Assembly: GCA_038065455.1 (NCBI GenBank)
Contig: JBBTQX010000002.1
Coordinates: forward strand, 6,779-70,778
Source: Patescibacteria group bacterium
GTDB taxonomy: Bacteria; Patescibacteriota; Minisyncoccia; UBA6257; GWB1-50-10
Direction of reading: 5' to 3'
Length of the DNA: 64,000 bases
A program made the position numbers and the translations under genes. The notes beneath the pieces were generated by a model. The model made no database searches, was not told where the DNA came from, and worked only from the letters and a program-made list of their open reading frames with translations. Numbering within the stretch: position 1 is the first letter of the stretch; each line of letters opens with the position of its first letter. Positions 1-64,000 of this stretch are shown piece by piece.

Positions 1-146
1 TTCTCCTTCCTCTGTTCTAGGAAACGCACATGTACGCTGGTCGAAACTTTATTAAAATACCCTCCTGCCGATTGCAAAGCTGCAGACTCCGCCGCCGACA
101 TTTGAAATACCCTACGTCAGCCCGAACCGTGGAAAATAATAACATC

Positions 147-971
147 CTACTTCCCGATGTCAAACGAAGGGAAATTCGCCTCCTGGGGATAAAATACCTC
201 CCCTTCCGAAACCGCTTTTCCTTCGATGATTTCCCTGGCCAATCTCTCATAGGCCAAAGCACCGGGACTCTGGGGTGCGTAAAGCATAATGGGCTTTTGA
301 AAACTGGGCGCCTCGGCCAAGCTTACCGAGCGCGGAATCTCGACTTCGAAGACTTTGTAGGGGAAACGTTTGCGCACTTCTCGCGCGATTTCCCGCGAGA
401 GCCTTTCCCGCTTGTCATACATCGTAAGAAGCGCGCTCACGGATTTTATTTCGTGTCCCAGATTATTTTTCACCAAGTCCACGCTCTCCAGAAGCTGACT
501 CAAGCCTTCCAGGCTGTAATATTCGCACTGGACGGGCACGAGCACCTCGTCGGCGGAAGCCAAGCCGTTCACCGTCAAGAGATTCAAGCTCGGTCCCAGG
601 TCAATGAGAATAAATTCATAATTATTTCTAATTTTTTCTATGAAGTTTTTTAGATACCATTCCCGGTCCGGCAGATTCACGAGCTCCACGAGCGCCCCGG
701 CCAAATCCGGCGAGGCCGGAATCATCTGGAGATTCGAGAGATAGGTGTCCTTAATCGCCCGCTCCGGCGCCTGGCCGGCCAGAAGGATATGGTAAATGGT
801 TTCATCCGGCGCCCGCTGAATGCCGAGGCCGACCGTCGCGTTGTATTGCGGGTCGAAATCGATTAGAAGCGTCTTCCGCCCCGTCATCGCCAAATAAGCG
901 GAGAGATTCATCGCCGTGGTCGTCTTTCCAACGCCGCCTTTGGCATTGTAAATGCAAATTACTCTGGCCAT
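147..971 (-). CDS. parA: ParA/Soj-family partition ATPase
   Basis: ORF 147..1052 trimmed to Met28 (cat at 969-971). MARVICIYNAKGGVGKTT is the deviant Walker A of ParA/MinD ATPases. The longer start would overlap the tRNA. Confidence 0.85.
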   Translation of the reverse strand: MARVICIYNAKGGVGKTTTAMNLSAYLAMTGRKTLLIDFDPQYNATVGLGIQRAPDETIYHILLAGQAPERAIKDTYLSNLQMIPASPDLAGALVELVNLPDREWYLKNFIEKIRNNYEFILIDLGPSLNLLTVNGLASADEVLVPVQCEYYSLEGLSQLLESVDLVKNNLGHEIKSVSALLTMYDKRERLSREIAREVRKRFPYKVFEVEIPRSVSLAEAPSFQKPIMLYAPQSPGALAYERLAREIIEGKAVSEGEVFYPQEANFPSFDIGK

Positions 972-1014
972 TATGTTGATTTTAGTGTAAAAAAATCGTA
1001 TTATCAAATAAATT

Positions 1015-1101
1015 GCCTGGGTGGCGGAATTTGGTTTACGCGTAGCACTCAAAATGCTATGGCCTTCACTGGCCGTGTGGGTTCGAGTCCCACCTCAGGC
1101 A
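1015..1101 (+). tRNA. tRNA-Leu (anticodon CAA), class II
   Basis: Hand-folded cloverleaf: 7-bp acceptor stem (one G-U), anticodon stem tagca/tgcta, loop cuCAAaa, long variable arm, T-loop ttcgagt. No encoded CCA. Confidence 0.9.
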
Positions 1102-1288
1102 CACATGAGAGGATATTTCAGAACCTCAAAGGTAAATAAATAATAATAAAAAATAATTGGCCTATATAATCGGCCTTTCATTGGGCGATGGCAACCTTTT
1201 TTCTTGTATTGTATCTGCCATGCTGATTGCCATATATCCGAGCATATCCCGCATGGTGCCAAATGTCCTTGCACATTACCGATTTCAC

Positions 1289-1317
1289 TTGACAGTAAGG
1301 TTATATTCTGCTATATT
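1289..1317 (+). promoter_or_regulatory. sigma70-type promoter
   Basis: TTGACA (1289-1294), 17-nt spacer, TATATT (1312-1317), upstream of the 66-aa ORF. Confidence 0.6.
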
Positions 1318-1394
1318 TAAAACACTCTTAAAATGATTGGGAGTCCGGGCTACGAAGGTTTCGTGGCAAATTTGTATCTTGAAAGGAGGATCCT

Positions 1395-1595
1395 ATGGAT
1401 CCCAAACGACAGGGCGAGATCGCTCTCAAACTGGTGAAGCAACTCATGCGCAAGCGTGGCATCCAACTCTCGCAGGACAACATGCGCGAGTTCGGAAATG
1501 TCGCGAAGGCAATTGAGGTGCCTGTCGAGGAGCTGAAGCAGTTCGCCAAGCCCCTCATGCAGGAATTCCTCGACGAGTGCTTCTCCGCCAAGTAG
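1395..1595 (+). CDS. hypothetical small protein (66 aa, helical, acidic C-terminus)
   Basis: ATG preceded by aaGGAGGatcct. Third codon positions are G/C-rich, unlike the neighbours. No family recognised. Confidence 0.55.
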   Translation: MDPKRQGEIALKLVKQLMRKRGIQLSQDNMREFGNVAKAIEVPVEELKQFAKPLMQEFLDECFSAK

Positions 1596-1708
1596 TAGTC
1601 GGGAAACTAGGGTGGAGCTTCTAGTTCCCTAAAAGGGTAATTGCACCTCGCCGTCACAAGCGGACAAGGGCAGAACAAGAACCTAACCCCATTTTCCGGC
1701 AATACAAC

Positions 1709-1743
1709 CCCACTATCCTTTAAAATAGTGGGACTTTTTTTAT
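1709..1743 (+). terminator. rho-independent terminator candidate
   Basis: Stem cccactat/atagtggg (8 bp), 8-nt loop, then a T-run. Confidence 0.55.
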
Positions 1744-1745
1744 TA

Positions 1746-2033
1746 TCAGTCGGGCTTCAACCATACATCATTCCCGGACCCATTATATTGCACCTTCTTT
1801 TTTAAGGATGGAAATCTTCCTGTTCTCGCCCCGATTATACCCGCGCCCAGCTTTCCGTTCGAGCGGATGACGCGGTGGCAAGGAATTTTCGGATTATAGT
1901 TGCCATTCAGGATATTCCCGACGGCCCGATAGGCCTTCGGCCGGCCCGCGAGCTTCGCGACGGCCTTATACGTCAGAACCTCGCCTTTCGGAATTTTTCC
2001 GACGATTCGAAGAACTTTTTCTTTGAATTCCAT
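1746..2033 (-). CDS. MGMT-family methylated-DNA-protein-cysteine methyltransferase, short DNA-binding/active-site domain form
   Basis: PCHRV active-site motif in a 95-aa protein. Confidence 0.8.
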   Translation of the reverse strand: MEFKEKVLRIVGKIPKGEVLTYKAVAKLAGRPKAYRAVGNILNGNYNPKIPCHRVIRSNGKLGAGIIGARTGRFPSLKKKVQYNGSGNDVWLKPD

Positions 2034-2254
2034 ATGTCGTCTATTTCAAATATTTTTTCTTTCGACATCGCGCCCCCGGCGAGCGCTATGTTTATCTTGG
2101 ATATCCCCAAAAATTCGGAAAGCGCGTCCGCAACCGCCTTGTTCGCCTTCCCTTCCTTAGGTGGCGCATTCACGCTCACCTTGTAGTGGGTTTCGTCGAG
2201 TTTTTCGACTTTTTCGTTTTTGGCGTTGGCTTTTACCGATACATATATTTTCAT
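1973..2254 (-). CDS. DUF167/YggU-like protein
   Basis: MKIYVSVKANAKNEKV...YKVSVNAPPKEGKANK pattern typical of YggU. The 3' end overlaps the MGMT gene by 61 nt. Confidence 0.6.
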   Translation of the reverse strand: MKIYVSVKANAKNEKVEKLDETHYKVSVNAPPKEGKANKAVADALSEFLGISKINIALAGGAMSKEKIFEIDDIWNSKKKFFESSEKFRKARF

Positions 2255-2296
2255 AAATTTAATTTTAAGTTTTAAATTTTAATTTAATGTTCAAAT

Positions 2297-3145
2297 TTAA
2301 GAAAAATAACTTTTTAAAATCTTAATGTTTCTTTTATCGGGACCGTTATTATCAAACCCGGGCACCTCCAAGAGCCACGCCTTGTCCCAAAGGCGCTTTT
2401 CCTTCGCGAGCGCTTTGAATCCCGGAAGGCCGACATAGCCTTCGCCGATATTTTCATGCCGGTCGTTGTGCGAATTCCAGAGGGTTTTGGAGTCATTTGC
2501 GTGAATGGCAACGACATTCTCCAAACCGATTTCCTTATCCACCCTGTCCGCGAATGCCTTAATATTTCCCGCGTCATATTTGACGATTCCCGATTCAAAA
2601 GCGTGGGCGGTATCCAAACAGATTTTTACGCGCTTCGAGCCGATTTTTTTGAAGATAAACGCGAGCTCTTCGATGGTTTTTCCGATTTTCTCTCCCCCGC
2701 CGGCGGTATTTTCCATCACGAGAAAACTTTTGCCCGGAACATTCGCCAAGACTTTTTTCATTCCGGATATCGCCTGATTCAGCGATTTTTCCTTATCCAT
2801 TCCAGTACTCGAGCCGATATGGAAGATAAGCCCGGCCGCCCCGATAAGTTCGGCGATTTTCAGATGATCCGACAGGTTTCTGATTGATTTCGAAACCAGC
2901 TCCGGATTCGGACTGCCGAGATTCACCAGATACGAGGCGTGGAGATAAGCCGGGCCGATGCCGGTTCTTTTTCCCTCCTCTTTGAATTTATTTATTTCAT
3001 CCTCATTCGGCAGCTTTGTCTGCCAGGTGCGAGGCGAGGCGCCGAAAATCTGAATGCAATCCGCGCCGATTTCTTTGGCGCGCCCGAAGGCCGTCCAAAG
3101 CCCGCCGGCGGTAGAAACATGCGCTCCGATTTTAGGCTTAGTCAT
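2297..3145 (-). CDS. nfo: endonuclease IV (AP endonuclease family 2)
   Basis: 282 aa. Conserved blocks GAHVS, IFGASPR, HASYLVNL, HIGS, ENTAG, CLDTAH. Confidence 0.9.
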   Translation of the reverse strand: MTKPKIGAHVSTAGGLWTAFGRAKEIGADCIQIFGASPRTWQTKLPNEDEINKFKEEGKRTGIGPAYLHASYLVNLGSPNPELVSKSIRNLSDHLKIAELIGAAGLIFHIGSSTGMDKEKSLNQAISGMKKVLANVPGKSFLVMENTAGGGEKIGKTIEELAFIFKKIGSKRVKICLDTAHAFESGIVKYDAGNIKAFADRVDKEIGLENVVAIHANDSKTLWNSHNDRHENIGEGYVGLPGFKALAKEKRLWDKAWLLEVPGFDNNGPDKRNIKILKSYFS

Positions 3146-3173
3146 TATTTAAATATAACATGGGCCCTAAAAT

Positions 3174-3258
3174 AAAAGGATCAGACGAATTAAAAAAGTG
3201 GGTAAGACTTGGCCTAGCGGCCCGGAGCGCACACTTTTTTGGTTCGGCTGATCCTTTT
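3174..3258. repeat. long imperfect inverted repeat (hairpin) between nfo and truB
   Basis: aaaaggatcagacgaa (3174-3189) pairs with ttcggctgatcctttt (3243-3258) at 15/16. Inner arms aaaaaagtg / cactttttt. Confidence 0.6.
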
Positions 3259-4273
3259 AAGATATAGCACTTCCGGGAGGGACTTCCCTGTCTGGTTTCA
3301 ATAATACCGGCCCGCCGTCATTGGCCGCCAGGAGCATTCCTTGGCTCTCCAGACCCATCATCATTCGCGGCTCCAGATTCGCAACAACGATTATCTCGCG
3401 GCCAACCATCTCTTCCGGCAAGTAAACCTTCCCGACACCGGCTAGAATTTGTCGCGGTTCCGGTTCGCCTAAGTCCACTTTTAGCTTCAAAAGCTTTTCG
3501 GAACCTTCCACGCGTTCGGCCTCAAGCACTCTCGCGACCTTCATTTCTATCTTTTTAAATTCATCAAAATTTATGTTCATATTATTATATTTTTGTACCT
3601 CAGTGCTACAATTGATTGTAGCATCGGACTTTACGAGCTTCTCCAATTGAACGAGACTCAGGGATTCTTTTTCCGTAAAATCCCCCACTCTCGTCCTTTT
3701 GAGCGCCGCGAGATACGCGCCGGTTCCCAATTCTTTTCCGATATCGCGGGCCAAAGCCCTTACATAAACTCCTGGACCGGTCACGGCACGCAGTTCTAAA
3801 TAAGGCCACTCGTATTCCAAAATCTCAATCTCTTTTATCTCAGCTTCTCTTTCCAATAATACCGGCTTCTCGCCTTTTCTGGCAAATTTATAAGCTTCCT
3901 TACCACTCACCTTGATAGCGCTGTAAATGGGCGGAATCTGCTTGATTTTGCCGATGAATTTTTTTACCGCTTCTTTGATTTCCGAAAGAGCCGGCTTTCT
4001 GTCCGACACGGAGGTTTTCTCCCCCTCCTCGTCGTCCGTGGCGCTCGTCTCGCCCAATTTAATCTTGGCGAGATATTCTTTTTCTTTCTTCACTTCAATG
4101 CCCAATTTTTTCGTAGCTTCGCGGCCGACGCCCACGACAAGCACGCCTTCGGCCAAAGGATCGAGCGTTCCGGCATGGCCGACCTTCTCGCCTCCGGTAA
4201 TCCTCTTTATGCTCTGAACAATATCATTCGAGGTTGGGCCTTTCGGTTTATAGATAGCGAAGATTCCTTTCAT
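3257..4273 (-). CDS. truB: tRNA pseudouridine-55 synthase TruB fused to a C-terminal CsaA/Trbp111-like tRNA-binding (OB) domain
   Basis: N-terminus GHAGTLDPLAEGVL (catalytic Asp motif). The C-terminal ~110 aa (KIEMKVARVLEAERVEGSEKLLKLKVDLG...) resembles EMAP/CsaA tRNA-binding domains. Confidence 0.8.
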   Translation of the reverse strand: MKGIFAIYKPKGPTSNDIVQSIKRITGGEKVGHAGTLDPLAEGVLVVGVGREATKKLGIEVKKEKEYLAKIKLGETSATDDEEGEKTSVSDRKPALSEIKEAVKKFIGKIKQIPPIYSAIKVSGKEAYKFARKGEKPVLLEREAEIKEIEILEYEWPYLELRAVTGPGVYVRALARDIGKELGTGAYLAALKRTRVGDFTEKESLSLVQLEKLVKSDATINCSTEVQKYNNMNINFDEFKKIEMKVARVLEAERVEGSEKLLKLKVDLGEPEPRQILAGVGKVYLPEEMVGREIIVVANLEPRMMMGLESQGMLLAANDGGPVLLKPDREVPPGSAIS

Positions 4274-5383
4274 TCAGAACTCACTTTGTAGGTCTTCGAG
4301 CAATTTCTTCGCCTTGCTAGATATATGTTTGGGCAGTTTCAAATTAAAAGTTATATAAAGATCGCCGCGCGAAGACGAACCGAGCTTCGGCATACCGCGA
4401 TGAGATACTTTCATTTTTTCCTGAAGCGAAAAACCGCCGGGAATCTTGACCGAAAACACTTCTCCGCTGATATCCGCAATCGGAATGTCTTTTTCGAGCA
4501 ATGCCTCCGCTATGCCGATATCCTTCGTAAGATATAGATCTTCTTTTTTCCTCGTAAAAGCCGAATGAGACTTAATTCTCACTATCACATAAAGGTCGCC
4601 CACTCCGCCCTGGCGCTCGCCCGCTTCGCCGGCACCATGAAGTTTGATAATCTGGCCATCCTCCACGCCCGGAGCAATATTCACGTTCGCTTCCCGATTA
4701 CCTGAAATTCGCCCTTTTCCTTTGCACTTCGGACACGGCGCTTTGGGTAATTGGCCCGAACCGGAACATTCGGAACAAATTCTCACTTGAGCGAATTGGC
4801 CGAAAAAAGTCTTGCGCTCCACGTTTATCTCACCCCGTCCGCCGCACACATTGCAGGTCTCGAAACCCTTGTTTTTATCATGGCCCAAGCCCTGACAATC
4901 GCCGCAGACGAGATAGGTTTTGAAATTAATCCGGCGATTGACGCCCCGAAAAGCTTCCTCGAGCATCAAATCCTGAACCGTTTCGATGTCCGAACCTTGG
5001 GCATAGGTCTTCCGCCTCTGGCCGGATGCGCCGCCGAACTGCTCAAAAATAGTCTCGAAAATATCGTTCAGGTCGCCGTTGCCGCCGCCGAATCCCCCAA
5101 AACCTCCGGAGAATCCGCCGAAATCGGAAGCGGAAAATCCGCCCGCGAAAGGATTGCCGCCGCCCTGGCCGCCTTCAAACACCTGGCCGAAGCGATCATA
5201 TTGCGCGCGCTTATCCTTATTGGAAAGGATTTGATAAGCCTCGTTCACTTCTTTGAACTTGCCCTCGTTGCCACCCTGCTTATCCGGATGATGCTGATGG
5301 GCCAGTTTGCGATAAGCCTTCTTTATATCCTCTTCCGTGGCCGTCTTTCCGACGCCGAGAATTTTGTAGTAATCTTTCGCCAT
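4274..5383 (-). CDS. dnaJ: chaperone DnaJ
   Basis: J domain with HPD, G/F-rich region, four CxxCxGxG zinc repeats. Confidence 0.95.
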
Positions 5384-6427
5384 TTAGGATAGGAGTGTAA
5401 ACTCGCGGCTCCGCGTTTCCAAATTGAAATAAGCGAATCCGAAAACAACGAGTATTTTGAAAATAATAAATGCCAATAGAGCGACAAACCAATATAAAAG
5501 AAAGAAAGCACTTTTTACCGTGAAGAAGAAAATAAACGAAACGGCCAACGGTAAAATCCAAGATGAACTGTTGAAAGAATTAAAATATTTCGCAACGATA
5601 TCATAAGCGAAATCGGCCGTTCCCTGAACGGGATTGAGATCCACAAACTGTTTTTTGAGGACTTCCAATAGCTGATCCGTGGCCTGATCGATGAATTTAT
5701 TCTGATCCTTCTGAGGCAAGGAACGAAAATCGGTCTCCGGACTTCCGGCGCTCACGCCCGGAATTTCCAATTTAGTCCGGCTTAATTTTTCGGCAGCTAG
5801 GCTCCGCAAAAGGTTTCGAACAGTTCCGTTCAAAGAAATACCCGGCACAATGACCCGCGCGACGGGTTCGCTTGCAGTAATGGTTCCCGACACTAGCCGC
5901 CGACCCATCGCTTCGGTGAATTTCCCCCATTCGAAATAATTGAGATAGAGAACGACCGAAAGGAATATCAAAAAGCCTGTTACGATTTTCGGCAGAAACA
6001 CTCTGGTGGTTTCAAAAAAATGGAGCTTAATGCCATTCAAAACGAAGTTCCGGCCGTGCTTCATCGCTTCGACAATGAAAACAAAAGCCACGAATGCTCC
6101 AATAAGAAGCGGAACGGACGTCTCCGGATAAACCTTATCCGGAAAAACGGCGAGCGCGGCGGCCACTTCCAAAAATGCGATAAGCGAAAGTTTTCCCAGG
6201 CCTTTTATGAAAAAAACCTGGAGAATAACCACTATCAAAAAGAAAGCGAAAGCGAGAACGGTCGGCCAGAAATAAACGTTATCCAAGCCGGAGATAAGGC
6301 GCAAAAAACCGGAGAAGGTCGCGAAGCTTCCCACGATTCCCAAAAAACCTAGAAGCAGTATCTTCCAAACACTGCGGTCTACTTCCGCTTCATGGGACTC
6401 ACTGGTTATTTGAAGGCTGGGTGTCAT
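5384..6427 (-). CDS. hypothetical multi-pass membrane protein
   Basis: Long ORF with several hydrophobic segments. Start chosen at ATG 6427; the track start at 6481 overlaps dnaK more deeply. Confidence 0.55.
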   Translation of the reverse strand: MTPSLQITSESHEAEVDRSVWKILLLGFLGIVGSFATFSGFLRLISGLDNVYFWPTVLAFAFFLIVVILQVFFIKGLGKLSLIAFLEVAAALAVFPDKVYPETSVPLLIGAFVAFVFIVEAMKHGRNFVLNGIKLHFFETTRVFLPKIVTGFLIFLSVVLYLNYFEWGKFTEAMGRRLVSGTITASEPVARVIVPGISLNGTVRNLLRSLAAEKLSRTKLEIPGVSAGSPETDFRSLPQKDQNKFIDQATDQLLEVLKKQFVDLNPVQGTADFAYDIVAKYFNSFNSSSWILPLAVSFIFFFTVKSAFFLLYWFVALLAFIIFKILVVFGFAYFNLETRSREFTLLS

Positions 6428-8282
6428 CTTTTTTATTATAGAGGGCTTCCCCGATCTTTTGAAGCGAGGTGGAAAGTTCATTCGCCGCCGCCGTTATTGC
6501 TGCGGCATCGCTTCCTTCTTGAATTTCTTTTATTTTGGCGATTTTTGCATTCACGTCTTCTTTCACGTCTGCCGGGACTTTGTCCCCCGCGTCCTTCAGG
6601 CCCTTCTCCGCCGCGTAGACAAGCGACTCCGCCTGGTTCTTCGCATCGATGAGTTCGCGCTTCTTCTGGTCTTCCGTCGCATGTTCGGCCGCTTCTTTCT
6701 TGAGCTTTTCAATTTCGTCTTTATTCAAGCTCGTCGAAGCTTCGATTTTCACCGACTGAGCCTTGTTTGTCGCTTTATCTTTCGCGGAAACGGTAAGGAT
6801 GCCGTTCGCGTCGATATCAAAAGTTACTTCGATCTGGGGAACGCCGCGCGCCGATGGCGGTATGCCATCCAAAATGAATCTGGCCAATGTCTTGTTGTCG
6901 GCCATCATCGGACGTTCTCCCTGTCCGATGTGGATTTCAACCGAGGTCTGATTGTCCGCGGCCGTCGAAAAAACTTGAGTCTTCGCGGTTGGCATTGTGG
7001 TGTTCTTCTGAATCATCGGAGTGGCGACCGCACCCATTGTCTCAATACTTAAAGTGAGAGGTGTCACATCAAGGAGTAAAACTTCACCTTCGGTTTTACG
7101 TCCTTCTTTTTTAGCTAAAAGTATCTCGCCTTGAATTCCAGCCCCAATCGCCACCACTTCATCGGGATTGATACCTTGATGGGGATCCTTGCCGAAGAGC
7201 TTCTTCACGGCCTCCTGAATGGCCGGCATTCTGGTCTGTCCACCGACCAAAATAATTTCATTTATATCTGAAAATTTCAGACCAGCGCCCTTCGGAGTCG
7301 GCGAAGTGACCGCGTCTTTCACGAGATCAATGGAGTGATTGATCATATCGCCGACCAGAGATTCGAGCTTCGCCCGCGTGAGCTTCATCACTAGATGCTT
7401 TGGCCCCGAAGAATCGGAAGTGACGTAGGGCAGATTTATTTCGCTCTCGGCCGCCGTCGAAAGCTCGTGCTTCGCGCGCTCGGCCGCTTCCCGCAAACGC
7501 TGGAGTGCCAGAGTGTCCTTCGAAATATCGATGCCTTCCTGTTTTTTATATTCGCCCACGAGATATTCTATGATAACCTTGTCGAAATCGTCTCCGCCCA
7601 AATGAGTGTCGCCGCCGGTCGCCTTCACTTCCACCGTCTGTTCTTTAGTCTCCGAATCGTAACTCATTTCAAGCACGGATACGTCGAAAGTGCCGCCGCC
7701 GAAATCGTATACGACGATCTTCTGATTCTTTTCTTTCCCGAATCCATAGGCAAAAGCCGCCGCAGTCGGCTCATTGATAATGCGGTCCACTTTCAATCCA
7801 GCGATTTCCCCCGCATTCTTGGTCGCCTGCCTTTGGCTGTCGTCGAAGTAAGCCGGCACCGTAATAACCGCCTCATCAACCGTTTCTCCGAGTTTCGCCT
7901 CCGCATCTGCTTTTATTTTCTGCAAAACCATCGCGGATATTTCTTCCGGCTTATACCACCGGTCCGCCATTTTTATCTCCACGCCGCCCGTCGCCGATTC
8001 CTTTATCTCGTACGAAAGCCACTTGCGGTCGCGCTGGACCTCTAGATCCGAAAACTTCCGCCCGATCAAGCGCTTCACCGAATAAATGGTATTCTGCGGA
8101 TTCACTACGCCCTGCCGCTTACCCAGAAGACCTGTCAGACGCTCGCCTGATTTGTTGACTGCGACAATCGAGGGAGTGGTGCGCGCTCCTTCGCTGTTCT
8201 CCAATATTTTCCCTTCGCCGCCTTCCATCACCGCAACCGCCGAATTCGTCGTCCCCAAATCTATTCCCAAAATTTTTGCCAT
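6399..8282 (-). CDS. dnaK: chaperone DnaK (Hsp70)
   Basis: GIDLGTTNS, DLGGGTFD and other Hsp70 signatures. 627 aa. Confidence 0.97.
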   Translation of the reverse strand: MAKILGIDLGTTNSAVAVMEGGEGKILENSEGARTTPSIVAVNKSGERLTGLLGKRQGVVNPQNTIYSVKRLIGRKFSDLEVQRDRKWLSYEIKESATGGVEIKMADRWYKPEEISAMVLQKIKADAEAKLGETVDEAVITVPAYFDDSQRQATKNAGEIAGLKVDRIINEPTAAAFAYGFGKEKNQKIVVYDFGGGTFDVSVLEMSYDSETKEQTVEVKATGGDTHLGGDDFDKVIIEYLVGEYKKQEGIDISKDTLALQRLREAAERAKHELSTAAESEINLPYVTSDSSGPKHLVMKLTRAKLESLVGDMINHSIDLVKDAVTSPTPKGAGLKFSDINEIILVGGQTRMPAIQEAVKKLFGKDPHQGINPDEVVAIGAGIQGEILLAKKEGRKTEGEVLLLDVTPLTLSIETMGAVATPMIQKNTTMPTAKTQVFSTAADNQTSVEIHIGQGERPMMADNKTLARFILDGIPPSARGVPQIEVTFDIDANGILTVSAKDKATNKAQSVKIEASTSLNKDEIEKLKKEAAEHATEDQKKRELIDAKNQAESLVYAAEKGLKDAGDKVPADVKEDVNAKIAKIKEIQEGSDAAAITAAANELSTSLQKIGEALYNKKDDTQPSNNQ

Positions 8283-8327
8283 ATTATTGTATTTTTGTTT
8301 ATTTTTATATTTAACCTTGACCTTTTG

Positions 8328-8390
8328 ACCGGGCAGTAGAAATTCGATCAGTTCTTCTGCCGTGTTGCAATCGAATTTTCACTGCCCGGT
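8328..8390. repeat. family-2 inverted-repeat element, short copy
   Basis: accgggcagtagaaattcgat ... atcgaattttcactgcccggt: 21-nt arms, 19/21 complementary. The grpE stop codon lies inside the right arm. Confidence 0.75.
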
Positions 8391-8864
8391 TGACAATTTC
8401 ACCCTGACGGGTTTTATGACTTTATTGTGCAACTTGTATCCTCCCGATACCTCTTCCGCTATCGTTCCCGGCGGCTCCGCGGCATTCACTTCGCCTATCG
8501 CTTCCGCCAGATTAGTATCGAAAGGGTCGCCGCGCTGAATTTTGATTCTTTCGAGGCCGTGTTTTTTCAAAATATCCTCGAGCTGACTCCTGATCAGCTC
8601 CACTCCTTTCTTCGCCGGATCGCCGTCCTTCAAGACCGAGAGGCTCAATTCGAAGCTATCCAAAGCGGGAATAAGGTCGGCTATGAGCATTTCATTCGAG
8701 AACTTGGCAAAGTTTTCCAGACGCCCCGCTTCTTCTTTTTTGTAATTAATCAGGTCGGCTTTCGCCCGCTTCCACCCGTTCAGATACTCCTCTTTTTCCC
8801 TTTCCAGTTTCGCAATCGGGTCTTCCGGAATATTATTATTATTTAAATCTTGTTCTTCGGACAT
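8379..8864 (-). CDS. grpE: nucleotide exchange factor GrpE
   Basis: 161 aa, GrpE-like coiled-coil plus beta domain. Sits between hrcA and dnaK. Confidence 0.9.
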   Translation of the reverse strand: MSEEQDLNNNNIPEDPIAKLEREKEEYLNGWKRAKADLINYKKEEAGRLENFAKFSNEMLIADLIPALDSFELSLSVLKDGDPAKKGVELIRSQLEDILKKHGLERIKIQRGDPFDTNLAEAIGEVNAAEPPGTIAEEVSGGYKLHNKVIKPVRVKLSTGQ

Positions 8865-9009
8865 ACCAGGTTAGTAGAAACTCGATTGCAAATTAACGAT
8901 TTGCTGAATCGAATCATGATTAATATATTTAATTTGACCTTTCATATTATATTTTTCCATATCCATTGTTAATTTGACGGCAAATCTAATCGAGTTTTCA
9001 CTACCTGGC
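8865..9009. repeat. family-2 inverted-repeat element, 145-nt copy (MITE-like)
   Basis: accaggttagtagaaactcgatt ... aatcgagttttcactacctggc with an AT-rich interior. Fills the whole hrcA-grpE spacer and abuts the grpE ATG. Confidence 0.75.
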
Positions 9010-9015
9010 ATGTTT

Positions 9016-9717
9016 TTAATTTTCCATTGATTTTTCGAGCGACTTTAAGAATCTTATCGGCTTCGTGTAATCCATCCGTTTCGGACCGATGGTAATCATC
9101 AGGAAATCTTCCGGCCCGCGATTGAAATAAGTGGCGAAAACGGAAATATGGGGACTCCGCGTGACCGGGCTCTGGCCCACGAAAACGCGCGGCCAATCTT
9201 TTTCCTTCTCCCACCAGGATTTATTTTCCAATATCCTTTCCGGCAATTTCTCGAAATCCCGCACCACCTCCACCAAATCTTTCTTGGCCACGGTATCGAG
9301 CTGTTCTAAAAGTTCCTCCAGTCCGCTGCCGAAAAATTCGCCTTCGTGAGGCAGGAATCCCACACCCATAAGACCGAGTTCTTCGGCCACCTCTTCCACG
9401 AAAGATTTTCTCCCGCCTCTCATAAAATCCGCGGTCAATTCTTTTAGGACATTCGAATCCTTTTCTTTTTTCGGCTCCTCAGTCAAAAATTGTTCGGCCA
9501 AGAAGCGATAGGCTTTGTCGGTCGGAATCCGCCCGCCCGAAGGATGTTTGCGGGAAAAGTAGCCGTCTTCGGCCAACTCGGAAAGCTCCAGTCGAATCAT
9601 GGCCGGCCGGATGCCAAAATCGTAGTTCTCAAAAAGATGGTCGGAGGTGACCGGCTGGCCCGTTTTCACGAAGTCCCGCACCGCCGCTTCCAATATATCT
9701 CTGCTCCTTTCCGTCAT
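9016..9717 (-). CDS. hrcA: heat-inducible transcription repressor HrcA (short form)
   Basis: N-terminal winged-helix pattern (ILEAAVRDFVKTGQPVTS). First gene of the hrcA-grpE-dnaK-dnaJ block. Confidence 0.75.
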   Translation of the reverse strand: MTERSRDILEAAVRDFVKTGQPVTSDHLFENYDFGIRPAMIRLELSELAEDGYFSRKHPSGGRIPTDKAYRFLAEQFLTEEPKKEKDSNVLKELTADFMRGGRKSFVEEVAEELGLMGVGFLPHEGEFFGSGLEELLEQLDTVAKKDLVEVVRDFEKLPERILENKSWWEKEKDWPRVFVGQSPVTRSPHISVFATYFNRGPEDFLMITIGPKRMDYTKPIRFLKSLEKSMEN

Positions 9718-9724
9718 AGTGGGA

Positions 9725-9759
9725 ATTATATATTAGCACTCAAATGTGTCAAGCGCCAA
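9725..9759 (-). promoter_or_regulatory. hrcA promoter overlapped by a CIRCE-like operator; apparently leaderless
   Basis: Minus strand reads TTGACA, 16 nt, TATAAT, 7 nt, ATG. TTAGCACTC (9733-9741), 9 nt, then aagcgccaa (6/9 to GAGTGCTAA). Confidence 0.6.
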
Positions 9760-9765
9760 TTGATT

Positions 9766-9921
9766 GGGATACCGTGCCCCTATTCCCTTCAGCACCGGGT
9801 GTCGCGGTTCTCCCGCGGAACCGCGCACCACTAAGCTCTCGGCGAAAAATCCACCCTTCTGGGTGGAGCCGAGCTTTTTCGCCTCCGAGATTTGCTTCAG
9901 GGAACACGGGCACGGTATCCC
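9766..9921. other. GC-rich, highly self-complementary 156-nt element (candidate structured RNA or IR element)
   Basis: 14-bp closing stem gggataccgtgccc / gggcacggtatccc and nested helices. No credible ORF. Confidence 0.5.
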
Positions 9922-10099
9922 TTATTTCCAAAAAATTATTTATTTAACAAATATCCTTATTGCAACCTACATTTATCTAAATAAATATCAAATGAATAAG
10001 GGGTTATTATCCCAGAAAATGAAATTTTCTGATTAATTTTTAATGCTGCTGCGGTTTTTGCCCAATCTGAATCAAAGAGACAATGTATTATTTAATGTT

Positions 10100-10915
10100 C
10101 TACGGGCAGGTGGCGGTCGAGGTGGCGATAGCGCCAGTATTTGAAATACCCAAAAGGAAGCAGGTGCCGCCTGCCGATTTCAAAATGACGCCGTAAGCCG
10201 AATCGGAAAATCCGATATTCCCCGCCGCTTTAATGAGCGCATTGGTAGAAGGCGAAAAATTTACTCCCAAGCCGATCTGGCCATATTGGCCGCCGATTGA
10301 AACATTATTATTGAAATAGCCCGTGTACCACGGATTCACGGCTGTACCCAATGTAAGAGAACTAGAGGCGGCGGTGGGATAAACTGCCGAATCGAATTGG
10401 GCAGCCGAAACTCGAGCAATGGCTGTCTGAAGCGAACGAGTAAGTTGAGCGGAAGGAGTAGGCGAATTGTAAGTCATTGTGACGCCCAATTGAATGATGG
10501 CGAGCCCACCGGGATTTTCGTATTTGGTAGCCGTAAAACTATTGACGGTCACGTTGGAATTGGTAATGGCGACGGGCGTGCTTGATGGAATCACCGAACC
10601 CTCGCTCAAGTAAACCGCGGTACCGCTCGCGTAAATAAGGGTCGGGTCGAGCGTCGAGGAAGTCATCCTTAACTTGATAGTCGAGGTTGCGACGCCGCCT
10701 TCCATATCAATCAGGCTCGAATCGCGAACTAATTGCTGGACAGTGCCCGCGACGAAAGAAACTTGGTTGTTAACCTCATTCACGGAGTTTTGGCGAGTTT
10801 GGATCCTCGTAACCGAGAGCAAAATCGCCGTCAAAAACACCGCGCTCCCCGCGAAGATGGCGACATAAATAAGAAGTTCAATAAGTGAATAGCCTTTTTC
10901 TTCCTTGAAATTCAT
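10100..10915 (-). CDS. type IV pilin-like protein (prepilin N-terminal methylation motif)
   Basis: MNFKEEKG/YSLIELLIYVAIF class III signal peptide. S/T-rich globular part, C-terminal Cys pair. Confidence 0.75.
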   Translation of the reverse strand: MNFKEEKGYSLIELLIYVAIFAGSAVFLTAILLSVTRIQTRQNSVNEVNNQVSFVAGTVQQLVRDSSLIDMEGGVATSTIKLRMTSSTLDPTLIYASGTAVYLSEGSVIPSSTPVAITNSNVTVNSFTATKYENPGGLAIIQLGVTMTYNSPTPSAQLTRSLQTAIARVSAAQFDSAVYPTAASSSLTLGTAVNPWYTGYFNNNVSIGGQYGQIGLGVNFSPSTNALIKAAGNIGFSDSAYGVILKSAGGTCFLLGISNTGAIATSTATCP

Positions 10916-10940
10916 AGTTCTTTTCTCTTTATAGTATAAT
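10911..10940 (+). promoter_or_regulatory. candidate promoter for a leaderless GT39 transcript
   Basis: TATAAT (10935-10940) lies 7 nt before ATG 10948. The -35 is weak (ttcata). Confidence 0.4.
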
Positions 10941-10947
10941 AACACAA

Positions 10948-12768
10948 ATGAAAGATAAGTTTTACGGTTTTATTCCATCTATTCTTCTTGTAATCATCGT
11001 TCTGGGAAGCGGACTATTAATGTTTGATGTTTCCCGGCAAGAATCGGCGACAATGGATGAATTGGCCCATATTCCGGCCGGCTATTCCTATGTAAAATAT
11101 CTGGATTATCGCCTGAATCCAGAGCATCCCCCGCTCTTGAAGGTACTCGCCGCCCTTCCGCTCCTCGGCATGGACCTCAAATTTCCGACGGACAGTCCCA
11201 AATGGGAAAAAGAAGTAAATTACCAATGGGATATAGGTTCTCTTTTCCTTTTCAATTCGGGCAATAATCCGGACGACATCGTAAAAAACGCCCGAATTTT
11301 TCCGATAATCATCACACTTCTTACCGTTATTCTTATTTACCTTTGGTCCCGAGAACTTTTGGGCAAATGGTGGGCGCTTCTGCCCGCCTTCCTTTTCGCC
11401 GTCTCCCCCTCCGTATTGGCCCACGGACACTATGTGACGACGGACATCGCTGCCGCTTTCGGCTTTCTCCTCGCTACTTATCTTTTCGTTAAATTCCTGA
11501 ACCGGCGAAGCGGTCTGAATATTATTTTGGCCGGCATCGGACTCGGCATCGCTTTGCTTCTGAAATTCTCCACAGTCCTTTTGATCCCTCTTTTCATCGC
11601 GCTCGCGTTCTTCTACTGGCTCGGCGAAAAAATCCGGGGATTCGAAACGAGTTTCTGGCGACACGCGAAAAATCTGATATTAATTTTTATTGTCGCGCTC
11701 GCCGCCATCTATGCCGCTTACTTCGTCTTTACTTTGAACTATCCGATCGAGAAACAGGTAAGCGATACGAAAAGTATCTTGGAAAATTTCCAGCCTCAAG
11801 CACTCGCCCAATTCAACGTGAAATTATCGGAAAGCCGGCTCATGCGCCCGCTCGGAGAATATTTCCTCGGTGTGATGATGGTGATCCAACGCTCGGCCGG
11901 CGGAAACACTTCTTATTTTTTGGGCGAGGTTTCGAAAATCGGCTGGCATTATTACTTCCCTGTCGTCTTCCTCCTTAAAGAATCTATTCCCGCCCTTATT
12001 CTGCTCTTCCTCTCGATGTTCTTCGGGCTGAAAAACATTATTGTAAAATTCAAAGGCGGGAAAATATTCCAAAAATTCGCCGAATATCTCGGTACCAATT
12101 TTGCCGAGTTCAGTCTATTCCTCCTTATTCTCCTATATTGGGCTTACAGCATAAATAGCACGCTGAATATCGGCTTCCGCCATCTTCTGCCATTGATAGC
12201 CCCGATGTATATTCTCGCCGCGAGCGGTCTAAAAAATTGGCTGAGTGCTGGGTCAAATAACGGCCCGAAACGCGCTATTCTTGCGATTGTACTCGTCTGG
12301 TGCGCGGCCGAAACTTTTGCAGCCTACCCCTATTTCCTCTCCTATTTCAACGAAATCGGCGGCGGAACGATGAACGGCTACAAATATGTTGTGGATTCCA
12401 ATTATGACTGGGGGCAAGACTTGAAACGCCTTGCAAAATTCGTGAAGAATCCGCCGGGCGGCGGAAGTATTGAGAAAATCGCCGTGGATTATTTCGGCGC
12501 CGGCGACCCGGCATATTATCTCGGCAAAGACACGGTGGAGGGTTGGTATTCCTCGAAAGGCGACCCGCGGGAAGAGAATATCGAATGGCTCGCGGTGTCG
12601 GCGGAATTTCTTCAGAACTCCGTCCAGCCGACCGACAGTACCATTACCCGGAAACCCGGCGAGGATTACGGCTGGCTGAAAGAATTGCGCCCGGCTCCCG
12701 CCGGACTCGGCAACACTCCCCAGCCGGATTACCGTGTCGGCACCTCCATCTTCATATATCACTTGTAG
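10948..12768 (+). CDS. membrane glycosyltransferase, family 39 (PMT/ArnT-like)
   Basis: 606 aa. Multi-TM N-terminal half with a DE-containing first loop (ESATMDELAH), large C-terminal soluble domain. Confidence 0.75.
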   Translation: MKDKFYGFIPSILLVIIVLGSGLLMFDVSRQESATMDELAHIPAGYSYVKYLDYRLNPEHPPLLKVLAALPLLGMDLKFPTDSPKWEKEVNYQWDIGSLFLFNSGNNPDDIVKNARIFPIIITLLTVILIYLWSRELLGKWWALLPAFLFAVSPSVLAHGHYVTTDIAAAFGFLLATYLFVKFLNRRSGLNIILAGIGLGIALLLKFSTVLLIPLFIALAFFYWLGEKIRGFETSFWRHAKNLILIFIVALAAIYAAYFVFTLNYPIEKQVSDTKSILENFQPQALAQFNVKLSESRLMRPLGEYFLGVMMVIQRSAGGNTSYFLGEVSKIGWHYYFPVVFLLKESIPALILLFLSMFFGLKNIIVKFKGGKIFQKFAEYLGTNFAEFSLFLLILLYWAYSINSTLNIGFRHLLPLIAPMYILAASGLKNWLSAGSNNGPKRAILAIVLVWCAAETFAAYPYFLSYFNEIGGGTMNGYKYVVDSNYDWGQDLKRLAKFVKNPPGGGSIEKIAVDYFGAGDPAYYLGKDTVEGWYSSKGDPREENIEWLAVSAEFLQNSVQPTDSTITRKPGEDYGWLKELRPAPAGLGNTPQPDYRVGTSIFIYHL

Positions 12769-13541
12769 TAAATCCGATTTGGAACCCTTAAGTCAATGTA
12801 TCCCGCCGCACCGACATTAATCTCTTTCTTCAGGTTTTTAAGAACGGAATCTAGGTTCTCAGGTGAGAAATTCAAACTGAAATAGAAATTCGATCCTTTG
12901 GCCGTGCGCGCTGTCCATTCGCGGAGCGATAAATCCCCTATTTCGGCCGAGACGACTTTCAATCCGTTCCGATTCAGGACTTCAATGGATTGCTTCAAAT
13001 TAGCAAACCATTCGGGCCTCGAAAAAAGTCCTTGGCCGGGAAAGAAAAATCTTTTGTTGATGTCACTTATCTTCAGTATCAAAAAGCCGGAAACCGAGGG
13101 TACCTTGCTGAAAATCACGCCGTTCTCGTCGAGACCGAAACAGGAAAGATTATTCTCGTCGCAAACCACCCCCCAAAGCTGTCTTTCCCCGGCTGAGATT
13201 TTCACGGAATGCTTCCAGAAATCGGTCTCGACTTTCAAATCTTTCACAGCCGGAATGCGGTAGAGCGAATCGGGATATTTGCCGAACTCCCAAAAGAGAA
13301 TATTTTCGGGACCCACCATCGCCCGGAATTTTCCCTCAAGCATCCGAGTTTTGAGGGAATCGAATATTTCTTCCCGCGAAATGCCCGGAAGATTCGGCAC
13401 GTCGAAATTCTGCACCTTAAGCCAAGGCGAACGGAGAATAAAATAAAACAAGCCAATCAATACGATAAAAAAAAGAAAGAAACCGCCCAAAACAAAATAA
13501 AACCGAAAATGGTGCTTTTTTTTTGTTATCAGGTTTTCCAT
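12759..13541 (-). CDS. ftsQ: FtsQ-like cell-division protein (single TM + POTRA-like)
   Basis: N-terminal TM, then V.V.G..... pattern. 260 aa. Confidence 0.55.
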   Translation of the reverse strand: MENLITKKKHHFRFYFVLGGFFLFFIVLIGLFYFILRSPWLKVQNFDVPNLPGISREEIFDSLKTRMLEGKFRAMVGPENILFWEFGKYPDSLYRIPAVKDLKVETDFWKHSVKISAGERQLWGVVCDENNLSCFGLDENGVIFSKVPSVSGFLILKISDINKRFFFPGQGLFSRPEWFANLKQSIEVLNRNGLKVVSAEIGDLSLREWTARTAKGSNFYFSLNFSPENLDSVLKNLKKEINVGAAGYIDLRVPNRIYYK

Positions 13542-13548
13542 TTTATTA

Positions 13549-14151
13549 TTACTGATACACGCGCACTGGGAACGAATAAATATTCGTGGAAACGCTGTTA
13601 CCTACGCTCACATTCACCTTATAATCGCCTTCGTTCTTCCAGATATGGCTTACAATAATAGTCTTGCCGGTTTCCGTCGCACCCTGGTCTTTCAGGCCAT
13701 CGCCCCAATCAATTTTATAAACCTGGCCGCTGTTTACGGAAAATGACAGGGGTTCATTCATCTTTATCACTATCGTCGCCGGAGGCGGCGGAACATTGAA
13801 AGCGGAGCTGGTCGGCGCGGGAATAATTCCTGAAAGCGGGCTCGCCGGAATTTGCGTTTGGACGAACGCCGGAACGGAAGAGGCCACACCGGACAAATTC
13901 AAACCAGCCGATTGGATTTCTTCTCCTACGCTCGCGATGAAATTCCCCACTTGGTTTTTTACGAACGCCGTGGCGGTTTGTTTCGTCGAACTCGCGACGG
14001 ATTTGGCATAATCGCCGATTTTTTGGCCCGCCTCTTCCCTGATCGCCTTTCCACTATCGGCCTTCCACCAATTGTCATAAGCGTAAAAACCCCCGTAAAC
14101 CGCTCCGCCCAAAATCGCAACCCAAAGAATGAATTTCAAAAAAGTCTTCAT
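13549..14151 (-). CDS. hypothetical membrane-anchored protein with a PKD-like C-terminal beta domain
   Basis: N-terminal TM. C-terminus YKIDWGDG...HIWKNEGDYKVNVSV resembles PKD repeats. Confidence 0.55.
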   Translation of the reverse strand: MKTFLKFILWVAILGGAVYGGFYAYDNWWKADSGKAIREEAGQKIGDYAKSVASSTKQTATAFVKNQVGNFIASVGEEIQSAGLNLSGVASSVPAFVQTQIPASPLSGIIPAPTSSAFNVPPPPATIVIKMNEPLSFSVNSGQVYKIDWGDGLKDQGATETGKTIIVSHIWKNEGDYKVNVSVGNSVSTNIYSFPVRVYQ

Positions 14152-14214
14152 TAGATTAATTCTACTAAATTGGTAGGAGTTAGAATAGCAGAACCTTCCT
14201 TCTAAAACACGCTA

Positions 14215-14440
14215 TCAAATTCCCCGGCGTGGAATTTGCGCTCGCTCTCGGCCTCACTCTTCCGCTTCGCGGAAACCTTGCCCGTTCGGCCTGCGAGACG
14301 GTTTAAGGAGCAGGAAAATAGGACTGTTTGAATCCCGAAGCGAAGCGGAGGTTAAGTTCCGCATTTTCCGTCGGCGGATGATGAGGAATGAGCCTTGAAA
14401 TTATCCGAGCGGAGAGCTGTTGATGAGTGGAGAAGAAATT
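14215..14440. other. GC-rich non-coding segment with extensive self-complementarity (candidate RNA)
   Basis: No ORF of 60 aa or more in a 292-nt spacer. cttccgcttcgc pairs with gcgaagcggag; local hairpins tccgc/gcgga. Confidence 0.3.
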
Positions 14441-14443
14441 ACC

Positions 14444-15709
14444 CTACCCAATCTCCTTCTTTCCGACGTAATCCTGAAGCGCTTTCGGAACCCTCACCTT
14501 CCCCTCTTTCGTCTGATAATTTTCCAAAATAGAAATAATGGTCCGGCCGATGGCGAAGGCCGTGCCGTTCAAGGCATGCGTGAACTCCTTCTTCCCTTCG
14601 GCTGTTTTATATTTGACGTTTATGCCCCGCGTCTGGAAATCGGCGGTATTGGAACATGAATGCGTTTCGCGATACTCGTTCTGGCCCGGAAGCCAAGTTT
14701 CAATATCAAATTGGCGCGCACCTACCCAATCCATATCACCGGTGCAAATCTCCACCACCCTATATGGCAATTCCAGCTTCTGCATCAACTTCTCTTGGAG
14801 CGAAACCAAAAATTGATGCTCTTTTTCGGAATCTTCCGGTTTTGAGAAAGAGAACATTTCTACCTTATCAAACTGATGGACCCGTAATATCCCTTTTGTG
14901 TCTTTGCCATATGAACCGGCCTCGCGCCGAAAACAGGTCGAAAAACCGACATAGCGGCGCGGCAAATCTTTTCCTTCGAAAACTTCGTTCATTTGGAGCG
15001 GGCCCAAAGTATGTTCGGCGCTTCCCACTAAATATAAATCATCCTTGGGCAAATAATATTTATCTTCTTTTTGTTCGCCCACAAGTTTTCCCATGCCGGC
15101 AAATACGTCCGATTTTATCATCACGGGCGGCACCACGGGAATGAATCCCTCTTCCAATAATATTTTGAACGCGAGTTGAACCAGACCGAATTCCATGAGC
15201 GCCGCTTCATTCATCAAATATCCGAAACGACTGCCGGAAACCTCGGCGGCCTTTTTCACGTCGATAAGACCGAGCTTTTCTCCCAAAGAAAGATAATCTT
15301 TGGACTTGAATCCGTCCTCGGCGGAGAATTTTGGTTTCTCGCCCCATTCCCGGATCACTTTATTCCCGTTTTCGTCTTTCCCGATCAAAACGTCTTCGAA
15401 GGGGATATTCGGAATCTTATTCAAAATTTCATCGCGTTTGGTCTCGAGAGTTCCGCGCTCCGCTTCAATGTCGCCGATGCGCTGTTTCAAAAGCTGGGCG
15501 CGGCTTATCAAATCCTCTTTCCGTTCCTTCGCCAATTCCTTCGAGAGTTCGTTCTGCTCCGCCTTGAGCTCGTCCAATGCTTTTACCTTCGTTCGCCACT
15601 CCTCATCCACCCGCAGGAATTTATCCACCAATTTCGGATCGGCTTTTTTCTTCTCTATCCCCCTTTTTACTTTGTCGGGATTCTCCCGAATGAGATTTAT
15701 ATCGAGCAT
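14444..15709 (-). CDS. serS: seryl-tRNA synthetase
   Basis: 421 aa. N-terminal coiled coil plus class II core. Confidence 0.95.
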   Translation of the reverse strand: MLDINLIRENPDKVKRGIEKKKADPKLVDKFLRVDEEWRTKVKALDELKAEQNELSKELAKERKEDLISRAQLLKQRIGDIEAERGTLETKRDEILNKIPNIPFEDVLIGKDENGNKVIREWGEKPKFSAEDGFKSKDYLSLGEKLGLIDVKKAAEVSGSRFGYLMNEAALMEFGLVQLAFKILLEEGFIPVVPPVMIKSDVFAGMGKLVGEQKEDKYYLPKDDLYLVGSAEHTLGPLQMNEVFEGKDLPRRYVGFSTCFRREAGSYGKDTKGILRVHQFDKVEMFSFSKPEDSEKEHQFLVSLQEKLMQKLELPYRVVEICTGDMDWVGARQFDIETWLPGQNEYRETHSCSNTADFQTRGINVKYKTAEGKKEFTHALNGTAFAIGRTIISILENYQTKEGKVRVPKALQDYVGKKEIG

Positions 15710-15710
15710 T

Positions 15711-17159
15711 TTATTTTTTATCTTCGCGCATCAAGGGAAAAACGACTGTTTCCCGAATCGGCTTATCCATTAATACCGAAAAGACCCGCTCGGACATTCC
15801 GAAACCGGCCGCGGGCGGCATGCCATATTCCATCGCTTCCAAGAAATCTTCGTCCAAATACTGGGCTTCTTTATCACCCTTCGCCCGCAAGGCCATCTGG
15901 GCCTCAAAACGCTCCCGCTGGTCCAAGGGGTCGTTCAGCTCCGAAAATCCTTTGCCGAGTTCCGTACCATAAGCCATTATCTGCAGGCGCTCAACACGCC
16001 GTGAATCCTCGGCGGAACGCTTAGCCAAAGGCTCTATTTCCACCGGCGGATTTACGAGGAATCCGGGCTCCACAAGCTTCGGTCGAACAGTCTTTTTGTA
16101 GATAAGATCGATGAGCCGGCCCCTTTGTGCCGAAGGCTCGTATTTCAAACCCAGTTCATCCGCCTTCTTTTTGAGTCCGCTATCGGAAACCTTGTTCAAA
16201 TCCAATCCGGCGTATTTTTTGAAAAGCTCGTAATAATCGTAGGTCTTCCAGGGCTTGCCCCAGTCGGCTTCGTATCCCTGGCTCTTAATTTTGAGAGTTC
16301 CGAAAGTTTTTTTGATGACCGTTTGAAACATTTTCGGAAGGAATTTCATCAAATCCCGATAATTGGCATAAGCCCAATAAAACTCCATATGCGTGTAATC
16401 CTGAAGATGTTCGGCATCGATGCCTTCGTTCCGGAAGATACGCCCGATTTCGAAGACTTTTTCGTAGCCGCCCACGAGCAATTTTTTGAGCGGAAGTTCC
16501 AGGGAAATGCGCAGATAAAAATCCCGATCCAGGGCATTGTGATGGGTTTTGAATGGTTCGGCTTCCGCTCCGCCCGGCAATCCCTCCAGAACCGGCGTCT
16601 CCACTTCGAGAAAATTTTCCTGTTTCAAAAAATCCCGCACCGCGCCCCAGAAAACGCTCTTTTTTACGAACATTTCCTTCACTTCGGGATTCAGAATCGT
16701 ATCGAGATACCGCTTCCGCAGGCGGGTTTCCGTATCCTCGAGACCATACCAGCTCTGGGGCAACGGCCGCAAGCTTTTGGCGATAATCCGGGCCTGTTTC
16801 GCCAGGATGGATCTTTCTCCCCGCTTCGTTTTAAAAAGCGTTCCCTTCGCTTCCGCGAAATCTCCGATATCGAGCGTTTCCTTTAATATATCAAAATTAT
16901 CCGTCTCTCCCTTCTTGAGGATGAGCTGAATCTGCCCGCTCTCGTCTTTCAAATCGGCGAAGATTATCCCGCCCTGGCCCCTCACGGCTCCCACCCGTCC
17001 GGCGAGCCATAAAACTTTCTTCGATTTCGCCAACTTCGGAAAAGCGGAAACCGCCTCCTTTACGGACGCAGTCCTTTTTACTTCGGCGGGATATGGATCG
17101 GCGTATTTTTTGTAACGCTCGAGCTTTGCCTTCCGTTCCCGGATTAAATCTTCCAGCAT
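15711..17159 (-). CDS. lysS: lysyl-tRNA synthetase, class II
   Basis: 482 aa. OB anticodon-binding domain plus class II motifs. Confidence 0.93.
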   Translation of the reverse strand: MLEDLIRERKAKLERYKKYADPYPAEVKRTASVKEAVSAFPKLAKSKKVLWLAGRVGAVRGQGGIIFADLKDESGQIQLILKKGETDNFDILKETLDIGDFAEAKGTLFKTKRGERSILAKQARIIAKSLRPLPQSWYGLEDTETRLRKRYLDTILNPEVKEMFVKKSVFWGAVRDFLKQENFLEVETPVLEGLPGGAEAEPFKTHHNALDRDFYLRISLELPLKKLLVGGYEKVFEIGRIFRNEGIDAEHLQDYTHMEFYWAYANYRDLMKFLPKMFQTVIKKTFGTLKIKSQGYEADWGKPWKTYDYYELFKKYAGLDLNKVSDSGLKKKADELGLKYEPSAQRGRLIDLIYKKTVRPKLVEPGFLVNPPVEIEPLAKRSAEDSRRVERLQIMAYGTELGKGFSELNDPLDQRERFEAQMALRAKGDKEAQYLDEDFLEAMEYGMPPAAGFGMSERVFSVLMDKPIRETVVFPLMREDKK

Positions 17160-17171
17160 TTATCTGGTTGG

Positions 17172-17645
17172 TTAGTCAACGCTTAAAACGATATATTCAA
17201 CCGGCCCCTTGGGGGTTTGAATCTGTATTTTTTCGCCGGATTTCTTGCCCAAAAGTTCGTGTCCCAAAGGAGACTCGTTGGAGATGAGTCCGCCCGCCGG
17301 ATCGGCTTCATTCGATCCGACCATGGTGTAATTGACGGCCGAGCCGTTCTTATTGAGCGAGATTTTGGAACCAAGCCTGACCACGCCCGTGCTCGAAAGC
17401 CCGGTGGCGGACTGCTTCTCGAAAATAGCGGAATTTTTAATGAGATCGTCCAATTCGGCGATCTTTTTCTCCAAAATGCTCTGGTCTTCCCTAGCCGACT
17501 GGTATTCGGCATTCTCCGAAAGATCACCCAAATCCTTGGCGTGCTTCAAGCGCTCCATCACGGATTGACGGCCCTCTTTCTTCAGTTTATCCAGTTCGTC
17601 CACGAGCTCGTTATAACGCTCTTTGGTCAGATATTTTTTAGCCAT
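17172..17645 (-). CDS. greA: transcription elongation factor GreA
   Basis: 157 aa. Coiled coil with DLSENAEY acidic tip. Confidence 0.92.
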   Translation of the reverse strand: MAKKYLTKERYNELVDELDKLKKEGRQSVMERLKHAKDLGDLSENAEYQSAREDQSILEKKIAELDDLIKNSAIFEKQSATGLSSTGVVRLGSKISLNKNGSAVNYTMVGSNEADPAGGLISNESPLGHELLGKKSGEKIQIQTPKGPVEYIVLSVD

Positions 17646-19491
17646 TGATTCGGTTATTATAGTACCACAAGAAAACGTCCCTAGCCACCGGCACGACGTT
17701 CAAACTGCCTTCCCGCGCATTTTCCACGAGTATTAAAATGGCGATTTTGGGGTCGTCATAAGGAGCGAAGCCGACGAAAAACGCGTTGGTCTTCGTGTTG
17801 TTCGAAACCTGGGCCGAGCCGGTTTTGGCGGCGACCGGAATCGGCAAGTCATGCAGAAGATAGGAAGTGCCGTAATCCCGAATCACGCCTTCGCGCATCC
17901 CCTTCCTCACTTCCGCGAGCGCCGGACCGATCTCGGCCGAAAGGTCGCGGAGAATCGCCGCCTCGTTCTTCAAAATCGTCTCGCCTTTGATATTTTTTAT
18001 TTCATTCATCACGCGCGGCTTGTTCAGCTTGCCGCCATTTGCAACTGCATTTATGTAATTCAGAAGTTCGATGGGCGTCACCGAAAAATCGCCCTGGCCA
18101 ATCGAGACGTTGAAAGTATCTCCCAAGCGCCATGGCTCGCCTTTTACTCTTTCTTTCCATGCTGGATCCGGCAAGAAACCAGCATCCTCCCCCGTTAAAT
18201 CTATATTCGTCTTTTCGTCGAGACCGAAATTATGCCACCACTTTTTCAATCTTTCTATTCCCAAGCCTTTCTGGTCTCCGAAACCGCCGCCCACGGAATA
18301 GAAATAGACATTCGAGGAACGAGCCAGAGCCGAATATAAATCCACCCAACCCTGCGGCCGCCAATCCAAAAATCGGCTCGGATGCTCCGGGTTGTAGGGA
18401 TTCGGAACATCGAGATAGCCCGGCGAATAAATTTGATGTTTCGGATCCAAGATGCCTTCCGTAAGCGCCGCGGTTCCCACCAGGGGCTTAATGGTCGAAC
18501 CGGGATTGTAAATACCGGAAATCGCCCGATTAAAGAGCGGCTGATTGGCAGAGGTAAGATACTTTCCTATTTTATTCGAATCGAACGAAGGAATATTCAC
18601 AAGAGAAAGAACTTCGCCGTTCCGCGGGTCCATCGCTATCGCAAGGCCGGTATCCCGGCCCAAATCGCGAAGCGCTTGGCTCAAGCGGTCGTAGATATAT
18701 GTCTGGAGATCCCGATCAATAAAAGATGTAAGATTGTTGCCTGGAATCGGCTCCTGAACCGTTCTTTCTTTTTCGGTTCCGCCCACTGCGTTCGTGAGCG
18801 CAACCTTCTCACCGCTCGTTCCCCGAAGATATCCGTCGTAAAAAGCCTCGAGACCATTCCGCCCGACCTGGTCGTCGATATGCAACTCCGAATCTTTCTT
18901 CATATCACTCTTGTTTGCCAAACCAGTATAGCCGACTACGTGGGAAAATTTGAAAAGCGGCGTTTGAACGCGCCGGAACGACGGGTCTATCTCCAAGCCC
19001 GGAAGATTCGCGGCGGAGAGGGATACTAATTCATCGTGATCAAGATCGGGTTTCAAAAGAAATCGGTCGGTCAAATTCCAGTCCCGTTCCTCGAGAGCTC
19101 CAAGCACCTCGTTCTCATATAAACCCAAAGTATTCAAAACATCTCCAATTGCCATTCGCCTTTCCGCAGAAGTTTTCGGAAGAGATTTCGGAACGAGATA
19201 GGCATCGAAAGCGGGCTCGTTTTCGACCATAGCCTTTCCGAAACGGTCGTAGATAATCCCCCGCGGAGCGGGCTCCGTTTTTATATCGCTCATATTCGCC
19301 GTAGCGCGCCGGGAATAGGGTTCATGATTCAAGACCGCCAAGTTCACAAATTGGGCGAAGACGGCAAGAAAAACCAGCGCGACCAAGATGATGAAATTCC
19401 TGAAAACCCGGTCCGTGAGAGGAATTTCCAAAAGGTCTTCCTCGACCGTTCGGTCGGTCAGAATGTCTTCCAGATTAAGCTCGGGATTCAT
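17638..19491 (-). CDS. mrdA: penicillin-binding protein 2 (elongasome transpeptidase)
   Basis: STIKP (SxxK), SSN, KTGSA motifs. Follows mreBCD. Confidence 0.88.
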   Translation of the reverse strand: MNPELNLEDILTDRTVEEDLLEIPLTDRVFRNFIILVALVFLAVFAQFVNLAVLNHEPYSRRATANMSDIKTEPAPRGIIYDRFGKAMVENEPAFDAYLVPKSLPKTSAERRMAIGDVLNTLGLYENEVLGALEERDWNLTDRFLLKPDLDHDELVSLSAANLPGLEIDPSFRRVQTPLFKFSHVVGYTGLANKSDMKKDSELHIDDQVGRNGLEAFYDGYLRGTSGEKVALTNAVGGTEKERTVQEPIPGNNLTSFIDRDLQTYIYDRLSQALRDLGRDTGLAIAMDPRNGEVLSLVNIPSFDSNKIGKYLTSANQPLFNRAISGIYNPGSTIKPLVGTAALTEGILDPKHQIYSPGYLDVPNPYNPEHPSRFLDWRPQGWVDLYSALARSSNVYFYSVGGGFGDQKGLGIERLKKWWHNFGLDEKTNIDLTGEDAGFLPDPAWKERVKGEPWRLGDTFNVSIGQGDFSVTPIELLNYINAVANGGKLNKPRVMNEIKNIKGETILKNEAAILRDLSAEIGPALAEVRKGMREGVIRDYGTSYLLHDLPIPVAAKTGSAQVSNNTKTNAFFVGFAPYDDPKIAILILVENAREGSLNVVPVARDVFLWYYNNRING

Positions 19492-19616
19492 CCCGTTAGA
19501 AACAGGATGCGCTTAACAAGCACATCCGTCTAGATTCAAACGACTTTATTATTGCAATGTTCCCCTGTATTGTTTCCATGATATTTCTGAATTTGCCCGT
19601 TTCTAACGGGATTCAT
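19489..19616 (-). mobile_element. family-1 element, ORF-less copy D (MITE-like derivative of the GIY-YIG element)
   Basis: Gene-strand reading: ATGAATCCCGTTAGAAAC ... TGTTTCTAACGGG-ATG(mrdA). Shares the termini and subterminal hairpin of copies A-C. Confidence 0.75.
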
Positions 19617-20097
19617 GAAGATAACCGTATTTTCCAAAAAAATTCAAACAAAGCCAAAAAATCGAACCCAAAACCAGATTATAAACGACTTCGCCAAAAA
19701 CAAAACCGCCGGCAAAAACACTGCCGGCCGTAAATTTGAGCGCTCCGTAAAATATTACTGTTCCCAAGCCGACGGCCAAAAGAAAATCTTGGAAGGACCG
19801 GCCCGTGAAGAAGTTTCGCAGGAAGAAGATTGCAAGAATTATCAAAAGGAGTATGGCCCAAGGCAACATCCAAAAATCGGACAAAATCAAAGTTACCGCA
19901 AAAGCAAAAAACAGCAGAATATATAAAAAACCCGGCTTTATCCGTTTCTTGAAATAAGGTTCGAGAAGCAAGCCAGAGAAAAATATGAGCGCCAGATTGG
20001 GATTGATTCCGCCTAAACTCAAAATTCGGGTCATTCCCAAAAAAATCAAAAGTCCCAGGAAAAGGAGTACAAAAACGAAACGGAACAAATCTCCCAT
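19603..20097 (-). CDS. mreD: rod shape-determining protein MreD-like
   Basis: 164-aa polytopic membrane protein between mreC and mrdA. The last codons and the stop lie inside element copy D. Confidence 0.6.
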   Translation of the reverse strand: MGDLFRFVFVLLFLGLLIFLGMTRILSLGGINPNLALIFFSGLLLEPYFKKRIKPGFLYILLFFAFAVTLILSDFWMLPWAILLLIILAIFFLRNFFTGRSFQDFLLAVGLGTVIFYGALKFTAGSVFAGGFVFGEVVYNLVLGSIFWLCLNFFGKYGYLHESR

Positions 20098-20102
20098 CGG
20101 CC

Positions 20103-20798
20103 TTACGGAAAATCCGTGATTACCAGGACCTTTTTGAGATTTTCGAAGCTAATGGGCGGCTCCAGCTTCACTCGCGACCAAATGCCATTCTCCCCGTCGC
20201 TTCGGCCTATGACTTTTCCGATATTCAGATTAAGGGGAGAATCTTTGGCGAGATTGAAAACCGCGTCGTTCATCTTCACGACCGCGTCTTTGGGCACCAA
20301 ATCCAGATAAGGCGCGGGGCCGCCCACGAGAAGCGCTTTTATTCTATCCGGCCCGAAAGCCGCCGCACTCCGCCAATTCGGGTCGAAAATCGTTGCCGCT
20401 TCGCTCTGGGTTTTTTTCACTTCTTTTATCCTCCCGATTAGGATTCCTTCGGCAGCCAAGACCGGCATGCCGATTTTCAAGCCGTCATCGGCGCCGGCAT
20501 TTATCACGATTGAGCCGTAATTATTGAAGGGGTAATCTGAAAAAACTCCGGCAATTTTGTAGCGGTATTCGCCGCTCAAAGGCGTTTCCTCTTTCGCGCC
20601 CGCGGAAATCTGGGCCAAAAGACCGTTCTGAATTTTCAGATTCTGCCAATTCTCATAGTTGAATTCGGGATCGGCGGCGCCAAAAACGACAACGCGGATA
20701 TTCCGGAAAAAACCGACGAGGGGCTGTCTGAAAAGAAAAATGGCTCCGACGAGCCCGGCAAAAACCATTCCCAATACCAGGATGCGGAACGACTTCAT
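20103..20798 (-). CDS. mreC: rod shape-determining protein MreC
   Basis: 231 aa. N-terminal TM plus beta-barrel domains. 4-nt overlap with mreB. Confidence 0.8.
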   Translation of the reverse strand: MKSFRILVLGMVFAGLVGAIFLFRQPLVGFFRNIRVVVFGAADPEFNYENWQNLKIQNGLLAQISAGAKEETPLSGEYRYKIAGVFSDYPFNNYGSIVINAGADDGLKIGMPVLAAEGILIGRIKEVKKTQSEAATIFDPNWRSAAAFGPDRIKALLVGGPAPYLDLVPKDAVVKMNDAVFNLAKDSPLNLNIGKVIGRSDGENGIWSRVKLEPPISFENLKKVLVITDFP

Positions 20799-21823
20799 AG
20801 ATTGATTATCTTTGAGTTCGAAAAATTATCCAAAAGATTCCGATAAGCGCCGATGTTTTCGCTCATAAGCCCCGTGCCGCGCGAAACGCAGAGAATGGGT
20901 TCGTCCGCCAGATGCACTTCGACGCCGATTTCTTTTTTTATGACTTGGTCTATGCCCCGAAGCAGGCTTCCGCCTCCGCAAAGATAAATGCCGTTCTTGA
21001 AAACGTCTCCAGTCAGTTCCGGCGGCGTCTCGTCAATCAGCTCCTTCAGCGACTCCACCATCATCTTTACCGGCTTCGCCAGCCAATAGCGCACTTGGGT
21101 GTCTTTAATAGCCGCTTCCCGTGGCAGGCCACTCGCCGCGTCCCGTCCGCGAATCATAATTTCCAAATGCTCGGTTTGGGGTATCGCCGCTCCAACCGCT
21201 ATTTTTATTTCTTCGGCCGTCGGTTCGCCGATATGTAATTTCATTTCTTCCTTCACCCCTTTCAATATTTCTTGATTCAAATAATCTCCGGCCACTTTGA
21301 GCCTGCGCGAAATAACGATGCCGTTCATCGAGATGATGGCGATGCCCGTCGTACCCGCCCCAATGTCCACGATAAGATGGGCCGTCGGTTGATTAATATC
21401 CAATTGATTCCCCAGGGCCGCGGCGACCGGCTGTTCCACCAAGTGCACCCGACTTACCCCGACTTCCTTCAAGAGGTCTTCCACCGACTTTCTTTCCACC
21501 TCCGTCAGGTTGGTCGGCACGCTTACGATGGTCTCGGTGAACCAGGACCAGGGCAATTTCTTGTTTTTCAAAATGTGCTGAATCATTTCTTTGGCCATGT
21601 CGAAATCGCCGATGACGCCGTTCACCATCGGCCGCAAAGCCGTCACGTGGGTCGGCGTACGCGAGAGCATCCGCTTGGCTTCGGTGCCCACGGCCACCAC
21701 CCGATTCGTGCGGTTGTTGAATGCCACAATCGACGGTTCGCTCAGAATTATTCCCGTGCCTTTCAAATAGACGCGGGTCGCGTCCGTTCCCAAATCTATG
21801 CCGATGATTTTTTTGAAGATCAT
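20795..21823 (-). CDS. mreB: actin-like rod shape protein MreB
   Basis: IGIDLGT, DIGAGTT motifs. 342 aa. Confidence 0.93.
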   Translation of the reverse strand: MIFKKIIGIDLGTDATRVYLKGTGIILSEPSIVAFNNRTNRVVAVGTEAKRMLSRTPTHVTALRPMVNGVIGDFDMAKEMIQHILKNKKLPWSWFTETIVSVPTNLTEVERKSVEDLLKEVGVSRVHLVEQPVAAALGNQLDINQPTAHLIVDIGAGTTGIAIISMNGIVISRRLKVAGDYLNQEILKGVKEEMKLHIGEPTAEEIKIAVGAAIPQTEHLEIMIRGRDAASGLPREAAIKDTQVRYWLAKPVKMMVESLKELIDETPPELTGDVFKNGIYLCGGGSLLRGIDQVIKKEIGVEVHLADEPILCVSRGTGLMSENIGAYRNLLDNFSNSKIINL

Positions 21824-21826
21824 AAA

Positions 21827-23080
21827 TTAGCTTTTTATTTCTCTGATAAAATCTTGAACTTTTACCAATTTTGTTTCTTTACTGTTTCTTTTCTTTACTT
21901 CAATTTTATCCTGAACCATTGTCTTCTCGCTCACGACGACTCTCCACGGCAAGCCGATAAGGTCGGCATCGAAGAATTTTTCGCCGGCCGAAAGTCCGGC
22001 CCGATCGTCGAAAAGCGGCTCTACACCCTCTTTCACGAGCTGATTATAAACTAGGGCGCCGAACTTTTGAAGCTCGGTGGTACTTTCGCCGATTTGGAGA
22101 AGATGGGCCGGAAACGGGGCGGCTTCTTCGGGCCATAATATCCCCTTTTCGTCGTGATGAACCTCGACAATCGCGCCCATCAACCTATCCACGCCGATGC
22201 CATAACAGCCCATCACGACGGGCAAAACTTCACCCTTCTTATTCTTGAAGGTCAGCCCGACGGGCTCCGAAAACTTGGTGCCCAGTTTGAAAATATTCCC
22301 CACCTCGATGCCTTTCACTTTTTCGAGCACGCCCGCTCCGCATTTTGGACAGCTTTCTTCCGCTTTCAACTCCGCGATTTCCTTGTTACGCGCGAAACCG
22401 CAAAGCCGGCAAAGCAGTATCTCATCCTCGCCCGCCTCGCTTTCCACCATGAATTCATGGGAAATATTCTTCGTAAAATCTCCGCCGGAAGCCTCCGTCA
22501 CGTATGCCTTCAATCCGAGCCGGCTGAAAACCTTCAAGTAGGCTTTTCTGGCCTCATCGTAATATTCTTCGAGCGAAGTTTCGTTCTCGTGGAAGCTATA
22601 AAGGTCTTTCATTATGAATTGCCGCCCGCGGATGAGGCCGGATTTGGCGCGAGGCTCGTCGCGGAATTTCATCTGGATTTGGTAGACGGAAAGAGGCAAA
22701 TCGGCGTAGGAACTAATGATGGGCTTCGCGAGCGGAGTCACGATTTCCTCATGCGTGGGACCGAGGCCGAATTCGTGGCCGGCGCGGTCTTTGAACTGGT
22801 ACATTACCTTGGACATTCCCTCCCACCGGCCCGTCACGTCCCACGCCGATCGCGGATGGAGCGCGGGCATCAGTATCTCGCTCGCCCCGAGCGCGTTCAT
22901 TTCTTCGCGGATGACATTCTGGATTTTTTCGATTACCCGCCAGCCGAGCGGAAGAAATGAATAGGCGCCGGCCATCAATTTTTGGACAAAATTCGCCCGA
23001 ATCAGGAATTGGGCGTTCGCGGACGTTTCATCCTTGGGAAAATCTTTTTGGGTCTTGAAAAATAGATGCGATTGTCTCAC
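21827..23080 (-). CDS. proS: prolyl-tRNA synthetase, short form without INS editing domain
   Basis: 417 aa class II core. CRLCG...CPKCG four-Cys insertion. GTG start. Confidence 0.88.
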   Translation of the reverse strand: MRQSHLFFKTQKDFPKDETSANAQFLIRANFVQKLMAGAYSFLPLGWRVIEKIQNVIREEMNALGASEILMPALHPRSAWDVTGRWEGMSKVMYQFKDRAGHEFGLGPTHEEIVTPLAKPIISSYADLPLSVYQIQMKFRDEPRAKSGLIRGRQFIMKDLYSFHENETSLEEYYDEARKAYLKVFSRLGLKAYVTEASGGDFTKNISHEFMVESEAGEDEILLCRLCGFARNKEIAELKAEESCPKCGAGVLEKVKGIEVGNIFKLGTKFSEPVGLTFKNKKGEVLPVVMGCYGIGVDRLMGAIVEVHHDEKGILWPEEAAPFPAHLLQIGESTTELQKFGALVYNQLVKEGVEPLFDDRAGLSAGEKFFDADLIGLPWRVVVSEKTMVQDKIEVKKRNSKETKLVKVQDFIREIKS

Positions 23081-23106
23081 ACAAAAATCTTACCAAGGAA
23101 AATGAA

Positions 23107-24075
23107 CTACTTCAACAGCGAGCCTTCAATGACGATTTCCAAAAGCTTCGGGAAGGAGATATTCAAAACTTTGGCGGCCTTTGGAAGCAGGCTGTTTTCG
23201 GTCATTCCCGGAATAGTATTGGTCTCGAGCATATAAAGCTTTCCTTTCGGGTCCAGGATAAAATCGCTTCGGGAAAAGCTCCGACAGCCCAATATCTTGT
23301 GGGCGAGAAGCGCCGTCCGCTTCACCATCTGCGTATGCGAATCCGGCAGATTAGCCGGTGTCATTTCCAAAGTCGCCGGATCGTATTTCGTCTTGTAATC
23401 GAAAAATTGGGCGCCGGCCGACACGATTTCGGTCGGCGGCAGGGCAAAAGCGGAACGGGGCATACCCGAATCCACGACGCCGCAAGTCAGCTCCCGGCCG
23501 GGAATGAATTCCTGAATAATGATTTCTTTGGATTCCTTGAAAGAAAGCTCCAGCGCTTGTTTCAAATCCTTCGCGTCTTTCTCGATTCTCACGCCCAGGC
23601 TAGAACCGCTCGCATTGGGCTTTATCACCCAAGGCTTTCCAAAAAGCGAAATGATTTTTTTCGCGACGCCATCCCGATCCTTGAACCATTCGTGTTTCGA
23701 TAAGTGGATGGTAGGCGGAACCGAAATTCCGGCGTCCCGGAAAAGGCGGAGCGAGAGCCATTTATTCATCCCGAGCGCGCTTGCCATCGCGTCCGAACCC
23801 GTATAGGGCATTCCCACGGAGTCCAGAATGGTCTGCACCGTGCCGTCCTCGCCGTAAGGGCCGTGCATCGCGATAAAAGCCAAATCGAAAAGCTTATTCA
23901 GTTCTTCGGGTTCCACGGGCCACTCCCCGCTCCGGCTTATCGTGAATTCTTTGGCTTCATATTTTTCCGGGTCGAGATTCAAAACAATATTCTTGCCGGT
24001 CGCGAGAGACACATCGTGTTCCGGCGAAGGCCCTCCGGTTAATACGGCAATTTTCTTTTTATTGTGTTTAGTCAT
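23107..24075 (-). CDS. ddl: D-alanine--D-alanine ligase
   Basis: 322 aa ATP-grasp protein with an N-terminal Ddl domain. Confidence 0.9.
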   Translation of the reverse strand: MTKHNKKKIAVLTGGPSPEHDVSLATGKNIVLNLDPEKYEAKEFTISRSGEWPVEPEELNKLFDLAFIAMHGPYGEDGTVQTILDSVGMPYTGSDAMASALGMNKWLSLRLFRDAGISVPPTIHLSKHEWFKDRDGVAKKIISLFGKPWVIKPNASGSSLGVRIEKDAKDLKQALELSFKESKEIIIQEFIPGRELTCGVVDSGMPRSAFALPPTEIVSAGAQFFDYKTKYDPATLEMTPANLPDSHTQMVKRTALLAHKILGCRSFSRSDFILDPKGKLYMLETNTIPGMTENSLLPKAAKVLNISFPKLLEIVIEGSLLK

Positions 24076-24085
24076 GCCAGATAAT

Positions 24086-25111
24086 TTAAAAAAACCTTAC
24101 AACATCCTTTACGGTAATAAAAACCATAAGAAGGATCAATGCCGCGAAACCGGCGCCGTTCACCCATATCTGAAACTGCTTGGAGATGGGCCGGCGGATA
24201 ATCTTCTCGATTATGAGAAAGAGGAAGCGCCCGCCGTCCAAAGCCGGAAAAGGCAGAAGATTCAAAACGGCCAGATTAACCGAGATGAGCGCCAAAAGCT
24301 GGATAAGATAAATGAAACCCAAAGAGGTGGCTTGGGCCGCGATAAAGACGATTCCCACTGGCCCCGCGACATTCTCTATGGCCCGGGGCGCGGTGAAGAG
24401 CTGACCGAAAAACATAACCAGTCCCTCAATGACCATTTTGGATGTCTCCCAAACTCCGGTAAAGCCCGAAACAAAAGCGCTTGAAATCGGCTGGGCGACA
24501 AAACCCGTCTCCGTGATATTCACGCCGAGCGGACCCTGGCCTTCCGGCGGATTCAGCCGAGGCGCGATCTCGATATTCATTTTTTTGCTTCCCCGCTCGA
24601 TTCCGAGAATAATATTGGGAGCGCCTTTTACGGCTCCGGTAAAGTCCTGAGAAGATATCGGGTCGGCGAAATTCATATCCCCCGCTTTCAAATTCGATAC
24701 GACATCGCCTGCCAAAAGCCTCGCGGCCGAGGCCGGCGAACCCGGCGCCACTTCCAATATCATCAGATGTTGCGGCGCTCCAACCGCGAAAACAACGCTC
24801 AAGAGAAGCCAGCCAAGCAGAAGATTCATAAAAATCCCCGCTAGGATTACCGGGATCTTTTTTCGGGCCGGTTCGTCATTAAAACCACCCTTCTCCGAAC
24901 CATCCTCATTTTGAAGCCGCACGAAACCGCCGAAAGGCAGGAGATTCACGCTATAATCGGTTTCCCCAAATCTTTTTTTGAACAATCTCGGCGGAAAACC
25001 GATGCCGAATTCCTCCACCTTCATTCCCAGAAGCTTCGCGGTGATGAAATGGCCGAACTCGTGGATGAGAATAAGCGCCGCCAGGCCCAATATCACGACA
25101 ACAAAGGTCAT
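24086..25111 (-). CDS. rseP: site-2 (M50) intramembrane zinc metalloprotease RseP-like
   Basis: HEFGH motif, PDZ-like middle, NLLPFPALDGG motif. Confidence 0.88.
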   Translation of the reverse strand: MTFVVVILGLAALILIHEFGHFITAKLLGMKVEEFGIGFPPRLFKKRFGETDYSVNLLPFGGFVRLQNEDGSEKGGFNDEPARKKIPVILAGIFMNLLLGWLLLSVVFAVGAPQHLMILEVAPGSPASAARLLAGDVVSNLKAGDMNFADPISSQDFTGAVKGAPNIILGIERGSKKMNIEIAPRLNPPEGQGPLGVNITETGFVAQPISSAFVSGFTGVWETSKMVIEGLVMFFGQLFTAPRAIENVAGPVGIVFIAAQATSLGFIYLIQLLALISVNLAVLNLLPFPALDGGRFLFLIIEKIIRRPISKQFQIWVNGAGFAALILLMVFITVKDVVRFF

Positions 25112-25659
25112 TCGTTTATTTCTCTGATTTTATTTTCCAGGACTTTTTCCATATTTCCGTTCAACTCGTCCACTTCCTTCTGGATTTGTTCTTTCGTTTT
25201 AAACTTCCCATCCTCATCCAATTCCTTTCCGTCAAAAGCAGTTTGAACTTTTCTGTTGGTTTCATCTCGCAAATGGCGCATTTGGATTTTATGTTCTTCC
25301 ATCACTTTCTTGATGTGCTTTACGAGTTCATCTCGCCGTTCCTGACTCAATTCAGGCAAAAATATCCGGATAATCTGGCCGTCGATATTAGCCGAGAGAT
25401 TCAAAGTGGAAAGCTCGATTGCCTTGGCGACCGAAGGCACGGCGGCCTTGTCCCAAACCTGGATGACGATTTCCCGCGGCGGCTGAACGCTGATTGTTCC
25501 CAATTGCTTTATGGACGTCATTTGGTCGTAATAATTGGTCTTCAAATCTTCGACAATCGCCGCGTTCGGCCGCGTCGTGCGGACGGCGGCTAGAGCTTTT
25601 TTCAAGCTATCCAGAATCATTTGTCCCTTCGCCTCCAATTCGTTTAAAATTATTTCCAT
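25108..25659 (-). CDS. frr: ribosome recycling factor
   Basis: 183 aa, Frr family pattern. Confidence 0.93.
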   Translation of the reverse strand: MEIILNELEAKGQMILDSLKKALAAVRTTRPNAAIVEDLKTNYYDQMTSIKQLGTISVQPPREIVIQVWDKAAVPSVAKAIELSTLNLSANIDGQIIRIFLPELSQERRDELVKHIKKVMEEHKIQMRHLRDETNRKVQTAFDGKELDEDGKFKTKEQIQKEVDELNGNMEKVLENKIREINE

Positions 25660-25660
25660 T

Positions 25661-26425
25661 TTATTTGTTTATTCTTTCTTCAATAGCCTTTTTCTGGAGA
25701 TTCATATTCAAATTATACCTTTTTACCGACATTTCTCTATCCAGAAGCCAAACCAGTATTTCCGCGTTCTTCTTCAGATTCGCCCGGCGCAATTCCAATA
25801 TCCTGTTTTCTAGTATTTTTTCGAGATTTTCTTCTTCCTTATCCGGCAAATCATCCAGAATTTCGAAAGCCAAACCCGGCCGGCCGAAAGACTGCCGGGT
25901 GATTTGTTCGGCTTTCTCTCCCCCGACTCCCCGCTCGTCTTTCAATATCCGGACGATTTCCGATTTCGGGAAGCGCGGAAAATAAATCTTAGTCAGGCGT
26001 GAAAGAAGCGGCGGCAAAAGAACATTCTCGTCGTGGGAAACGAATACAAGCAGTCCGTGGGTCGGCGGCTCTTCCACAACCTTCAAAAGCGCTCCCTGGG
26101 CCTCCGGCGTCAAATCCTCGGCATTATCTATGATCGCGAGCCGATAGTGCGATTTAAGAGGTTTCTGCCAAAGAAATCTTTTTGCCTCCAGAACCTTATC
26201 TATTCCCAAACTGTTTTTTTCCTCGTCCTTCACGACGAAGAGCGCGTCCAAAAGCGTCTCGGGCGTTATTTCGAATTTGCCCGTCTCGAGCGCATAAGCC
26301 AGAAGCTTCGCGAAAGAATATTTGCCGATTCCCCGGTCGCCGTAGAAAAGATACGGTTGGCCGAGCTTATCTTCCTTTATGAGTTTTTCGAAAGACTTTA
26401 TTTTTTCGTCGTATCCGAAAAGCAT
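25661..26425 (-). CDS. holB: DNA polymerase III delta-prime-like clamp-loader subunit
   Basis: AAA+-like N-terminus (YLFYGDRGIGK). 254 aa. Confidence 0.7.
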   Translation of the reverse strand: MLFGYDEKIKSFEKLIKEDKLGQPYLFYGDRGIGKYSFAKLLAYALETGKFEITPETLLDALFVVKDEEKNSLGIDKVLEAKRFLWQKPLKSHYRLAIIDNAEDLTPEAQGALLKVVEEPPTHGLLVFVSHDENVLLPPLLSRLTKIYFPRFPKSEIVRILKDERGVGGEKAEQITRQSFGRPGLAFEILDDLPDKEEENLEKILENRILELRRANLKKNAEILVWLLDREMSVKRYNLNMNLQKKAIEERINK

Positions 26426-26429
26426 ACGG

Positions 26430-27437
26430 TTAACGTTTATTCAAAAGAGTTCTCTTATAAACGTCCAAGTGATTCAAAATTATGGCCGTCCCCTTCGCCA
26501 CGCAAAGAATCGGGTCTTCGGCCGTGTAGGCCGACACGCCGAGCGAGCGCTTGATGAATTCTTCAAGGTCGCGTACCTGCGAACTCCCGCCCGAAAGAAT
26601 GATGCCTTTTTCCATTATATCGGCGGCGAGCTCCGGCGGCGTCACATTGAAAACAGACTGCACCGCGCCCATTATTTCCACCAAATGCGGATTGATAGCT
26701 TCGGCGATTTCGTTGGAATTGATAATGAGGTCTTTAGGCAAACCGGAGGCCAAGTCGCGCCCGCGGATTTTCATTTCTGTTTTTGTTCGATTTGGCAGCG
26801 CCGTGCCTATCGTTATTTTTATCGTCTCCGCCGTCGTTTCGCCGATCGCGAGACCATATTTTTTCTTGATGTATTCGGAGATAGATTGGTCGAAGCGATT
26901 GCCGGCGACGCGCAAACTTGCCCAAGTCACGATGCCGCCAAGGGAAATTACGGCCACCTCGGTCGTTCCTCCGCCGATATTCACCACCATATTACCTTCG
27001 GCCGAATGGATGGGAATGCCAGCACCCAAGGCCGCCAAAATCGGCTCTTTGACCAGATAAACCTCCTTCGCGCCTGATTCCTTAGCCGCGTTCATCACGG
27101 CCCGGTATTCGGTGGAGGTAATGCCGGCCGGCACCGAAATGACCACCTCCGGCCGAAAAATGTTGAAAGCGCCTATGCTTTTCGATATAAAATAGCGAAG
27201 CATCGCTTGGGTGATATAATAATCGGCGATGACGCCGTCCTTCAAAGGCTTATAGGTGACGATATTATCGGGCGTGCGCCCCACCATTTCTTTCGCCTCC
27301 GCCCCCACGGCCAAGACTCCGTTGTCGGGCTTCCGCAAAGCGACGACCGTCGGTTCGTTGATGACGATGCCCCGGTTCGGCAAAAAGACCAAAGTATTGG
27401 TCGTCCCCAAATCGATTCCTATTTTTCGGATAAACAT
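26430..27437 (-). CDS. second MreB/Mbl-family actin-like protein
   Basis: IGIDLGTTNT, NIGGGTTE motifs. 335 aa. Paralogue of 20795..21823. Confidence 0.88.
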   Translation of the reverse strand: MFIRKIGIDLGTTNTLVFLPNRGIVINEPTVVALRKPDNGVLAVGAEAKEMVGRTPDNIVTYKPLKDGVIADYYITQAMLRYFISKSIGAFNIFRPEVVISVPAGITSTEYRAVMNAAKESGAKEVYLVKEPILAALGAGIPIHSAEGNMVVNIGGGTTEVAVISLGGIVTWASLRVAGNRFDQSISEYIKKKYGLAIGETTAETIKITIGTALPNRTKTEMKIRGRDLASGLPKDLIINSNEIAEAINPHLVEIMGAVQSVFNVTPPELAADIMEKGIILSGGSSQVRDLEEFIKRSLGVSAYTAEDPILCVAKGTAIILNHLDVYKRTLLNKR

Positions 27438-27447
27438 GATTAAAAAA

Positions 27448-28749
27448 TTAATTTGAAACTCTTTTGATGTCGGCTCCGAGGAAGCTCAAGCGCTCCACGA
27501 TCTTTTCGTACCCCCGGTCTATTTCATGCACGCCCAATATTTCCGATTCCCCTTCCGCAATCAAAGCCGCGAGCACATGGGCGATGCCCGCCCGCAAGTC
27601 CGGCACCGTGAGCGTCGCGCTATGAAGTTTCGTCGGCCCCTTCACGATTGCGCTATGCGGACAATTCTTTTCTTTGAAACGGCAAGGAACTTCGCTCAAA
27701 CATTCATTTACCACTCTAATGTCCGCGCCCATTAAATTCAAGTCTTCAATATAGCCGAAGCGAGCTTCATAGACGGTTTCGTGGATGATTGATTCGCCCT
27801 GCGCCTGCGTGAGCATAGTCAGAAACGGCTGTTGCCAGTCCGTCATAAAACCCGGATGGGTGTCGGTTTCCAACTTGATGCCGGTCAATGGCCGCGCCCG
27901 GAAGAAAAGAATGCCCTCACTCGTCACTTCATACTCTCCGCCGATTCGCCTTAAATTATTCAAAAATGTGATGAGGTCGCCCTGGTCGGCTCCCTTCACC
28001 AATATCTTCCCGTTCGTCGCGACCGCAAGGCACGCGAAAGAAACGGCCTCATTCCTGTCCGGCAATACCTTATGCCGCGCGCCATACAGTTTTGGAACGC
28101 CGTAAATCGTGACGGTGCGGTTTGTGCCAATCTCGATGATTGCCCCCATTTTCTGGAGCATCTTTATCAAGTCCGTGATTTCCGGCTCGACGGCAGAATT
28201 GATAATGGTTGTCTTCCCCTCGGCCAAAACCGAAGCGAATATTATCTGCTCCGTCGCACCGACGCTGGGATATTTTAAGGCAATAGTCGCTCCCTTGAGC
28301 CTTCCCGTGATTCTCGCCTTATATGAATCGGGGCTAGCTTCTATCTCTGCTCCAAGCGCCTTCAGGGATTCCAAATGCATATCCACGGGCCGCGGGCCGA
28401 TCTTATCTCCGCCCACGATCGGCACCTCCGCCTCCCCCGCCCGATTCAGAAGCGGCCCCAAAGCCAGAATCGATACTCGATTTTTTTGATTCAGGGAAAT
28501 CGCCTTGGTGTTTTTTATCTCCGGCGTCCTTATGACCAGATTGGAATCGATGGATTTTATTTCGCTTCCCAGCGCCACGCAAAGCTCTTTTACGATTTCC
28601 GCATCCCCGATTCGGGGGAAATTCTCGAACACGCACTCCTCATCGGTTAAAAGCGAGACGATGAGCATTTTCGTCGCCGCGTTCTTCGCCCCGGCCAGTT
28701 TTATTTCGCCCGTGAGCGGCCGCCCACCCCGGATTATGAATTTATCCAC
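27448..28749 (-). CDS. murA: UDP-N-acetylglucosamine 1-carboxyvinyltransferase (Asp115 variant)
   Basis: 433 aa. GGDKIGPRPVDMHL aligns with the E. coli active-site loop GGCAIGARPVDLHI. GTG start. Confidence 0.92.
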   Translation of the reverse strand: MDKFIIRGGRPLTGEIKLAGAKNAATKMLIVSLLTDEECVFENFPRIGDAEIVKELCVALGSEIKSIDSNLVIRTPEIKNTKAISLNQKNRVSILALGPLLNRAGEAEVPIVGGDKIGPRPVDMHLESLKALGAEIEASPDSYKARITGRLKGATIALKYPSVGATEQIIFASVLAEGKTTIINSAVEPEITDLIKMLQKMGAIIEIGTNRTVTIYGVPKLYGARHKVLPDRNEAVSFACLAVATNGKILVKGADQGDLITFLNNLRRIGGEYEVTSEGILFFRARPLTGIKLETDTHPGFMTDWQQPFLTMLTQAQGESIIHETVYEARFGYIEDLNLMGADIRVVNECLSEVPCRFKEKNCPHSAIVKGPTKLHSATLTVPDLRAGIAHVLAALIAEGESEILGVHEIDRGYEKIVERLSFLGADIKRVSN

Positions 28750-28758
28750 GCATCCATT

Positions 28759-28830
28759 ATACCCGGTATTACAATGTTTAGAAAAGTTGCTGGTTCATTT
28801 TTTTTTGATTAGGTTTGTAATACCGGGTAT
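28759..28830. repeat. perfect 16-bp inverted repeat in the murA / GIY-YIG divergent spacer
   Basis: atacccggtattacaa (28759-28774) and ttgtaataccgggtat (28815-28830), 40-nt T-rich loop. Confidence 0.7.
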
Positions 28831-28842
28831 ATTATTAAAGGT

Positions 28843-29130
28843 ATGTATCCCGTTAGAGACATTTCTATGTATTACAATTACGTTTTAAGAAGCAAAAAAG
28901 ATGGGAAATGGTATACTGGCTACACGAATGATCTACGGAAGCGCTTTAGCCAGCACAATAGCGATAAATTCCCTCAATGGACCAAAAATCGGGGTCCTTT
29001 TGAAATCATATACTATGAAGCCTGCAAAGATCTGCAAGATGCAAGGTCGAGGGAATATTATCTAAAAACAGGAATGGGTAAACGTTATATCAAAAATAGG
29101 CTAAAGCGCTTCCTGTCTCTAACGGGATGA
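28843..29130 (+). mobile_element. family-1 element, ORF-bearing copy A (GIY-YIG ORF bounded by 15-bp TIRs)
   Basis: ATCCCGTTAGAGACA (28847-28861) is the exact reverse complement of TGTCTCTAACGGGAT (29114-29128). The ORF spans TIR to TIR. Confidence 0.75.
28843..29130 (+). CDS. small GIY-YIG nuclease-domain protein (COG2827/UPF0213-like)
   Basis: YNYVLRS..GKWYTGYTNDLRKRFSQHN...E..YLK: GIY, YIG, Arg and Glu positions present. Alternative start at ATG 28867. Confidence 0.8.
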   Translation: MYPVRDISMYYNYVLRSKKDGKWYTGYTNDLRKRFSQHNSDKFPQWTKNRGPFEIIYYEACKDLQDARSREYYLKTGMGKRYIKNRLKRFLSLTG

Positions 29131-30371
29131 ACCTCAAAACCCGGCGAACTCTCTTTTACTTCTTCATTCTCATATTCGTCCTTGCGGGCGCTTATCTCCT
29201 CGCAACCGCCCAGGGGCTGGTCCTGGATTTCAAAAATCTGAAGATTACCGGCACTGGCGGGCTCTTTTTGAAGTACGTTCCGCCCGACGCGACTGTGGAA
29301 TTGAACGGCAAAAAAACCGATGTTTCGCCCGGCCTCGTTTCGAGCGGAATTTTCATCTCTAAATTAATTCCCGACGAATACCGGGTAAAGATTTCAAAAC
29401 CGGGCTTCTCTGCCTGGGAAAAGACACTCGCGGTTAAGAACGGCGCGGTGGCTTCGGCGAGCCAAATCAGGCTCTGGCCCGAAGTCTGGGATTTGAATGT
29501 CATTACGACGAGCTCCGTCCGGGATTTCCGGCTCACGGGTGCGGGTCTAGTACTCCAAGGAAAAAACGGAACTCTTCGGCTGGACGGATTTTCTTTGGGA
29601 AACAGGAGTGTCGCTTTGAGCGGGCCGGACTCGTCCCTCATCGTTACGACCGATGAAAAAGAAAATTTTGTAACCAATCTCGAAGATTTGTCACCCGCGC
29701 TCGATATCGTCCGGCTCTTTAATTCGCTGAAACAAAGCCAGTTGAATCTTCCCGGCACGATCATTCCTAAAAATTACTTCCTTCATCCCTTTAACGCCAA
29801 AATTCTCATCACGACCGGAAACGCGCTTTACTCGCTCGATATCAAAAGATTGAGACTTGAAAAACTGACCGATATGGCAGGAATTAAGAAGGCGGAATTA
29901 AGGGGAAACGAAATGTTTCTTTTCGATATGAAAGACAATATAACGACATTCAATCTTTTTCTCCAAACTGCCAGAATTTATGAATCGACCTCCACCGAAG
30001 CCATCGGAATAGGAGCGAGCCTGGCCGGCTTGCCGGCCCCCGACGGGAAAAAGATTTTTTTGCTTTCAAAAAACGACACGCTTTCTTTGAAAGTTTTGGA
30101 AAATTATTATGCCGACGGCGAAGTGAGAAAGGGCGATATGTGGCCCGTTTTTTCCGACCGGGGCAAAATAACGGATTTCAAATGGTTGAATGGCAATTCT
30201 AATTATGCGCTGGTACTTGCCGAAAAAAACTTGTTCATCGTTGAAACCGACCGGCGCACCCCGCAGAATATCCGACTCATATCCCAAGGAGTGGAAAAAT
30301 TCGCGACGGAGGGAAACGATCTCTATATCCTCAAAACCGACGGCACGCTTCTGAGGGCGAGTTTGAAGTAG
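29127..30371 (+). CDS. hypothetical membrane-anchored protein with a PEGA-like domain
   Basis: N-terminal TM. DATVELNGKKT...YRVKISKPGF resembles PEGA. The ATG overlaps the GIY-YIG TGA. Confidence 0.6.
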   Translation: MNLKTRRTLFYFFILIFVLAGAYLLATAQGLVLDFKNLKITGTGGLFLKYVPPDATVELNGKKTDVSPGLVSSGIFISKLIPDEYRVKISKPGFSAWEKTLAVKNGAVASASQIRLWPEVWDLNVITTSSVRDFRLTGAGLVLQGKNGTLRLDGFSLGNRSVALSGPDSSLIVTTDEKENFVTNLEDLSPALDIVRLFNSLKQSQLNLPGTIIPKNYFLHPFNAKILITTGNALYSLDIKRLRLEKLTDMAGIKKAELRGNEMFLFDMKDNITTFNLFLQTARIYESTSTEAIGIGASLAGLPAPDGKKIFLLSKNDTLSLKVLENYYADGEVRKGDMWPVFSDRGKITDFKWLNGNSNYALVLAEKNLFIVETDRRTPQNIRLISQGVEKFATEGNDLYILKTDGTLLRASLK

Positions 30372-30381
30372 AAGACGAATT

Positions 30382-30750
30382 TTAAAAAATATCAGAGACT
30401 CTAGTCAGTGCAAGCCGATTCATGACTTCATCGTCATAGTTATCCATATGGACACAGATGCAAAGTAAGACGATAACGGCGCCTTTTACTGCGAACCACA
30501 TTCGGGGATACTGATTGGGTCTTAAATTATCATTAGGAACAACGAGTTCTACTTTCCATAAGGTCCAGATATCATTCTGCGTTACCCTGTGTAATTTTGC
30601 CGGGGCTATTATTTGCTTCGGATTCTCCGGATTGAATTGAAATTCGCACAACCTCTTGAATGAATCTAAACCGTCTTTAAGATGACGAAATCGCCGCTCA
30701 AGGGCGGCGATTTCTTTTTCTATGCCGTCATGATACAGAAATTCAATCAT
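30382..30750 (-). CDS. RelE/ParE-superfamily-like toxin candidate
   Basis: 122 aa. LWKVELVV......YPRMWFAVKGAVIVLLCICVHMDNY matches the RelE-type beta core pattern. 4-nt overlap with the upstream antitoxin. Confidence 0.55.
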   Translation of the reverse strand: MIEFLYHDGIEKEIAALERRFRHLKDGLDSFKRLCEFQFNPENPKQIIAPAKLHRVTQNDIWTLWKVELVVPNDNLRPNQYPRMWFAVKGAVIVLLCICVHMDNYDDEVMNRLALTRVSDIF

Positions 30751-31238
30751 AGGTCGCTGAAATCCGTACCGCGATAGAACGCGAGTTCATATGAAATATC
30801 CTCTCCCGGCTTCGTCCCAACATATGGGGCCTCAGCATGGGAAAGTTCGCCAAGCTGTTTTCCATTCAATTGGCCGTATTTTATGGCAACGCGATCAAGC
30901 ATTCTTCTTTCTTCGATATCTAATATTAATTCATCCGGTTCCGCCAAAGAACTGTAAACCTCAATTGGATTATATCCATTTCCCAATTCGACGGCTTTGG
31001 CAAGAAGTATTTTTTTCTCGGACATTTCCGATATAATTTTCTCAAAAGAGACTGGTACTGGCCCCATAGGAAGGGCTTTATATGTATCCCCAGTTATAGG
31101 TTTCTGATTCTTTTCGAAGAAATCAAAATCAGCAAAATAAAGGAGTTTTGCTAGTTTTTTCTTCCCTTGGATTTCACCTCCTAATTTCTTACAGAGATAT
31201 AGTATAACTTGCTGATATTTCTTCTTTTGGAGGGTCAT
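30747..31238 (-). CDS. DUF4065 (Panacea/SocA-like) antitoxin-domain protein
   Basis: 163 aa. KKLAKLLYFADFDFF....PITGDTYKALPMGPVP is characteristic of DUF4065. Confidence 0.7.
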   Translation of the reverse strand: MTLQKKKYQQVILYLCKKLGGEIQGKKKLAKLLYFADFDFFEKNQKPITGDTYKALPMGPVPVSFEKIISEMSEKKILLAKAVELGNGYNPIEVYSSLAEPDELILDIEERRMLDRVAIKYGQLNGKQLGELSHAEAPYVGTKPGEDISYELAFYRGTDFSDL

Positions 31239-31251
31239 TTTACTTAACAGT

Positions 31252-31281
31252 ATTATACCACAATAAAACTCAAAACAACAA
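31252..31281 (-). promoter_or_regulatory. candidate promoter of the toxin-antitoxin pair
   Basis: Minus strand: TTGTTG, 18 nt, TGgTATAAT (extended -10), 13 nt, ATG. Confidence 0.45.
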
Positions 31282-31354
31282 GAAAATGGCTATCTGAATA
31301 GTAAAATGAAGACTTAACTTAAATGTTTCAATGCTCCTTCTCAATGCAACAGTG

Positions 31355-31380
31355 GAAAAAAAATCCCCGAAGGGATTTTT
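31355..31380 (-). terminator. rho-independent terminator after rpsI
   Basis: Minus strand: A-run, stem atccc/gggat with loop ttcg, then T8. Confidence 0.75.
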
Positions 31381-31833
31381 TTAACGCTTGCGCCACTGTT
31401 GCGGCCGTCTCGCTTTCCGCAGGCCGTATTTCTTGCGCTCCACCTTCCGGGGGTCGCGTTTCATAAAGCCGAGGGATTTCAATTTGGAACGCCAGGTGGG
31501 ATTCAAAGCGACGAGGGCGCGAGACAAGCCGAGCCGGATGGCTTCTGCCTGGGAACTCAAGCCACCTCCTCCAACCAATGCCGTCGCGTGGTATTCCTTG
31601 AGCGAAAGCTCGCCGAAGGGAGCGAGGACGGTCTTCTGCAATTTCGCGGTCGGAAAATATTCGGAAAAGGGCAAATCATTCACGATAATCTCCGGAGTCT
31701 TGCTCGCCGCTTTGCGGCCGGAAAAAAGCCGGACGCGGGCGACCGCGGTCTTCCGGCGGCCGATAGCCTCGATATATTTATCCTTTTCCTTTTCAATTTT
31801 CTTCGCCGGATGGGCGGTTGTTTTCGAAGGCAT
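31381..31833 (-). CDS. rpsI: 30S ribosomal protein S9
   Basis: GRRKTAVARV...GGG.SGQA.A...G..RAL...KKYGL.KARR..Q.SKR-type C-terminus. Start trimmed to ATG 31833. Confidence 0.92.
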   Translation of the reverse strand: MPSKTTAHPAKKIEKEKDKYIEAIGRRKTAVARVRLFSGRKAASKTPEIIVNDLPFSEYFPTAKLQKTVLAPFGELSLKEYHATALVGGGGLSSQAEAIRLGLSRALVALNPTWRSKLKSLGFMKRDPRKVERKKYGLRKARRPQQWRKR

Positions 31834-31834
31834 T

Positions 31835-32176
31835 TTATTTTTCGATAATGAGATTTTTAAGCCGTTTCGCATTCAGGCGGTTTTTGGGCAACATCAGGCG
31901 CACGGCGTGCCGGAGAACCCAGGCCGGATTCTTTTTGAAAACATCGGCGAATTTCCGCTCCTTGAGATGTCCCAGGGGGCCGGTGTGCTTATAATAAATC
32001 TTCTGATTGGTCTTCTTGCCGGAAACGGCGATTTGCGAAGCGTTCGTGACCAGTACCCGGTCGGTATTCATAAGCCGCGGATTATAATTCGGGCTCTTCT
32101 TACCTTGGAGCAAAAAAGCTATCTCCGAGGAGAGCCGGCCTAATTTTTTGTTTTTCGCGTCGATTTGATGGTCCAT
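31835..32176 (-). CDS. rplM: 50S ribosomal protein L13 (short, 113 aa)
   Basis: LGRLSSEIA..L.GK....Y.P..D.GD.V.V.NA core. Confidence 0.88.
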   Translation of the reverse strand: MDHQIDAKNKKLGRLSSEIAFLLQGKKSPNYNPRLMNTDRVLVTNASQIAVSGKKTNQKIYYKHTGPLGHLKERKFADVFKKNPAWVLRHAVRLMLPKNRLNAKRLKNLIIEK

Positions 32177-32177
32177 A

Positions 32178-32531
32178 TTATTTTACGAATTCGATGACGG
32201 CCATTTTGGAGCCGTCGTGCTTCCTCGGAGTAACCGTTTTTACCACCCGGGTGTATCCCCCTTTCCGCTCTTTATAGCGCGGGGCGATTTCGTGGTAAAC
32301 CTTGTAGGCTGCCGCTTTCGGCAATTTCTCCAAAAGCAGTTTCATTCCGGCCAGATTTTGCTGTTTGCCGTAGGTGATATAGCGCTCCACGATGCCCTTC
32401 AATTCCTTGGCGCGCGCCTCGGTCGTCGTAATCTTTTCGTGGCTCACAAGGTTATTGGCCAGAATCCTCAAAAAAGACCTGCGAGGGCCTTTTTTCAAAC
32501 CGAATTTTCTCCCCTTGTGCATGTGCCGCAT
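32178..32531 (-). CDS. rplQ: 50S ribosomal protein L17
   Basis: MRHMHKGRKFGLKKGPRRSFLRILANNL...TT..RAKE pattern. Confidence 0.92.
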   Translation of the reverse strand: MRHMHKGRKFGLKKGPRRSFLRILANNLVSHEKITTTEARAKELKGIVERYITYGKQQNLAGMKLLLEKLPKAAAYKVYHEIAPRYKERKGGYTRVVKTVTPRKHDGSKMAVIEFVK

Positions 32532-33278
32532 TTATTTTTCTTTCTTTTTCTTTTCGGGTTTGCCGGAAATCAATTCCGCCGGAACTACTTCGATGGCCAG
32601 AACTTTGTCGAAATGGTCTTTCAAAATATTGCTCGCCTTGTGGAGCGCCTCCGAAGGGCTAATGGAGCCGTCGGTCTCTATTTCCAATTTCAAGCGGTTA
32701 TAATCGGTGCGGTCGCCCACGCGCATATCTTCCGAGTGGAAGGATACCCGGACAACCGGGGAAAAGATGGCATCAAGCACGATCGTGCCGACCGAAAGCC
32801 TCTCCATCCGGCGGGATTCGCTCATCACGTAGCCCAAGCCCTTTTCGACGGTGATTTCCATATCCAAATCGGCGGACTTTTTCGAAAGAGTCGCGAGATG
32901 CAAATCCTTGTTGATTACCCGCACGAGCGTGGAAGATTCGATATCCTCCGCCTTCACTTCCTTCTCGCCTTTCACGTGAAGTTTTAAAGTCTGCGGCTCA
33001 TCGGCGGTAAAATGAAAGCGGACTTTCTTCAGGTTCAACGTGAACTCCACGATATCCTCCACCATGCCGGGCAAAGTCGAAAATTCATGGTCTATATTCT
33101 TAATCTTAATCTGAGTAATAGCCGAACCCGGAAGCGAGGAAAGGAGCGCGCGCCGAAAAGCATTCCCCAAAGTGACGCCATAACCGGTAAAAAGACCTTC
33201 AATGTAAAAAACACCGATATTGTCCTTTTCGGAAATTTTCTTGACCTCGACCGCTTCGCTGATATGTGTATATTTCAT
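32532..33278 (-). CDS. rpoA: DNA-directed RNA polymerase alpha subunit, N-terminal domain only
   Basis: 248 aa. Alpha-NTD blocks (GNAFRRALLSSLPG, DGSISP). Ends in a K-rich tail with no CTD; rplQ follows directly. Confidence 0.85.
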   Translation of the reverse strand: MKYTHISEAVEVKKISEKDNIGVFYIEGLFTGYGVTLGNAFRRALLSSLPGSAITQIKIKNIDHEFSTLPGMVEDIVEFTLNLKKVRFHFTADEPQTLKLHVKGEKEVKAEDIESSTLVRVINKDLHLATLSKKSADLDMEITVEKGLGYVMSESRRMERLSVGTIVLDAIFSPVVRVSFHSEDMRVGDRTDYNRLKLEIETDGSISPSEALHKASNILKDHFDKVLAIEVVPAELISGKPEKKKKEK

Positions 33279-33296
33279 TTTTTTGTTTTATAAAAT

Positions 33297-33896
33297 TTAA
33301 CGCGAATAGAATTGGCCGACCACGTTTATATCGAAAGGTAGTTGCACTCCGGTAACGGGCGGTTTTGCCACGCACTCGCCTTTCAATTCCTCCGCTTTGA
33401 GCTTAAGCCACTCAGGCGGGGTGTATTGCTTCAACCGGAGTTGAATATCATCGAAAATCTTCGCCGAGCGGGATTCGGGCCGCACAGCAATAATGTCTTT
33501 AACCCTAACATAATAGGAAGGAATTGTCACTTTTCGGCCATTCACGTGGATATGGCCGTGGGAGACGAGCTGGCGGGCGATTCTCGGAGACTTCGCGAAT
33601 CCCAAAAGAAAAACCACGTGGTCGAGGCGGCTTTCGAGCTTGGTCATAATGCCGTCTTTGTCGGAATTCCGGAACATTCTCATCATCTGATGATTATTCA
33701 GCCCGTAAAGAATTTGGATTTTCTGTTTTTCCTGGAGCTGCTTTCCGAATTCGGAAACGGAGTGGCGCGCCTGGCCGTGCTGGCCCGGGCGGTAAGGATG
33801 GCGTACCATCGCGCACTTCGGCGAATTACAGCGGTCTCCCTTGAGGAAGAGTTTGATGCCCAGCGATCTTTCTTTTTTCTCTTTGATTCTTTTCAT
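33297..33896 (-). CDS. rpsD: 30S ribosomal protein S4
   Basis: S4 N-terminal Cys cluster (CNSPKC) and S4 RNA-binding domain. Start trimmed to ATG 33896; the track extension reads into the repeat. Confidence 0.9.
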   Translation of the reverse strand: MKRIKEKKERSLGIKLFLKGDRCNSPKCAMVRHPYRPGQHGQARHSVSEFGKQLQEKQKIQILYGLNNHQMMRMFRNSDKDGIMTKLESRLDHVVFLLGFAKSPRIARQLVSHGHIHVNGRKVTIPSYYVRVKDIIAVRPESRSAKIFDDIQLRLKQYTPPEWLKLKAEELKGECVAKPPVTGVQLPFDINVVGQFYSR

Positions 33897-34024
33897 CCCG
33901 TTTAGAGACAGGATACGCTTAAGAAGCATATCCGTGAAGCATTAGCCGATTCGACTTTATTGGATTCTATTGATTGTTTGATAATCATGTTATTCATAAG
34001 TTTGATGTCTCTAACGGGATTCAT
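33894..34024 (-). mobile_element. family-1 element, ORF-less copy B
   Basis: Gene-strand reading: ATGAATCCCGTTAGAGACA ... TGTCTCTAAACGGG-ATG(rpsD). Confidence 0.75.
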
Positions 34025-34030
34025 ATTTTT

Positions 34031-34175
34031 ACCAGGCAGTGAAAATGCGATTGCAAATCGTGATTGAATCGACGATTCTCGCTATTTCCAATGACCTTTT
34101 ATTTATATTCATATGTTTTGATATTATGATGGTTTTCGATTTGAATTCAATCTAATCGCATTTCTACTGCCTGGT
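34031..34175. repeat. family-2 inverted-repeat element, 145-nt copy
   Basis: accaggcagtgaaaatgcgatt ... aatcgcatttctactgcctggt. The interior is alignable with the copy at 8865-9009. The right end overlaps the rpsK stop codon. Confidence 0.75.
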
Positions 34176-34624
34176 TAAACCCTTCTGGTCTTGGCCGGAC
34201 GCGGTCCGTTGTGCGGAATCGGCGTCACATCCTTGATGGACAGTATATTCAAGCCCTTGCCGGCGAAAGAACGGATGGCGGAATCGCGGCCGCTACCCAC
34301 GCCGCGCACGAAAATCTCCACGGTATTCGGGCCGGTCTTTTCCAATTTCTGGGCAATGGCTTCGGCGACTTTGGAAGACGCGAAAGGAGTCGCCTTCTTG
34401 GGTCCGGAAAATCCCAAAGAGCCAGCGGACATCCATGTAATCACGGCACCCTTATCGTCGGTTACGGTAATAATGGTGTTATTATAGGTGGCTTGAATAT
34501 AGATACGGCCGTTTTCCCAGTGCTGTTTGGATGTGGACGAAGATTGCTTAGCCGGCGCCTTTTCGGCCGTCCCCGCTTCCTTCACCGCTTCGTCTTTGGT
34601 TTTTATGACTTTTTTCTTTCCCAT
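34175..34624 (-). CDS. rpsK: 30S ribosomal protein S11
   Basis: 149 aa. Conserved S11 core with an N-terminal K/A-rich extension. Confidence 0.92.
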   Translation of the reverse strand: MGKKKVIKTKDEAVKEAGTAEKAPAKQSSSTSKQHWENGRIYIQATYNNTIITVTDDKGAVITWMSAGSLGFSGPKKATPFASSKVAEAIAQKLEKTGPNTVEIFVRGVGSGRDSAIRSFAGKGLNILSIKDVTPIPHNGPRPAKTRRV

Positions 34625-34686
34625 TTGCCGATTATATATGAATTTTCGAGTCTACAGACGATGAAAATTCATCCATAGAATCGAGC

Positions 34687-34785
34687 ACCCCGCCATCATC
34701 CCCGACTTGGAGCAGGATATTTTCTTTCATTATGATTTTCGTTATTTTATTGTTTTTCATATTTTTAGTGTAATGATGGCGGGGT
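34687..34785. repeat. family-3 inverted repeat in the rpsM-rpsK spacer
   Basis: accccgccatcat (34687-34699) and atgatggcggggt (34773-34785): perfect 13 bp, 73-nt AT-rich interior. Confidence 0.65.
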
Positions 34786-34795
34786 AAGTGTTCCC

Positions 34796-35179
34796 TTATT
34801 TCAAATCGACTTTCCGCTTGCCACTACCGGCCGTCTTCCTGACGTTGCCGCGCACCGTCCGGGAATTCGTTTTCGTCCGCTGGCCGCGCACCGGAAGCTT
34901 TCGCAAATGACGCACGCCGCGATAGGCTTTAATATCTTTCAAGCGAGCGATGTTCTGTTTTATCACTTGCCGCAACTCTCCCTCAATCTTGTAGTTCTTC
35001 TCTATCATTGATTGGATGCGGTTCACCTCGTCCGGCGCCAAATCCTTCGCTCGTTTTTGGAGGTCGATTTTCGCGCCGACCAAAACCTTGGCGGCCAAGG
35101 TCGGGCCAATGCCGTAGATGTAGCCCAAGGCCACGTAGATTTTTTTGTTATCGGGTATGTTTACTCCGGCGATTCTCAT
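34796..35179 (-). CDS. rpsM: 30S ribosomal protein S13
   Basis: MRIAGVNIPDNKK...YRG.RH...LPVRGQRT.TN.RT pattern. Confidence 0.93.
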   Translation of the reverse strand: MRIAGVNIPDNKKIYVALGYIYGIGPTLAAKVLVGAKIDLQKRAKDLAPDEVNRIQSMIEKNYKIEGELRQVIKQNIARLKDIKAYRGVRHLRKLPVRGQRTKTNSRTVRGNVRKTAGSGKRKVDLK

Positions 35180-35181
35180 AA

Positions 35182-35298
35182 TTATCCTTGTCTTTGTTTA
35201 TGCCTCGGGTTCTTGGCACATATGACGTAAACCCGCCCTTTTCGACGGACGGTCTTGCAAACGCTGCAGATTTTTTTTACCGATGCTCTGACTTTCAT
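35182..35298 (-). CDS. rpmJ: 50S ribosomal protein L36
   Basis: Hand-translated: [38 protein letters not shown] (38 aa). Absent from the ORF track because it is too short. Confidence 0.9.
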
Positions 35299-35424
35299 CC
35301 CGTTAGAGACAGGATACGCTTAAAAAGCGCATCCGTGATATGTCGCTTGGTTTGATTATTCCGACCTGTTGGTTATTCATATTGATACATTATTCAAAAT
35401 TTGTTTGTCTCTAACGGGATTCAT
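35296..35424 (-). mobile_element. family-1 element, ORF-less copy C
   Basis: Gene-strand reading: ATGAATCCCGTTAGAGACA ... TGTCTCTAACGGG-ATG(rpmJ). Confidence 0.75.
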
Positions 35425-35430
35425 AAAACT

Positions 35431-35658
35431 TTACAATCTTCGCACGATTCGTCCCCGTTTGTCCAGGATGTTCGCCATCTCCACCATAACCCTGTCTCCG
35501 GGGATAACCCGGATGCGGTTGATTTTAAGCTTGCCGGCGGGATGCGCTAAAATGTCTTTTTCTTCCCCGTTTTCAAGTTTGACCTTCACGCGGAAAAGCA
35601 AACCCGGCAGTGCCTCCACCGCTATTCCCTCAATCCTGACTAAAGGCGTATTTTCCAT
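35431..35658 (-). CDS. infA: translation initiation factor IF-1
   Basis: S1-like OB fold: FRVKLENGEE.LAH.AGK...N.IRV.PGD.V. Start set at ATG 35658; the track start is TTG. Confidence 0.88.
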   Translation of the reverse strand: MENTPLVRIEGIAVEALPGLLFRVKVKLENGEEKDILAHPAGKLKINRIRVIPGDRVMVEMANILDKRGRIVRRL

Positions 35659-35673
35659 TAACAAACAGAGTGA

Positions 35674-35702
35674 ATTTTAGACAAATACAGATTTTTTGTC
35701 AA
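35674..35702 (-). promoter_or_regulatory. candidate infA promoter
   Basis: Minus strand: TTGACA, 17 nt, TAAAAT, 15 nt, ATG. Confidence 0.55.
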
Positions 35703-35817
35703 TTTTTTAATCTATAAATCGTCTTTAATATCAGTTGTGGATAACTATTGACGCTTATTCATGTAAGTCGTTATAATGATAATACAGAATAACTTCTGTC
35801 CTGCCCGTGGATATGGG

Positions 35818-36510
35818 TTAACTTTCCGCAAGACCTGATTCTCTTGAGTCAGGTTTTTGCTTTTTAACCGCAATATACTTTTTTATGTCTTGAGCATTGA
35901 TTTTATTATCAACTAGCTCTCCTAACGACGCATCAATATGCCCTCCTTTTATTAAAATTATCTTTTTCTTTTGTTTCTTTAAGAAACGGATAAGAGCGGC
36001 GAAATCGGCATCGGACGATAATAGACAGAACGTATCATATGAATTGATGAGTCTTACGGAATCAACTGAAACCTCCACGTCAAAATTGCACTTCGGAATC
36101 AATATAAAATTCCCTCCCTTATCAACATTTATCTTCCGCATTGTCTCGCTTTTTTCTTCGGAATCCAGATAATGCTTGATTTGCTGTATTGGTTTAGTGA
36201 AAACCCTAGACTTACCGAAAATATGTTCCGCGGCCCGTTTGAATCTTAAAGACCCTGGATTAACAGGGTCGTGTCCATAATAAAAACGATCATCGCTGGA
36301 AAACGCGCTCAAGAAATCTTTTAATTTTTGCAGACCAATCGTTAACAACTCATTATCTGCCATTTTCACTCCGCTCTCATCAAAATCATCTTCATCAAAC
36401 CAATGATTGACGTTCGCAAAATCAATGAATGAGATAATGTTCGGATACCTGTCCGGTAAGATATCAAGATTTTTTCTTATTTGATCTTTTTTAAGTTCTT
36501 CCAAATCCAT
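35818..36510 (-). CDS. NYN (LabA/DUF88-like) nuclease-domain protein
   Basis: ISFIDFANVNHWF and LLSSDADFAALIRFLKKQKKKIILI match NYN-domain acidic motifs. The ATG at 36510 has an AAGGAG SD inside the upstream gene and lies 1 nt after its stop. Confidence 0.7.
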   Translation of the reverse strand: MDLEELKKDQIRKNLDILPDRYPNIISFIDFANVNHWFDEDDFDESGVKMADNELLTIGLQKLKDFLSAFSSDDRFYYGHDPVNPGSLRFKRAAEHIFGKSRVFTKPIQQIKHYLDSEEKSETMRKINVDKGGNFILIPKCNFDVEVSVDSVRLINSYDTFCLLSSDADFAALIRFLKKQKKKIILIKGGHIDASLGELVDNKINAQDIKKYIAVKKQKPDSRESGLAES

Positions 36511-36511
36511 T

Positions 36512-39364
36512 TTAATTTTCTCCTTCAACTGTTTTTATTTCTTCCTCCGTTAAGCCGTAGAGCTTATATACCTCCTCATCAATTTTCTTGTCGGTTCTTC
36601 CTATTTCGGATTTCAGTCGTTCCCATTCGTTGGAATTTTCCTCGACGTCGTGAAATTCTTTATTAAGAAGGATTATCTTATCAACATAAGAAATTATTAA
36701 TTTCTGCGATGCCTCGTCTGCAATATAAATTGGTAGATCTAATAGTGGCTCCTTATCTATTTGTAGTTGATCACCCTGTAATTTCCCCTTATTTCTTAAC
36801 CAGAAATGCATGATGTTTGAATTGAGTAATCCAAGAACATATTTGAGATTCACTTTATCCAATTTTAAAATTATAAAAGCTCTTGTAACATAACAAGGAA
36901 AATCAACATATGAAAAGGATGGTTTTATGGTTTTCCTTATTGAAAAAATACAGTGGCCCTCAAAAAATCTTTCTTCGCGTGCCCTATGAAGACCATAGGG
37001 AGCATACACAGAAGTTAAAATTTTAGAAAATTTATCTAGGTGTTTTTTGAGATTAGGAAACTGTTCAATATGTTCCCGGAAATAACTGTCCGCATAAATT
37101 ATACGGAGGCTTGTGTTTTTAATAGATAAGTATCTATTTATTTCTTTTGTTGTATAGTACGGTCTTAAATATTGATCTTCAGGTTTTGTTGGTGAAAGTT
37201 CTTTAATTTCGTCCTCAGATAAAATAAATATGCCATCGCCTTTCTTTATTGTTTTATCTGACAAACCCTGTAGGTGCTTTTCAGTGATAAAATCTTGCAA
37301 AACATCAATGCCATTACCGACATCTTTTTCGTTAATGTGGTAATTCTGTTTTGATTTTATCTTTTCTAGGAGAATGTCTTTATTGCTCTCGGTAAAAATT
37401 AAAAAGTGGCCCAGTAATTTTTCTGGTTTAATCTCAATTTCGGTTTTTTCACCAAAAATTCTGGAAATAAGTTCGTTTTCCGCTATATTCCTATCGGGAA
37501 TCCTTAAATAACTTACCTTGTATTTTTCATCTGGTTTTCCTTTTTTAAAGGTAAAAATCATTGTTTGAATCCCAGCTTGTTCAAAAACCTTATAGTCACC
37601 AAAATCTAGGAAGGATTTTAGTTCGCCATCTTTTAAAATTTTATCTCTAAAAATATCTGCGCCGGCATTGCTTACCCAATTATTCGGAGCGATAAAACTC
37701 AAAATTCCCCCGTCTTTAAGTAAATCTATTGAAATGCACGCAAACATTGTCCAAATATCCATTTTACCCTGATAATATGGGCTATCGTGCAGACCATTAA
37801 AAGCTTCTTTATTCACAAACTCCTTGATATACGGCGGGTTTCCGATAATCACATCAAACCCGCCTTGTTTGAAAACCTCCGGAAATTCCTCTTCCCAGTT
37901 AAACGGCTTCTTATTGCGAAAATTTGCACCAAAATGCTTTTTAAGTTCCGAGTCGGTGCCCGAAATGAGCGAGTTTCCATTCTTTATATTTTTATCGAGC
38001 GATGGCAGCTTCTGCCTTTCATTTAAAGCGCCTACAAGAAGATTTAATCTGGCGATTTCAACCGCTTGCTCGTCCAGATCAACCCCATAGATATTCTCTA
38101 AAAGTATTTGGATTTTTGTGAAAACATTCCCTGGTGCGCCCATTTTCTTGTATTTTTCATTGATAAGTTCCAACGCCTGAACAAGAAACGAACCGGAACC
38201 ACAGGCCGGGTCCAGTACCTTTATCTTCTTCAAATCCTCTATAGTGTTGCACTTTTCCAAAACCGGCCCCAAGGCGTTTTTCACGATATACTCAACGATA
38301 AAATGGGGCGTGTAATAAATCCCCTGCTCCTTGCGCTTCTTAGCATCCTTATGAACTTCTACGCCCTTCTTTGATTGAGAAAGTTTATAGCCGAGATAGT
38401 TTTCATAAACTGTTCCTAGAACATCAGCGGGCATCGCCTTGAAATCATATTCATAATAGCCCGGTTTGCCGTAGAGAATCTGAATAACTTTCTCCGTGGC
38501 GTCGCCATATTCCTCCCATTCTTCAAACGGGTGTTCGGAAAAAAGATTGGAATTGTAGGTTTTATCCAATTCCCTGAATTTATCCACCATGTGCTTGTAA
38601 AGCGGCACCTCGTTTTGGTCTTTGCGATTTTTCCATTCACGAAGCAATGGGATAAGCGTTGGCGGTTCAATTCCTCTATCCTCGGCAACACGTAAAAAGA
38701 TAAGTCTGTCCAAAAGCTTTTGAACGCCTTCATCTAAAAATTGGGGGGCAATTTTAGAATTCCAAGCCTTCAACGATTTAGTAAGAATCTCCCGACATTC
38801 GTTCAGGTCGTTGAATAACAGCGAAGTTACCGGAATTTTCTGGAATTTCTTTCCGAATTTTTCTGCCTCTGTATCGATAAGATTTTTCTCGAATGATTCT
38901 CTTGATAAGAGCGAAAGTTGGTCAAAACATTCAATATATCTATCGTAGGAAATTTCAAAGAGAAGTTTGGCGGCCAATGTCGCTTTCGCATCCTGCGTGT
39001 TGAAAACTTTTATACTCTCAAAGTCGGTAAGCACTGCCCAAGTTACGCCCTTATTCCAAGAATATCTTATTGCTTGTTTGGCATATTCTTCGCGATGCAA
39101 ATCCACCTTAAGTGATTTGGCCTCTAAATAGAATTTCGCCCGGCCATTTAAATAAAATCCGTAATCAACTCTATCCGAGGATGATAAATTTTCTTCCGCT
39201 GAAACCTCATTTTTGTTATGGACATCCCACCCAAGCGCTTCAAAAATCGGCAGAATAAAATCTTTTTTTGTTTCCTCTTCCGTATAACTCTTTATCTTGC
39301 CGGCCGATTTAGCAATTTCATACTTATCAATAAGCAACCTTATCTTCTCTTTCGGGTCATTCAT
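36512..39364 (-). CDS. type IIG (fused endonuclease-N6-adenine methyltransferase-specificity) restriction-modification enzyme, Eco57I/MmeI-like
   Basis: N-terminal PD-(D/E)xK-like D...EAK (VDYGFYL...FYLEAKS), SAM motif VLDPACGSGSFLV, catalytic NPPY (IIGNPPYIKE), C-terminal TRD-like region. 950 aa. Confidence 0.85.
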   Translation of the reverse strand: MNDPKEKIRLLIDKYEIAKSAGKIKSYTEEETKKDFILPIFEALGWDVHNKNEVSAEENLSSSDRVDYGFYLNGRAKFYLEAKSLKVDLHREEYAKQAIRYSWNKGVTWAVLTDFESIKVFNTQDAKATLAAKLLFEISYDRYIECFDQLSLLSRESFEKNLIDTEAEKFGKKFQKIPVTSLLFNDLNECREILTKSLKAWNSKIAPQFLDEGVQKLLDRLIFLRVAEDRGIEPPTLIPLLREWKNRKDQNEVPLYKHMVDKFRELDKTYNSNLFSEHPFEEWEEYGDATEKVIQILYGKPGYYEYDFKAMPADVLGTVYENYLGYKLSQSKKGVEVHKDAKKRKEQGIYYTPHFIVEYIVKNALGPVLEKCNTIEDLKKIKVLDPACGSGSFLVQALELINEKYKKMGAPGNVFTKIQILLENIYGVDLDEQAVEIARLNLLVGALNERQKLPSLDKNIKNGNSLISGTDSELKKHFGANFRNKKPFNWEEEFPEVFKQGGFDVIIGNPPYIKEFVNKEAFNGLHDSPYYQGKMDIWTMFACISIDLLKDGGILSFIAPNNWVSNAGADIFRDKILKDGELKSFLDFGDYKVFEQAGIQTMIFTFKKGKPDEKYKVSYLRIPDRNIAENELISRIFGEKTEIEIKPEKLLGHFLIFTESNKDILLEKIKSKQNYHINEKDVGNGIDVLQDFITEKHLQGLSDKTIKKGDGIFILSEDEIKELSPTKPEDQYLRPYYTTKEINRYLSIKNTSLRIIYADSYFREHIEQFPNLKKHLDKFSKILTSVYAPYGLHRAREERFFEGHCIFSIRKTIKPSFSYVDFPCYVTRAFIILKLDKVNLKYVLGLLNSNIMHFWLRNKGKLQGDQLQIDKEPLLDLPIYIADEASQKLIISYVDKIILLNKEFHDVEENSNEWERLKSEIGRTDKKIDEEVYKLYGLTEEEIKTVEGEN

Positions 39365-39370
39365 CTTATT

Positions 39371-41107
39371 TTATTCCGCCAGAATCTTTACCTTGTTCAA
39401 ATAATTGGGAACGGATTTTACCCAGAAAGGCCAGAAAGAAATGTTGGCTTTTTGGAGGCCCGGCAGAGCGAAAATTTGTGTTTTGAGCGTTTCGCCGTCG
39501 AGGCCGAGAATCTGATTTTTGAAACTTTCCAAATTTATCTTCGGTTCGTAGGTAAGGACGCCGTTCACCGAAAAAGTCATCTTGCCGGCGGCGAAATCCG
39601 CGGTACTCGTCGAATAGTCCATCGAGAAATTCCTGACCGTAATCTCCTCGGTCGATGTACTCAAAAAATCCACCAGAGCATCTCGGAGCATTCCCTCGTT
39701 GAAACCCAGTTGGCGCAACTCCCCTGCCACGAGGACGCTGAAATTGCCGTCCTGGTCGACTTGGCTCGAAACATTCTCGCTCGTCACTTTGAATTCCGAA
39801 CCGTTATCCATTATTTTCAAATTCTGCGAATCCAAAATCATCGTTTTGCTTTTAAGCGTATTCAAAAGCGCTTCTTCTATTTTCGCCTTCGCGCCGCTCA
39901 CATCGCTTTCGGAAGGAACGATCTGATTGCCTTCCGCTCCGCCCGTCATCGAGGATATTGATTCGGCATAGAATCCTTTATAGAGCGCCGGCGTCGCCTT
40001 GAAGCCCGGTATCTTCCATCCTCCACTCGGGGGCAAGTTGTAATCCGAACCCGCCTTATCCGCCACGACTTTCACCTCGACGGATGACGGCGTTCCATTC
40101 GCGGTTTTCATTCCCGGTACCACGGCCCTATTCACCAATCTGAAAATTTTTCCTTCCGGAGATTCAAAACGGGTAGTCGCTACGAGCGTCTGGGACTTGG
40201 TGCTATAGACGTTATAAACGGTAAGCGTTCCGCCAGCCTTGGTACTCAAGGTGGAGCTGCCGGTTGCGGGAAAATTCATACTTAGATTCCCGGGCGCCAC
40301 CGAAAGCTGGCCGGGCAGACTCGCCGCGTTGCCGCTCACGGAAGGAGTATTCACCTCTTTATCCGCCGTTACCCGAATGGAAAACGGAACAGTAGTTTTT
40401 TGTATGAAAATGTTGATTATTGCTCTGGGCAGAATGTCCGCCACCGCGAAATATCCCGCCGCCAAAACGACGGCCGTGCTGACGAGCATTATCGCCCAGA
40501 ATTTTTTTCCGCGCTTCGCTTTCTTTTCGACATTCCTTTCAATCCTTTCGAAATTCTTTTCGATTCTTTCTTCCACTATCGGAGCCGGAATGTATTTCAC
40601 CAATTCCTCTTCCGACGCGACGGGCTCCGTAATCGGAATTTTGGTTTCTTCGATTGCCGGGGCTTTTTTCTTTCTCGCGACTCTCGGCTTTTTCACCCCG
40701 GACTTCCTCGCCGGTTTTCGTCCCTCGATTTTTTCCTTCCCTCCGCGTTCCGCGTTCGGGACTTCGCTTTGCCTGACCAATTCTATTTCGGCCGCACCGA
40801 CATCATCCAATCCCGGCAAAATATCCACCACAGATCTTTCCCTGGTTTTGAAAACCGGATTTATGGCCGGAATAGTCGCCAAGGACGCCAATTCCAGAAT
40901 ACGCTCGTCCACCGATTCTATCGCCAATTCCTTGCCGGCCGTTTCACACTCGCGCTCCAGTATTTGGAAATTATGGACCGAGGAACCCAGAACGGAGTTT
41001 TTGGGAATATTGAGAATGATTTTTTCCGCCTCGACGGCAGTCAGCTGGCCGACTACTTTGTTCAAGTCGTCGTCTTTGTCCAAAAATATCTTTTTTTCCG
41101 ATGCCAT
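39371..41107 (-). CDS. hypothetical bitopic membrane protein (cytoplasmic K/E-rich N-terminus, one TM, large S/T-rich ectodomain)
   Basis: 578 aa. TM at FWAIMLVSTAVVLAAGYFAV. No family recognised. Confidence 0.6.
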   Translation of the reverse strand: MASEKKIFLDKDDDLNKVVGQLTAVEAEKIILNIPKNSVLGSSVHNFQILERECETAGKELAIESVDERILELASLATIPAINPVFKTRERSVVDILPGLDDVGAAEIELVRQSEVPNAERGGKEKIEGRKPARKSGVKKPRVARKKKAPAIEETKIPITEPVASEEELVKYIPAPIVEERIEKNFERIERNVEKKAKRGKKFWAIMLVSTAVVLAAGYFAVADILPRAIINIFIQKTTVPFSIRVTADKEVNTPSVSGNAASLPGQLSVAPGNLSMNFPATGSSTLSTKAGGTLTVYNVYSTKSQTLVATTRFESPEGKIFRLVNRAVVPGMKTANGTPSSVEVKVVADKAGSDYNLPPSGGWKIPGFKATPALYKGFYAESISSMTGGAEGNQIVPSESDVSGAKAKIEEALLNTLKSKTMILDSQNLKIMDNGSEFKVTSENVSSQVDQDGNFSVLVAGELRQLGFNEGMLRDALVDFLSTSTEEITVRNFSMDYSTSTADFAAGKMTFSVNGVLTYEPKINLESFKNQILGLDGETLKTQIFALPGLQKANISFWPFWVKSVPNYLNKVKILAE

Positions 41108-41123
41108 TGGCTTTTATTTTAAC

Positions 41124-42248
41124 CTAGAAATTGGGAATCAGCCACTTCACCCGACGCTTTAAAAGCCGGTTTAGATACTCGAATTTCGGAAGATCATATT
41201 CGAAAACCAAAAGAGCTAGGGCATTCTGTTCGATGAGCGGTTCGAAGCCCAAAGCGGCATTTTTTTTCTTTATAATATACTCTTTACGCTCCAATTCCTC
41301 ATCGACCCGGATAGCCGCCCCGGGGAAATTCTTGATCCGGCCGGAAAAATAGATTTTAGGCCGGCTGATTTTTGTTTTTTTCTTGAGCGGCTCCAAAAGA
41401 CCGGCGAGCTCCCGAACGCTTTCGTTCACTCTTCCTTCCAGCCATTTTTTTACCTTGACCGAAACATTGTTTTCGAAATAAAGGCGGATTATCGCTCTGG
41501 CCGAGGCTTCGTCTATGCCCAGTTCGGCGGCTACTCCGCCGGTAAAAGTCCCCGTCCCCCAGCCATAACCGACTTCAAAGGCTTTTTCGTTTCCGTGGAC
41601 TTTGAAAACCGAGGTGGCGGTCTCGCCGATCTGAACCGAAAAGCTCCCGGATTCGGGAAGGAAGTCCCCCAAAACGCTCGCGCTTTCGAAGACGAATATC
41701 TTGCCCCAGTCTTTGAAGCGTTCCAGAGAAGGCAAAGTTTCGCGCGGAACGAATGTGCCTCGGATTTTCAAATTCAATTCTTTTCCTTCAAAGCCGACCG
41801 GGTTATACATTTTGTGAGTTCCAATGGAAACATCGCGTACCTGGACATAAGCCATAATCAAATCCGAGTCGCTCGTCTTCATTTTTTTGGCCGCCATCGC
41901 CCGATAGCGATTCAGAAAATCCCAAAATCCTTTGTGGACCAGTTGGTCCATTTCGCTTTCGGTTATCGCTTCATTGGGTTTCGGGCGCTTCAAAACCACG
42001 GTATTTTCCGCGGTCGTGGCTCTTTCGCTTCCGAGTGAAAAAATTATGTAGTCCGTCTTCTTGGTAGGCCGCCTCACGCCATCCAAATCCTTCACCGCGT
42101 ACCCTTCGCAAATCGTGATTTCTTTCTTCTTCAGATTCCGATAGGCTCGCGTAACCTCATACGCGCCGTTCCATTCCTCCACCAGAAGGAAATATTCCCG
42201 GCTGCCGTTCCAAAAATTCTGAACGAAATTCCACGTTTTCCAGACCAT
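41124..42248 (-). CDS. hypothetical protein (possibly an ASKHA/actin-fold, FtsA/PilM-like; tentative)
   Basis: 374 aa. Weak phosphate-loop-like segments (IIFSLGSERATT, VQIGETATSVF). Paired with the downstream bitopic protein. Confidence 0.45.
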   Translation of the reverse strand: MVWKTWNFVQNFWNGSREYFLLVEEWNGAYEVTRAYRNLKKKEITICEGYAVKDLDGVRRPTKKTDYIIFSLGSERATTAENTVVLKRPKPNEAITESEMDQLVHKGFWDFLNRYRAMAAKKMKTSDSDLIMAYVQVRDVSIGTHKMYNPVGFEGKELNLKIRGTFVPRETLPSLERFKDWGKIFVFESASVLGDFLPESGSFSVQIGETATSVFKVHGNEKAFEVGYGWGTGTFTGGVAAELGIDEASARAIIRLYFENNVSVKVKKWLEGRVNESVRELAGLLEPLKKKTKISRPKIYFSGRIKNFPGAAIRVDEELERKEYIIKKKNAALGFEPLIEQNALALLVFEYDLPKFEYLNRLLKRRVKWLIPNF

Positions 42249-42276
42249 TACTAATTAGTATAGCTCAATTCTTTTC

Positions 42277-44010
42277 CTACTCCACTGTGGCGCGGATGCG
42301 CCGGATGCCGGCCGCCACCGCCTCTTCTTTGATGATTTTGAACTTCCCTACCTCCCCCGTGCGCGCCACATGCGGCCCGCCGCAGAATTCGATGGAAAAT
42401 GATTTTTCAAATTGGGGACTTTCCGCTGTCGCACCCTTCGGGCCGACCGAATAGATTGATACAATATCGGGATACTTCTGGCCGAATTCGTGCTCGGCGC
42501 CGAGCTTCTCCGCCTCTTCGCGGGCGATTTCGCTGTGCACGACCGGCAAGTCTTCCGCAATCTTTTCGTTCACTATCCGCTCCGTTTCTTTTTTCTGCTC
42601 GTCCGTCATTTTCGCATTATGTATAAAATCCATCCGCAGACGCTCGCTTGTGATGTTGCTTCCCCGCTGTTTCACCTCCGGCCCCAGCACGATTTGGAGC
42701 GCTTTGAGAAGAAGATGGTGGGCTGTATGCAAACGTATAGTTTTTTCCGAATGGTCGGCAAGGCCGCCCTTGAACTGCCCAGCCGAAGACGTCCGAGATA
42801 ATTCTTGATGGGCTGATTTTCTGCGTTCGAAATCTGCCTTATCGATTGAAACTCCCTTCTCTTTCGCCAACTCCTCAATCATCTCAATCGGCAAGCCGTG
42901 CGTCTGGTACAGGTCGAAAACGATTTCTCCGGTCAACTCCGCTTTTTCGAATTCCCGTGCTCCTTTTTTCAACGCTTCGGAAAAAGCTTCTTTTTCCTTA
43001 TTAAACTCATCAAGCACTAGCTCCCGGTTTAATTCCGGATAGAACCCCTCGTAATTTTCGAATACTTCGCCGAATAGATGTTCGGCTAACTCTTCGTTTT
43101 TGGAAAGATGGAGATGAACCATTACCCGCCTCATCAAGCGCCGGAGGACATATCCGGCTTCTTTATTGGACGGCTTCACGCCATCGGAAATCAAAAATGC
43201 GATGCCGCGGATATGGTCGCTTAAAATACGGCGCGTCCGAACTTCCATTTCTTCCGGCAAAAGGGCTATTATCGGCGCAAATAAATCTGTTTCGAATATA
43301 GTCGCCTTCTTCTGCGACACCATAGTAAGTCTCTCCAAACCCATGCCCGTATCCACGCCCGGCGTTTCGAGCGGGGTAAGTTTTTGATTTTTCGCGTAGA
43401 ACTGATTGAAAACGATATTCCAAACCTCGACGGCTTTCCCAGCAGCGTTTTTCACGTAAATTTCCGTTGTCGGACCGCACGGGCCTTCGTTCCCCGTCGG
43501 ACCCCAGAAAACGTCCACGCCCTCGCGGATTATTTTTTTCTCCGGCATCCCGATATCTTTCCAGATATCGTAGGATTCTTGGTCGAACGGCACGCCGTTT
43601 TTCCGCCAATCTCCTGCCGGCACCTTGACCGGATCAAAAATCGTCACATAATCGATATCCAATCCCATTTCTTTCACGATGAAATCGTGGCCGAATCGAA
43701 TGGCTTCTTTTTTGAAATATCCGCCGAAGGAAAAATTGCCGAGCATTTCGAAGAATGTCAGATGACTTTCATCCCCCACTTCGTCTATATCCGAAGTGCG
43801 GAAGCATTTTTGAACCGAGGCGGTATTCTTCGAATTGAAATCCTTCATCGGGTCGGAATCGTTCGTGTAGTAGGGCTTGAACTGCTGCATGCCCGCAGTC
43901 GTAAGGAGCACCGACGGATCGTCGGGAATCAAAGATGAGGACGGCACGACCGCGTGCCCGTTCTTCTCAAAAAACTCCAGGAATTTTCTGCGTATCTCCG
44001 AAGAGGTCAT
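42277..44010 (-). CDS. alaS: alanyl-tRNA synthetase, compact form without C-Ala domain
   Basis: TTAGMQQFKP catalytic core. Editing-domain HTAHH and CGGPH motifs. Ends at 577 aa. Confidence 0.88.
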   Translation of the reverse strand: MTSSEIRRKFLEFFEKNGHAVVPSSSLIPDDPSVLLTTAGMQQFKPYYTNDSDPMKDFNSKNTASVQKCFRTSDIDEVGDESHLTFFEMLGNFSFGGYFKKEAIRFGHDFIVKEMGLDIDYVTIFDPVKVPAGDWRKNGVPFDQESYDIWKDIGMPEKKIIREGVDVFWGPTGNEGPCGPTTEIYVKNAAGKAVEVWNIVFNQFYAKNQKLTPLETPGVDTGMGLERLTMVSQKKATIFETDLFAPIIALLPEEMEVRTRRILSDHIRGIAFLISDGVKPSNKEAGYVLRRLMRRVMVHLHLSKNEELAEHLFGEVFENYEGFYPELNRELVLDEFNKEKEAFSEALKKGAREFEKAELTGEIVFDLYQTHGLPIEMIEELAKEKGVSIDKADFERRKSAHQELSRTSSAGQFKGGLADHSEKTIRLHTAHHLLLKALQIVLGPEVKQRGSNITSERLRMDFIHNAKMTDEQKKETERIVNEKIAEDLPVVHSEIAREEAEKLGAEHEFGQKYPDIVSIYSVGPKGATAESPQFEKSFSIEFCGGPHVARTGEVGKFKIIKEEAVAAGIRRIRATVE

Positions 44011-44027
44011 CTATACAATCTAGAGAA

Positions 44028-44450
44028 TTACCTCAAACTCATCAAGACGGCGCCGGCCGTGAGAAGCGCCGCGCCAAGGCCGGATTTCCAAGTCAGGTTT
44101 TCCCCTAAAAAGAGAATAGCGAGAACGAGCACAAAAACCACGCTTAGCCTATCCAAAGCCGCGACACCAGAGGCCGGGCCGTTCTTCAGGGCGAAGAAGT
44201 AGAAGAGCCACGAAAGCGCCCCGGCAACGCCGGAAAGAGCGATAAAAACCAGGGCTTTGTTATCTATGGATCTAAACGATTCCCAACTTCCGAGGCCAAA
44301 AGAAACGGCCAAAAGGAAAACTGCCATTATAACGGCGCGGACGGTCGTAGCAAGCGTCGAGTCGATGTTCGATATCCCGATTTTGCCGAAGACGGCGACG
44401 AGCGCCGCCGAAACAGCCGATAACAAAGCGAAAAATATCCAACTAGGCAT
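44028..44450 (-). CDS. EamA-domain (DMT superfamily) small membrane protein
   Basis: 140 aa, 4-5 TM segments, EamA-like pattern. Confidence 0.6.
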   Translation of the reverse strand: MPSWIFFALLSAVSAALVAVFGKIGISNIDSTLATTVRAVIMAVFLLAVSFGLGSWESFRSIDNKALVFIALSGVAGALSWLFYFFALKNGPASGVAALDRLSVVFVLVLAILFLGENLTWKSGLGAALLTAGAVLMSLR

Positions 44451-44868
44451 TGATTTTATTATACCTCAAAGAAAATGTGAGGCCGAGAGCGAAAAGAATA
44501 ATTGAATCGAAAGCCGAGAAGAGGCAATAAAAACAAAGCGAATGGATTATGAAAAGCTGGACATATAAGAACCAAAGCGAGGCAATAAATCCGAAAATCG
44601 TCAAAAGCCCGGCCAAGAAGAACAATTTTTCGTCTCTCTTTATAAACGAAATAAGAGAAAGAATGAATATGCCGAGATAATAAACCACGCCGAGGAGCGA
44701 CACCGGCACCGAGCCTAGTGTGGCATAGGAGCTTTGGAGCACCAAATCGCAGGTATTTATAAGCAGACAAACTACCGACACATCCTGATAATGCGTTATC
44801 GTAAGATATGTAGCATCAATCAATCCAAGAAAGCTCAATACCAAAAAAATTATCGCTATTTTTTTCAT
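44443..44868 (-). CDS. vitamin K epoxide reductase (VKOR)-family membrane protein
   Basis: Loop Cys pair (VVCLLINTC) and TM CxxC (CFYC). 141 aa. Confidence 0.65.
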   Translation of the reverse strand: MKKIAIIFLVLSFLGLIDATYLTITHYQDVSVVCLLINTCDLVLQSSYATLGSVPVSLLGVVYYLGIFILSLISFIKRDEKLFFLAGLLTIFGFIASLWFLYVQLFIIHSLCFYCLFSAFDSIILFALGLTFSLRYNKINA

Positions 44869-44884
44869 TTTAAATTAGTCTATG

Positions 44885-44908
44885 GGTGGTATAATTGACT
44901 ATACCACC
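44885..44908. repeat. GGTGGT-arm hairpin at the DoxX stop
   Basis: ggtggtata / tataccacc, 9-bp stem with 6-nt loop, T-run on the plus side. The arms resemble the 30-nt palindromes. Confidence 0.55.
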
Positions 44909-45357
44909 TGGTTTTTTACTCTGGATACTTTGCCATCCAAGCCGAAATAATTTCCGGCGTCCATTATGAAGAATAAAATAAGTAGCGCGGCGTAGATAAC
45001 ATGGTCGTCCACGATAAATCCGTTCGCCACGACCGGAAAAGCGTTGCCGGCAAAATAATACAAAACCATTAAAAGCGCCCCGGGGATGGCGCTCCACCGC
45101 ACGAAGAGCCCCAATATAAGGGAAATGCCCAAAAGCAAAAGTGCCCATTCGTTTATGAAATTCACAACCCCGATGACACTCGGCCCGGCAAACCAGGCAT
45201 ATAATCCGGAAAATGTCTTGGCATTAGCCAGGAATCCCGCCGCGCTCCAACTCGCGTCCAATATCTTCACGAGTCCGGCATAAAAGAAAATCCAGCCCAG
45301 CGCTATTCTCCCGACAGCCAGCCAAACCTTCGTATTTTTATTTAAAATATTTTCCAT
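44899..45357 (-). CDS. DoxX-family membrane protein
   Basis: RIALGWIFFYAGLVKI pattern. Start trimmed to ATG 45357. Confidence 0.65.
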   Translation of the reverse strand: MENILNKNTKVWLAVGRIALGWIFFYAGLVKILDASWSAAGFLANAKTFSGLYAWFAGPSVIGVVNFINEWALLLLGISLILGLFVRWSAIPGALLMVLYYFAGNAFPVVANGFIVDDHVIYAALLILFFIMDAGNYFGLDGKVSRVKNQVV

Positions 45358-45363
45358 ACTTCG

Positions 45364-45372
45364 ATTATACCA
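45364..45372 (-). promoter_or_regulatory. extended -10 element for a leaderless DoxX transcript
   Basis: Minus strand: TGgTATAAT, 6 nt, ATG(45357). Overlaps the stop of the upstream gene. Confidence 0.45.
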
Positions 45373-47134
45373 CCTCGGCGTTATAGCAGCTTTCACAATA
45401 TACGATTTCCTTGCGGTCGGGGGAATATGAGGTTTCGAATTCATTCGGGCACTTCCCTTCTCTATGCTGGTGCTTCACGGTGTTTTGATAAATTCCGTTC
45501 TCCGATTTTTGACTGGAGCATTGGCATTGGCGATGCCAAAGCGAAAATGGATTGCGTAATCCAAAACGCGCCCCGGCTCGACAATGAAAACAATTATGCG
45601 GTATTGGAATACGCATTTTTCTGTAGAACATTAATTCCGACGGCACAATCCGATAATTTCTTGCGCATAATGAACAACGCAGAGTTTCATTTAAGATAGT
45701 ATCCGACACATCGGAAATGCTCTCCGGCAACTTATCCAGGGAAATAGTTTCTTTGCCGGTAGTAACTTGAAAATGTTCTTGCCAACAGATTTTTTCTTCT
45801 TCCGCCTGTTTTTGAGTTATCGGAAAAAAATCCTGCGCTACCGTTTCATTGTAGGCAAAGTACGATAGTTCAGTCGGAAAGAATTCTCCATGTTTGTATG
45901 TTCTTCCTTTCGAATCGATGTATGGTATTTCATCCATTTGTTTCTTTATTTTTGAAATCAATTCTTCATATTCTTCTTTGGAATATTGCTTATTCAAAAC
46001 GCAATATTGGGCTTTCTTCAGGCCGCAACAGCCAAAAATGTCTTTTGACGAGTGGCATCCATCGACATAGGAAACTTCCGTATTTTTCCAGGAAAATATC
46101 GAGAAGCGGCTTCTATACGAGTGGTCGGGAGTAATTCCTTCATAGCATTGATCAAGCTCGCCTCCTACACTTAGGTCATAGCTCGCTTTAGGGGTATCGG
46201 AATTTTCAACCCATCGGCAATCTTCCGGACGCTGAACATTGAAACAGTCTCTGGAATTCTTGCCGTTTATGAGGGCATCACCCGTGCAATTAACACAATT
46301 TCTTAAACTTGAGAATTTCCTGGGGTAGAGAGGAAAAATAGATAAAAGCTCTTTCATTGCTCTTTCTGCGCCTGCGTGGGTATCAAGCCGATATTCGGCG
46401 AGAATGCGATTGTATTCCTCTTTTGTATATTCTTTATTCTTGAAACAATAACGCTTATGCCTGATGCCGACAGATAGGAAACAATCGGAACAATCCCTGC
46501 AATCCCAGCAAAAATTGCAATCGGAAAGCGCGACGGAATAATAAACATTCCGACATCGATAACATTTCTCCGTATAAACAGTTTCATAAATCGCTTCGCA
46601 TTCTCCCATTGAATTAAGGCTATCCACAATTTCTTTTCCATCGAGGAGATAAACGCTATAAAGACATTCTTCAAGTTTCCAGGCAATAAAAACCATATAG
46701 CAGTTCTTGCTACGCGCGAAATCCTGGGTATATTCGCAATTCAAGCTTCCGATTCCGTTGTCATTCACCATCGCGAGCGCTGGCACGCGTCTTTGCAGTT
46801 CCGCGAATTGTTCGAAGAATGATTTGGAAAAATCATATTCTTGCGCATAAGACTTCGGATCCCATCCGTCGGACCACCAGCATTTCTGACAATACACGCT
46901 TTTCATTGGTCCATCCGGAGAATAGAGGGAAATTATGTTTTTATTGCATAAGTCGCATTTTCTGGAGTAAAGCGATAAATCATTCCGCCAGGAAAGCCGG
47001 CGCTGTTTTCGGCATTCCGGGCACCAAGTCGGCGGCGGAACCTTCATTTTCTCATAAAACAAGAAATCGTCCGGTTCGATTGTGAACGGGTTTTTGCAGT
47101 TCTGACAGTTTTTGGTTTCTATTTTATTACTCAT
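45365..47134 (-). CDS. cysteine-rich hypothetical protein with zinc-ribbon modules at both termini
   Basis: 589 aa. A 42-residue CxxC...FYxKMx[VI]PxPxxCxxCR...RN module occurs at residues ~10-51 and again near the C-terminus. Many further CxxC pairs. Confidence 0.7.
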   Translation of the reverse strand: MSNKIETKNCQNCKNPFTIEPDDFLFYEKMKVPPPTWCPECRKQRRLSWRNDLSLYSRKCDLCNKNIISLYSPDGPMKSVYCQKCWWSDGWDPKSYAQEYDFSKSFFEQFAELQRRVPALAMVNDNGIGSLNCEYTQDFARSKNCYMVFIAWKLEECLYSVYLLDGKEIVDSLNSMGECEAIYETVYTEKCYRCRNVYYSVALSDCNFCWDCRDCSDCFLSVGIRHKRYCFKNKEYTKEEYNRILAEYRLDTHAGAERAMKELLSIFPLYPRKFSSLRNCVNCTGDALINGKNSRDCFNVQRPEDCRWVENSDTPKASYDLSVGGELDQCYEGITPDHSYRSRFSIFSWKNTEVSYVDGCHSSKDIFGCCGLKKAQYCVLNKQYSKEEYEELISKIKKQMDEIPYIDSKGRTYKHGEFFPTELSYFAYNETVAQDFFPITQKQAEEEKICWQEHFQVTTGKETISLDKLPESISDVSDTILNETLRCSLCARNYRIVPSELMFYRKMRIPIPHNCFHCRAGARFGLRNPFSLWHRQCQCSSQKSENGIYQNTVKHQHREGKCPNEFETSYSPDRKEIVYCESCYNAEVV

Positions 47135-47142
47135 TTTATTTC

Positions 47143-47172
47143 CTAGGTGGTGTCTTTAAAGACACCACCTAG
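47143..47172. repeat. 30-nt perfect palindrome, copy 1
   Basis: ctaggtggtgtctttaaagacaccacctag. Lies 9 nt upstream of the ATG at 47134 and overlaps its AGGA Shine-Dalgarno. Confidence 0.8.
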
Positions 47173-47190
47173 TTTTTGTCTTATTTTATA

Positions 47191-48390
47191 TCAACCGTAT
47201 AGTCTTTCTAGCTCCTTGTATTTGGAATTGCGGCTCTCGACGGGCGCGCCGATCTTCACGCCATAGGCGCCGCCGGCCTTGGCGAAGTGGATTATGAAAG
47301 CGTCCTCCACTTCCCCCGAACGGTGGGAAACGATGGTTTTCACGCCGTTCAAGCGGGCAATCTTCATGGCTTCGCAGGTTTCGGTCACAGTGCCGATTTG
47401 ATTCGGCTTCACTATCAATCCGCTGATTAGCCCTTCGCGGACTGCCTTCTCAATCGCGATGGGATTGGTTGTCGTGAGGTCATCCCCCACCACAAGCGCT
47501 CCCGCGGAACGGGAAGTTAATTTCTTGAAGCCTTCTTCGTCGGTTTCGGCGAACGGGTCTTCGATAGACATAAGAAGCGGGAAGGATTTCAGATAGAATT
47601 CGTAAACCTCCGCCATCTCATTGGTCGAAAGATTCCGTCCGTCGAATCGGTAGCGGCCGTTCTCAAAAAATCCGCTCGCGGCGGCATCAATAGCCAGAGA
47701 AAAATCGGGCGCCAACTTCCCCTCTTCTATCGCTTTTCCGAGAACTCTCAAAGGCCCGGCATTATCGGGAAAATCCAGAGAATATCCCCCTTCGTCCCCC
47801 AGCACCAATTTTCTTAGGCCGAATTCTTCTTTGATTTTCCCTCCCAATTTTTCATAGAAATCTTTCAATTCCGCGATGCTCCTCCCGAAGGAATCGTGGG
47901 TTTTCGCCACAACCATATATTCCTGGATATCCAGATTGTTCTTCGCGTGCGTCCCGCCATTTATGAGATTAGAAAATATTAGCGGATTTTCCCCAAAAAT
48001 CTCTCCGCCGAAGAATTCCTCGTTCAAAACTTCCCACAATTCCTTGTTCTTCGACTTGGCAACCAGACGCGCGAAAGAAACCGAGATGCCTAATATCAGG
48101 TTCCCGCCCAATATTTCTTTCCGCGGCGTGCCGTCCAAAGTGATGAGGAACGCATCCAGTTCGCCGATAGATTCGAAGTTCCGCCTTAAAATCTCCGGCT
48201 TTATCTTTTTTCCTGCGACTCGTATCGCCTCCGCGGGCTCCAGAACATCCGCCTCGTTCTTTCCCCGGCTCTTACCGGAGGGAATCTGCGCCGAAGCGGT
48301 ATCGCCATATTCTCCCGTCAAAAACACCTCGATGGTCGGCTTCCCCCTGAAATCCGTTATTTCCTTTACTTCAATGTCTTTTATCCTCAT
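47191..48390 (-). CDS. eno: enolase (divergent, 399 aa)
   Basis: FRGKPTIEV...IPSGKSRGKNEA N-terminal pattern. SHRSGE near the C-terminus. Confidence 0.8.
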   Translation of the reverse strand: MRIKDIEVKEITDFRGKPTIEVFLTGEYGDTASAQIPSGKSRGKNEADVLEPAEAIRVAGKKIKPEILRRNFESIGELDAFLITLDGTPRKEILGGNLILGISVSFARLVAKSKNKELWEVLNEEFFGGEIFGENPLIFSNLINGGTHAKNNLDIQEYMVVAKTHDSFGRSIAELKDFYEKLGGKIKEEFGLRKLVLGDEGGYSLDFPDNAGPLRVLGKAIEEGKLAPDFSLAIDAAASGFFENGRYRFDGRNLSTNEMAEVYEFYLKSFPLLMSIEDPFAETDEEGFKKLTSRSAGALVVGDDLTTTNPIAIEKAVREGLISGLIVKPNQIGTVTETCEAMKIARLNGVKTIVSHRSGEVEDAFIIHFAKAGGAYGVKIGAPVESRNSKYKELERLYG

Positions 48391-49385
48391 GCGATGAAAT
48401 TCTTCGGGTCTGCGCTGTTATTAATAAAACCCGAGATGTTCTGGAGTGTTACGGTCAATATCCTCATTAAAGCTTCGACGGTATTGAAAGCGTTGTGCGG
48501 AGTGATTAAAACGTTCGGCATTTTTATGAGCGCGTGATTTTCGAGAATTATTTTCATCGCTTCTCCGCTCGGCTCCGGCCCTTTTTCATATTTCGTTCCG
48601 CTCTCTTCTTCGAGTACATCCAATCCCGCGCCAGCCAGTATTCCATCTTGGAGCGCTTTCACGAGCGCATTCGTCTCCACGATCGGCCCGCGGGCGGTAT
48701 TCACCAAATACGCTCCTCTTTTTATCAAACTAATGTTATTTATATTAATGAGATGGCGGGTTTCCGGAGTCAAAGGACAATGGATAGTGAGTACATCGGA
48801 CTGCTTGAGCAATTCCTCGAGCGGAAGATATATGAAACCCAGTTCCTTTGCAGCCGCCGCATTTTCTATTACATCATAGGCGATGATTTTCATCCCGAAG
48901 CCGTTCGCGATTCTCGCCGATTCCAACCCGATCCGGCCCGTACCGATAATGCCGATTGTCCGGCCCTTGAGATCGATACCTCGAAGACCTTCAAGCGAAA
49001 AAGAGCCGCTTTCCTTGATGCGGTCTACCGCCAGATAGATTTTCCGGGTTAAATTCAGAAGGAGTCCGAAGGCCAGTTCCGCCACCGTGTTGTTGCCATA
49101 GCCCGGCACGTAACCCACTTTTATTCCTTTCGCTTTGCACGCCTCAAGGTCGATATGGTCGAAGCCGGTGGAATTTGTCGTCACCATCTTCAAATTTGGG
49201 AAATGTTCCAACACCTTCGCCGTTATCTTCGAATTGACGAAAATGGCGAGAATGTCGAAATCGTTCCGTTCCGGCAGTTCTTCCTCCGTAATCGCCTTAT
49301 TCGAGAAATACAATTCGTGGCCGGGCAGGCTCTCTCGCGCCGTTTTTTCCTCCCACCCCTCCGCCTCGAAAAATCCTATTTTCAT
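48387..49385 (-). CDS. D-isomer-specific 2-hydroxyacid dehydrogenase (LdhA/SerA-like)
   Basis: GIIGTGRIG NAD-binding motif. Catalytic R..E..H arrangement expected in the C-terminal half. Confidence 0.8.
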   Translation of the reverse strand: MKIGFFEAEGWEEKTARESLPGHELYFSNKAITEEELPERNDFDILAIFVNSKITAKVLEHFPNLKMVTTNSTGFDHIDLEACKAKGIKVGYVPGYGNNTVAELAFGLLLNLTRKIYLAVDRIKESGSFSLEGLRGIDLKGRTIGIIGTGRIGLESARIANGFGMKIIAYDVIENAAAAKELGFIYLPLEELLKQSDVLTIHCPLTPETRHLININNISLIKRGAYLVNTARGPIVETNALVKALQDGILAGAGLDVLEEESGTKYEKGPEPSGEAMKIILENHALIKMPNVLITPHNAFNTVEALMRILTVTLQNISGFINNSADPKNFIA

Positions 49386-49393
49386 ATGGCTTC

Positions 49394-49399
49394 ATTATA
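49394..49399 (-). promoter_or_regulatory. -10 element close to the start codon (near-leaderless)
   Basis: Minus strand: TATAAT, 8 nt, ATG(49385). Immediately downstream of a terminator. Confidence 0.4.
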
Positions 49400-49422
49400 A
49401 CGGAATGGGCCGATTTATAAAA

Positions 49423-49452
49423 ACAAAAAAACCGCGGTATATAATACCGCGG
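49423..49452 (-). terminator. rho-independent terminator
   Basis: Minus strand: stem ccgcggtat/ataccgcgg (9 bp, 3-nt loop) followed by T8. Confidence 0.8.
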
Positions 49453-49453
49453 C

Positions 49454-49708
49454 TTATAATGACTGTAATCCGGAAAAGGCAAATTCGTCGAAATCTTCGA
49501 TTGGTTCCGAGATCAAATCATCCTTGGAGATATCGCAACCGAGTTTTTCACTTGAAATTATCCCTTTTCCCGATTTGAATATCGTTCCGATAATTTCTCT
49601 GCCTTTGATTTCCTCTATTTTTACCACAAATATCGAGGTTCCTTCTATCTTCGCATGGGAACCGTAGAATTTGCCGATCTCGAACTTTTTCGAGTCACCG
49701 TTTTTCAT
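49454..49708 (-). CDS. hypothetical protein (84 aa)
   Basis: ORF bracketed by two terminators. No family recognised. Confidence 0.5.
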   Translation of the reverse strand: MKNGDSKKFEIGKFYGSHAKIEGTSIFVVKIEEIKGREIIGTIFKSGKGIISSEKLGCDISKDDLISEPIEDFDEFAFSGLQSL

Positions 49709-49754
49709 AGGGTTCTTTTCCTTTCTTTTTTGATTGGTGATATAAAACTACTGA

Positions 49755-49784
49755 ATAAAAAATAACACCGGAACGAGTCCGGTG
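49755..49784 (-). terminator. rho-independent terminator after the PspC-domain gene
   Basis: Minus strand: stem acaccgga/tccggtgt (8 bp), then a T-rich run. Confidence 0.7.
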
Positions 49785-49813
49785 TCAAACCCAGGCGTGT
49801 TTTAGAGACGAAA

Positions 49814-50254
49814 TTAACTTTCCTTCGTTACTAGATAAATACCGAAGATTATTGCGATTACCGGCCAGATGAACATTCCCATATGAAAGAATGGGAAGAA
49901 TTGCTGAATCATGAAAAAGATGCCGGCAACGACAATAATCGCCCCGATAATGACGCGGAAGCCGCCGTGCTTCTTGTCTTTCTTGATTTCTTCCGCCACC
50001 ACCTTTGCTTCTTTTTTGACCTTCTTGGCAAAATCTTTCACCTCTTCTTTCGGGCTCGTTTCCGCTCCCGCTTCAAGCGGAGTTATAACGGAGAGTACCA
50101 AATATACGAAAAGACCCACGCCGCCGGGCATTGTAAGGAGAACGAAGATGATCCTCACGACCGTCGAATCGATATTGAAATATTTTCCCAATCCGCCGCA
50201 CAAGCCGAATATCATCCTATCGCTCCGCGAACGATAAAGTTTTTTATGTTCCAT
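49814..50254 (-). CDS. PspC-domain membrane protein
   Basis: LYRSRSDRMIFGLCGGLGKYFNIDSTVVRIIFVLL is the PspC domain signature. Confidence 0.8.
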   Translation of the reverse strand: MEHKKLYRSRSDRMIFGLCGGLGKYFNIDSTVVRIIFVLLTMPGGVGLFVYLVLSVITPLEAGAETSPKEEVKDFAKKVKKEAKVVAEEIKKDKKHGGFRVIIGAIIVVAGIFFMIQQFFPFFHMGMFIWPVIAIIFGIYLVTKES

Positions 50255-50269
50255 AATCTAAAATATAAT

Positions 50270-52684
50270 CTATTTCCGGCTTAATTTCAAAATCGTCTTG
50301 ATGACGGAATCCGGATTCAAAGAAATGCTCTTTATCCCCTCCTTTACCAAGAATTCCGCGAAATCGGGATAATCGGAGGGCGCCTGGCCGCAAATGCCAA
50401 TGTATTTTTTCTTCGCGTTGCACTTGTGGATTATTTCCGCGATGAGTTTTTTGACCGAAGGGTTATTCTCGTTCGCGATATGGGTCACGATACCAGAGTC
50501 CCTATCCAAACCGAGCGTGAGCTGAGTCAGATCGTTGGAACCGATGGACATCCCGTCGAAAATTTCCAAAAATTCGTCCGCCAAGAGTATATTGGAAGGA
50601 ATTTCGCACATCACATAAATCTTGAGATTTTTGTCTTTTTTCCTGTTCAAGCCGTACTTCGCCATTATCTCCACTACTTTTCTTCCCTCTTCGGGCGTCC
50701 GGCAGAAAGGTATCATCGCTACTACATTTTGAAGCCCCATCGTCTCACGCACTTTCTTCAGAGCTTTCACTTCCAAACTGAAAGCATCCTTGAACTTCGG
50801 GTCATAGTAGCGAGAAGCGCCGCGCCAGCCAAGCATCGGGTTTTCTTCGTTCGGCTCGTAACGCTCGCCGCCCAAAAGCTTGGAATATTCGTTTGTTTTG
50901 AAATCCGAAAAGCGGATAATCACTTCGTTCGGCCAGAAGGCCGCGCCGATTTTCGCGATGCCCTCCGCGAGCTCGTCCACGTAGAAGTCTGTCTTCCGGC
51001 GGTAACCGAGCGTGATGGCGTCTATTTTCTCTACCAATTTTTTGGTTGCGGGATTCTTCTTCGCTTCGGAAACCAATTTCGGATAGTCGATGAGCGCGTT
51101 CGGATGGATTTTGATATGCGAAGCGATAATGAATTCGAGCCGTCCCAAGCCGACGCCCTGCGCCGGCAAGAAATGATTCTTGAAAGCCTCATCCGGCGAA
51201 GCGACATTCACCATCACTTTCACTTTAGACTTCGGAAGCTTGTCCAAATGACGCTCCGTGACGCCAAAAGGCAGAATGCCCGCATATACCTTCCCCTCCT
51301 CGCCCGAGGCGCAATCCACCGTCACCTTCTGGCCGGTCTTCAAAACTTTCGTCGCCTTGCCCGCGCCTACGATGCACGGAATGCCAAGCTCGCGCGAAAC
51401 GATTGCGGCGTGGGATGTCCGGCCGCCCTTGTCCGTAACGATGGCCGAGGCGATTTTCATAATCGGCTCCCAATCCGGATCGGTAATCTCGGTCACCAGC
51501 ACCTCCCCTTTTTTGAAATCTTTTATTTTCTTAGCATCTTTGATGACGCGCACCGGACCCGCACCGATTTTCGCCCCGACAGCGATGCCATTTATAAGAA
51601 CTTTAGATTGTTTCTGAAGATGGTATTCCTTATATATTTTCTTGTCCGTCAGAGCCTGAACGGTTTCCGGTCTGGCCTGGACAATGAAAAGCTTCTTCGT
51701 CCGTCCGTCCTTCGCCCACTCTATATCCATCGGCTGATAGTGTTTATGGAGTTTCGAAAAATACTTCTCTATCTCCAAAGACCATTTCGCGAGCGTAAGC
51801 ACCTCGTCCTCCGAAATGCAGAACTTCGCCTGCTGGGACTCCGTTACCGAAACTCTCTTCGTTCCCTCTTTTCCGTATATGAGCTTCACATTCTTCTTCC
51901 CCAAATTCTGCTCGATAATGGCGCGATGGCCGGTTTCAAGCGTCGGTTTGAAAACCATGAATTCGTCCGGCGTCACCTGACCTTGAACGATCATCTCTCC
52001 TAAGCCCCAGGAGCCGGTGATAATAATGGCGTTATCGAAGCCGCTCTCGGTATCAATCGTGAAAGCCACGCCCGAGGAGGCCAGGTCGGAGTGCACCATC
52101 TTCTGCACGCCGACCGAAAGCGCAATATCCGTATTGGCGAAACCCTTATCCACGCGGTATGAAATAGCGCGGTCGGTAAAAAGCGAAGCGATGCATTTTT
52201 TAGCCGAAAGAAGAACCGCTTCCACTCCCACTACATTCAGATAAGTTTCCTGCTGGCCGGCGAAAGATGCGCCCGGCAAATCCTCTGCAGTCGCGGACGA
52301 ACGCACAGCCGTGTCGGTATTTTTGCCGTACATCTTCTCCAGTTTCCGATAGGCTTCGCGGATAGCCCTCGTGAGCTCTTTCGGTAATTCGGCTTCAATT
52401 ATTATTTTGCGAATTTCTTTTCCGCTTTTCTGCAGTTCCCGAATATCCTTTGTATTCGTCCTCTTCATTATCTCCCGGATTTTCTTGTCCAAACCGGTCT
52501 TTTTCAAAAAGAAGCGGTAGGCAAAGGCGGTGAGCGCGAAACCGTTCGGGATATTTACGCCGAGCGGAACGAGGTGCGAATACATCTCCCCCAGTGCGGC
52601 GTTCTTCCCGCCCACGAGTGGGACATCCTTGATACCAAGTTCCTTGAACCACAAAACGAACGATTTTTTCTTAGATTGAGCCAT
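50270..52684 (-). CDS. ppsA: phosphoenolpyruvate synthase
   Basis: 804 aa. ATP-grasp N-terminus, phospho-His swivel (GGRTSHAAIVSRELGIPCIVG), PEP-utilising C-terminus. Confidence 0.93.
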   Translation of the reverse strand: MAQSKKKSFVLWFKELGIKDVPLVGGKNAALGEMYSHLVPLGVNIPNGFALTAFAYRFFLKKTGLDKKIREIMKRTNTKDIRELQKSGKEIRKIIIEAELPKELTRAIREAYRKLEKMYGKNTDTAVRSSATAEDLPGASFAGQQETYLNVVGVEAVLLSAKKCIASLFTDRAISYRVDKGFANTDIALSVGVQKMVHSDLASSGVAFTIDTESGFDNAIIITGSWGLGEMIVQGQVTPDEFMVFKPTLETGHRAIIEQNLGKKNVKLIYGKEGTKRVSVTESQQAKFCISEDEVLTLAKWSLEIEKYFSKLHKHYQPMDIEWAKDGRTKKLFIVQARPETVQALTDKKIYKEYHLQKQSKVLINGIAVGAKIGAGPVRVIKDAKKIKDFKKGEVLVTEITDPDWEPIMKIASAIVTDKGGRTSHAAIVSRELGIPCIVGAGKATKVLKTGQKVTVDCASGEEGKVYAGILPFGVTERHLDKLPKSKVKVMVNVASPDEAFKNHFLPAQGVGLGRLEFIIASHIKIHPNALIDYPKLVSEAKKNPATKKLVEKIDAITLGYRRKTDFYVDELAEGIAKIGAAFWPNEVIIRFSDFKTNEYSKLLGGERYEPNEENPMLGWRGASRYYDPKFKDAFSLEVKALKKVRETMGLQNVVAMIPFCRTPEEGRKVVEIMAKYGLNRKKDKNLKIYVMCEIPSNILLADEFLEIFDGMSIGSNDLTQLTLGLDRDSGIVTHIANENNPSVKKLIAEIIHKCNAKKKYIGICGQAPSDYPDFAEFLVKEGIKSISLNPDSVIKTILKLSRK

Positions 52685-52728
52685 ATTTCGTATTTCAGAC
52701 TACCTCGCTATTATAACACTACCGATAT

Positions 52729-54006
52729 TTACCCTTTAATTGCGATAATTAAATCCGACACATTGGAACCGGTGTCGCCGGTCAGGAGATAGTCCCCAAC
52801 TTCTTTGAAAAACGCGTAGGAATCGTTGTTCTTCAAAAATTCCTCCGGCTTCAGACCGAGTTTCGCGGCCTTTTCACTGGTTATTTTATCACAAAGCGCG
52901 CCCGCGAAATCGGTGTTGTCCCGCCCATCCGAGGCAAAAGAAAGTATCAGTTCGCCGTCGCCTACCTCTCCCAAAGCACCCATCGCCACCTCCTGGTTCC
53001 GACCGCCTTCACCCGCGCCTTTCACACAAACAGTCGTCTCTCCGCCATAAAGAACGGCGGTTTTTCGGTTCTCCTTATGGAGATTGGCGGCAATTTCCTT
53101 TCCCTTATCCCTCGCTTCTCCCTCCAGGATATTGGTATGGATATCGGCATCGAAACCCAACTCCTTCGCCTTTTCGGACATAGCCGAAAGAGCGGTGATG
53201 TTGTCCATAAAAACGATATTCGCCATCTTCTCGAAGAATTTGTTTCCTTTGGGCGTTTCGAGCGGCTCTATTTTCAAGCCGATTGATTTTTCAATGCCGT
53301 ATTTTTCCAAAACGAGGCGCGCATCCTCCACTGTCGTCGTATCTTTCACCGTCGGCCCGGAAGCGACGAATTCGATGCTTCCCCGCACATCCGAAAAAAT
53401 GAGCGCGACCGAGGTGGCCGGATAGGCGTAGGCCGCGAGATGCCCGCCGCGCGCGAGCGATAAGTGCTTCCGAACCGTATTGGTTTCCTCAATATTGGCG
53501 CCCGCGCGAAAAAGCGCCTGCAGAATATCCTTTTCATCCTGACAGACCAACTCTTTGGGCTGGCATAAAAGCGTCGAGCCGCCGCCGGATATCACAAACA
53601 AAACAAAATCCTTTTCGGCCAAAGAAGAAAGTAGTTTGATTATCTCCGCCGTCGCATCGATATTCCTAGGCTCGGGAAAAGGATGGGCGCCGGCGAATGT
53701 CTTTATTTTATTTAAGCTTCCTTCGTGCACATCGAGTACGATGCCGCCGTTCAATTTTTCGCCCAAAATCTCCTCAAGCGCTCGGCCGGCCTCAAGCGCG
53801 CACTTCCCCACCCCCACCACGAAAATGCGTTCAAAATGCGAAAGGTCAAATTCCCTGCCTTTTACGGAAAGAGTGTTTTCCCCGAGAATAATTTCTTTTT
53901 TTATATATTTTTCCGTATCAATCGCATCGAGTCCCGCCTCCGCTATTTCCAAAGCGGCTTTCCGCAAATCCGTCTCCGCCAATTCCTTGAAATTCCGGAT
54001 CTTCAT
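52729..54006 (-). CDS. glycerate 2-kinase (DUF4147 + MOFRL family)
   Basis: 425 aa. VGVGKCA and GGETTV blocks typical of MOFRL glycerate kinases. Confidence 0.8.
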   Translation of the reverse strand: MKIRNFKELAETDLRKAALEIAEAGLDAIDTEKYIKKEIILGENTLSVKGREFDLSHFERIFVVGVGKCALEAGRALEEILGEKLNGGIVLDVHEGSLNKIKTFAGAHPFPEPRNIDATAEIIKLLSSLAEKDFVLFVISGGGSTLLCQPKELVCQDEKDILQALFRAGANIEETNTVRKHLSLARGGHLAAYAYPATSVALIFSDVRGSIEFVASGPTVKDTTTVEDARLVLEKYGIEKSIGLKIEPLETPKGNKFFEKMANIVFMDNITALSAMSEKAKELGFDADIHTNILEGEARDKGKEIAANLHKENRKTAVLYGGETTVCVKGAGEGGRNQEVAMGALGEVGDGELILSFASDGRDNTDFAGALCDKITSEKAAKLGLKPEEFLKNNDSYAFFKEVGDYLLTGDTGSNVSDLIIAIKG

Positions 54007-54024
54007 TTATCTAACATTTTAGCA

Positions 54025-56169
54025 CTAAAGAACCCTTCGTTTCAGCAGAACGGCATTCACCGAAACAATTACGGTGCTTAATGACATTAAAACAGCCGAA
54101 ACAGCCGGTTGAAGCAGAATTCCGTAGGAAACGAGAACGCCCGCCGCGAGCGGCATCGCGATAATGTTGTATCCGGTCGCCCACCACAAATTCTGAATCA
54201 TTTTTGCGTATGTCAGGCGCGAAAGCTTTATTATCTTCGGAATATCCCTCGGATCGTTCCTGACCAATATGATTCCGGCCGATTCCACCGCTACATTCGT
54301 TCCGGCGCCGATGGCGATTCCCAAATCCGCCTGGGTCAAAGCCGGCGCATCGTTTATGCCATCGCCCACCATCGCGACTTTAAGGCCCTTGGATTGGAGT
54401 AATTTAACCTTCTCCGATTTTTCTCCCGGCAGAACCCGAGCGAAATATTCGTCGATTTCCAGTTCGTCCGCCACCCACTTCGCCACTTCTTCGGAATCGC
54501 CGGTAACCATCGCTGTTTTTATGCCCATCGCTTTCAATCCGGCAATCGCTTCGCGCGATTCGTTTCGAATGATATCTCCCAAAACGATGAATCCAATTAT
54601 ATTTTCATCCGCTATAGCATAAATAATCGTCTTCCCCTGCCCAGCAGATAACCCGATTTCTTTTGGAGTTTGGAATTTGGAATTTGGAATTTCCGAAAGT
54701 ATCGCCTCTCCTCCGGCAAGAATCCTTTTCCCTTGCACCGAGGCGCTTACGCCTTTTCCCGAAATTCTTTTGAAATCCTCAATCGGCAGAAGCGGAATAT
54801 TTTTATCTTTCGCATACCGGACAATAGCCTTGGAAACGAAGTGCTCCGAATGGCTGTCTACCGAAGCGGCCAACTGAATCACATCGCTCTCTTTCTGATT
54901 CGGCGCGGCAACGACTTTTTCCACACCGTATTCGCCGGTCGTGAGCGTTCCCGTTTTATCGAAAAGGATTATGTCGATATTCCGGGCGGACTCCAACGCC
55001 ATTCGCTGTTTCACCAAAAATCCGTTTTTGGCGGCAAGCGTCGTCGAGATGGAAGCGATGAGCGGCACCGCAAGACCCAAAGCGTGCGGACAAGCGATGA
55101 CCAGAACCGCCACCAATCTCTCGATTGCGAATGAAGCTCCGCTCCCGCCCGAAAGCCACGCGGCGAAAGTTATAACGCCGACGGTTATAGCGATAAGCGT
55201 GAGATAGAAAGCGGCCCTATCCGAAAGAACCTGGAGGCGGGATTTCGAAGATTGGGCCTCCTGCACCAATTTCATCACGCCGGCCAGAAAAGTGTGTTCG
55301 CCGATTTTGGTCACTTGAATCTTCAATGAACCGTCGGCATTCAAGGTGCCGGCAATAACTTCGCTCCCCTCGCTCTTCAAAATCGGCTTTGACTCTCCGG
55401 TCACGGCGGATTCATTGACCTCCGATTTGCCTTCCACCACTTTTCCGTCGGCGGGAATCTTCGCTCCGGGCCGCACAAAAACCACGTCCCCGACCTTCAA
55501 TTCGGCCAGAGGGATGGATATGCTATTGCCGCCGCGCAACACTTCTGCCATATCGGGCAAGAGCTTCGACAATTCTTTCAAGGCTCCCTGAGCGCTCTGG
55601 ACCGACTTCATCTCGATATAATGGCCCAAGAGCATTATCGTTATCAGAGTCGCAAGCTCCCAAAACAGCGTGTGTTCGCTTCCGGAAATAACCGACCCAA
55701 CACTGAAAAAATAAGCGGCAGAAACCGCGATAGCGATAAGCGTCATCATTCCGGGCAAGCGCGCCCGAAGCTCGTGCCAAGCACCCATTAGAAAAACCCA
55801 GCCGCTGTAGAAAAACACTATTGAGCCCAAAATCAGCGCTAGATACCGGGAACCGACGAATGCCGGGAATTGCCAACTGAAAAGTGCTTCCGGCAAATCC
55901 GAATAAGCCAATATCGGAATCGTAAGAATCAGGCTTATCCAAAATTTACCGAGAAAACTCGATGTTTTGTGTCCGGCATGTCCCGATGGCTTTGCCATCG
56001 AGGATCCTCGATTGTTATACAATCGGGACTTGTTGAATTCTTTTTTCTTTTTCTCCGGCACCAGATTCATTCCGCATTCCGGGCAATGGCCCGGCTTGTC
56101 GCTCTTCACTTCCGGATGCATCGGACAGATGTAGGTTTTTTGCTGTTCTCCTTGATTTTCGTGATTCAT
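54025..56169 (-). CDS. P1B-type heavy-metal (copper) ATPase with a CPH transmembrane motif
   Basis: DKTGTLT, TGESKP, CPH, GDGINDAP. N-terminal CPMHPE...CPECG metal-binding ribbon. Start set to ATG 56169. Confidence 0.9.
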   Translation of the reverse strand: MNHENQGEQQKTYICPMHPEVKSDKPGHCPECGMNLVPEKKKKEFNKSRLYNNRGSSMAKPSGHAGHKTSSFLGKFWISLILTIPILAYSDLPEALFSWQFPAFVGSRYLALILGSIVFFYSGWVFLMGAWHELRARLPGMMTLIAIAVSAAYFFSVGSVISGSEHTLFWELATLITIMLLGHYIEMKSVQSAQGALKELSKLLPDMAEVLRGGNSISIPLAELKVGDVVFVRPGAKIPADGKVVEGKSEVNESAVTGESKPILKSEGSEVIAGTLNADGSLKIQVTKIGEHTFLAGVMKLVQEAQSSKSRLQVLSDRAAFYLTLIAITVGVITFAAWLSGGSGASFAIERLVAVLVIACPHALGLAVPLIASISTTLAAKNGFLVKQRMALESARNIDIILFDKTGTLTTGEYGVEKVVAAPNQKESDVIQLAASVDSHSEHFVSKAIVRYAKDKNIPLLPIEDFKRISGKGVSASVQGKRILAGGEAILSEIPNSKFQTPKEIGLSAGQGKTIIYAIADENIIGFIVLGDIIRNESREAIAGLKAMGIKTAMVTGDSEEVAKWVADELEIDEYFARVLPGEKSEKVKLLQSKGLKVAMVGDGINDAPALTQADLGIAIGAGTNVAVESAGIILVRNDPRDIPKIIKLSRLTYAKMIQNLWWATGYNIIAMPLAAGVLVSYGILLQPAVSAVLMSLSTVIVSVNAVLLKRRVL
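54665..54692. repeat. heptanucleotide tandem repeat inside the ATPase gene
   Basis: ggagttt ggaattt ggaattt ggaattt: 3 perfect units and 1 imperfect unit. Confidence 0.8.
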
Positions 56170-56180
56170 ATTTTTTATTT

Positions 56181-56933
56181 TTATACTCCGCAAGACGAGC
56201 CTTTATTCTCGGTCGGCTTTAATTTCGCGACTATCGCCTGATATCCCGAAGCGCTTGAATAGTTGGCCGAAAGAATCTCTTTGGCGGATATTCCGTCAGC
56301 TGACGAACCAATACTCTTTCCTTGTTGGGCCAAATATGCCTCAATGTTCGCATACATATCCGGAAACCAGGAAGTGTTGGCTTTTAGCGCCTCGTCATAC
56401 ATTTCCGCTTCATCCGCGCCTTGGCTTGCCATCAATTCAAGAAGCCCCAGCATCGCCATTCCGTGATTGCAATCCGGAAAATAAACCGAGTTGCCGCAAC
56501 AAGGACGAAAGATGTTTTTGGACACTCTTTCGACAAGCGCCTGCTGTTCCGGAGTCAATTCGATGAAATTATGCATCGAATAGTGATTCATCGCATTGCC
56601 GACGGAAATAGTCCAGCCGCCGGTCGAAGCGAATTTGTCCGCGCCGCCGTAGCTTGAATCCATCATCGGCCCTTTTTCCAAAATCGGATTTTTATTGGAT
56701 AAGCCGAGCGCCCAAAGAAGATTGAGGGTCGTGCTGGCCGATTCGAATTTTTTTTCGTCTATCACGCCCGCCTGAACCATTTTTATTTTAAGGCTCCCCA
56801 AATCGAGACTTCTATTTCCGGTCCGATTGGAATCGGCCGGAACACCCGCCCGATAAACTAGAGCCAAAGCGACAATCAAAACGGAAAACAAAACGCTGAT
56901 CAGAATCAAATAATTCCCATTTTTATTTATCAT
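56181..56933 (-). CDS. hypothetical membrane-anchored protein with a Cys cluster
   Basis: N-terminal TM. RPCCGNSVYFPDCNHG. No family recognised. Confidence 0.6.
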   Translation of the reverse strand: MINKNGNYLILISVLFSVLIVALALVYRAGVPADSNRTGNRSLDLGSLKIKMVQAGVIDEKKFESASTTLNLLWALGLSNKNPILEKGPMMDSSYGGADKFASTGGWTISVGNAMNHYSMHNFIELTPEQQALVERVSKNIFRPCCGNSVYFPDCNHGMAMLGLLELMASQGADEAEMYDEALKANTSWFPDMYANIEAYLAQQGKSIGSSADGISAKEILSANYSSASGYQAIVAKLKPTENKGSSCGV

Positions 56934-56951
56934 AGTGATTTTTAAGAGCGG

Positions 56952-57329
56952 TTAATTCTGAGGCAAGGGGCACACCGTCTTGTCGGATAATTCCTGAAAA
57001 GACATTTCTCCCGCTATCCGACTGCCATCCTGGAATATCCAGGTCGGATATCCATTAATGCCCTTTGCGGTGCATTTTGCCGTTTCCTGAGTACATTCTA
57101 CATACGGCACATATTGGAACGCGCTCCCGAAAAGTTTCTTCTGATTCTGGCAATGAGGGCACCAATAGGCGCCGTACATCACGACATCTTTGGATGCCAA
57201 ACATTTGGCGAATGTATCTATCGCCGCATTGGCTTTGGTCGGGCCGTTCGTTAAAACCATCGTGAGAATCACGGCTACCAATACCAGAACTAAAACTCCC
57301 ACCGAAATTAATGTGTTTTTTGTATTCAT
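56952..57329 (-). CDS. membrane-anchored thioredoxin-fold protein (VKOR-partner type)
   Basis: YGAYWCPHCQNQKKLFG ... GYPTW. Confidence 0.75.
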   Translation of the reverse strand: MNTKNTLISVGVLVLVLVAVILTMVLTNGPTKANAAIDTFAKCLASKDVVMYGAYWCPHCQNQKKLFGSAFQYVPYVECTQETAKCTAKGINGYPTWIFQDGSRIAGEMSFQELSDKTVCPLPQN

Positions 57330-57342
57330 AATTCCAATTAAA

Positions 57343-57840
57343 TCATTCTTTACAGCAATCGACCAGTTTATTCACGATATCCTCGTGAGTCCAAGGCCCG
57401 TCGCCCTCCGGATTTTTTTTCAAATCTTCCATATTTATCAACTTCAAACGCAAGCCCCAGAAGAGCGAGTATAATTTGTAGGATTTGTCGAACATCTCCT
57501 TCGCCTCCTTCCGCTGGCCCGCGCCCTCCAGTTTCGTACCCACTTCCATCAGCCGCATTGAGGTCGCAAGCAGATGTTTCGAGATACACCAAGTTTCTCC
57601 TTCATGCTTATCAATCAACTTCCCTAAAAGTTCTTTTCGCATCTCCCGCGTTTCCCGAAGCAAATCGAAATAATCGTCCTTCTTCGTCTTCTCGGCCGTG
57701 AAGAAAAAATGCTCCTCCAGACTTATGAGATTCATCACGGCAATCGACAAATCCTCATCGAGCGACAAATCGAAATTGCCGCTTTTTTTCAGCTCCGCCA
57801 CTTTCTTCATCAGTTCTTCGAAATTTAATTTCTTGTCCAT
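57343..57840 (-). CDS. hypothetical helical protein (165 aa, C-terminal CC)
   Basis: ORF with good coding character. No family recognised. Confidence 0.55.
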   Translation of the reverse strand: MDKKLNFEELMKKVAELKKSGNFDLSLDEDLSIAVMNLISLEEHFFFTAEKTKKDDYFDLLRETREMRKELLGKLIDKHEGETWCISKHLLATSMRLMEVGTKLEGAGQRKEAKEMFDKSYKLYSLFWGLRLKLINMEDLKKNPEGDGPWTHEDIVNKLVDCCKE

Positions 57841-57844
57841 ATGT

Positions 57845-58627
57845 CTATATTAAAAAGGTTAATATGCCTAAAATAATGACAATGACCGCGCCCCACAAAT
57901 GAAACTTCCTTATATTATTTTTGCGCCATTCCTGAATTTTGTCCAAGACCGCCCGATTACTCGCTCCGAGGAGTATCAAAACCAGTGGCAGAACGAAAAT
58001 CAGATTGTAGAAGACGAGATAACCGAGGCCGCTCCAATATGTGCTGGTGTCGTGCAGAAGCCCCAAAATCAAAAGATAAGGGCCGCCGGTGCAGGGAAAT
58101 TCGCAGATTCCCACGAGCGCTCCCAGAATAAACGCCGTCGGAACGGAAGCTTTTTCCATCAAACCGGCGATTGTTCTGTGGCTCAAAGTCGGAATCGCAA
58201 GCCTAATCGGAAAAGACGGGAAAAACTCGTTGATAATTCCGATGAAACCCAGAAGAATCAGAAGCGTCGCACCGACCTTCGCCATAAAGTGTGGCACGCT
58301 GAAGACGTGAAGCGCCTGAAGAATTCCTAAACCAATCAGAAGATAGGCCAAAAATATCCCGAAGATATAGACTCCGCCGATTTTAAGGATACTCGAACGC
58401 ATTTTTCCCAGACTGAAGAGGAAAGCAATCGTGAGAAGCAGGACGGAAAAAGCGCAGGGATTAATACTGTCCACTGCCGCCGCGACGACGACGAGCGGCG
58501 CAAGGAATTTTCCTCCTCCGCTCCACTGCCACAGAAACGGGGCGATACCGGGAGAAAGCTTCAGAAAAACCACGAGTGCCCCGAAAGCCGCGATTGCCAA
58601 AATTATTCCCAAAAATTTCTTGTTCAT
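57845..58627 (-). CDS. ccdA: CcdA/DsbD-family thiol-disulfide electron-transfer membrane protein
   Basis: Conserved TM cysteines (INPCAF, EFPCTGGPY). 260 aa. Confidence 0.8.
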   Translation of the reverse strand: MNKKFLGIILAIAAFGALVVFLKLSPGIAPFLWQWSGGGKFLAPLVVVAAAVDSINPCAFSVLLLTIAFLFSLGKMRSSILKIGGVYIFGIFLAYLLIGLGILQALHVFSVPHFMAKVGATLLILLGFIGIINEFFPSFPIRLAIPTLSHRTIAGLMEKASVPTAFILGALVGICEFPCTGGPYLLILGLLHDTSTYWSGLGYLVFYNLIFVLPLVLILLGASNRAVLDKIQEWRKNNIRKFHLWGAVIVIILGILTFLI

Positions 58628-58631
58628 AATT

Positions 58632-59135
58632 TTAAGGCCTTACAACCGCTTTTATTTCGAACTCTTTTGCATTACCACCGGATTCGAGCCGGACCAGCCG
58701 GTCAACCGGGCCCACGCCCGCCGGACCGTGCGCCGCCGGATCGAAAACCGCTCTCACTACCGCTTTTTCGCCCGCTTTCAGTTCGCGGCCCAATCCGGGC
58801 ACAAAGCCGTGCCCCGGCATTCCGAACGGGCCGGACTCTTCGCCACCCAAGATGAAATATGCGTTCGTGCACATGCAAGAAGTGAAAAGTTTTTCGAATA
58901 CGATTGTCGAGGACGAATTATTCGTTATTTCGAAATCGTGAGAAACTTTTCCGGCCGCCATGCTGATTTCGCCGAAATCGAAATTCGTTTCGGGCGCGCT
59001 AATATCGACAATCGAGCTCAATGACGCGGCCTTATCCGATACCTTTTCTTTCTGGGAATTGGGATACGAAACGGCGATAAGAGTTATAACCGCCAAAATT
59101 CCCACTCCCAACCAAATGCTTATTTTCTTGTTCAT
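58632..59135 (-). CDS. DUF1573-domain protein
   Basis: FDFGEI..G.VSHDFEITN.S...I pattern. N-terminal TM. Confidence 0.7.
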   Translation of the reverse strand: MNKKISIWLGVGILAVITLIAVSYPNSQKEKVSDKAASLSSIVDISAPETNFDFGEISMAAGKVSHDFEITNNSSSTIVFEKLFTSCMCTNAYFILGGEESGPFGMPGHGFVPGLGRELKAGEKAVVRAVFDPAAHGPAGVGPVDRLVRLESGGNAKEFEIKAVVRP

Positions 59136-59152
59136 AGATTTGATTTAATGCG

Positions 59153-59175
59153 ACAAAAAATCCCTTTTGGGGATT
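59153..59175 (-). terminator. terminator candidate
   Basis: Minus strand: stem aatccc/gggatt followed by a T-run. Confidence 0.45.
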
Positions 59176-59212
59176 GGAGGCGCGAAATCCGATTACTCGA
59201 CAGTAATTCGAA

Positions 59213-59629
59213 TCAAGCGCCTATCGCGAAAGCGGGAGAACGTTCCAAGCCGGCGAACCACGAAATCATTTTCGGTCCGGAATCAGCGACCTTGTCCTCA
59301 TAATTTTTTCTGAAATAAGCTTGGCTTAGTATTTTATTCTTTCCGATCTCCGAAAAAATCAAAGCCAGGGAAAAGGCCAAAAGAAGAGCGGAGAGAAGAA
59401 ACAACGGCGAAACATCCAAAAAGCCCGACTGGCCCAAATTCTGGATATTCTTGAAATGGAAAGCCGCGAAAGCGAAGACGCCGTCTTTCACGGGACAGGG
59501 CGTGCCCTGGGTGGCATCGGCGAAACAATTATTTCCCATCGCGCCGTGCATCTCGTTCAAGCCGACAAAGCCGAAAACACTGATTGAAAGCAGCGCTATT
59601 AAAACTATATTGGCGAAAACGGTTTTCAT
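59213..59629 (-). CDS. hypothetical membrane protein (138 aa)
   Basis: Two hydrophobic segments, Cys pair (NNCFADATQGTPC). No family recognised. Confidence 0.5.
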   Translation of the reverse strand: MKTVFANIVLIALLSISVFGFVGLNEMHGAMGNNCFADATQGTPCPVKDGVFAFAAFHFKNIQNLGQSGFLDVSPLFLLSALLLAFSLALIFSEIGKNKILSQAYFRKNYEDKVADSGPKMISWFAGLERSPAFAIGA

Positions 59630-59666
59630 TCGGTTAAATCATATCAATTTCTCCCATAAAAGCAAA

Positions 59667-59809
59667 CCCTGCTCCTAGATTAATCCCGGCGTTTGCCAAA
59701 ATGGGTATTGTCTAGTTCCGAGGTTTAAGAAAAAATTAATTCTCTGTCGCGTCGGAAAATTTGACACCCCTGGTAAGGATTATTTGATCCGGAATCTAGC
59801 GTGAGCAGG
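59667..59809. repeat. bulged inverted repeat enclosing ~110 nt in a 294-nt spacer
   Basis: ccctgctcctagatt..cccgg pairs with ccggaatctag(cgt)gagcagg: 7+7+4 bp with two bulges. Confidence 0.5.
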
Positions 59810-59923
59810 ATCACTGTTAATTATACCCCTATCCAAATGTCCGCAAATCAGCCTCTGTGCACAAAAGTTTGACAGAAACGATGAATAATGACGGCCAGCC
59901 GGAATACTAAGGTTTCTCCTTGA

Positions 59924-60517
59924 TTATTCGAGGATCCCGTTCAAATCCACATCGTAAAGCATCCGTTCGCCGATATATTGGTAATTGATTATTTCTTCAG
60001 GTTTGAACCAAATGGCAATTTCTCTTTCGGATTCTTTAGGGTCATCGGTACAATGAATGAGATTCCTGACACATCTATCATCTTCATTCGATAAATCATA
60101 AGAATCAATCGTCAAGTCACCTCGTATAGTTCCAACATCCGATGTCAGCGGCTCCGTACCGCCGACTATCTTCTTCACTATTCCTACGGCTTTATTTCCT
60201 TCCCATATCATCGGAACTATCGGCCCGCATGTGATAAACGAAACATTACCTCTGACTATATCCATACCATATTCGCGAGCTGTTTTTTCTATCGGTTTGC
60301 CGGCTTCCGTTCTTTGTTTTATGCGCAACTCGCCTTTAGCCTGGAGCCAAATTTCATCTTTTTTATAATGCTCGTTCCCTTGTTCTTTTGTGCCTAATGA
60401 AAATTTGGCGGCTATGAGCTTCAAACCAGTGCGTTCAATTCTATGAATCAGTTCACCCACCAATCCTCTCTGAATGCCGTCCGGTTTGATAATTACAAGC
60501 GTTCGTTCTTTTTTCAT
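59924..60517 (-). CDS. ndk: nucleoside diphosphate kinase-like protein with an insertion
   Basis: ERTLVIIKPDG..R.L.GE N-terminus. An extra ~35-45 residues mid-protein. Active-site region reads NLIHCTD. Confidence 0.7.
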   Translation of the reverse strand: MKKERTLVIIKPDGIQRGLVGELIHRIERTGLKLIAAKFSLGTKEQGNEHYKKDEIWLQAKGELRIKQRTEAGKPIEKTAREYGMDIVRGNVSFITCGPIVPMIWEGNKAVGIVKKIVGGTEPLTSDVGTIRGDLTIDSYDLSNEDDRCVRNLIHCTDDPKESEREIAIWFKPEEIINYQYIGERMLYDVDLNGILE

Positions 60518-60518
60518 A

Positions 60519-61916
60519 TTATTTCTTTTTATCTATTTTAATGCGGAGTTCTTTTAGTTGTTCCTCCGAAACGTCCGACGGACCGTCCATCATCAAATCT
60601 CTGCCGTCGCCGGTCTTCGGGAATGCGATGACTTCCCGGATATTCGGCTCGTTTTCCAATATCATCGCAAAGCGGTCCAATCCCCAGGCAATGCCGCCGT
60701 GCGGCGGCGCGCCGAAACCCAATGCCTCGAGCATATGCCCGAAATTGCTTTTTATCCTCGCCGATTCGAATCCCATTATTTCGAAAACTTTCTCGAGCGC
60801 CTCGGGCGTATGATTCCGAATGCTTCCCCCGCCAATCTCCCAGCCATTCAGCACGATATCATACTGCGTAGTCAAAATTTCCGGAATATTTTTCTTATCC
60901 ATCAAATCCTTCATAAATTCCGGCTTCGGCGCGGAGAAAGGATTATGAGTAAAGGTCCAGTCGCCGTTATCGGTCTTCTCAAAAAACGGAAAGTCTATCA
61001 CCCAGCAAAAAGCCAGCAAATTCAAATTATTTTTATCATCCCGCAAATCCGGCCGGTCCGTACCATACTTCTCCTTCGCCTCCTTGTAGGATAGGCACGG
61101 AAAAGGAATTTCCTGGATTTTCTTCTCGGGATAAAGCTTCCCTATGAGCTCAATCAGAAGCTTTTCATTCAATTCCATCACATCCTCGCGCTCCACGAAG
61201 CTCATCTCCAAGTCCAATTGGGTGAACTCCGGCTGGCGGTCGCCACGCGTATCCTCGTCGCGGAAACAGCGGGCAATCTGGAAATACCGCTCAAGGCCTG
61301 CCACCATCAAAAGCTGCTTGTATTGCTGGGGCGACTGGGGCAAAGCGTAAAATTTGCCTTCATAAAGCCGAGACGGCACCAAATAGTCCCGCGCGCCTTC
61401 CGGCGTAGATTTGGTCAAAATCGGCGTCTCCACTTCTATAAATTCTTCCCCATCCAAATAGTCGCGAATGAATTTTATTATCCTGTGGCGATGGCGGATA
61501 TTTTTCTGGAGACGGGAACGACGCAAATCCAGATAGCGGTATTTCATCCGCACCTCCTCATTTATGTCAAGACCGTCGCTCGTAACATCGAAGGGCGGAG
61601 TCTTCGCCTCCGAAATTATCTCCAGGCTTTCCGCCGGCACCTCATGGTAGCCGCTCGGAATCTTCGGGTTTTCCATGCCCGCGGGGCGCTTTCCCACCTT
61701 GCCTTTTATTTTTACCACCCACTCCGAACGCAAAGTTTCCGCCTTCGCGTGAAGCTCTTTGTCTTTCGGAATAAAAACTACTTGGGCAATACCACTCCGA
61801 TCTCTCAAATCGATGAAGATAAGTTTGCCGTGGTCGCGCCGGACATCCACCCAACCTGTGAGTTCCACCTCCTGGCCTTCTTTCGAAGCGATGTCTTTGG
61901 CTAAAGTCCTCATCAT
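60519..61916 (-). CDS. aspS: aspartyl-tRNA synthetase, short form without the GAD insertion
   Basis: 465 aa. OB N-domain plus class II core (FRDEDTRGDRQPEFTQLD). Confidence 0.9.
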   Translation of the reverse strand: MMRTLAKDIASKEGQEVELTGWVDVRRDHGKLIFIDLRDRSGIAQVVFIPKDKELHAKAETLRSEWVVKIKGKVGKRPAGMENPKIPSGYHEVPAESLEIISEAKTPPFDVTSDGLDINEEVRMKYRYLDLRRSRLQKNIRHRHRIIKFIRDYLDGEEFIEVETPILTKSTPEGARDYLVPSRLYEGKFYALPQSPQQYKQLLMVAGLERYFQIARCFRDEDTRGDRQPEFTQLDLEMSFVEREDVMELNEKLLIELIGKLYPEKKIQEIPFPCLSYKEAKEKYGTDRPDLRDDKNNLNLLAFCWVIDFPFFEKTDNGDWTFTHNPFSAPKPEFMKDLMDKKNIPEILTTQYDIVLNGWEIGGGSIRNHTPEALEKVFEIMGFESARIKSNFGHMLEALGFGAPPHGGIAWGLDRFAMILENEPNIREVIAFPKTGDGRDLMMDGPSDVSEEQLKELRIKIDKKK

Positions 61917-61923
61917 TACGGAA

Positions 61924-62811
61924 TTATTTTATCACAAAAAACCTTAATATGTCATCCGTGGCCTCGAATTTCACCAAGCCGTCCCGATCGGTGCGAAATA
62001 TCTTCGCGCCGACATCCGCTAACCGATTCAAAGCTTCTTTTGTCGGATGGCCGTAGGAATTCTTCCCTACTTCTATAACCGCGACTTTCGGCCTGATCGA
62101 ATCCAAGAAATTCGCCGAAGACGAGAATTTCGAGCCGTGATGCCCGACTTTCAAAATATCCACCTTGTCCGCCATATCCGCCATTATTTTATTTTCCGTT
62201 TCCTCACCCATATCGCCGGTGAAAAGTGCGCGAGTGTTTTTGCTTTCTAGCTCGAGTACCAGTGCGGTCTCATTCAAACTGTCTCCGGAAGCAATGGTGT
62301 TCTTCGGAGGCCAAAGCACTTTCATTCTACTTGCACCGTACCGGATGACATCCCCCGCCGCAAGCGTTATAAGCGGGATATTCTTGTCTTTTATCGTTTT
62401 TATAAGCTCTTTCGCCGCCGAAGTGTCTTTCGGCACGCCGTTCCAAACAAACGCGCCGATGCGATAGCGTTTCAATACTTCCATTAGACCGCCGAAATGG
62501 TCCAATTCGGCATGACTCAAAGCGACGATGTCTATATAATGATCGCGCGAAGGCAATATCTTGTCCAAATTCTCGAGCACCAACGAGTCCGGCGGCCCGC
62601 CGTCAATGAGAATCTTCGCCCCGCCCGGAAATTTGACGAGTTCGCTGTCCCCTTGGCCCACCGACAGGAAATAAAGAGATAATCTGTCTTTTTCCGAAGC
62701 GTCGGCTCCGATTTGCCGGAAAACAAGAATATCCAGAATAAAAAACAAAGTCAGCCAGAAAACGACTTTCCCGAAATTATTCCCGATGAATTTACGAATG
62801 AATTCCTTCAT
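61924..62811 (-). CDS. comEC: ComEC C-terminal metallo-beta-lactamase domain, separate ORF
   Basis: SVGQGDS and HAELDHFGG (HxHxDH-like) motifs. Own N-terminal TM. Confidence 0.8.
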   Translation of the reverse strand: MKEFIRKFIGNNFGKVVFWLTLFFILDILVFRQIGADASEKDRLSLYFLSVGQGDSELVKFPGGAKILIDGGPPDSLVLENLDKILPSRDHYIDIVALSHAELDHFGGLMEVLKRYRIGAFVWNGVPKDTSAAKELIKTIKDKNIPLITLAAGDVIRYGASRMKVLWPPKNTIASGDSLNETALVLELESKNTRALFTGDMGEETENKIMADMADKVDILKVGHHGSKFSSSANFLDSIRPKVAVIEVGKNSYGHPTKEALNRLADVGAKIFRTDRDGLVKFEATDDILRFFVIK

Positions 62812-62829
62812 TTTTCCATCTTCGTGCCC

Positions 62830-64000
62830 TTATCCCCAGGGTGGTGTCTTTAAAGACACCACCCTGTTTTTCGACGTTTTCAAAATGAAAGTTGCGATTG
62901 CCAGATAATAAGCAACAATAAAAATCCAACCCAAAGACACGCTTAGAGATAGATTGAAGTTGCCGAAGAATTCTATCAGTCCCGTCTCGACTTTCAATAG
63001 CGGCCAAACGAACCAGCCGGCGATGAGCGCGAGATAATGCGAGATGCCGGAGAGAACGGCGACGGCGAAGCCGAGCATCATCGTATACGGAATAAGCTCC
63101 AGAACCAGAACATTCGAGATGAGCGAAATAGGCGAAAAATTCCCGAAGTTCTGGATTAATATCGGAAGAACCATAAGCTGAGCGGAGCCGGTCATCAGGA
63201 GATTCTCCCGCCAGGAAAAAGTTTCTTTTTTCCCGCCGACCGGCAAATTGAAAAGCTCTTCGAGCGCCGGCTTCAAATATACGATGCCGATGAGCGCGAG
63301 GAATGAAAGTTCAAAACCGGCATCGAATACCAACACCTTGGGATTTATAAGCACCATCAAGAGTCCCGCTAAAGTTATGGCATTCCGCGGATTGAAGATG
63401 CGGCCGCTCTCGGTCGCAACGACGACGAGCGCGCCCATAATCGCCGCTCGCACGACCGATGCCTCCGCTCCGGTCATAAGCACGAAGGCGACAAGGAAAA
63501 TGAAGGCGACAATAAAAGCAGTCCTTCTTTTCAAGAATGAAGTGAGTAAAGCCATTGCCGCCACGATGACGATCGAGACGTTGTAGCCCGAAAGCGCGAC
63601 CAGGTGCGTCGTGCCGCTTATCTGCATCGCCACTTTGAACTCGGGAGAAAAATCGCTCCGCTCACCCAAGGTCAGGCCGGAAAGAAAAGCCGCTTCCTCG
63701 ACCGGCAATATCTCTCCGAAATTATCCACAGTGGAATTCTTGAGATTGAATAAAAAAGATTTGAAGGGCGCGCCCTTATCTTCCGCGATTAGCTTAACTT
63801 CGGGATATGAAACAATTCCGCTTATTCCCTCCTTCGCCAGATATTGGGCATAGCCTGCCTGCGCAGGCAGGCCTCCCAATTCCGGTTTTTTGACCGCGCC
63901 ATTTACCGAAATCAAGTCGCCATAATGGAATTCGGGATAGCGCGGAGCATTTACGAGAATTTTCACCTTGGCGCCGGAAAATTCCGTTTGGACGTAAAGA
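62830..64000 (-). CDS. comEC: ComEC/Rec2 competence-channel part (OB-like + multi-TM competence domain), 5'-partial
   Basis: Competence-domain TM pattern. The reading frame stays open upstream of GTG 63966 to the window edge. Confidence 0.8.
   Translation of the reverse strand, partial: LYVQTEFSGAKVKILVNAPRYPEFHYGDLISVNGAVKKPELGGLPAQAGYAQYLAKEGISGIVSYPEVKLIAEDKGAPFKSFLFNLKNSTVDNFGEILPVEEAAFLSGLTLGERSDFSPEFKVAMQISGTTHLVALSGYNVSIVIVAAMALLTSFLKRRTAFIVAFIFLVAFVLMTGAEASVVRAAIMGALVVVATESGRIFNPRNAITLAGLLMVLINPKVLVFDAGFELSFLALIGIVYLKPALEELFNLPVGGKKETFSWRENLLMTGSAQLMVLPILIQNFGNFSPISLISNVLVLELIPYTMMLGFAVAVLSGISHYLALIAGWFVWPLLKVETGLIEFFGNFNLSLSVSLGWIFIVAYYLAIATFILKTSKNRVVSLKTPPWG
62837..62866. repeat. 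30-nt perfect palindrome, copy 2
   Basis: cagggtggtgtctttaaagacaccaccctg. The central 24 nt are identical to copy 1. Lies in the last codons of the upstream comEC ORF. Confidence 0.8.

Follow-up and report, generated by a model that had tools for sequence, protein, structure and literature searches.

A GIY-YIG nuclease-bearing element inserted at host start codons, and its ORF-less derivatives, in Patescibacteria

The closest published system to the element described here is the Ssn/NTS module (Chenal et al. 2025, Nat Commun; PMC11893778), in which genes for small single-domain GIY-YIG single-stranded DNA (ssDNA) nucleases, termed Ssn and corresponding to CDD family cd10448, are flanked by dispersed hairpin repeats. 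Ssn cleaves ssDNA strand-specifically just 5' of the hairpin. The authors note the insertion sequence (IS)-like layout and an analogy with IS200/IS605 and REP/RAYT, and the role proposed for Neisseria SsnA/NTS is the policing of incoming or replicating DNA (PMC11893778). That paper does not mention target duplication or Patescibacteria/CPR, and its sections bearing on the matter contain no empty sites, start-codon targeting, deletion derivatives or translational takeover. Likewise, start-codon targeting, target duplication and empty sites were not found for such a module in the literature searched, and a search of the open-access literature that included the literal repeat sequence returned no description of the present element. 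The literature regards UPF0213-type proteins as repair-type genes passed on vertically, not as selfish ones (PMC1564403). Among free-standing GIY-YIG homing endonuclease genes, some rely on expression signals of the host (PMC2988022). IS200/IS605 and REP/RAYT elements rely on HUH Y1 transposases with covalent intermediates and have neither terminal inverted repeats nor target duplication.

The window, that is the whole stretch of 64,000 nucleotides of patescibacterial DNA that was analyzed, carries one ORF-bearing and three ORF-less copies of the element. In the ORF-bearing copy, the repeats ATCCCGTTAGAGACA and TGTCTCTAACGGGAT enclose a 95-codon GIY-YIG ORF. Its features are as follows.

28843..29131, plus strand: whole ORF-bearing element including the flanking pentanucleotides (ATGTA, TCCCGTTAGAGACA ... 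TGTCTCTAACGGG, ATGAA)
28843..29130, plus strand: GIY-YIG ORF, 95 codons, the first ATG of which sits at the expected position of the host's original start codon
28848..28861, plus strand: left terminal inverted repeat TCCCGTTAGAGACA (14 nt), encoding ORF residues PVRD and showing compensatory changes versus the right repeat across copies
28937..28946, plus strand: 5' arm of the sub-terminal long-range stem, GGAAGCGCTT, codons of LRKRF, with covariation at synonymous positions
29104..29113, plus strand: 3' arm of the sub-terminal stem, AAGCGCTTCC, codons of KRFL, directly abutting the right terminal repeat
29114..29127, plus strand: right terminal inverted repeat TGTCTCTAACGGGA (14 nt), encoding the C-terminal SLTG and showing compensatory changes versus the left repeat
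29127..30371, plus strand: host gene (414 aa, weak PEGA-domain match), the start codon of which is regenerated by the element

The 13-mer CCCGTTAGAGACA at 28849-28861 has its exact reverse complement at 29114-29126, and the adjacent AT/AT extends the pair to 15-bp repeats at 28847-28861 and 29114-29128. When up to two mismatches are allowed, the 13-mer occurs eight times in the window versus 0.94 times expected, a number reached in none of 100 shuffles. The left flank, ATGTA, is a degenerate copy of the host start, and the right flank, ATGAA, is the regenerated host start. One frame of the right terminal repeat holds a TAA. The repeat also provides the A in the host's ATG (29127-29129), which begins the 414-codon downstream ORF and is overlapped by the TGA of the GIY-YIG ORF (29128-29130). 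A second in-frame ATG, at 28867, marks the start of the GIY-YIG domain. A first-pass annotation of this locus had claimed 15-bp termini that are exact reverse complements, and an ORF that begins in the left repeat and ends in the right one with its TGA overlapping the ATG of the next gene. The termini and the overlapping end held; the claimed beginning held only in part, as the initial ATG falls outside the 15-bp repeat, by 4 nt.

Three ORF-less copies of about 120 bp, with the same termini as the ORF-bearing element, are located at about 19491-19611, 33896-34019 and 35298-35419. All three lie on the strand of minus-strand genes and end directly on the ATG of PBP2, rpsD or rpmJ.

19487..19616, minus strand: ORF-less copy 1, flanked by ATGAA on either side, between an mreD-like gene and PBP2; site empty in L249 and L250, filled in L252
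33892..34024, minus strand: ORF-less copy 2, flanked by ATGAA on either side, directly before rpsD; site empty in L123, L081, L028 and L005
35294..35424, minus strand: ORF-less copy 3, flanked by ATGAA on either side, between infA and rpmJ; site empty in L123 and L005, filled at the same position in L081 and L028

The copy at rpsD has a 1-nt insertion in one arm. At the 19.5-kb copy, the upstream mreD-like ORF now terminates at a TAG within CCCGTTAG, giving the C-terminus ...ESR. Both the identical placement of three ORF-less copies on start codons and the termination of an upstream ORF by this TAG had been proposed in the first-pass annotation, and both held. The window also holds at least two other small inverted-repeat elements, unrelated to this one.

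For all four copies in the window, the orthologous sites are empty in relatives, and presence or absence is precise. The rpmJ and rpsD sites are empty in L123 at 91-95% nucleotide identity, and the ORF-bearing site is empty in L124-L127, where it reads ...TTATTAAAGCT ATGGA ACTCAAAACC. The murA site is filled in the window and in L141 and empty in L124-L127, a patchy distribution for which recombination instead of excision could possibly account. Across copies, the pentanucleotides flanking the two ends change together (ATGAA/ATGAA in 40 copies, ATGGA/ATGGA in nine, ATGAG/ATGAG in three), and 62 copies carry an identical ATGNN on both sides. Insertion is precise. It is directed to (A)TGRR and duplicates 4-5 bp, typically ATGAA. 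Profiles of the 62 reconstructed targets revealed no signal beyond ATGRR, only A-richness upstream and no Shine-Dalgarno block. Tandem copies have one ATGAA in common. In L026, two ORF-less copies about 90% identical to each other occupy different loci on one contig and differ by a compensatory hairpin change. Copies are related by descent and the copy counts given throughout ignore kinship, so that they do not represent independent events. Protein P0034 gives no information on a recent spread of one identical nuclease over several loci, since its occurrences on at least 24 contigs are all at the same locus in one population.

The element family is widespread in CPR/Patescibacteria. Across CPR lineages, the terminal motif bounds ORF-less copies at more than 116 loci in genomes and ORF-bearing copies at more than 120 loci in metagenomes, both figures being lower bounds. 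In 1.68 Mb of DNA, repeat pairs fall into two main size classes, 100-149 bp (n = 132) and 240-309 bp (n = 125), with 14 pairs below 100 bp, one of 150-239 bp and none 310-6000 bp apart. A larger parent element carrying a transposase was rejected on the absence of pairs of the last range in this DNA. The GIY-YIG ORF is the only gene enclosed by the repeat pairs in this DNA, and an ORF of at least 70 codons is kept in 106 of 120 long copies. The ORF-bearing form measures about 275-285 bp, and its sole cargo is the GIY-YIG gene (about 87-95 residues), whose first and last codons are written in the 14-bp terminal inverted repeats TCCCGTTAGAGACA and TGTCTCTAACGGGA; both ORF ends are encoded within the two terminal repeats in more than 100 copies. 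The protein has 3337 homologues at E ≤ 1e-5, and among the best 120 the C-terminus reads SLTG or SLNG in 98 and the N-terminus M.PVR[DN] in 73. A phage-borne element was ruled out, as the ORF-less pattern had no match in 2.9 million viral contigs.

The ORF-less form measures about 115-125 bp, with copies of 107-134 bp, and is an internal-deletion derivative of the ORF-bearing form and not the reverse: its sub-terminal hairpin represents the long-range LRKRF/KRFL stem of the nuclease gene in collapsed form. ORF-less copies fulfil the criteria for miniature inverted-repeat elements (MITEs): 13-14-bp repeats, an ATGRR duplication, no ORF, multiple copies, presence/absence polymorphism and termini common with the ORF-bearing element.

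The encoded protein matches the Pfam GIY-YIG family PF01541 over residues 9-76 (E = 5.5e-16; 59.1 bits versus a cut-off of 22.6). Its catalytic residues are conserved among the query and 120 homologues, with Y11 present in 98% and Y13, Y24, R34, H38, E59 and N85 in 100%. A structure model (pLDDT 86.9) predicts the expected beta-beta-alpha-beta-alpha fold. The closest solved relatives by sequence are the UPF0213 proteins 1zg2 (BH0048; E = 3.3e-12) and 1ywl (EF2693; E = 7e-5), and B. subtilis YazA is 44% identical. Foldseek likewise ranked 1zg2 first, followed by Slx1-Slx4 chains (rmsd 2.3 Å over 70 columns), with I-TevI at only E = 0.65. The protein is nearer to the UPF0213 proteins than to a stand-alone GIY-YIG protein of Sinorhizobium (37% identity, E = 4e-5), and the group I intron endonuclease model TIGR01453 was not met (19.6 bits versus a cut-off of 56). 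With 87-95 residues in a single domain and no accessory domain, it belongs to the Slx1-like UPF0213/COG2827 type. The codons of its conserved basic C-terminal helix, GMGKRYLKNRLKRFLSLTG, double as sub-terminal stem and terminal repeat. No DDE, DEDD, HUH, serine or tyrosine transposase is present in the element, the GIY-YIG protein being its sole ORF.

The terminal and the sub-terminal stem are both maintained by compensatory changes, including at synonymous codon positions. Position 10 of the terminal repeat pairs as G:C in 98 copies and A:T in 15, with four mismatches, and the terminal base pair is T:A in 103 and C:G in 11. The RNAalifold consensus has 24 pairs, and compensatory changes are seen in 11 of them. 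Covariation at synonymous sites is also seen in the long-range stem of the ORF-bearing form, where one pair is G:C in 34 copies and A:T in 29, with a single mismatch. In subfamily B, whose terminal repeat may merely be longer or different, no pairing of the sub-terminal stem was detected under the arm definition used. Outside the stems, the interiors of ORF-less copies are poorly conserved. Non-Watson-Crick pairs on the sense strand are biased toward G.T over A.C (30 versus 7 in the hairpin, 13 versus 2 in the terminal repeat). The fold appears to be selected on one strand. The G.T bias, the sole and indirect hint of strand-specific ssDNA cleavage, cannot separate mRNA from sense-strand ssDNA. 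Apart from a tRNA, the window has no Rfam match at gathering thresholds, and an ORF-less copy has none at E ≤ 1. A known structured RNA, intron or riboswitch was ruled out on the absence of an Rfam match and on a size insufficient to hold a group I or II core. The position of the copies at gene starts and not inside ORFs argues against splicing.

Both forms sit precisely at host start codons, in the orientation of the host gene. An ORF of at least 60 codons begins at the right end of 90 of 112 ORF-less (80%) and 62 of 96 ORF-bearing copies (65%); no such ORF was detectable after about a fifth and a third of the copies, respectively. ORFs of that length in the opposite direction were found for five of 114 ORF-less and none of 98 ORF-bearing copies, and at 32 of 504 random positions. 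The original start codon of the host gene, with the signals upstream of it, comes to lie before the element, and the nuclease ORF usually reads on from that ATG in the same frame (MNPVRD...); of the 42 ORF-bearing copies with a left start codon, 35 have that codon in frame, with no interruption before the TGA or TAA stop that belongs to the element. This arrangement is read from sequence alone, and translation from the captured ATG is itself inferred. The right end of the element rebuilds the host start codon (GGG, then ATGAA), as judged from the same sequence comparisons. The regenerated start either overlaps the element's stop or lies 7 nt after the TAA of the repeat: in subfamily A the stop is the TGA of ATGA (46 copies), and in subfamily B it is the TAA in the repeat (38 copies). 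Given this overlap or spacing, which is likewise a reading of the sequence, the host gene would be translated by termination-reinitiation. No Shine-Dalgarno-like motif precedes the regenerated ATG. As far as the sequence shows, ORF-less copies retain a mini-ORF terminating at these built-in stops: the frame ending there is open for at least 30 codons in 64 of 97 copies, versus 29.2 ± 4.3 (maximum 45) with shuffled interiors. Coupling cannot be universal, since roughly one ORF-less copy in three has a mini-ORF cut short by an early stop.

The first-pass annotation had further proposed built-in stop codons, which proved real and used, as seen in the stops of the two subfamilies and the open mini-ORFs, and MITE-like derivatives of a GIY-YIG element, which held as well, the ORF-less copies being true deletion derivatives. 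It had named three outcomes as refuting its reading: a motif recurring nowhere else, orthologous loci without presence/absence polymorphism, and an ORF failing to match GIY-YIG profiles. None of these was met, given the loci counted across CPR lineages, the empty sites for four of four window copies, and the Pfam match of UPF0213/COG2827 type. Its interpretation is thus supported overall, with qualifications on two words: "autonomous" remains unproven, as no result shows the nuclease moving the element, and "undescribed" needs softening in view of the related Ssn system with its IS-like layout (PMC11893778).

Like Ssn, the element encodes a single-domain GIY-YIG protein of about 94 residues, and its gene is flanked on both sides by an oriented, hairpin-forming repeat that is also dispersed beside genes. 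Ssn repeats are self-contained hairpins of about 28 nt, whereas those of the element are the arms of one terminal inverted repeat plus a sub-terminal stem, and the gene's own codons form part of them. The nearest characterized relatives of its protein are UPF0213 proteins, and the SRM consensus HGTCWYN(0-2)YYVSBRHN(0-5)WNVSBRGN(0-2)RNCYNB had no match on either strand of the window. Its best sequence and fold matches are the minimal single-domain UPF0213 or bacterial Slx1-like proteins (BH0048, EF2693, YazA), yet, unlike theirs, its gene is the cargo of a multi-copy element. With bacterial MITEs and their parent ISs (Correia elements, and the Rickettsia palindromic elements that insert into ORFs), the family has in common terminal repeats, a short target duplication, small ORF-less copies bearing the termini of an ORF-bearing parent, numerous copies in a genome, and sites that are polymorphic for presence or absence. 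It departs from them in that the parent is shorter than 300 bp and encodes only a nuclease of about 90 residues, without a DDE, HUH, serine or tyrosine transposase, and in that its copies bring their own stop and start codons and are confined almost entirely to start codons, in a single orientation. An apparently selected one-strand fold, oriented insertion at a short specific target and dispersed hairpin-bearing derivatives recall IS200/IS605 and REP/RAYT, from which the element differs by its 14-bp terminal repeats, its duplication, its GIY-YIG hydrolase and the lack of an HUH protein. Finally, it resembles free-standing GIY-YIG homing genes (phage T4 Seg, I-TevI type) as a selfish nuclease gene between host genes. 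Homing enzymes, however, have a separate DNA-binding domain and one cognate site and make no duplication, whereas the element protein is single-domain with a fold closer to Slx1 than to I-TevI, and the element occupies many unrelated host genes and makes a duplication.

The likely explanation, in our opinion, is a start-codon-targeting GIY-YIG element moved by its own nuclease, although movement by the nuclease is inferred and not shown: no biochemical or genetic evidence ties the enzyme to movement. One strand of the element would fold into a terminal stem and a directly stacked sub-terminal stem. By analogy with Ssn and Slx1, the encoded nuclease may recognize this fold on ssDNA and cut at the element boundary or the target. 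Slx1 is a structure-specific nuclease. Host repair or ligation would then complete excision and insertion, and only insertions at start codons, which restore expression, would survive selection. GIY-YIG enzymes are not known to carry out strand transfer, the superfamily being hydrolytic, and a 4-5-bp target duplication is the usual trace of DDE transposases.

The most serious alternative, possible but rather unlikely, is that the elements are moved in trans by an unrelated transposase, for instance of the DDE type, and that the GIY-YIG gene is only a passenger, a free-standing homing-endonuclease-like or addiction gene colonizing a MITE. The combination of a 4-5-bp duplication with short terminal repeats is a classic DDE signature, no GIY-YIG transposase is known to us or was found in the literature searched, and the other small inverted-repeat elements in the window, at least two in number, imply further transposition systems in this genome, active now or in the past. 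Arguments against a passenger role are the absence of any longer repeat pair up to 6000 bp in 1.68 Mb with the GIY-YIG ORF as the sole enclosed gene, the writing of both ORF ends in the terminal repeats in more than 100 copies, the synonymous-site covariation that links the ORF to the terminal structure, and the derivation of the ORF-less form from the ORF-bearing one by internal deletion.

We regard as unlikely that the repeats no longer transpose and belong to a domesticated Ssn-like host system, in which the nuclease cuts ssDNA at dispersed repeats to police DNA. This reading can draw on the Ssn precedent of a small GIY-YIG enzyme with strand-specific ssDNA cleavage beside hairpin repeats, on the housekeeping genes that the repeats adjoin and on the fold apparently selected on one strand. 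However, insertions with an exact target duplication are absent from relatives at 91-95% identity, tandem insertions occur at the regenerated target, and the many nuclease copies in the sampled DNA each lie at a different gene start, with no single conserved locus; strict start-codon placement and frame design are left unexplained. The domesticated and the mobile readings are not fully exclusive. Least credible of the three alternatives, and very unlikely, is an RNA-level cis-regulatory leader (e.g., an RNase III site or a translational operator before essential genes), with spread being secondary and the nuclease incidental. The sense-strand G.U-type bias, the constant orientation and position immediately 5' of start codons, the open mini-ORFs and the stems kept by covariation would all fit such a leader, but Rfam offers no matching family even at E ≤ 1, the genes concerned are expressed in close relatives that lack the element, target duplication and tandem copies are signatures of insertion at the DNA level, and ORF-less interiors are poorly conserved outside the stems. 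A role of the fold in RNA in making insertions tolerable is compatible with, and partly included in, the preferred explanation of a nuclease-moved element.

A bolder form of that explanation, which we offer tentatively and consider rather more apt to fail than to hold, is that the family represents an unrecognized class of prokaryotic transposable elements, maybe the smallest self-sufficient one (<300 bp). Its sole enzyme would be a Slx1/Ssn-like GIY-YIG nuclease of about 90 residues acting on a single strand folded into a terminal and a stacked sub-terminal stem, with host repair or ligation finishing the move. Such an element would be a start-site parasite, taking the host start codon for its nuclease and returning a rebuilt one by stop-start overlap, and would constitute the still-mobile ancestral state of the 'domesticated' Ssn/NTS module.

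If the mobile-element interpretation is correct, part of the stand-alone GIY-YIG family (UPF0213/COG2827/Ssn-like) acquires a selfish-element role, and target duplication, empty sites and deletion derivatives provide comparative evidence for mobile GIY-YIG-plus-repeat modules, which were only hypothesized in the Ssn paper (PMC11893778). The start codon itself would be a new mobile-element niche, with translational takeover and hand-back, which would explain persistence in the ribosomal-protein and cell-division operons of streamlined CPR genomes. Should the nuclease be hairpin-guided and ssDNA-specific like Ssn, the family would offer many natural enzyme-and-site pairs as possible tools. Dual coding has a clean natural example here: a nucleic-acid fold is coupled to codons, and codons about 55 residues apart covary at synonymous sites. 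For annotation, hundreds of such insertions shift apparent gene starts, add spurious N-terminal extensions and alter upstream C-termini; the 210-codon rpsD ORF in the window exemplifies an N-terminal extension of this kind, caused by the insertion.

The GIY-YIG gene and its terminal repeats belong to a genuine family of tiny inverted-repeat elements that is abundant in CPR bacteria (Patescibacteria) and has been active recently. The only gene of this family encodes a UPF0213/Slx1-like GIY-YIG nuclease, and ORF-less deletion derivatives exist. Copies are placed precisely on host start codons and carry built-in stop and start codons. The window derives from a 119-kb contig of a Patescibacteria MAG. 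Its features are as follows.

28843-29130 (+): GIY-YIG ORF, 95 codons, Pfam GIY-YIG match (E=5.5e-16) from residue 9 onward
28849-28861: 13-mer CCCGTTAGAGACA, with its reverse complement at 29114-29126
19487-19616 (-): ORF-less copy, ending at the PBP2 start codon (19491)
33892-34024 (-): ORF-less copy, ending at the rpsD start codon (33896)
35294-35424 (-): ORF-less copy, ending at the rpmJ start codon (35298)
28762-28827: second, unrelated miniature inverted-repeat element, 66 bp, between murA and the GIY-YIG element
34035-34171: third small inverted-repeat type, 137 bp, with rpsK on one side and the ORF-less rpsD-site copy on the other
1015-1101: tRNA gene, the sole Rfam match in the window at gathering thresholds

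The ORF-bearing copy reads ...AAAGGT ATGTA TCCCGTTAGAGACA TTTCT ATG TAT TAC ... AAG CGC TTC C TGTCTCTAACGGG ATGAA CCTC.... Allowing at most two mismatches, the 13-mer occurs eight times in the window, where 0.94 occurrences are expected and every shuffle fell short of eight; the eight form four inverted pairs. The three ORF-less copies (n=3, ~120 bp) lie on the strand of their minus-strand genes and all read, in host-gene sense, ATGAA-TCCCGTTAGAGACA...hairpin-TGTCTCTAACGGG-ATGAA. The first-pass annotation had claimed that inverted repeats enclose a GIY-YIG ORF, that the stop of this ORF overlaps the downstream start, and that three ORF-less copies with the same termini each sit on a start codon. 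All three claims held, as shown by the repeat positions and the Pfam match (a profile check it had itself named), by the TGA of the ORF overlapping the ATG of the 414-codon host gene, and by the copies at PBP2, rpsD and rpmJ. The element also distorts ORF calls at 33297-33929 (rpsD) and 19603-20097 (mreD-like): the mechanical rpsD call is a 210-codon ORF starting within the element (true start 33896), and the mreD-like ORF has a new C-terminus, ...HESR, supplied by the left repeat.

Presence/absence polymorphism at orthologous loci, another check named beforehand, was found for all four window copies, each being absent at the orthologous site of relatives. In relative L123 (91-95% identical over infA-rpmJ-rpsM-rpsK-rpsD), the rpmJ and rpsD sites are both empty; its infA/rpmJ junction reads ...AAGTTTT ATGAA AGTCAGAG, against ...AAGTTTT ATGAA[element]ATGAA AGTCAGAG in the window. 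At the PBP2 site, relatives L249 (PBP2 92% identical) and L250 (75%) lack the element, and L252 (~100%) carries it. At the ORF-bearing site, loci L124-L127 (MurA 95% and 88% identical) have a 23-nt murA/host-gene spacer without the element, while in the more distant L141 (MurA 82%) this murA-side site is occupied and the nuclease there is 85% identical; this patchy occupancy therefore points to precise loss or recombination transfer. The comparison of filled and empty sites demonstrates precise insertion with duplication of ATGAA, and the insertions are recent. The duplication measures 5 bp, or 4 bp (TGAA) if the repeats are taken to be 14 bp long, the last base of the repeat then being the A of the new ATG. 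At PBP2, the native start ATGAATCCCGA... already resembles the element left end ATGAATCCCGT... (window 19487-19500 versus L249 ~896-910), so that the direct repeat is effectively 10 nt; this likeness may be chance, or possibly microhomology favouring insertion.

Among ORF-less copies, oriented by the sub-terminal hairpin only, 62 have identical ATGNN on both flanks (ATGAA/ATGAA 40, ATGGA/ATGGA 9, ATGAG/ATGAG 3). Flank pairs that vary with the site are the behaviour of a target duplication. A C/G variant of the terminal base pair yields GTG starts. Reconstructed targets showed no conserved positions beyond the ATG-flank motif, only upstream A-richness. Tandem copies have one ATGAA in common, indicating that the regenerated target can be hit repeatedly: in locus L115 (5263-5661) an ORF-bearing copy is followed directly by an ORF-less one, and further cases occur in L006, L032, L034, L049 and L101.

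The paired-terminus pattern at ORF-less size matched more than 116 loci in species-representative genomes, often several in a single genome, and the same termini 240-270 bp apart matched more than 120 ORF-bearing metagenome loci; both counts are lower bounds. The terminal motif thus recurs elsewhere, which was likewise a check named in advance. ORF-less loci are nearly all from CPR (Yanofsky-, Harrison-, Jorgensen-, Lipton-, Terry-, Taylor-, Levy-, Berkel-, Nomura- and Brennerbacteria, and others), and viral contigs gave zero matches to the ORF-less pattern. An ORF of at least 70 codons is kept in 106 of 120 ORF-bearing loci. Repeat pairs in 1.68 Mb of fetched DNA were mainly 100-149 bp (132) or 240-309 bp (125) in size, and none were 310-6000 bp apart; given only these two main size classes, the GIY-YIG gene is the sole gene ever enclosed by these termini. 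Homologues of the nuclease number 3337 at E<=1e-5. Among the best 120, the C-terminus is SL(T/N)G, specified by right-repeat codons, in 98, and the N-terminus is M.PVR[DN], corresponding to host ATG plus left repeat, in 73.

Placement on start codons is directional. In 90/112 ORF-less and 62/96 ORF-bearing copies, an ORF of 60 codons or more begins 0 to +3 nt from the hairpin-proximal end, against 5/114 and 0/98, respectively, in the opposite direction and 32/504 at random positions. Host genes are diverse and housekeeping (L2, L9, L17, L18, L24, L35, L36, S2, RpoA, SSB, FtsZ, RNase J, RuvC, topoisomerase I, PBP2). The left repeat of ORF-bearing copies is preceded, 6 nt upstream, by the original host ATG; where a start codon is retained there, it is in frame and open across the entire nuclease ORF in 35 of 42 copies, and MNPVRD... 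N-termini agree with a nuclease read from this ATG. Subfamily A (46 copies, including that of the window) ends in ...KRFLSLTG, its TGA overlapping the host ATG; subfamily B (38 copies) ends in ...KFFFAKGF, with a TAA within the right repeat, 7 nt 5' of the host start. Subfamily B loci such as L129, L138, L139, L166 and L117 (1531-1815) encode a second nuclease type, ...WYIGSTKDLRKRIL...KFFFAKGF, and their terminal bases are often C/G, giving GTG or TTG host starts.

In ORF-less copies, a frame ending at either built-in stop is open for at least 30 codons in 64/97, compared with 29.2 +/- 4.3 (maximum 45, 300 shuffles) for shuffled interiors and 37 for reverse-complemented ones. This mini-ORF begins either with the host ATG or with an internal one left over from the start of the nuclease gene; just 8/97 copies are open over that length in the host-gene frame. 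We infer selection for a translated upstream ORF ending at the host start, in which case termination-reinitiation would keep up host-gene expression. An early stop in about a third of ORF-less copies counts against this being universal. No Shine-Dalgarno-like motif precedes the rebuilt ATG. Among the reconstructed targets, many CPR genes carry a TATACT-like box close to the ATG, only ~7-12 nt 5' of it, and no Shine-Dalgarno-like block. This hints at leaderless mRNAs or very short leaders, a point that matters for use of the rebuilt start codon.

Compensatory changes maintain the terminal stem: at position 10, 98 copies have G:C, 15 have A:T and 4 have a mismatch, and at the terminal base pair 103 have T:A and 11 have C:G. 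The ORF-less hairpin adjoins the gene-proximal repeat, and its arms covary freely (GGTCGCC/GGCGACC, GGTTGCG/CGCAACC, GGAAGCGC/GCGCTTCC, GGATGCGC/GCGTATCC); RNAalifold recovered both stems (82 copies), with double changes in 11/24 pairs. In subfamily A, the KRFL codons, 10 nt that adjoin the right repeat on its 5' side, pair with the LRKRF codons ~165 nt upstream in 96% of ORF-bearing copies, covarying at synonymous third positions (G:C 34/A:T 29 at one pair, C:G 50/T:A 11 at another). The ORF-less hairpin is this long-range stem after loss of ~150 bp between its arms. No sub-terminal long-range stem was found in subfamily B under the arm definition used. Non-canonical pairs on the sense strand are mostly G.T rather than A.C, both in the hairpin (30 vs 7) and at repeat position 13 (13 vs 2), which points to selection of the fold on one strand, as mRNA or sense-strand ssDNA. 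Among ORF-less copies such as L011, L012, L027, L033, L054 and L058, one subfamily has the motif AGCGGTGGC conserved and contains part of the right terminus, TCTTAACGGG, as an internal repeat; others have a second internal hairpin, GCCGTTAAAACGGC.

The catalytic residues of the nuclease are 98-100% conserved, and its AlphaFold model (pLDDT 86.9) comprises a minimal GIY-YIG core and a long basic C-terminal helix. The nearest solved relatives are UPF0213 1zg2 (E=3e-12) and 1ywl by sequence, and 1zg2 followed by Slx1-Slx4 structures (rmsd 2.3 A over 70 columns) by fold. I-TevI matched the fold with E=0.65 at best, and the group I intron endonuclease model scored far under threshold. The literature places UPF0213 within the structure-specific Slx1 family, as its bacterial branch, and regards it as non-selfish (PMC1564403). 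The nuclease is inferred to be the mobilising enzyme; the main rival explanation is that an unseen transposase moves the element in trans.

The nearest published system is the Ssn family, whose nuclease-plus-repeat concept the CPR family fits. Ssn are 94-residue single-domain GIY-YIG proteins that bind the NTS/SRM hairpin repeat on one ssDNA strand and cleave just 5' of it, without acting on dsDNA or RNA; in 42% of homologues the gene has the repeat on either side, hundreds of dispersed repeat copies occur, and the authors remarked on the IS-like layout and proposed domestication (PMC11893778). By analogy, the CPR nuclease would act on a folded single strand. Unlike those of Ssn, the CPR repeats are two arms of one terminal stem and contain codons of the nuclease gene, and the SRM consensus has no match in the window. 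Neither PMC11893778 nor the other literature searched, also with the literal repeat sequence, yielded a description of insertion at start codons, target duplication, empty sites, deletion derivatives or translational takeover. A 2024 survey of CPR rRNA-gene insertions (J Bacteriol, PMC11270868) reports GIY-YIG ORFs in insertions, spread across several sites, that belong to neither the group I nor the group II introns; these may be relatives, conceivably even the same family tolerated in rRNA. In kind, the element comes closest to Ssn-type nuclease-plus-repeat modules and MITEs.

The two unrelated repeat elements of the window are also missing in relatives. The 66-bp element, with perfect 13-bp termini CCCGGTATTACAA / TTGTAATACCGGG and TATA on either side, is missing from the otherwise collinear spacer of L124-L127 and has no further copy within the window. 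The 137-bp element, with termini GGCAGTGAAAATGCGATT (two mismatches between arms), is missing in L123 and has two more terminus-like matches in the window, at 8369-8386 and 8988-9005.

Follow-up and report, generated by a model that had tools for sequence, protein, structure and literature searches.

A two-gene cassette downstream of a ribosomal protein operon

We identified a self-contained cassette of two genes in an ultra-small groundwater bacterium belonging to the Patescibacteria. The cassette occurs once in the stretch of 64,000 nucleotides that was analyzed, which is referred to here as the window. The features discussed in the text are listed below in the order in which they are read, with coordinates given for the window.

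31357..31382, minus strand: intrinsic terminator of rpsI and the ribosomal protein operon, with perfect 11-nt inverted arms and a 4-nt loop
31252..31281, minus strand: predicted cassette promoter, with a -35-like TTGTTG (31281-31276), an 18-nt spacer and an extended -10 box, TGgTATAAT (31260-31252)
30747..31238, minus strand: panA, encoding a putative 163-aa antitoxin that has a Panacea domain alone (profile match to PF13274)
30747..30750, minus strand: ATGA overlap, in which the panA stop codon TGA and the toxin start codon ATG share bases (TCAT on the plus strand)
30687..30714, no strand assigned: hairpin in toxin codons 13-21, with 11 GC-rich base pairs and a 6-nt loop on the coding strand
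30382..30750, minus strand: panT, encoding a putative 122-aa toxin with a predicted RelE/HigB fold, from a sequence family without annotation

The upstream neighbours of the cassette are rpsI (PF00380, 4.5e-36) and rplM, both confirmed by Pfam. The rpsI stop codon leads directly into the 11-bp hairpin AAAAAAATCCC-TTCG-GGGATTTTTTT, and further T residues follow it on the coding strand. Between this terminator and panA lies the box TGGTATAAT, which ends 13 nt ahead of the panA ATG; a Shine-Dalgarno sequence is absent. The -10 site received no score in a promoter consensus scan because the -35 element, TTGTTG at a spacing of 18 nt, is weak. However weak its -35, we infer from these elements that the site functions as the promoter of the cassette. 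A -10-like box recurs 8-15 nt before the ATG in most related cassettes, so that a very short leader looks like a trait of the whole cassette family.

The GC content of the cassette is 40.4%, compared with 47.7% for the window and 50.7% for the adjacent ribosomal operon. This is 7 points under the window average and corresponds to the 4.9th percentile of windows of equal size (standard deviation 3.9%). A sequence-only reading of this DNA had described a 163-aa DUF4065/Panacea gene followed by a 122-aa ORF overlapping it by ATGA, with an extended -10 promoter of its own, an AT-rich composition and a position downstream of a strong rpsI terminator. All of these features are borne out by the present analysis, and both genes lie on the minus strand, which that reading had left unstated.

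On its other side the cassette faces a convergent gene of 414 aa with a weak match to the PEGA domain. The stop codons of this gene and of the toxin gene are separated by only 10 nt (30371-30382), which leaves no room for an intergenic terminator, and the two transcripts should therefore collide or overlap. Between the 414-aa gene and murA there is in addition a gene for a 95-aa GIY-YIG endonuclease (28843-29130, plus strand). Among contigs of the same groundwater population this gene is present in L091 and probably in L089. It is absent from L090 and L092, where the neighbouring genes are only 93 nt apart. Its presence in some contigs and absence from others suggests that it is mobile and homing-endonuclease-like.

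The antitoxin gene

The 163-aa protein matches the SocA_Panacea profile (PF13274) over residues 29-139 with an E-value of 3.8e-19. The match spans positions 1-112 of the 113 in the profile, and its score of 70.1 bits lies above the gathering cutoff of 25.7. We found no domain in PanA beyond Panacea. A homologue search returned 1161 proteins, and the best 120 of the 1161 share 61-70% identity with PanA and are nearly all 163 aa in length. The exact PanA of the window is missing from these homologues, where the best match has 70% identity. Contigs from the same population do encode a 163-aa Panacea gene at this place, and the omission probably has a technical cause, a limitation of the word-index search, and not a biological one. 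Some sources annotate homologues of PanA as 'phage-associated protein'.

The toxin gene at the sequence level

The 122-aa protein has no match in Pfam or NCBIfam at E ≤1, and none in PADLOC, PHROGs or the PDB (phmmer). A profile constructed from 47 diverse members of its family found nothing in the PDB and nothing significant in Pfam, where the only matches to these members were two stray ones to single sequences (YafQ, 0.033; ParE-like, 0.074). The family thus lies outside PF05016, PF05973, PF15738, PF06769 and other profiles by sequence. Two groups of known toxins were considered as sequence relatives and rejected. Alignment of the family with single RelE, YoeB and YafQ sequences by hhalign gave probabilities of at most 1%. 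For HigB1, whose sequence we confirmed against the PDB, an alignment of 13 sequences of its family (PF05973) was compared profile to profile with the toxin family, giving a probability of about 1% and an E-value of 0.057.

Homologues of the toxin number 581. Leaving aside an exact copy (P0001), the best 120 of the 581 share 70-78% identity, and almost all are exactly 122 aa long. An index-free search of 1.84 billion cluster representatives identified only 80 toxin-family clusters at 50% identity, which indicates that the family is small and compact. Conservation by codon position is 0.81/0.90/0.56 in the toxin gene and 0.81/0.89/0.55 in panA. Taken with the numbers of homologues of each protein, these values indicate that both ORFs are real genes under purifying selection and not chance ORFs.

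Predicted structure and putative active site of the toxin

A structure model of the toxin based on a diverse alignment has a pLDDT of 97.1 and a pTM of 0.90, and all five models exceed a pLDDT of 96. It supersedes a first model from a shallow alignment, which had a pLDDT of 73 and was confident in only one of five models. The predicted topology is β1 (3-6), α1 (8-18), α2 (24-38), β2 (53-58), β3 (63-68), β4 (83-89), β5 (92-99) and α3 (107-121). The two N-terminal helices pack on a twisted antiparallel sheet, and the structure resembles solved members of the RelE/ParE superfamily, these being the features by which the superfamily is recognized at the level of the fold. An independent model from a shallow alignment and Foldseek both indicate the superfamily found with the main model; the Foldseek search against the PDB returned these families with weak E-values of 0.04 or worse. 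By structure prediction, the toxin has a RelE/HigB fold.

Across the diverse alignment P82 shows no variation; L96, H101 and Y105 are each retained in at least 90% of sequences. The family consensus also retains K-L-H-R (52-55), W-K (65-66) and P-R-x-W-F (82-86). The conserved residues K66, R83, H101 and Y105 are found at the secondary-structure positions expected for the catalytic residues of RelE and HigB toxins. The hhalign register with HigB1, an alignment that is not significant (probability of about 1%), places PRMWF opposite FRVLF of HigB1 and G90 opposite G84, in accord with the predicted structure. Its ungapped extension aligns H101 with the catalytic K95, which was mutated to obtain inactive HigB1 for crystal structures (PDB 7nbu and 7awk). 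This putative mapping of catalytic residues follows from the register of that alignment. We regard the conserved residues and the HigB1 register as a lead, and not as proof, pointing towards an mRNase active site.

The RelE/ParE fold also occurs in poisons of DNA gyrase, which are not RNases. The same operon could encode a ParE-like toxin whose target is DNA topology, with the logic of the operon otherwise unchanged. We consider this quite unlikely, as the structural scores for ParE are lower and the conserved His/Tyr/Arg pattern does not fit it.

Linkage, distribution and decay of the pair

Related loci were identified by scanning one genome per species with an alignment of the close family as the query. 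This yielded 83 confirmed loci, 80 of which were kept; with four Sungbacteria-type contigs they form a set of 84 loci. All but a handful of the scanned loci come from genomes labelled as Patescibacteria lineages, including Parcubacteria groups, Peri- and Peregrinibacteria, Moranbacteria, Uhrbacteria and others. A PanA homologue is found immediately upstream of the toxin gene and on the same strand at all 82 testable loci (82 of 84, the toxin lying at a contig edge in the other two). The ATGA overlap is also conserved, with an identical -4 overlap in 53 of the 84. More distant members of the toxin family, with 25-38% identity to the protein of the window, are likewise preceded directly by a Panacea gene that encodes 163-165 aa.

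Among 79 loci, 56 unrelated groups of flanking sequence can be distinguished, and this diversity of contexts indicates that the PanA-toxin pair moves as a unit. Neither terminal repeats nor target duplications could be recognized convincingly at the ends of the cassette; a single flanking pair exists, and its identity of 72% over 25 nt is a level expected by chance. No empty site was identified among the contigs that carry the exact neighbouring 414-aa gene.

Within the 300 nt upstream of panA, a tRNA gene with the same orientation, though not always of the same identity, is present at 11 of 71 loci (L017, L018, L023, L027, L031, L032, L041, L062, L063, L080 and L081). The corresponding number downstream is one of 73, and about two would be expected from background. 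The cassette in the window likewise follows the end of a ribosomal protein operon. The cassettes seem to settle directly downstream of highly transcribed units.

Two distant pairs have neighbours of a different kind. One (L085, 2004-2899) adjoins DndB, a protein of DNA phosphorothioation defence, and the other (L086, 860-1709) is situated inside a type I restriction-modification locus with HsdS upstream. Beyond the core Patescibacteria clade, the module occurs in the setting of defence islands.

PanAT loci have been predicted from genes at most 100 nt apart, in an architecture found in at least two species and not part of a longer conserved operon (Kurata et al. 2022; PMC8832971). The pair described here agrees with this definition in its spacing of -4 nt, its linkage at 82 of 82 testable loci, its occurrence in many candidate phyla and its differing flanks.

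The two genes do not decay alike. At five loci the toxin gene is broken and panA is intact, owing to stop codons at W65 (L041), W62 (L068) and position 23 (L072) and to frameshifts in L071 and L080. The reverse, a broken panA beside an intact toxin gene, was not found among the 84 related loci. Such asymmetric decay is the pattern expected if the second gene is toxic, and some of the cases could be errors of metagenome assembly.

The 122-aa protein is an orphan in sequence, and its conservation is unusually high, with a fixed length of 122 aa and 70-78% identity across candidate phyla among the best 120 of 581 homologues. These properties might suit a non-toxic relic of the RelE fold, or an accessory or regulatory partner of PanA, and the pair would then not constitute a toxin-antitoxin system. 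However, polar residues at the RelE-type catalytic positions are near-invariant, the toxin gene and not panA is the one that is found broken alone, and the architecture is that of published PanAT predictions. Given these observations, we think a non-toxic protein very unlikely.

Comparison with known toxin-antitoxin systems

Pairs of PanA with RelE/ParE-fold toxins have been catalogued previously. Dataset S1 of Kurata et al. 2022 (PNAS 119:e2102212119) describes cluster T14 as HigB-2-like (HHpred HigB-2, 99.7%) and cluster T28 as YoeB/ParE-like (89%), with the antitoxin first and a -4 overlap. In the catalogue entries both have a PanA without an N-terminal domain, and both are predicted pairs only. 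MqsR-like and ParE partners of PanA are also mentioned in the PanAT literature. By catalogue description, the present cassette shares with T14 and T28 a bicistronic arrangement in which a PanA devoid of additional N-terminal domains precedes a small toxin of the RelE superfamily, and it shares with T28 the same -4 overlap. The clusters differ in host range. T14 and T28 are listed from RefSeq genomes (Methanobrevibacter, Taylorella, Rodentibacter), whereas the present family is found in metagenomes only and almost entirely in Patescibacteria. No RefSeq member was found among the members of the toxin family that were checked, and all of the distant members looked up are metagenome proteins. The survey of Kurata et al. 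covered 20,209 genomes and the follow-up network is RefSeq-biased; the portion of Dataset S1 examined contains no Patescibacteria. A literature search identified no paper linking Panacea or DUF4065 with Patescibacteria.

The sequence-only reading had called a Panacea (DUF4065) domain and a RelE-fold-like toxin candidate, had suggested that the toxin family may be new, and had named a confident match to a non-toxin family as a result that would count against it. The two domain-level calls agree with the profile match and with the predicted structure, and the sequence searches revealed no match to a non-toxin family. The suggestion of novelty stands for the sequence family, which lacks a match in the libraries or among PDB sequences and gives a probability of about 1% with the HigB1 profile. 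It does not extend to the fold, nor to the pairing of PanA with a RelE/ParE-fold toxin, for which T14 and T28 are precedents in the entries of Dataset S1. The kind of system is known, and the novelty lies in the sequence family and its host range.

The closest structural comparisons are with HigB1 of M. tuberculosis (Rv1955; PDB 7nbu, 7awk; PF05973, Gp49-like) and HigB of S. pneumoniae (PDB 6af3), which share 12-15% identity with the toxin. The toxin differs from HigB1 in having neither a Pfam match nor a significant profile alignment, and in having His101 in the place of Lys95. The order of the genes and the type of antitoxin are also different. In HigBA operons the toxin is encoded first and is followed by HigA, an HTH antitoxin, whereas the antitoxin here is a Panacea protein and is encoded first. 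The archaeal and bacterial proteins RelE, YoeB and YafQ (PDB 1wmi, 2a6q, 4q2u) are ribosome-dependent mRNA interferases. Compared with these, the toxin is approximately 30 residues longer, possesses an extra strand (53-58), ends in a long helix, shows no significant sequence similarity and is paired with a different family of antitoxin.

Proposed mechanism

We consider it likely that the cassette is a mobile and self-contained PanAT operon, a toxin-antitoxin system of type II, with a HigB/RelE-like putative toxin. In this model, the promoter positioned hard against the start codon would drive an mRNA with a very short leader. PanA would be translated first, and ribosomes stopping at the TGA could restart at the overlapping ATG to produce the toxin, so that translation of the two genes would be coupled. 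The toxin would be a ribosome-dependent endonuclease, arresting translation by cleavage of mRNA in the A site of the ribosome. The module might serve to stabilize its own locus, to provide phage defence by abortive infection, or both.

PanA most likely binds the toxin directly through its Panacea domain, because it carries no additional neutralizing or DNA-binding domain. This expectation draws on published work on Panacea-only antitoxins and PanAT complexes. Panacea-only antitoxins neutralize directly, and multidomain PanAs use their added domains (PMC10440598). Direct binding of the toxin has been shown experimentally for another Panacea-only antitoxin (Ernits et al. 2023). In every PanAT pair examined by biochemical assay the two proteins formed a direct complex, and these pairs were assigned to type II (Kurata et al.; PMC8832971).

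A different route to neutralization is offered by the type VI system SocAB of Caulobacter crescentus, in which the antitoxin acts by delivery to a protease. The toxin of that system, SocB, is unrelated and binds to the sliding clamp of DNA polymerase. The antitoxin SocA is the founding member of the Panacea family and carries PF13274, as PanA does, and PanA has a weak match to the NCBIfam SocA equivalog (NF047745, E 1.8e-7). By analogy, PanA could be an adaptor that hands the toxin to ClpXP for constant degradation without inhibiting it. However, the match scores 31 bits against an equivalog cutoff of 190, so PanA is not a SocA equivalog, and the predicted RelE fold of its partner is unrelated to SocB. 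With neither a SocA equivalog nor a SocB-type toxin at the locus, and with the pairs tested by Kurata et al. all acting as type II complexes, we rejected membership of SocAB and judge a mechanism of this type extremely unlikely. Direct binding remains the expected mode of neutralization in the present cassette.

The purpose of the operon may also be weighted differently. A sensor function has been proposed for Panacea (Ernits et al. 2023), and the network presented in that study links toxin-antitoxin pairs with defence systems. The module could accordingly be chiefly one of abortive infection, with Panacea sensing a phage cue and then releasing or activating the toxin, in place of a plain addiction or stress module. 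The distant members beside DndB and within the restriction-modification locus, the 'phage-associated protein' annotation of PanA in some sources and the occurrence of the cassette in many contexts are consistent with this role. The neighbours in the window and at most Patescibacteria loci, on the other hand, are housekeeping genes or tRNAs and not defence islands, and neither protein of the cassette matches any PADLOC model. We hold a chiefly defensive function to be an appreciable possibility, though on balance a somewhat unlikely one. It is compatible with the mechanism of the type II PanAT operon that we favour.

A conserved hairpin inside the toxin gene

The hairpin at 30687-30714 coincides with toxin codons 13-21 (EIAALERRF) and is the most stable local structure of the cassette mRNA, at approximately -20 kcal/mol. 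On the plus strand it is followed by TTTTTC and is thus terminator-like on the antisense strand.

At least nine of the 11 pairs are kept in 42 of 49 distinct cassettes. There is covariation at six of the 11 pairs, which change on both sides, with 21 compensatory cells; the observed values were reached in none of 500 shuffles. Examples of compensatory change include GCTTCT/AGAAGC in L019 and GTCG/CGAC in L029 and L044. Codon usage in the 3' arm is also distinctive. The arginine codons of R19 and R20 are CGN in 91 cases and AGR in two, compared with 263 and 133 in the remainder of these genes (p = 2.7e-12), and 85 of the 93 are CGG or CGA. Third-position conservation is 0.71 within the hairpin versus a mean of 0.56 for the gene. 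A hairpin of different sequence is present at the homologous place in the distant member L086 (38% identity), and two other distant members have none there. These observations indicate that the hairpin is selected at the nucleotide level.

Counts of wobble pairs favour neither strand, with 29 in the sense and 27 in the antisense direction, and nothing in the cassette reaches the gathering score of any Rfam family. Possible roles for the hairpin are a barrier or attenuator giving an mRNA with panA only, a brake on translation of the toxin, and a terminator against opposing transcription. In a more specific and decidedly tentative proposal, which we consider rather unlikely, the cassette would be a Patescibacteria-wide mobile module in which the hairpin sets the ratio of toxin to antitoxin by means of RNA structure within the coding sequence. 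It would do so either as an attenuator or 3'-end barrier, yielding panA-only transcripts and an excess of antitoxin, or as a terminator of antisense transcripts that enter from downstream.

Significance

The analysis leaves the general understanding of toxin-antitoxin systems unchanged and adds one member to a known kind. It offers, on the basis of a predicted structure, a confident structural and a putative functional assignment for a family that is labelled 'hypothetical' everywhere and that comprises at least 581 clusters at 90% identity without an entry in Pfam, NCBIfam, PADLOC or PHROGs. Because the toxin is small and very well predicted, and has a histidine at the position of the catalytic lysine of HigB1, it is an easy target for studying variation of the active site in the RelE superfamily.

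The pairings known for PanA are extended by this family into the Patescibacteria, a lineage that is invisible to RefSeq-based surveys. According to one hypothesis, streamlined genomes such as those of Patescibacteria are largely devoid of defence systems, those of the toxin-antitoxin type included (PMC12455944). The hairpin within the toxin gene provides a testable case of the control of toxin dosage in a module with an antitoxin that lacks a DNA-binding domain. If the tentative proposal for the hairpin is true, the ratio of toxin to antitoxin would be set by RNA structure and not by a DNA-binding antitoxin, a function that is absent from a Panacea-only protein. The combination of the hairpin with Panacea as a phage sensor would then represent a streamlined design for defence or addiction that is suited to ultra-small genomes.

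Follow-up and report, generated by a model that had tools for sequence, protein, structure and literature searches.

The window (the whole stretch of DNA analyzed, 64,000 nucleotides) carries the gene encoding RNA polymerase's alpha subunit, rpoA, in an operon of ribosomal protein genes on the minus strand. The features of this locus, including those coding for the N-terminal domain (NTD) of alpha and for the short tail found in place of its C-terminal domain (CTD), are as follows.

35674 to 35702, minus strand: sigma-70-type promoter of the infA...rpoA-rplQ operon, TTGACA-17-TAAAAT, an 11/12 match to the consensus
35431 to 35664, minus strand: infA (IF-1), the first gene after the operon promoter, taken from the ORF list; its ortholog in related loci matches PF01176 (eIF-1a)
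34796 to 35179, minus strand: rpsM (S13), PF00416, E = 8e-31
34175 to 34624, minus strand: rpsK (S11), PF00411, E = 3e-37
33297 to 33929, minus strand: rpsD (S4), the upstream neighbor of rpoA, PF00163 and PF01479
32532 to 33278, minus strand: rpoA, CTD-less RNA polymerase alpha, an ORF of 248 codons plus a TAA stop, with an ATG start
32595 to 33278, minus strand: alpha NTD, residues 1 to 228, delimited by AlphaFold2 and by alignment to the NTD of solved alphas
32535 to 32594, minus strand: C-terminal tail, residues 229 to 248, AIEVVPAELISGKPEKKKKEK, a linker remnant predicted to be disordered
32535 to 32564, minus strand: oligo-lysine patch GKPEKKKKEK, with 6 lysines in the last 10 residues
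32178 to 32531, minus strand: rplQ (L17), PF01196, E = 4e-29

The gene order S13-S11-S4-rpoA-L17-L13-S9, found both in the window and in related loci, is that of the usual alpha operon. Directly upstream of the operon promoter, positions 36512 to 39364 (minus strand) encode a 950-residue Eco57I/MmeI-type restriction-modification enzyme, in a stretch with a GC content of 0.35 versus ~0.48; this gene was probably acquired horizontally. Just downstream of rpsI, a gene encoding a SocA/Panacea antitoxin-domain protein of 163 residues overlaps a 122-residue ORF without a family match (30382 to 31238, minus strand). The same gene pair is present on independent contigs (L001 to L003), and the two genes are likely a toxin-antitoxin pair.

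According to the ORF list, the 248-residue alpha has the C terminus ...AELISGKPEKKKKEK, the final residues being ...SGKPEKKKKEK. The TAA codon of rpoA (32532 to 32534) abuts the ATG of rplQ (32531) in the junction TAAATG, thereby leaving no room for a CTD exon or ORF. The Pfam search revealed matches to PF01000 (E = 3e-30) and PF01193 (E = 2e-22) only, and no match to the CTD family PF03118 at E ≤ 1. The NCBIfam alpha-subunit models could be aligned to the protein over model positions 2 to 245 of 320 only. The score of the TIGR02027 equivalog (237.4 bits) exceeded its cut-off of 227.8, while the scores of the longer PRK05182 sub-models fell short of theirs owing to the missing CTD. Comparison with solved structures by phmmer aligned the protein with residues 10 to 246 of a 315-residue alpha (8i23; E = 5e-56). 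Since this alignment ends at residue 246, the window alpha ends inside the interdomain linker; its residues 229 to 248 are aligned with the start of the linker of 315-residue alphas. The AlphaFold2 model, obtained with 54 homologues, had a mean pLDDT of 86.7, with values of 73 to 96 for 10-residue blocks over residues 11 to 230. The NTD fold was confidently predicted, its final helix comprising residues 208 to 228, and pLDDT was <50 at residues 236 to 248.

The protein is therefore a bacterial RpoA by its NTD domains, its TIGR02027 score, and its place between rpsD and rplQ, and is devoid of the helix-hairpin-helix CTD (PF03118) that is borne by a flexible linker. Canonical alphas (329 residues for E. 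coli RpoA and 315 for 8i23) have the same NTD fold and family and the same place in the order rpsM-rpsK-rpsD-rpoA-rplQ. They differ by the presence of a CTD of ~70 to 80 residues, whereas the window protein terminates within its linker, in an oligo-lysine patch. The homologous platform subunits for assembly in archaea (RpoD) and eukaryotes (Rpb3/AC40) have no alpha CTD either. The window protein, however, is clearly bacterial: with the archaeal RpoD model PRK00783 it reached 36.7 bits, for a cut-off of 153. The NTD of alpha dimerizes and is the platform on which beta and beta' are assembled, and it suffices for formation of the core and for basal sigma-dependent transcription. From the conserved NTD and the presence of a sole rpoA in the operon, we infer that the protein would assemble with beta and beta' into an active core containing two copies of alpha. 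NTD-only cores are functional in engineered systems, which provide the presumed mode of action here. In E. coli, alpha(1-235) was reportedly found by Igarashi and Ishihama in 1991 to assemble an active core with basal transcription. In Bacillus subtilis, RNA polymerase containing a truncated alpha (RpoA-del) still binds DNA and elongates (PMC4495994). These proteins, and the RNA polymerase with zero CTDs (bioRxiv 10.64898/2026.07.21.739884), are laboratory constructs with growth or kinetic defects, whereas the window alpha is natural, conserved in its clade, and extended by a basic tail.

The identical 248-residue protein was found on 9 contigs; the four occurrences listed are from four different samples. 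The 120 nearest homologues (70 to 94% identity) were all 237 to 271 residues long, and PF03118 was absent from 120/120; the few that were named belong to Patescibacteria, Paceibacterota, Minisyncoccia, and Jorgensenbacteria. A CTD profile that we built from 103 CTD-containing alphas, obtained by an exhaustive representative search, matched 0/120 of these close homologues. A scan of species-representative genomes with a 9-sequence alignment as the query provided 80 loci (58 to 87% identity), the named genomes being those of Jorgensen-, Wolfe-, Harrison-, and Brennerbacteria, Paceibacter, and Minisyncoccia (GTDB species genomes). One of these loci (L007) is located on an 804,691-bp chromosome (OY970216.1) and encodes a 249-residue alpha. 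The rpoA gene was complete in 78 loci, the remaining two being cut by the locus end, and all 78 stopped 11 to 47 residues past the NTD. A full NTD, a reading frame ending before the CTD, and conservation in 120/120 homologues and 78 complete loci identify a naturally CTD-less alpha. The truncated alpha is genuine and lineage-wide, and the window derives from a Jorgensenbacteria-like organism of the Parcubacteria/Minisyncoccia.

Loss of the CTD is not universal in the Parcubacteria group, as a Giovannonibacteria cluster has a 326-residue alpha with a CTD. The best 150 representatives at 50% identity comprised 102 sequences with a CTD and 48 without, some of the latter being fragments or frameshifted translations. 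In a crude neighbor-joining tree of the NTD, the window clade formed one coherent CTD-less group, and a second CTD-less group and scattered singletons appeared amid CTD-containing sequences, which suggests more than one loss of the CTD. Three alpha-like proteins, P0122 (569 residues), P0123 (526 residues, Candidatus Termititenax), and P0143 (664 residues), contain two NTDs in tandem and one CTD stretch (two in P0143); these could be single-chain alpha dimers or fusions generated by gene calling or assembly.

CTD-less alphas are on record for the endosymbionts Hodgkinia and Tremblaya and for the chloroplast rpoA of Euglena (PMC8321222). The same publication states in one passing sentence that CTD loss "is also present in Parcubacteria," and gives no Parcubacteria data. 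The reference cited for that claim (PMC4508563) contains rpoA only as a core gene in its supplement and makes no statement on RNA polymerase domains. Bare loss of the CTD in Parcubacteria is thus essentially known and thinly recorded. The window alpha resembles the Hodgkinia, Tremblaya, and Euglena types in retention of the NTD and loss of the CTD in reduced genomes. It differs from them in that the loss is clade specific, Giovannonibacteria having kept the CTD, and is accompanied by a conserved basic tail or an AT-hook. We found no report of the clade-level extent of the loss, of its patchy distribution, or of the conserved basic and AT-hook tails.

The alpha CTD recognizes UP elements, contacts upstream DNA independently of sequence, and serves as a docking site for class I activators. 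Because both the use of UP elements and class I activation depend on the CTD, these canonical mechanisms are unavailable to the RNA polymerase of this organism. With the canonical CTD functions absent, promoter recognition would rest on sigma reading full -35 and -10 elements located a few bases upstream of the start codons. The -10 element of the infA promoter ends 15 nucleotides before the infA ATG. A TTGACw/TAnAAT pair was found at the equivalent place in 43 related genomes, the full TTGACw -35 element being conserved across the clade. In the window, -10-like hexamers end 5 to 9 nucleotides before the start codon for 8/28 genes preceded by an intergenic region (for example, upstream of 9717, 28749, and 49385), and Shine-Dalgarno (SD)-like motifs precede 6/65 genes only. 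No AT enrichment was detected upstream of the -35 element at 144 intergenic and 238 intragenic promoter-like sites of the window clade. In the window clade, the DNA upstream of the -35 element had an AT content of 0.49 to 0.60 versus a locus mean of 0.55, and hence nothing pointed to a specific UP-like target. Relatives do not share the A-tract located upstream of the infA promoter of the window. Directly upstream of the TTGAC -35 element of the alpha operon, the window clade often has a G-rich run (GGGG/GGGA), with an AT content of 0.30 to 0.45 at -1 to -4; it was observed upstream of infA in loci L012, L015, L018, L027 to L030, L041, L044, L062, L065, and L077.

These observations bear on three proposals of the preliminary description. 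The first, that many promoters of the window are leaderless and minimal, holds for the leaderless arrangement and fails for minimality, since the operon promoter is TTGACA-17-TAAAAT and TTGACw is conserved. The second, that such promoters fit the loss of the CTD, needs qualification, as nothing ties leaderless mRNAs causally to this loss. The third, a simplified repertoire of promoter recognition and activation, stands to the extent that established knowledge rules out canonical use of UP elements and class I activators. It has to be qualified in that the C terminus is no bare stump: the oligo-lysine patch is conserved, the sister clade having an AT-hook, and this hints at a retained contact of some kind with upstream DNA.

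A basic end was defined by the presence of at least 4 lysine or arginine residues among the last 10. Such an end was found in 115/120 close homologues and in 73/78 species genomes (median, 6) versus 8/107 CTD-containing alphas, the linkers of which are net acidic. Acidic or neutral ends were found in a few orthologues (L050, L067, L072, L083, P0025, P0060, and P0109). The window tail is short, with one KKKK run and no GRP, and thus lacks the R-G-R-P core of an AT-hook; GRP was detected in 3/120 close homologues and 3/78 species loci of the window clade.

A search with protein P0233 identified 120 further CTD-less alphas (241 to 318 residues), the named ones belonging to Falkowbacteria or Patescibacteria.

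Proteins P0233 and P0329 to P0447, loci L097 to L176: second CTD-less clade, Falkowbacteria-like

The tails are longer in this clade (median, 46 residues), and an acidic linker of ~35 to 45 residues precedes a canonical AT-hook, KKRGRPKK (RGRP core), at the end of 106/120 alphas. In an independent metagenome sample (80 loci), RGRP was present in 58/78 complete tails, and the 0.6 Mb around rpoA in the metagenome loci of this clade contained no CTD signal. The DNA upstream of the -35 element has an AT content of 0.74 to 0.83 in the AT-hook clade, but that of the promoter spacers is 0.81 too, making this comparison non-discriminating. Within this clade, the upstream DNA is less AT-rich where the tail lacks GRP (p = 0.03), a contrast due largely to a few closely related-looking acidic-tailed sequences that are not independent cases. 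In one subgroup (L169:5980-6885 and L172:5748-6653), alpha has neither a CTD nor an AT-hook and ends in a Rho_N/HeH-like helix motif, LSKLSREELNALAAEKGI..., which matched PF07498 with E = 3.9e-5 and 24.0 bits, just below the gathering score of 24.9.

The lysine-rich tail may be a minimal substitute for the CTD. The basic end would provide a minimal, flexibly tethered, and non-specific contact with DNA at the place where the CTD is normally tethered, keeping part of the DNA-capture role of the CTD and dropping activator docking. We propose this replacement tentatively, on the basis of sequence conservation. The tail itself is likely to derive from the acidic linker, through a deletion or a frameshift. 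In single-molecule experiments, deletion of one or both tethered CTDs slows the association of RNA polymerase with DNA ~10- or ~55-fold, respectively, and any small tethered DNA binder has been argued to give such an acceleration (bioRxiv 10.64898/2026.07.21.739884). Extended to several large Patescibacteria clades, the proposal would be that a minimal DNA-binding peptide on a flexible linker (oligo-lysine, the AT-hook KKRGRPKK, or HeH/Rho_N-like) has taken the place of the folded CTD, probably on more than one occasion, with tethered DNA capture kept and activator docking lost; this broader form is possible and is put forward with equal reserve.

AT-hook proteins are known at promoters: WhiB7 is bound to sigma, and its AT-hook contacts AT-rich DNA immediately upstream of the -35 element. 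In WhiB7 and in HMGA/CarD, as in the alphas of the sister clade, which carry an RGRP core flanked by lysine or arginine, a short basic peptide that binds the minor groove or the backbone is found by RNA polymerase upstream of the -35 element. The window alpha differs from these factors in having KKKK only, without RGRP, and in that the motif, a putative DNA binder, is fused to alpha itself and not to an accessory factor. Our literature search found no link of AT-hooks or lysine tails to alpha.

The alternative that survives best, and that we nonetheless regard as rather unlikely, is that the tail is functionless. It would be a neutral vestige of the linker; frameshifted or purine-rich linker DNA and the A-rich initiation region of rplQ would account for its many lysines, and alpha would mediate no contact with upstream DNA. 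Purine-rich DNA reads as lysine, glutamate, or arginine in every frame, and some of the basic bias could be a mutational by-product of such DNA. The lysine codons GAAAAGAAAAAGAAAGAAAAATAA directly precede the rplQ ATG in a genome in which SD-like motifs are rare, and the lack of an AT-rich target upstream of the -35 element in the window clade is also in favor of this explanation. A natural example is provided by Giovannonibacteria, in which a 46-nucleotide deletion in the linker-coding DNA led to a 251-residue alpha with a K/R-rich tail. The downstream CTD-coding DNA is 100% identical in the two alleles and out of frame in the deleted one (L177:2130-2460 versus L178:2130-2500), and the deletion allele was recovered from an NCBI assembly and from one or more other read sets. 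An acidic linker can thus be converted in a single step into the basic end of a truncated alpha. Neutrality is, however, difficult to reconcile with the retention of a basic end in 188/198 orthologues spanning 58 to 94% identity. The patch is also kept in 13 genomes in which rplQ starts 67 to 390 nucleotides downstream, indicating that it is not explained by translational coupling to rplQ. No other ORF of the window has a comparably basic C terminus: 5/66 reach 4 lysine or arginine residues in the last 10, and none reaches the 6 of rpoA. Finally, composition bias cannot account for the motif of the sister clade, since the specific sequence KKRGRPKK is conserved in 106/120 of its alphas. The rpoA-rplQ spacers of four loci (L011:10748-11140, L013, L014, and L068) are unusually long, at 198 to 390 nucleotides, and contain GC-rich, possibly structured segments.

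The tail could also be functional without contacting promoter DNA, by binding nascent RNA or an acidic partner protein or by association with the nucleoid or the ribosome. Oligo-lysine tails bind polyanions in general, the present one is predicted to be disordered, and we detected no sequence-specific DNA target, all of which would be compatible with such a role. We consider it improbable, because related CTD-less alphas carry at this position an AT-hook or a HeH/Rho_N-like motif, both of which are established DNA-binding motifs, and because this position is the exact site at which a DNA-binding CTD is normally tethered.

A CTD encoded by a separate gene and acting in trans, or joined to the NTD in some other way, is more improbable still. 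In the six frames of the 64-kb window, which is the extent of the genome covered, the best match to the CTD profile had an E value of 0.73 and was located inside the ribosome recycling factor gene; the weak matches, in this gene and in that of GrpE, were rejected as noise. Nothing was found at E < 1 within up to 10 kb on either side of rpoA in the 80 related genomes (1.3 Mb), nor did the 1.9 Mb surrounding rpoA in a total of 160 related loci, representing both CTD-less clades, give any CTD signal. The absence of a CTD accordingly refers to the window and, in the 80 related genomes, to ~20 kb around rpoA. Public data do contain PF03118 ORFs that stand alone, as a non-exhaustive search with a profile of Patescibacteria-like CTDs identified 17 short ones. 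Three were examined and rejected as candidates: the first was on a chromosome that does not look like one of Patescibacteria, the second on a phage-like contig, and the third in an assembly with a frameshift, and 0/3 came from a CTD-less clade, so that none of the stand-alone CTD ORFs examined occurs in a CTD-less Patescibacteria context. Two alpha-CTD-like ORFs of 83 to 88 residues are P0326 (L091:8001-8267), on a phage-like contig with many small ORFs, an integrase, and a methylase, and P0327 (L088:8001-8252), in the setting of a bacterial chromosome. The latter ORF is conserved on 14 contigs, and UvrD and Mfd are its neighbors in the places shown. An apparent split into 220- and 84-residue proteins in a Paceibacterota cluster was also rejected, as it results from a single in-frame TGA. 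This codon lies between the NTD and the CTD of rpoA (L086:1342-2271; cluster P0124/P0271/P0275), and reading of TGA as sense lengthens several other ORFs of the same contig too, which suggests that this cluster, labeled Paceibacterota, is a UGA-recoded lineage. Moreover, the known function of the CTD relies on its being tethered, a property that a free CTD would not have.

An artifact in one contig (frameshift, misassembly, or misread genetic code), of the kind seen in related data (frameshifted assembly L092 and the TGA-split genes), is practically out of the question, since the identical ORF is present in independent assemblies, the stop is TAA and not TGA, rplQ starts at the next base with no CTD-coding DNA following in any frame, and 120 homologues and 80 species genomes share the architecture.

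What the preliminary description had read from the sequence of rpoA itself was thus confirmed. The 248-residue gene ends in GKPEKKKKEK directly before rplQ, as seen from the ORF list, the TAAATG junction, and the PF01196 match of L17. The CTD is missing and no separate CTD ORF follows, rplQ abutting rpoA and the six-frame search of the window being negative. The concern that a frameshift or an assembly error had truncated the gene was answered by the recovery of the same protein from four samples, by the TAA stop, and by the agreement of 120 homologues and 80 genomes. The comparison with related rpoA genes, which stop shortly after the NTD in 120/120 homologues and 78/78 complete loci, led to the same result. 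Taken as a whole, our explanation, which combines a CTD-less alpha, sigma-based promoter recognition, a proposed contact by the tail, and a probable origin of the tail in the linker, is likely to be the best one.

Alpha has been described as consisting of an NTD and a CTD and as being well conserved across Bacteria (PMC4495994). UP elements and a large share of the known transcription activators converge on the alpha CTD. A whole bacterial radiation without this domain must regulate initiation otherwise, through sigma, the promoter core, and repressors. In annotation, CTD-less alphas fall below the cut-offs of full-length RpoA models, and short rpoA genes of Patescibacteria should not be marked as partial or as pseudogenes. 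If the basic and AT-hook tails do contact DNA, they would be the smallest module able to replace the CTD in its DNA-capture role. They would then provide a direct natural test of the model of acceleration by tethered domains, and a natural experiment separating the two functions of the alpha CTD, DNA capture and activator docking.
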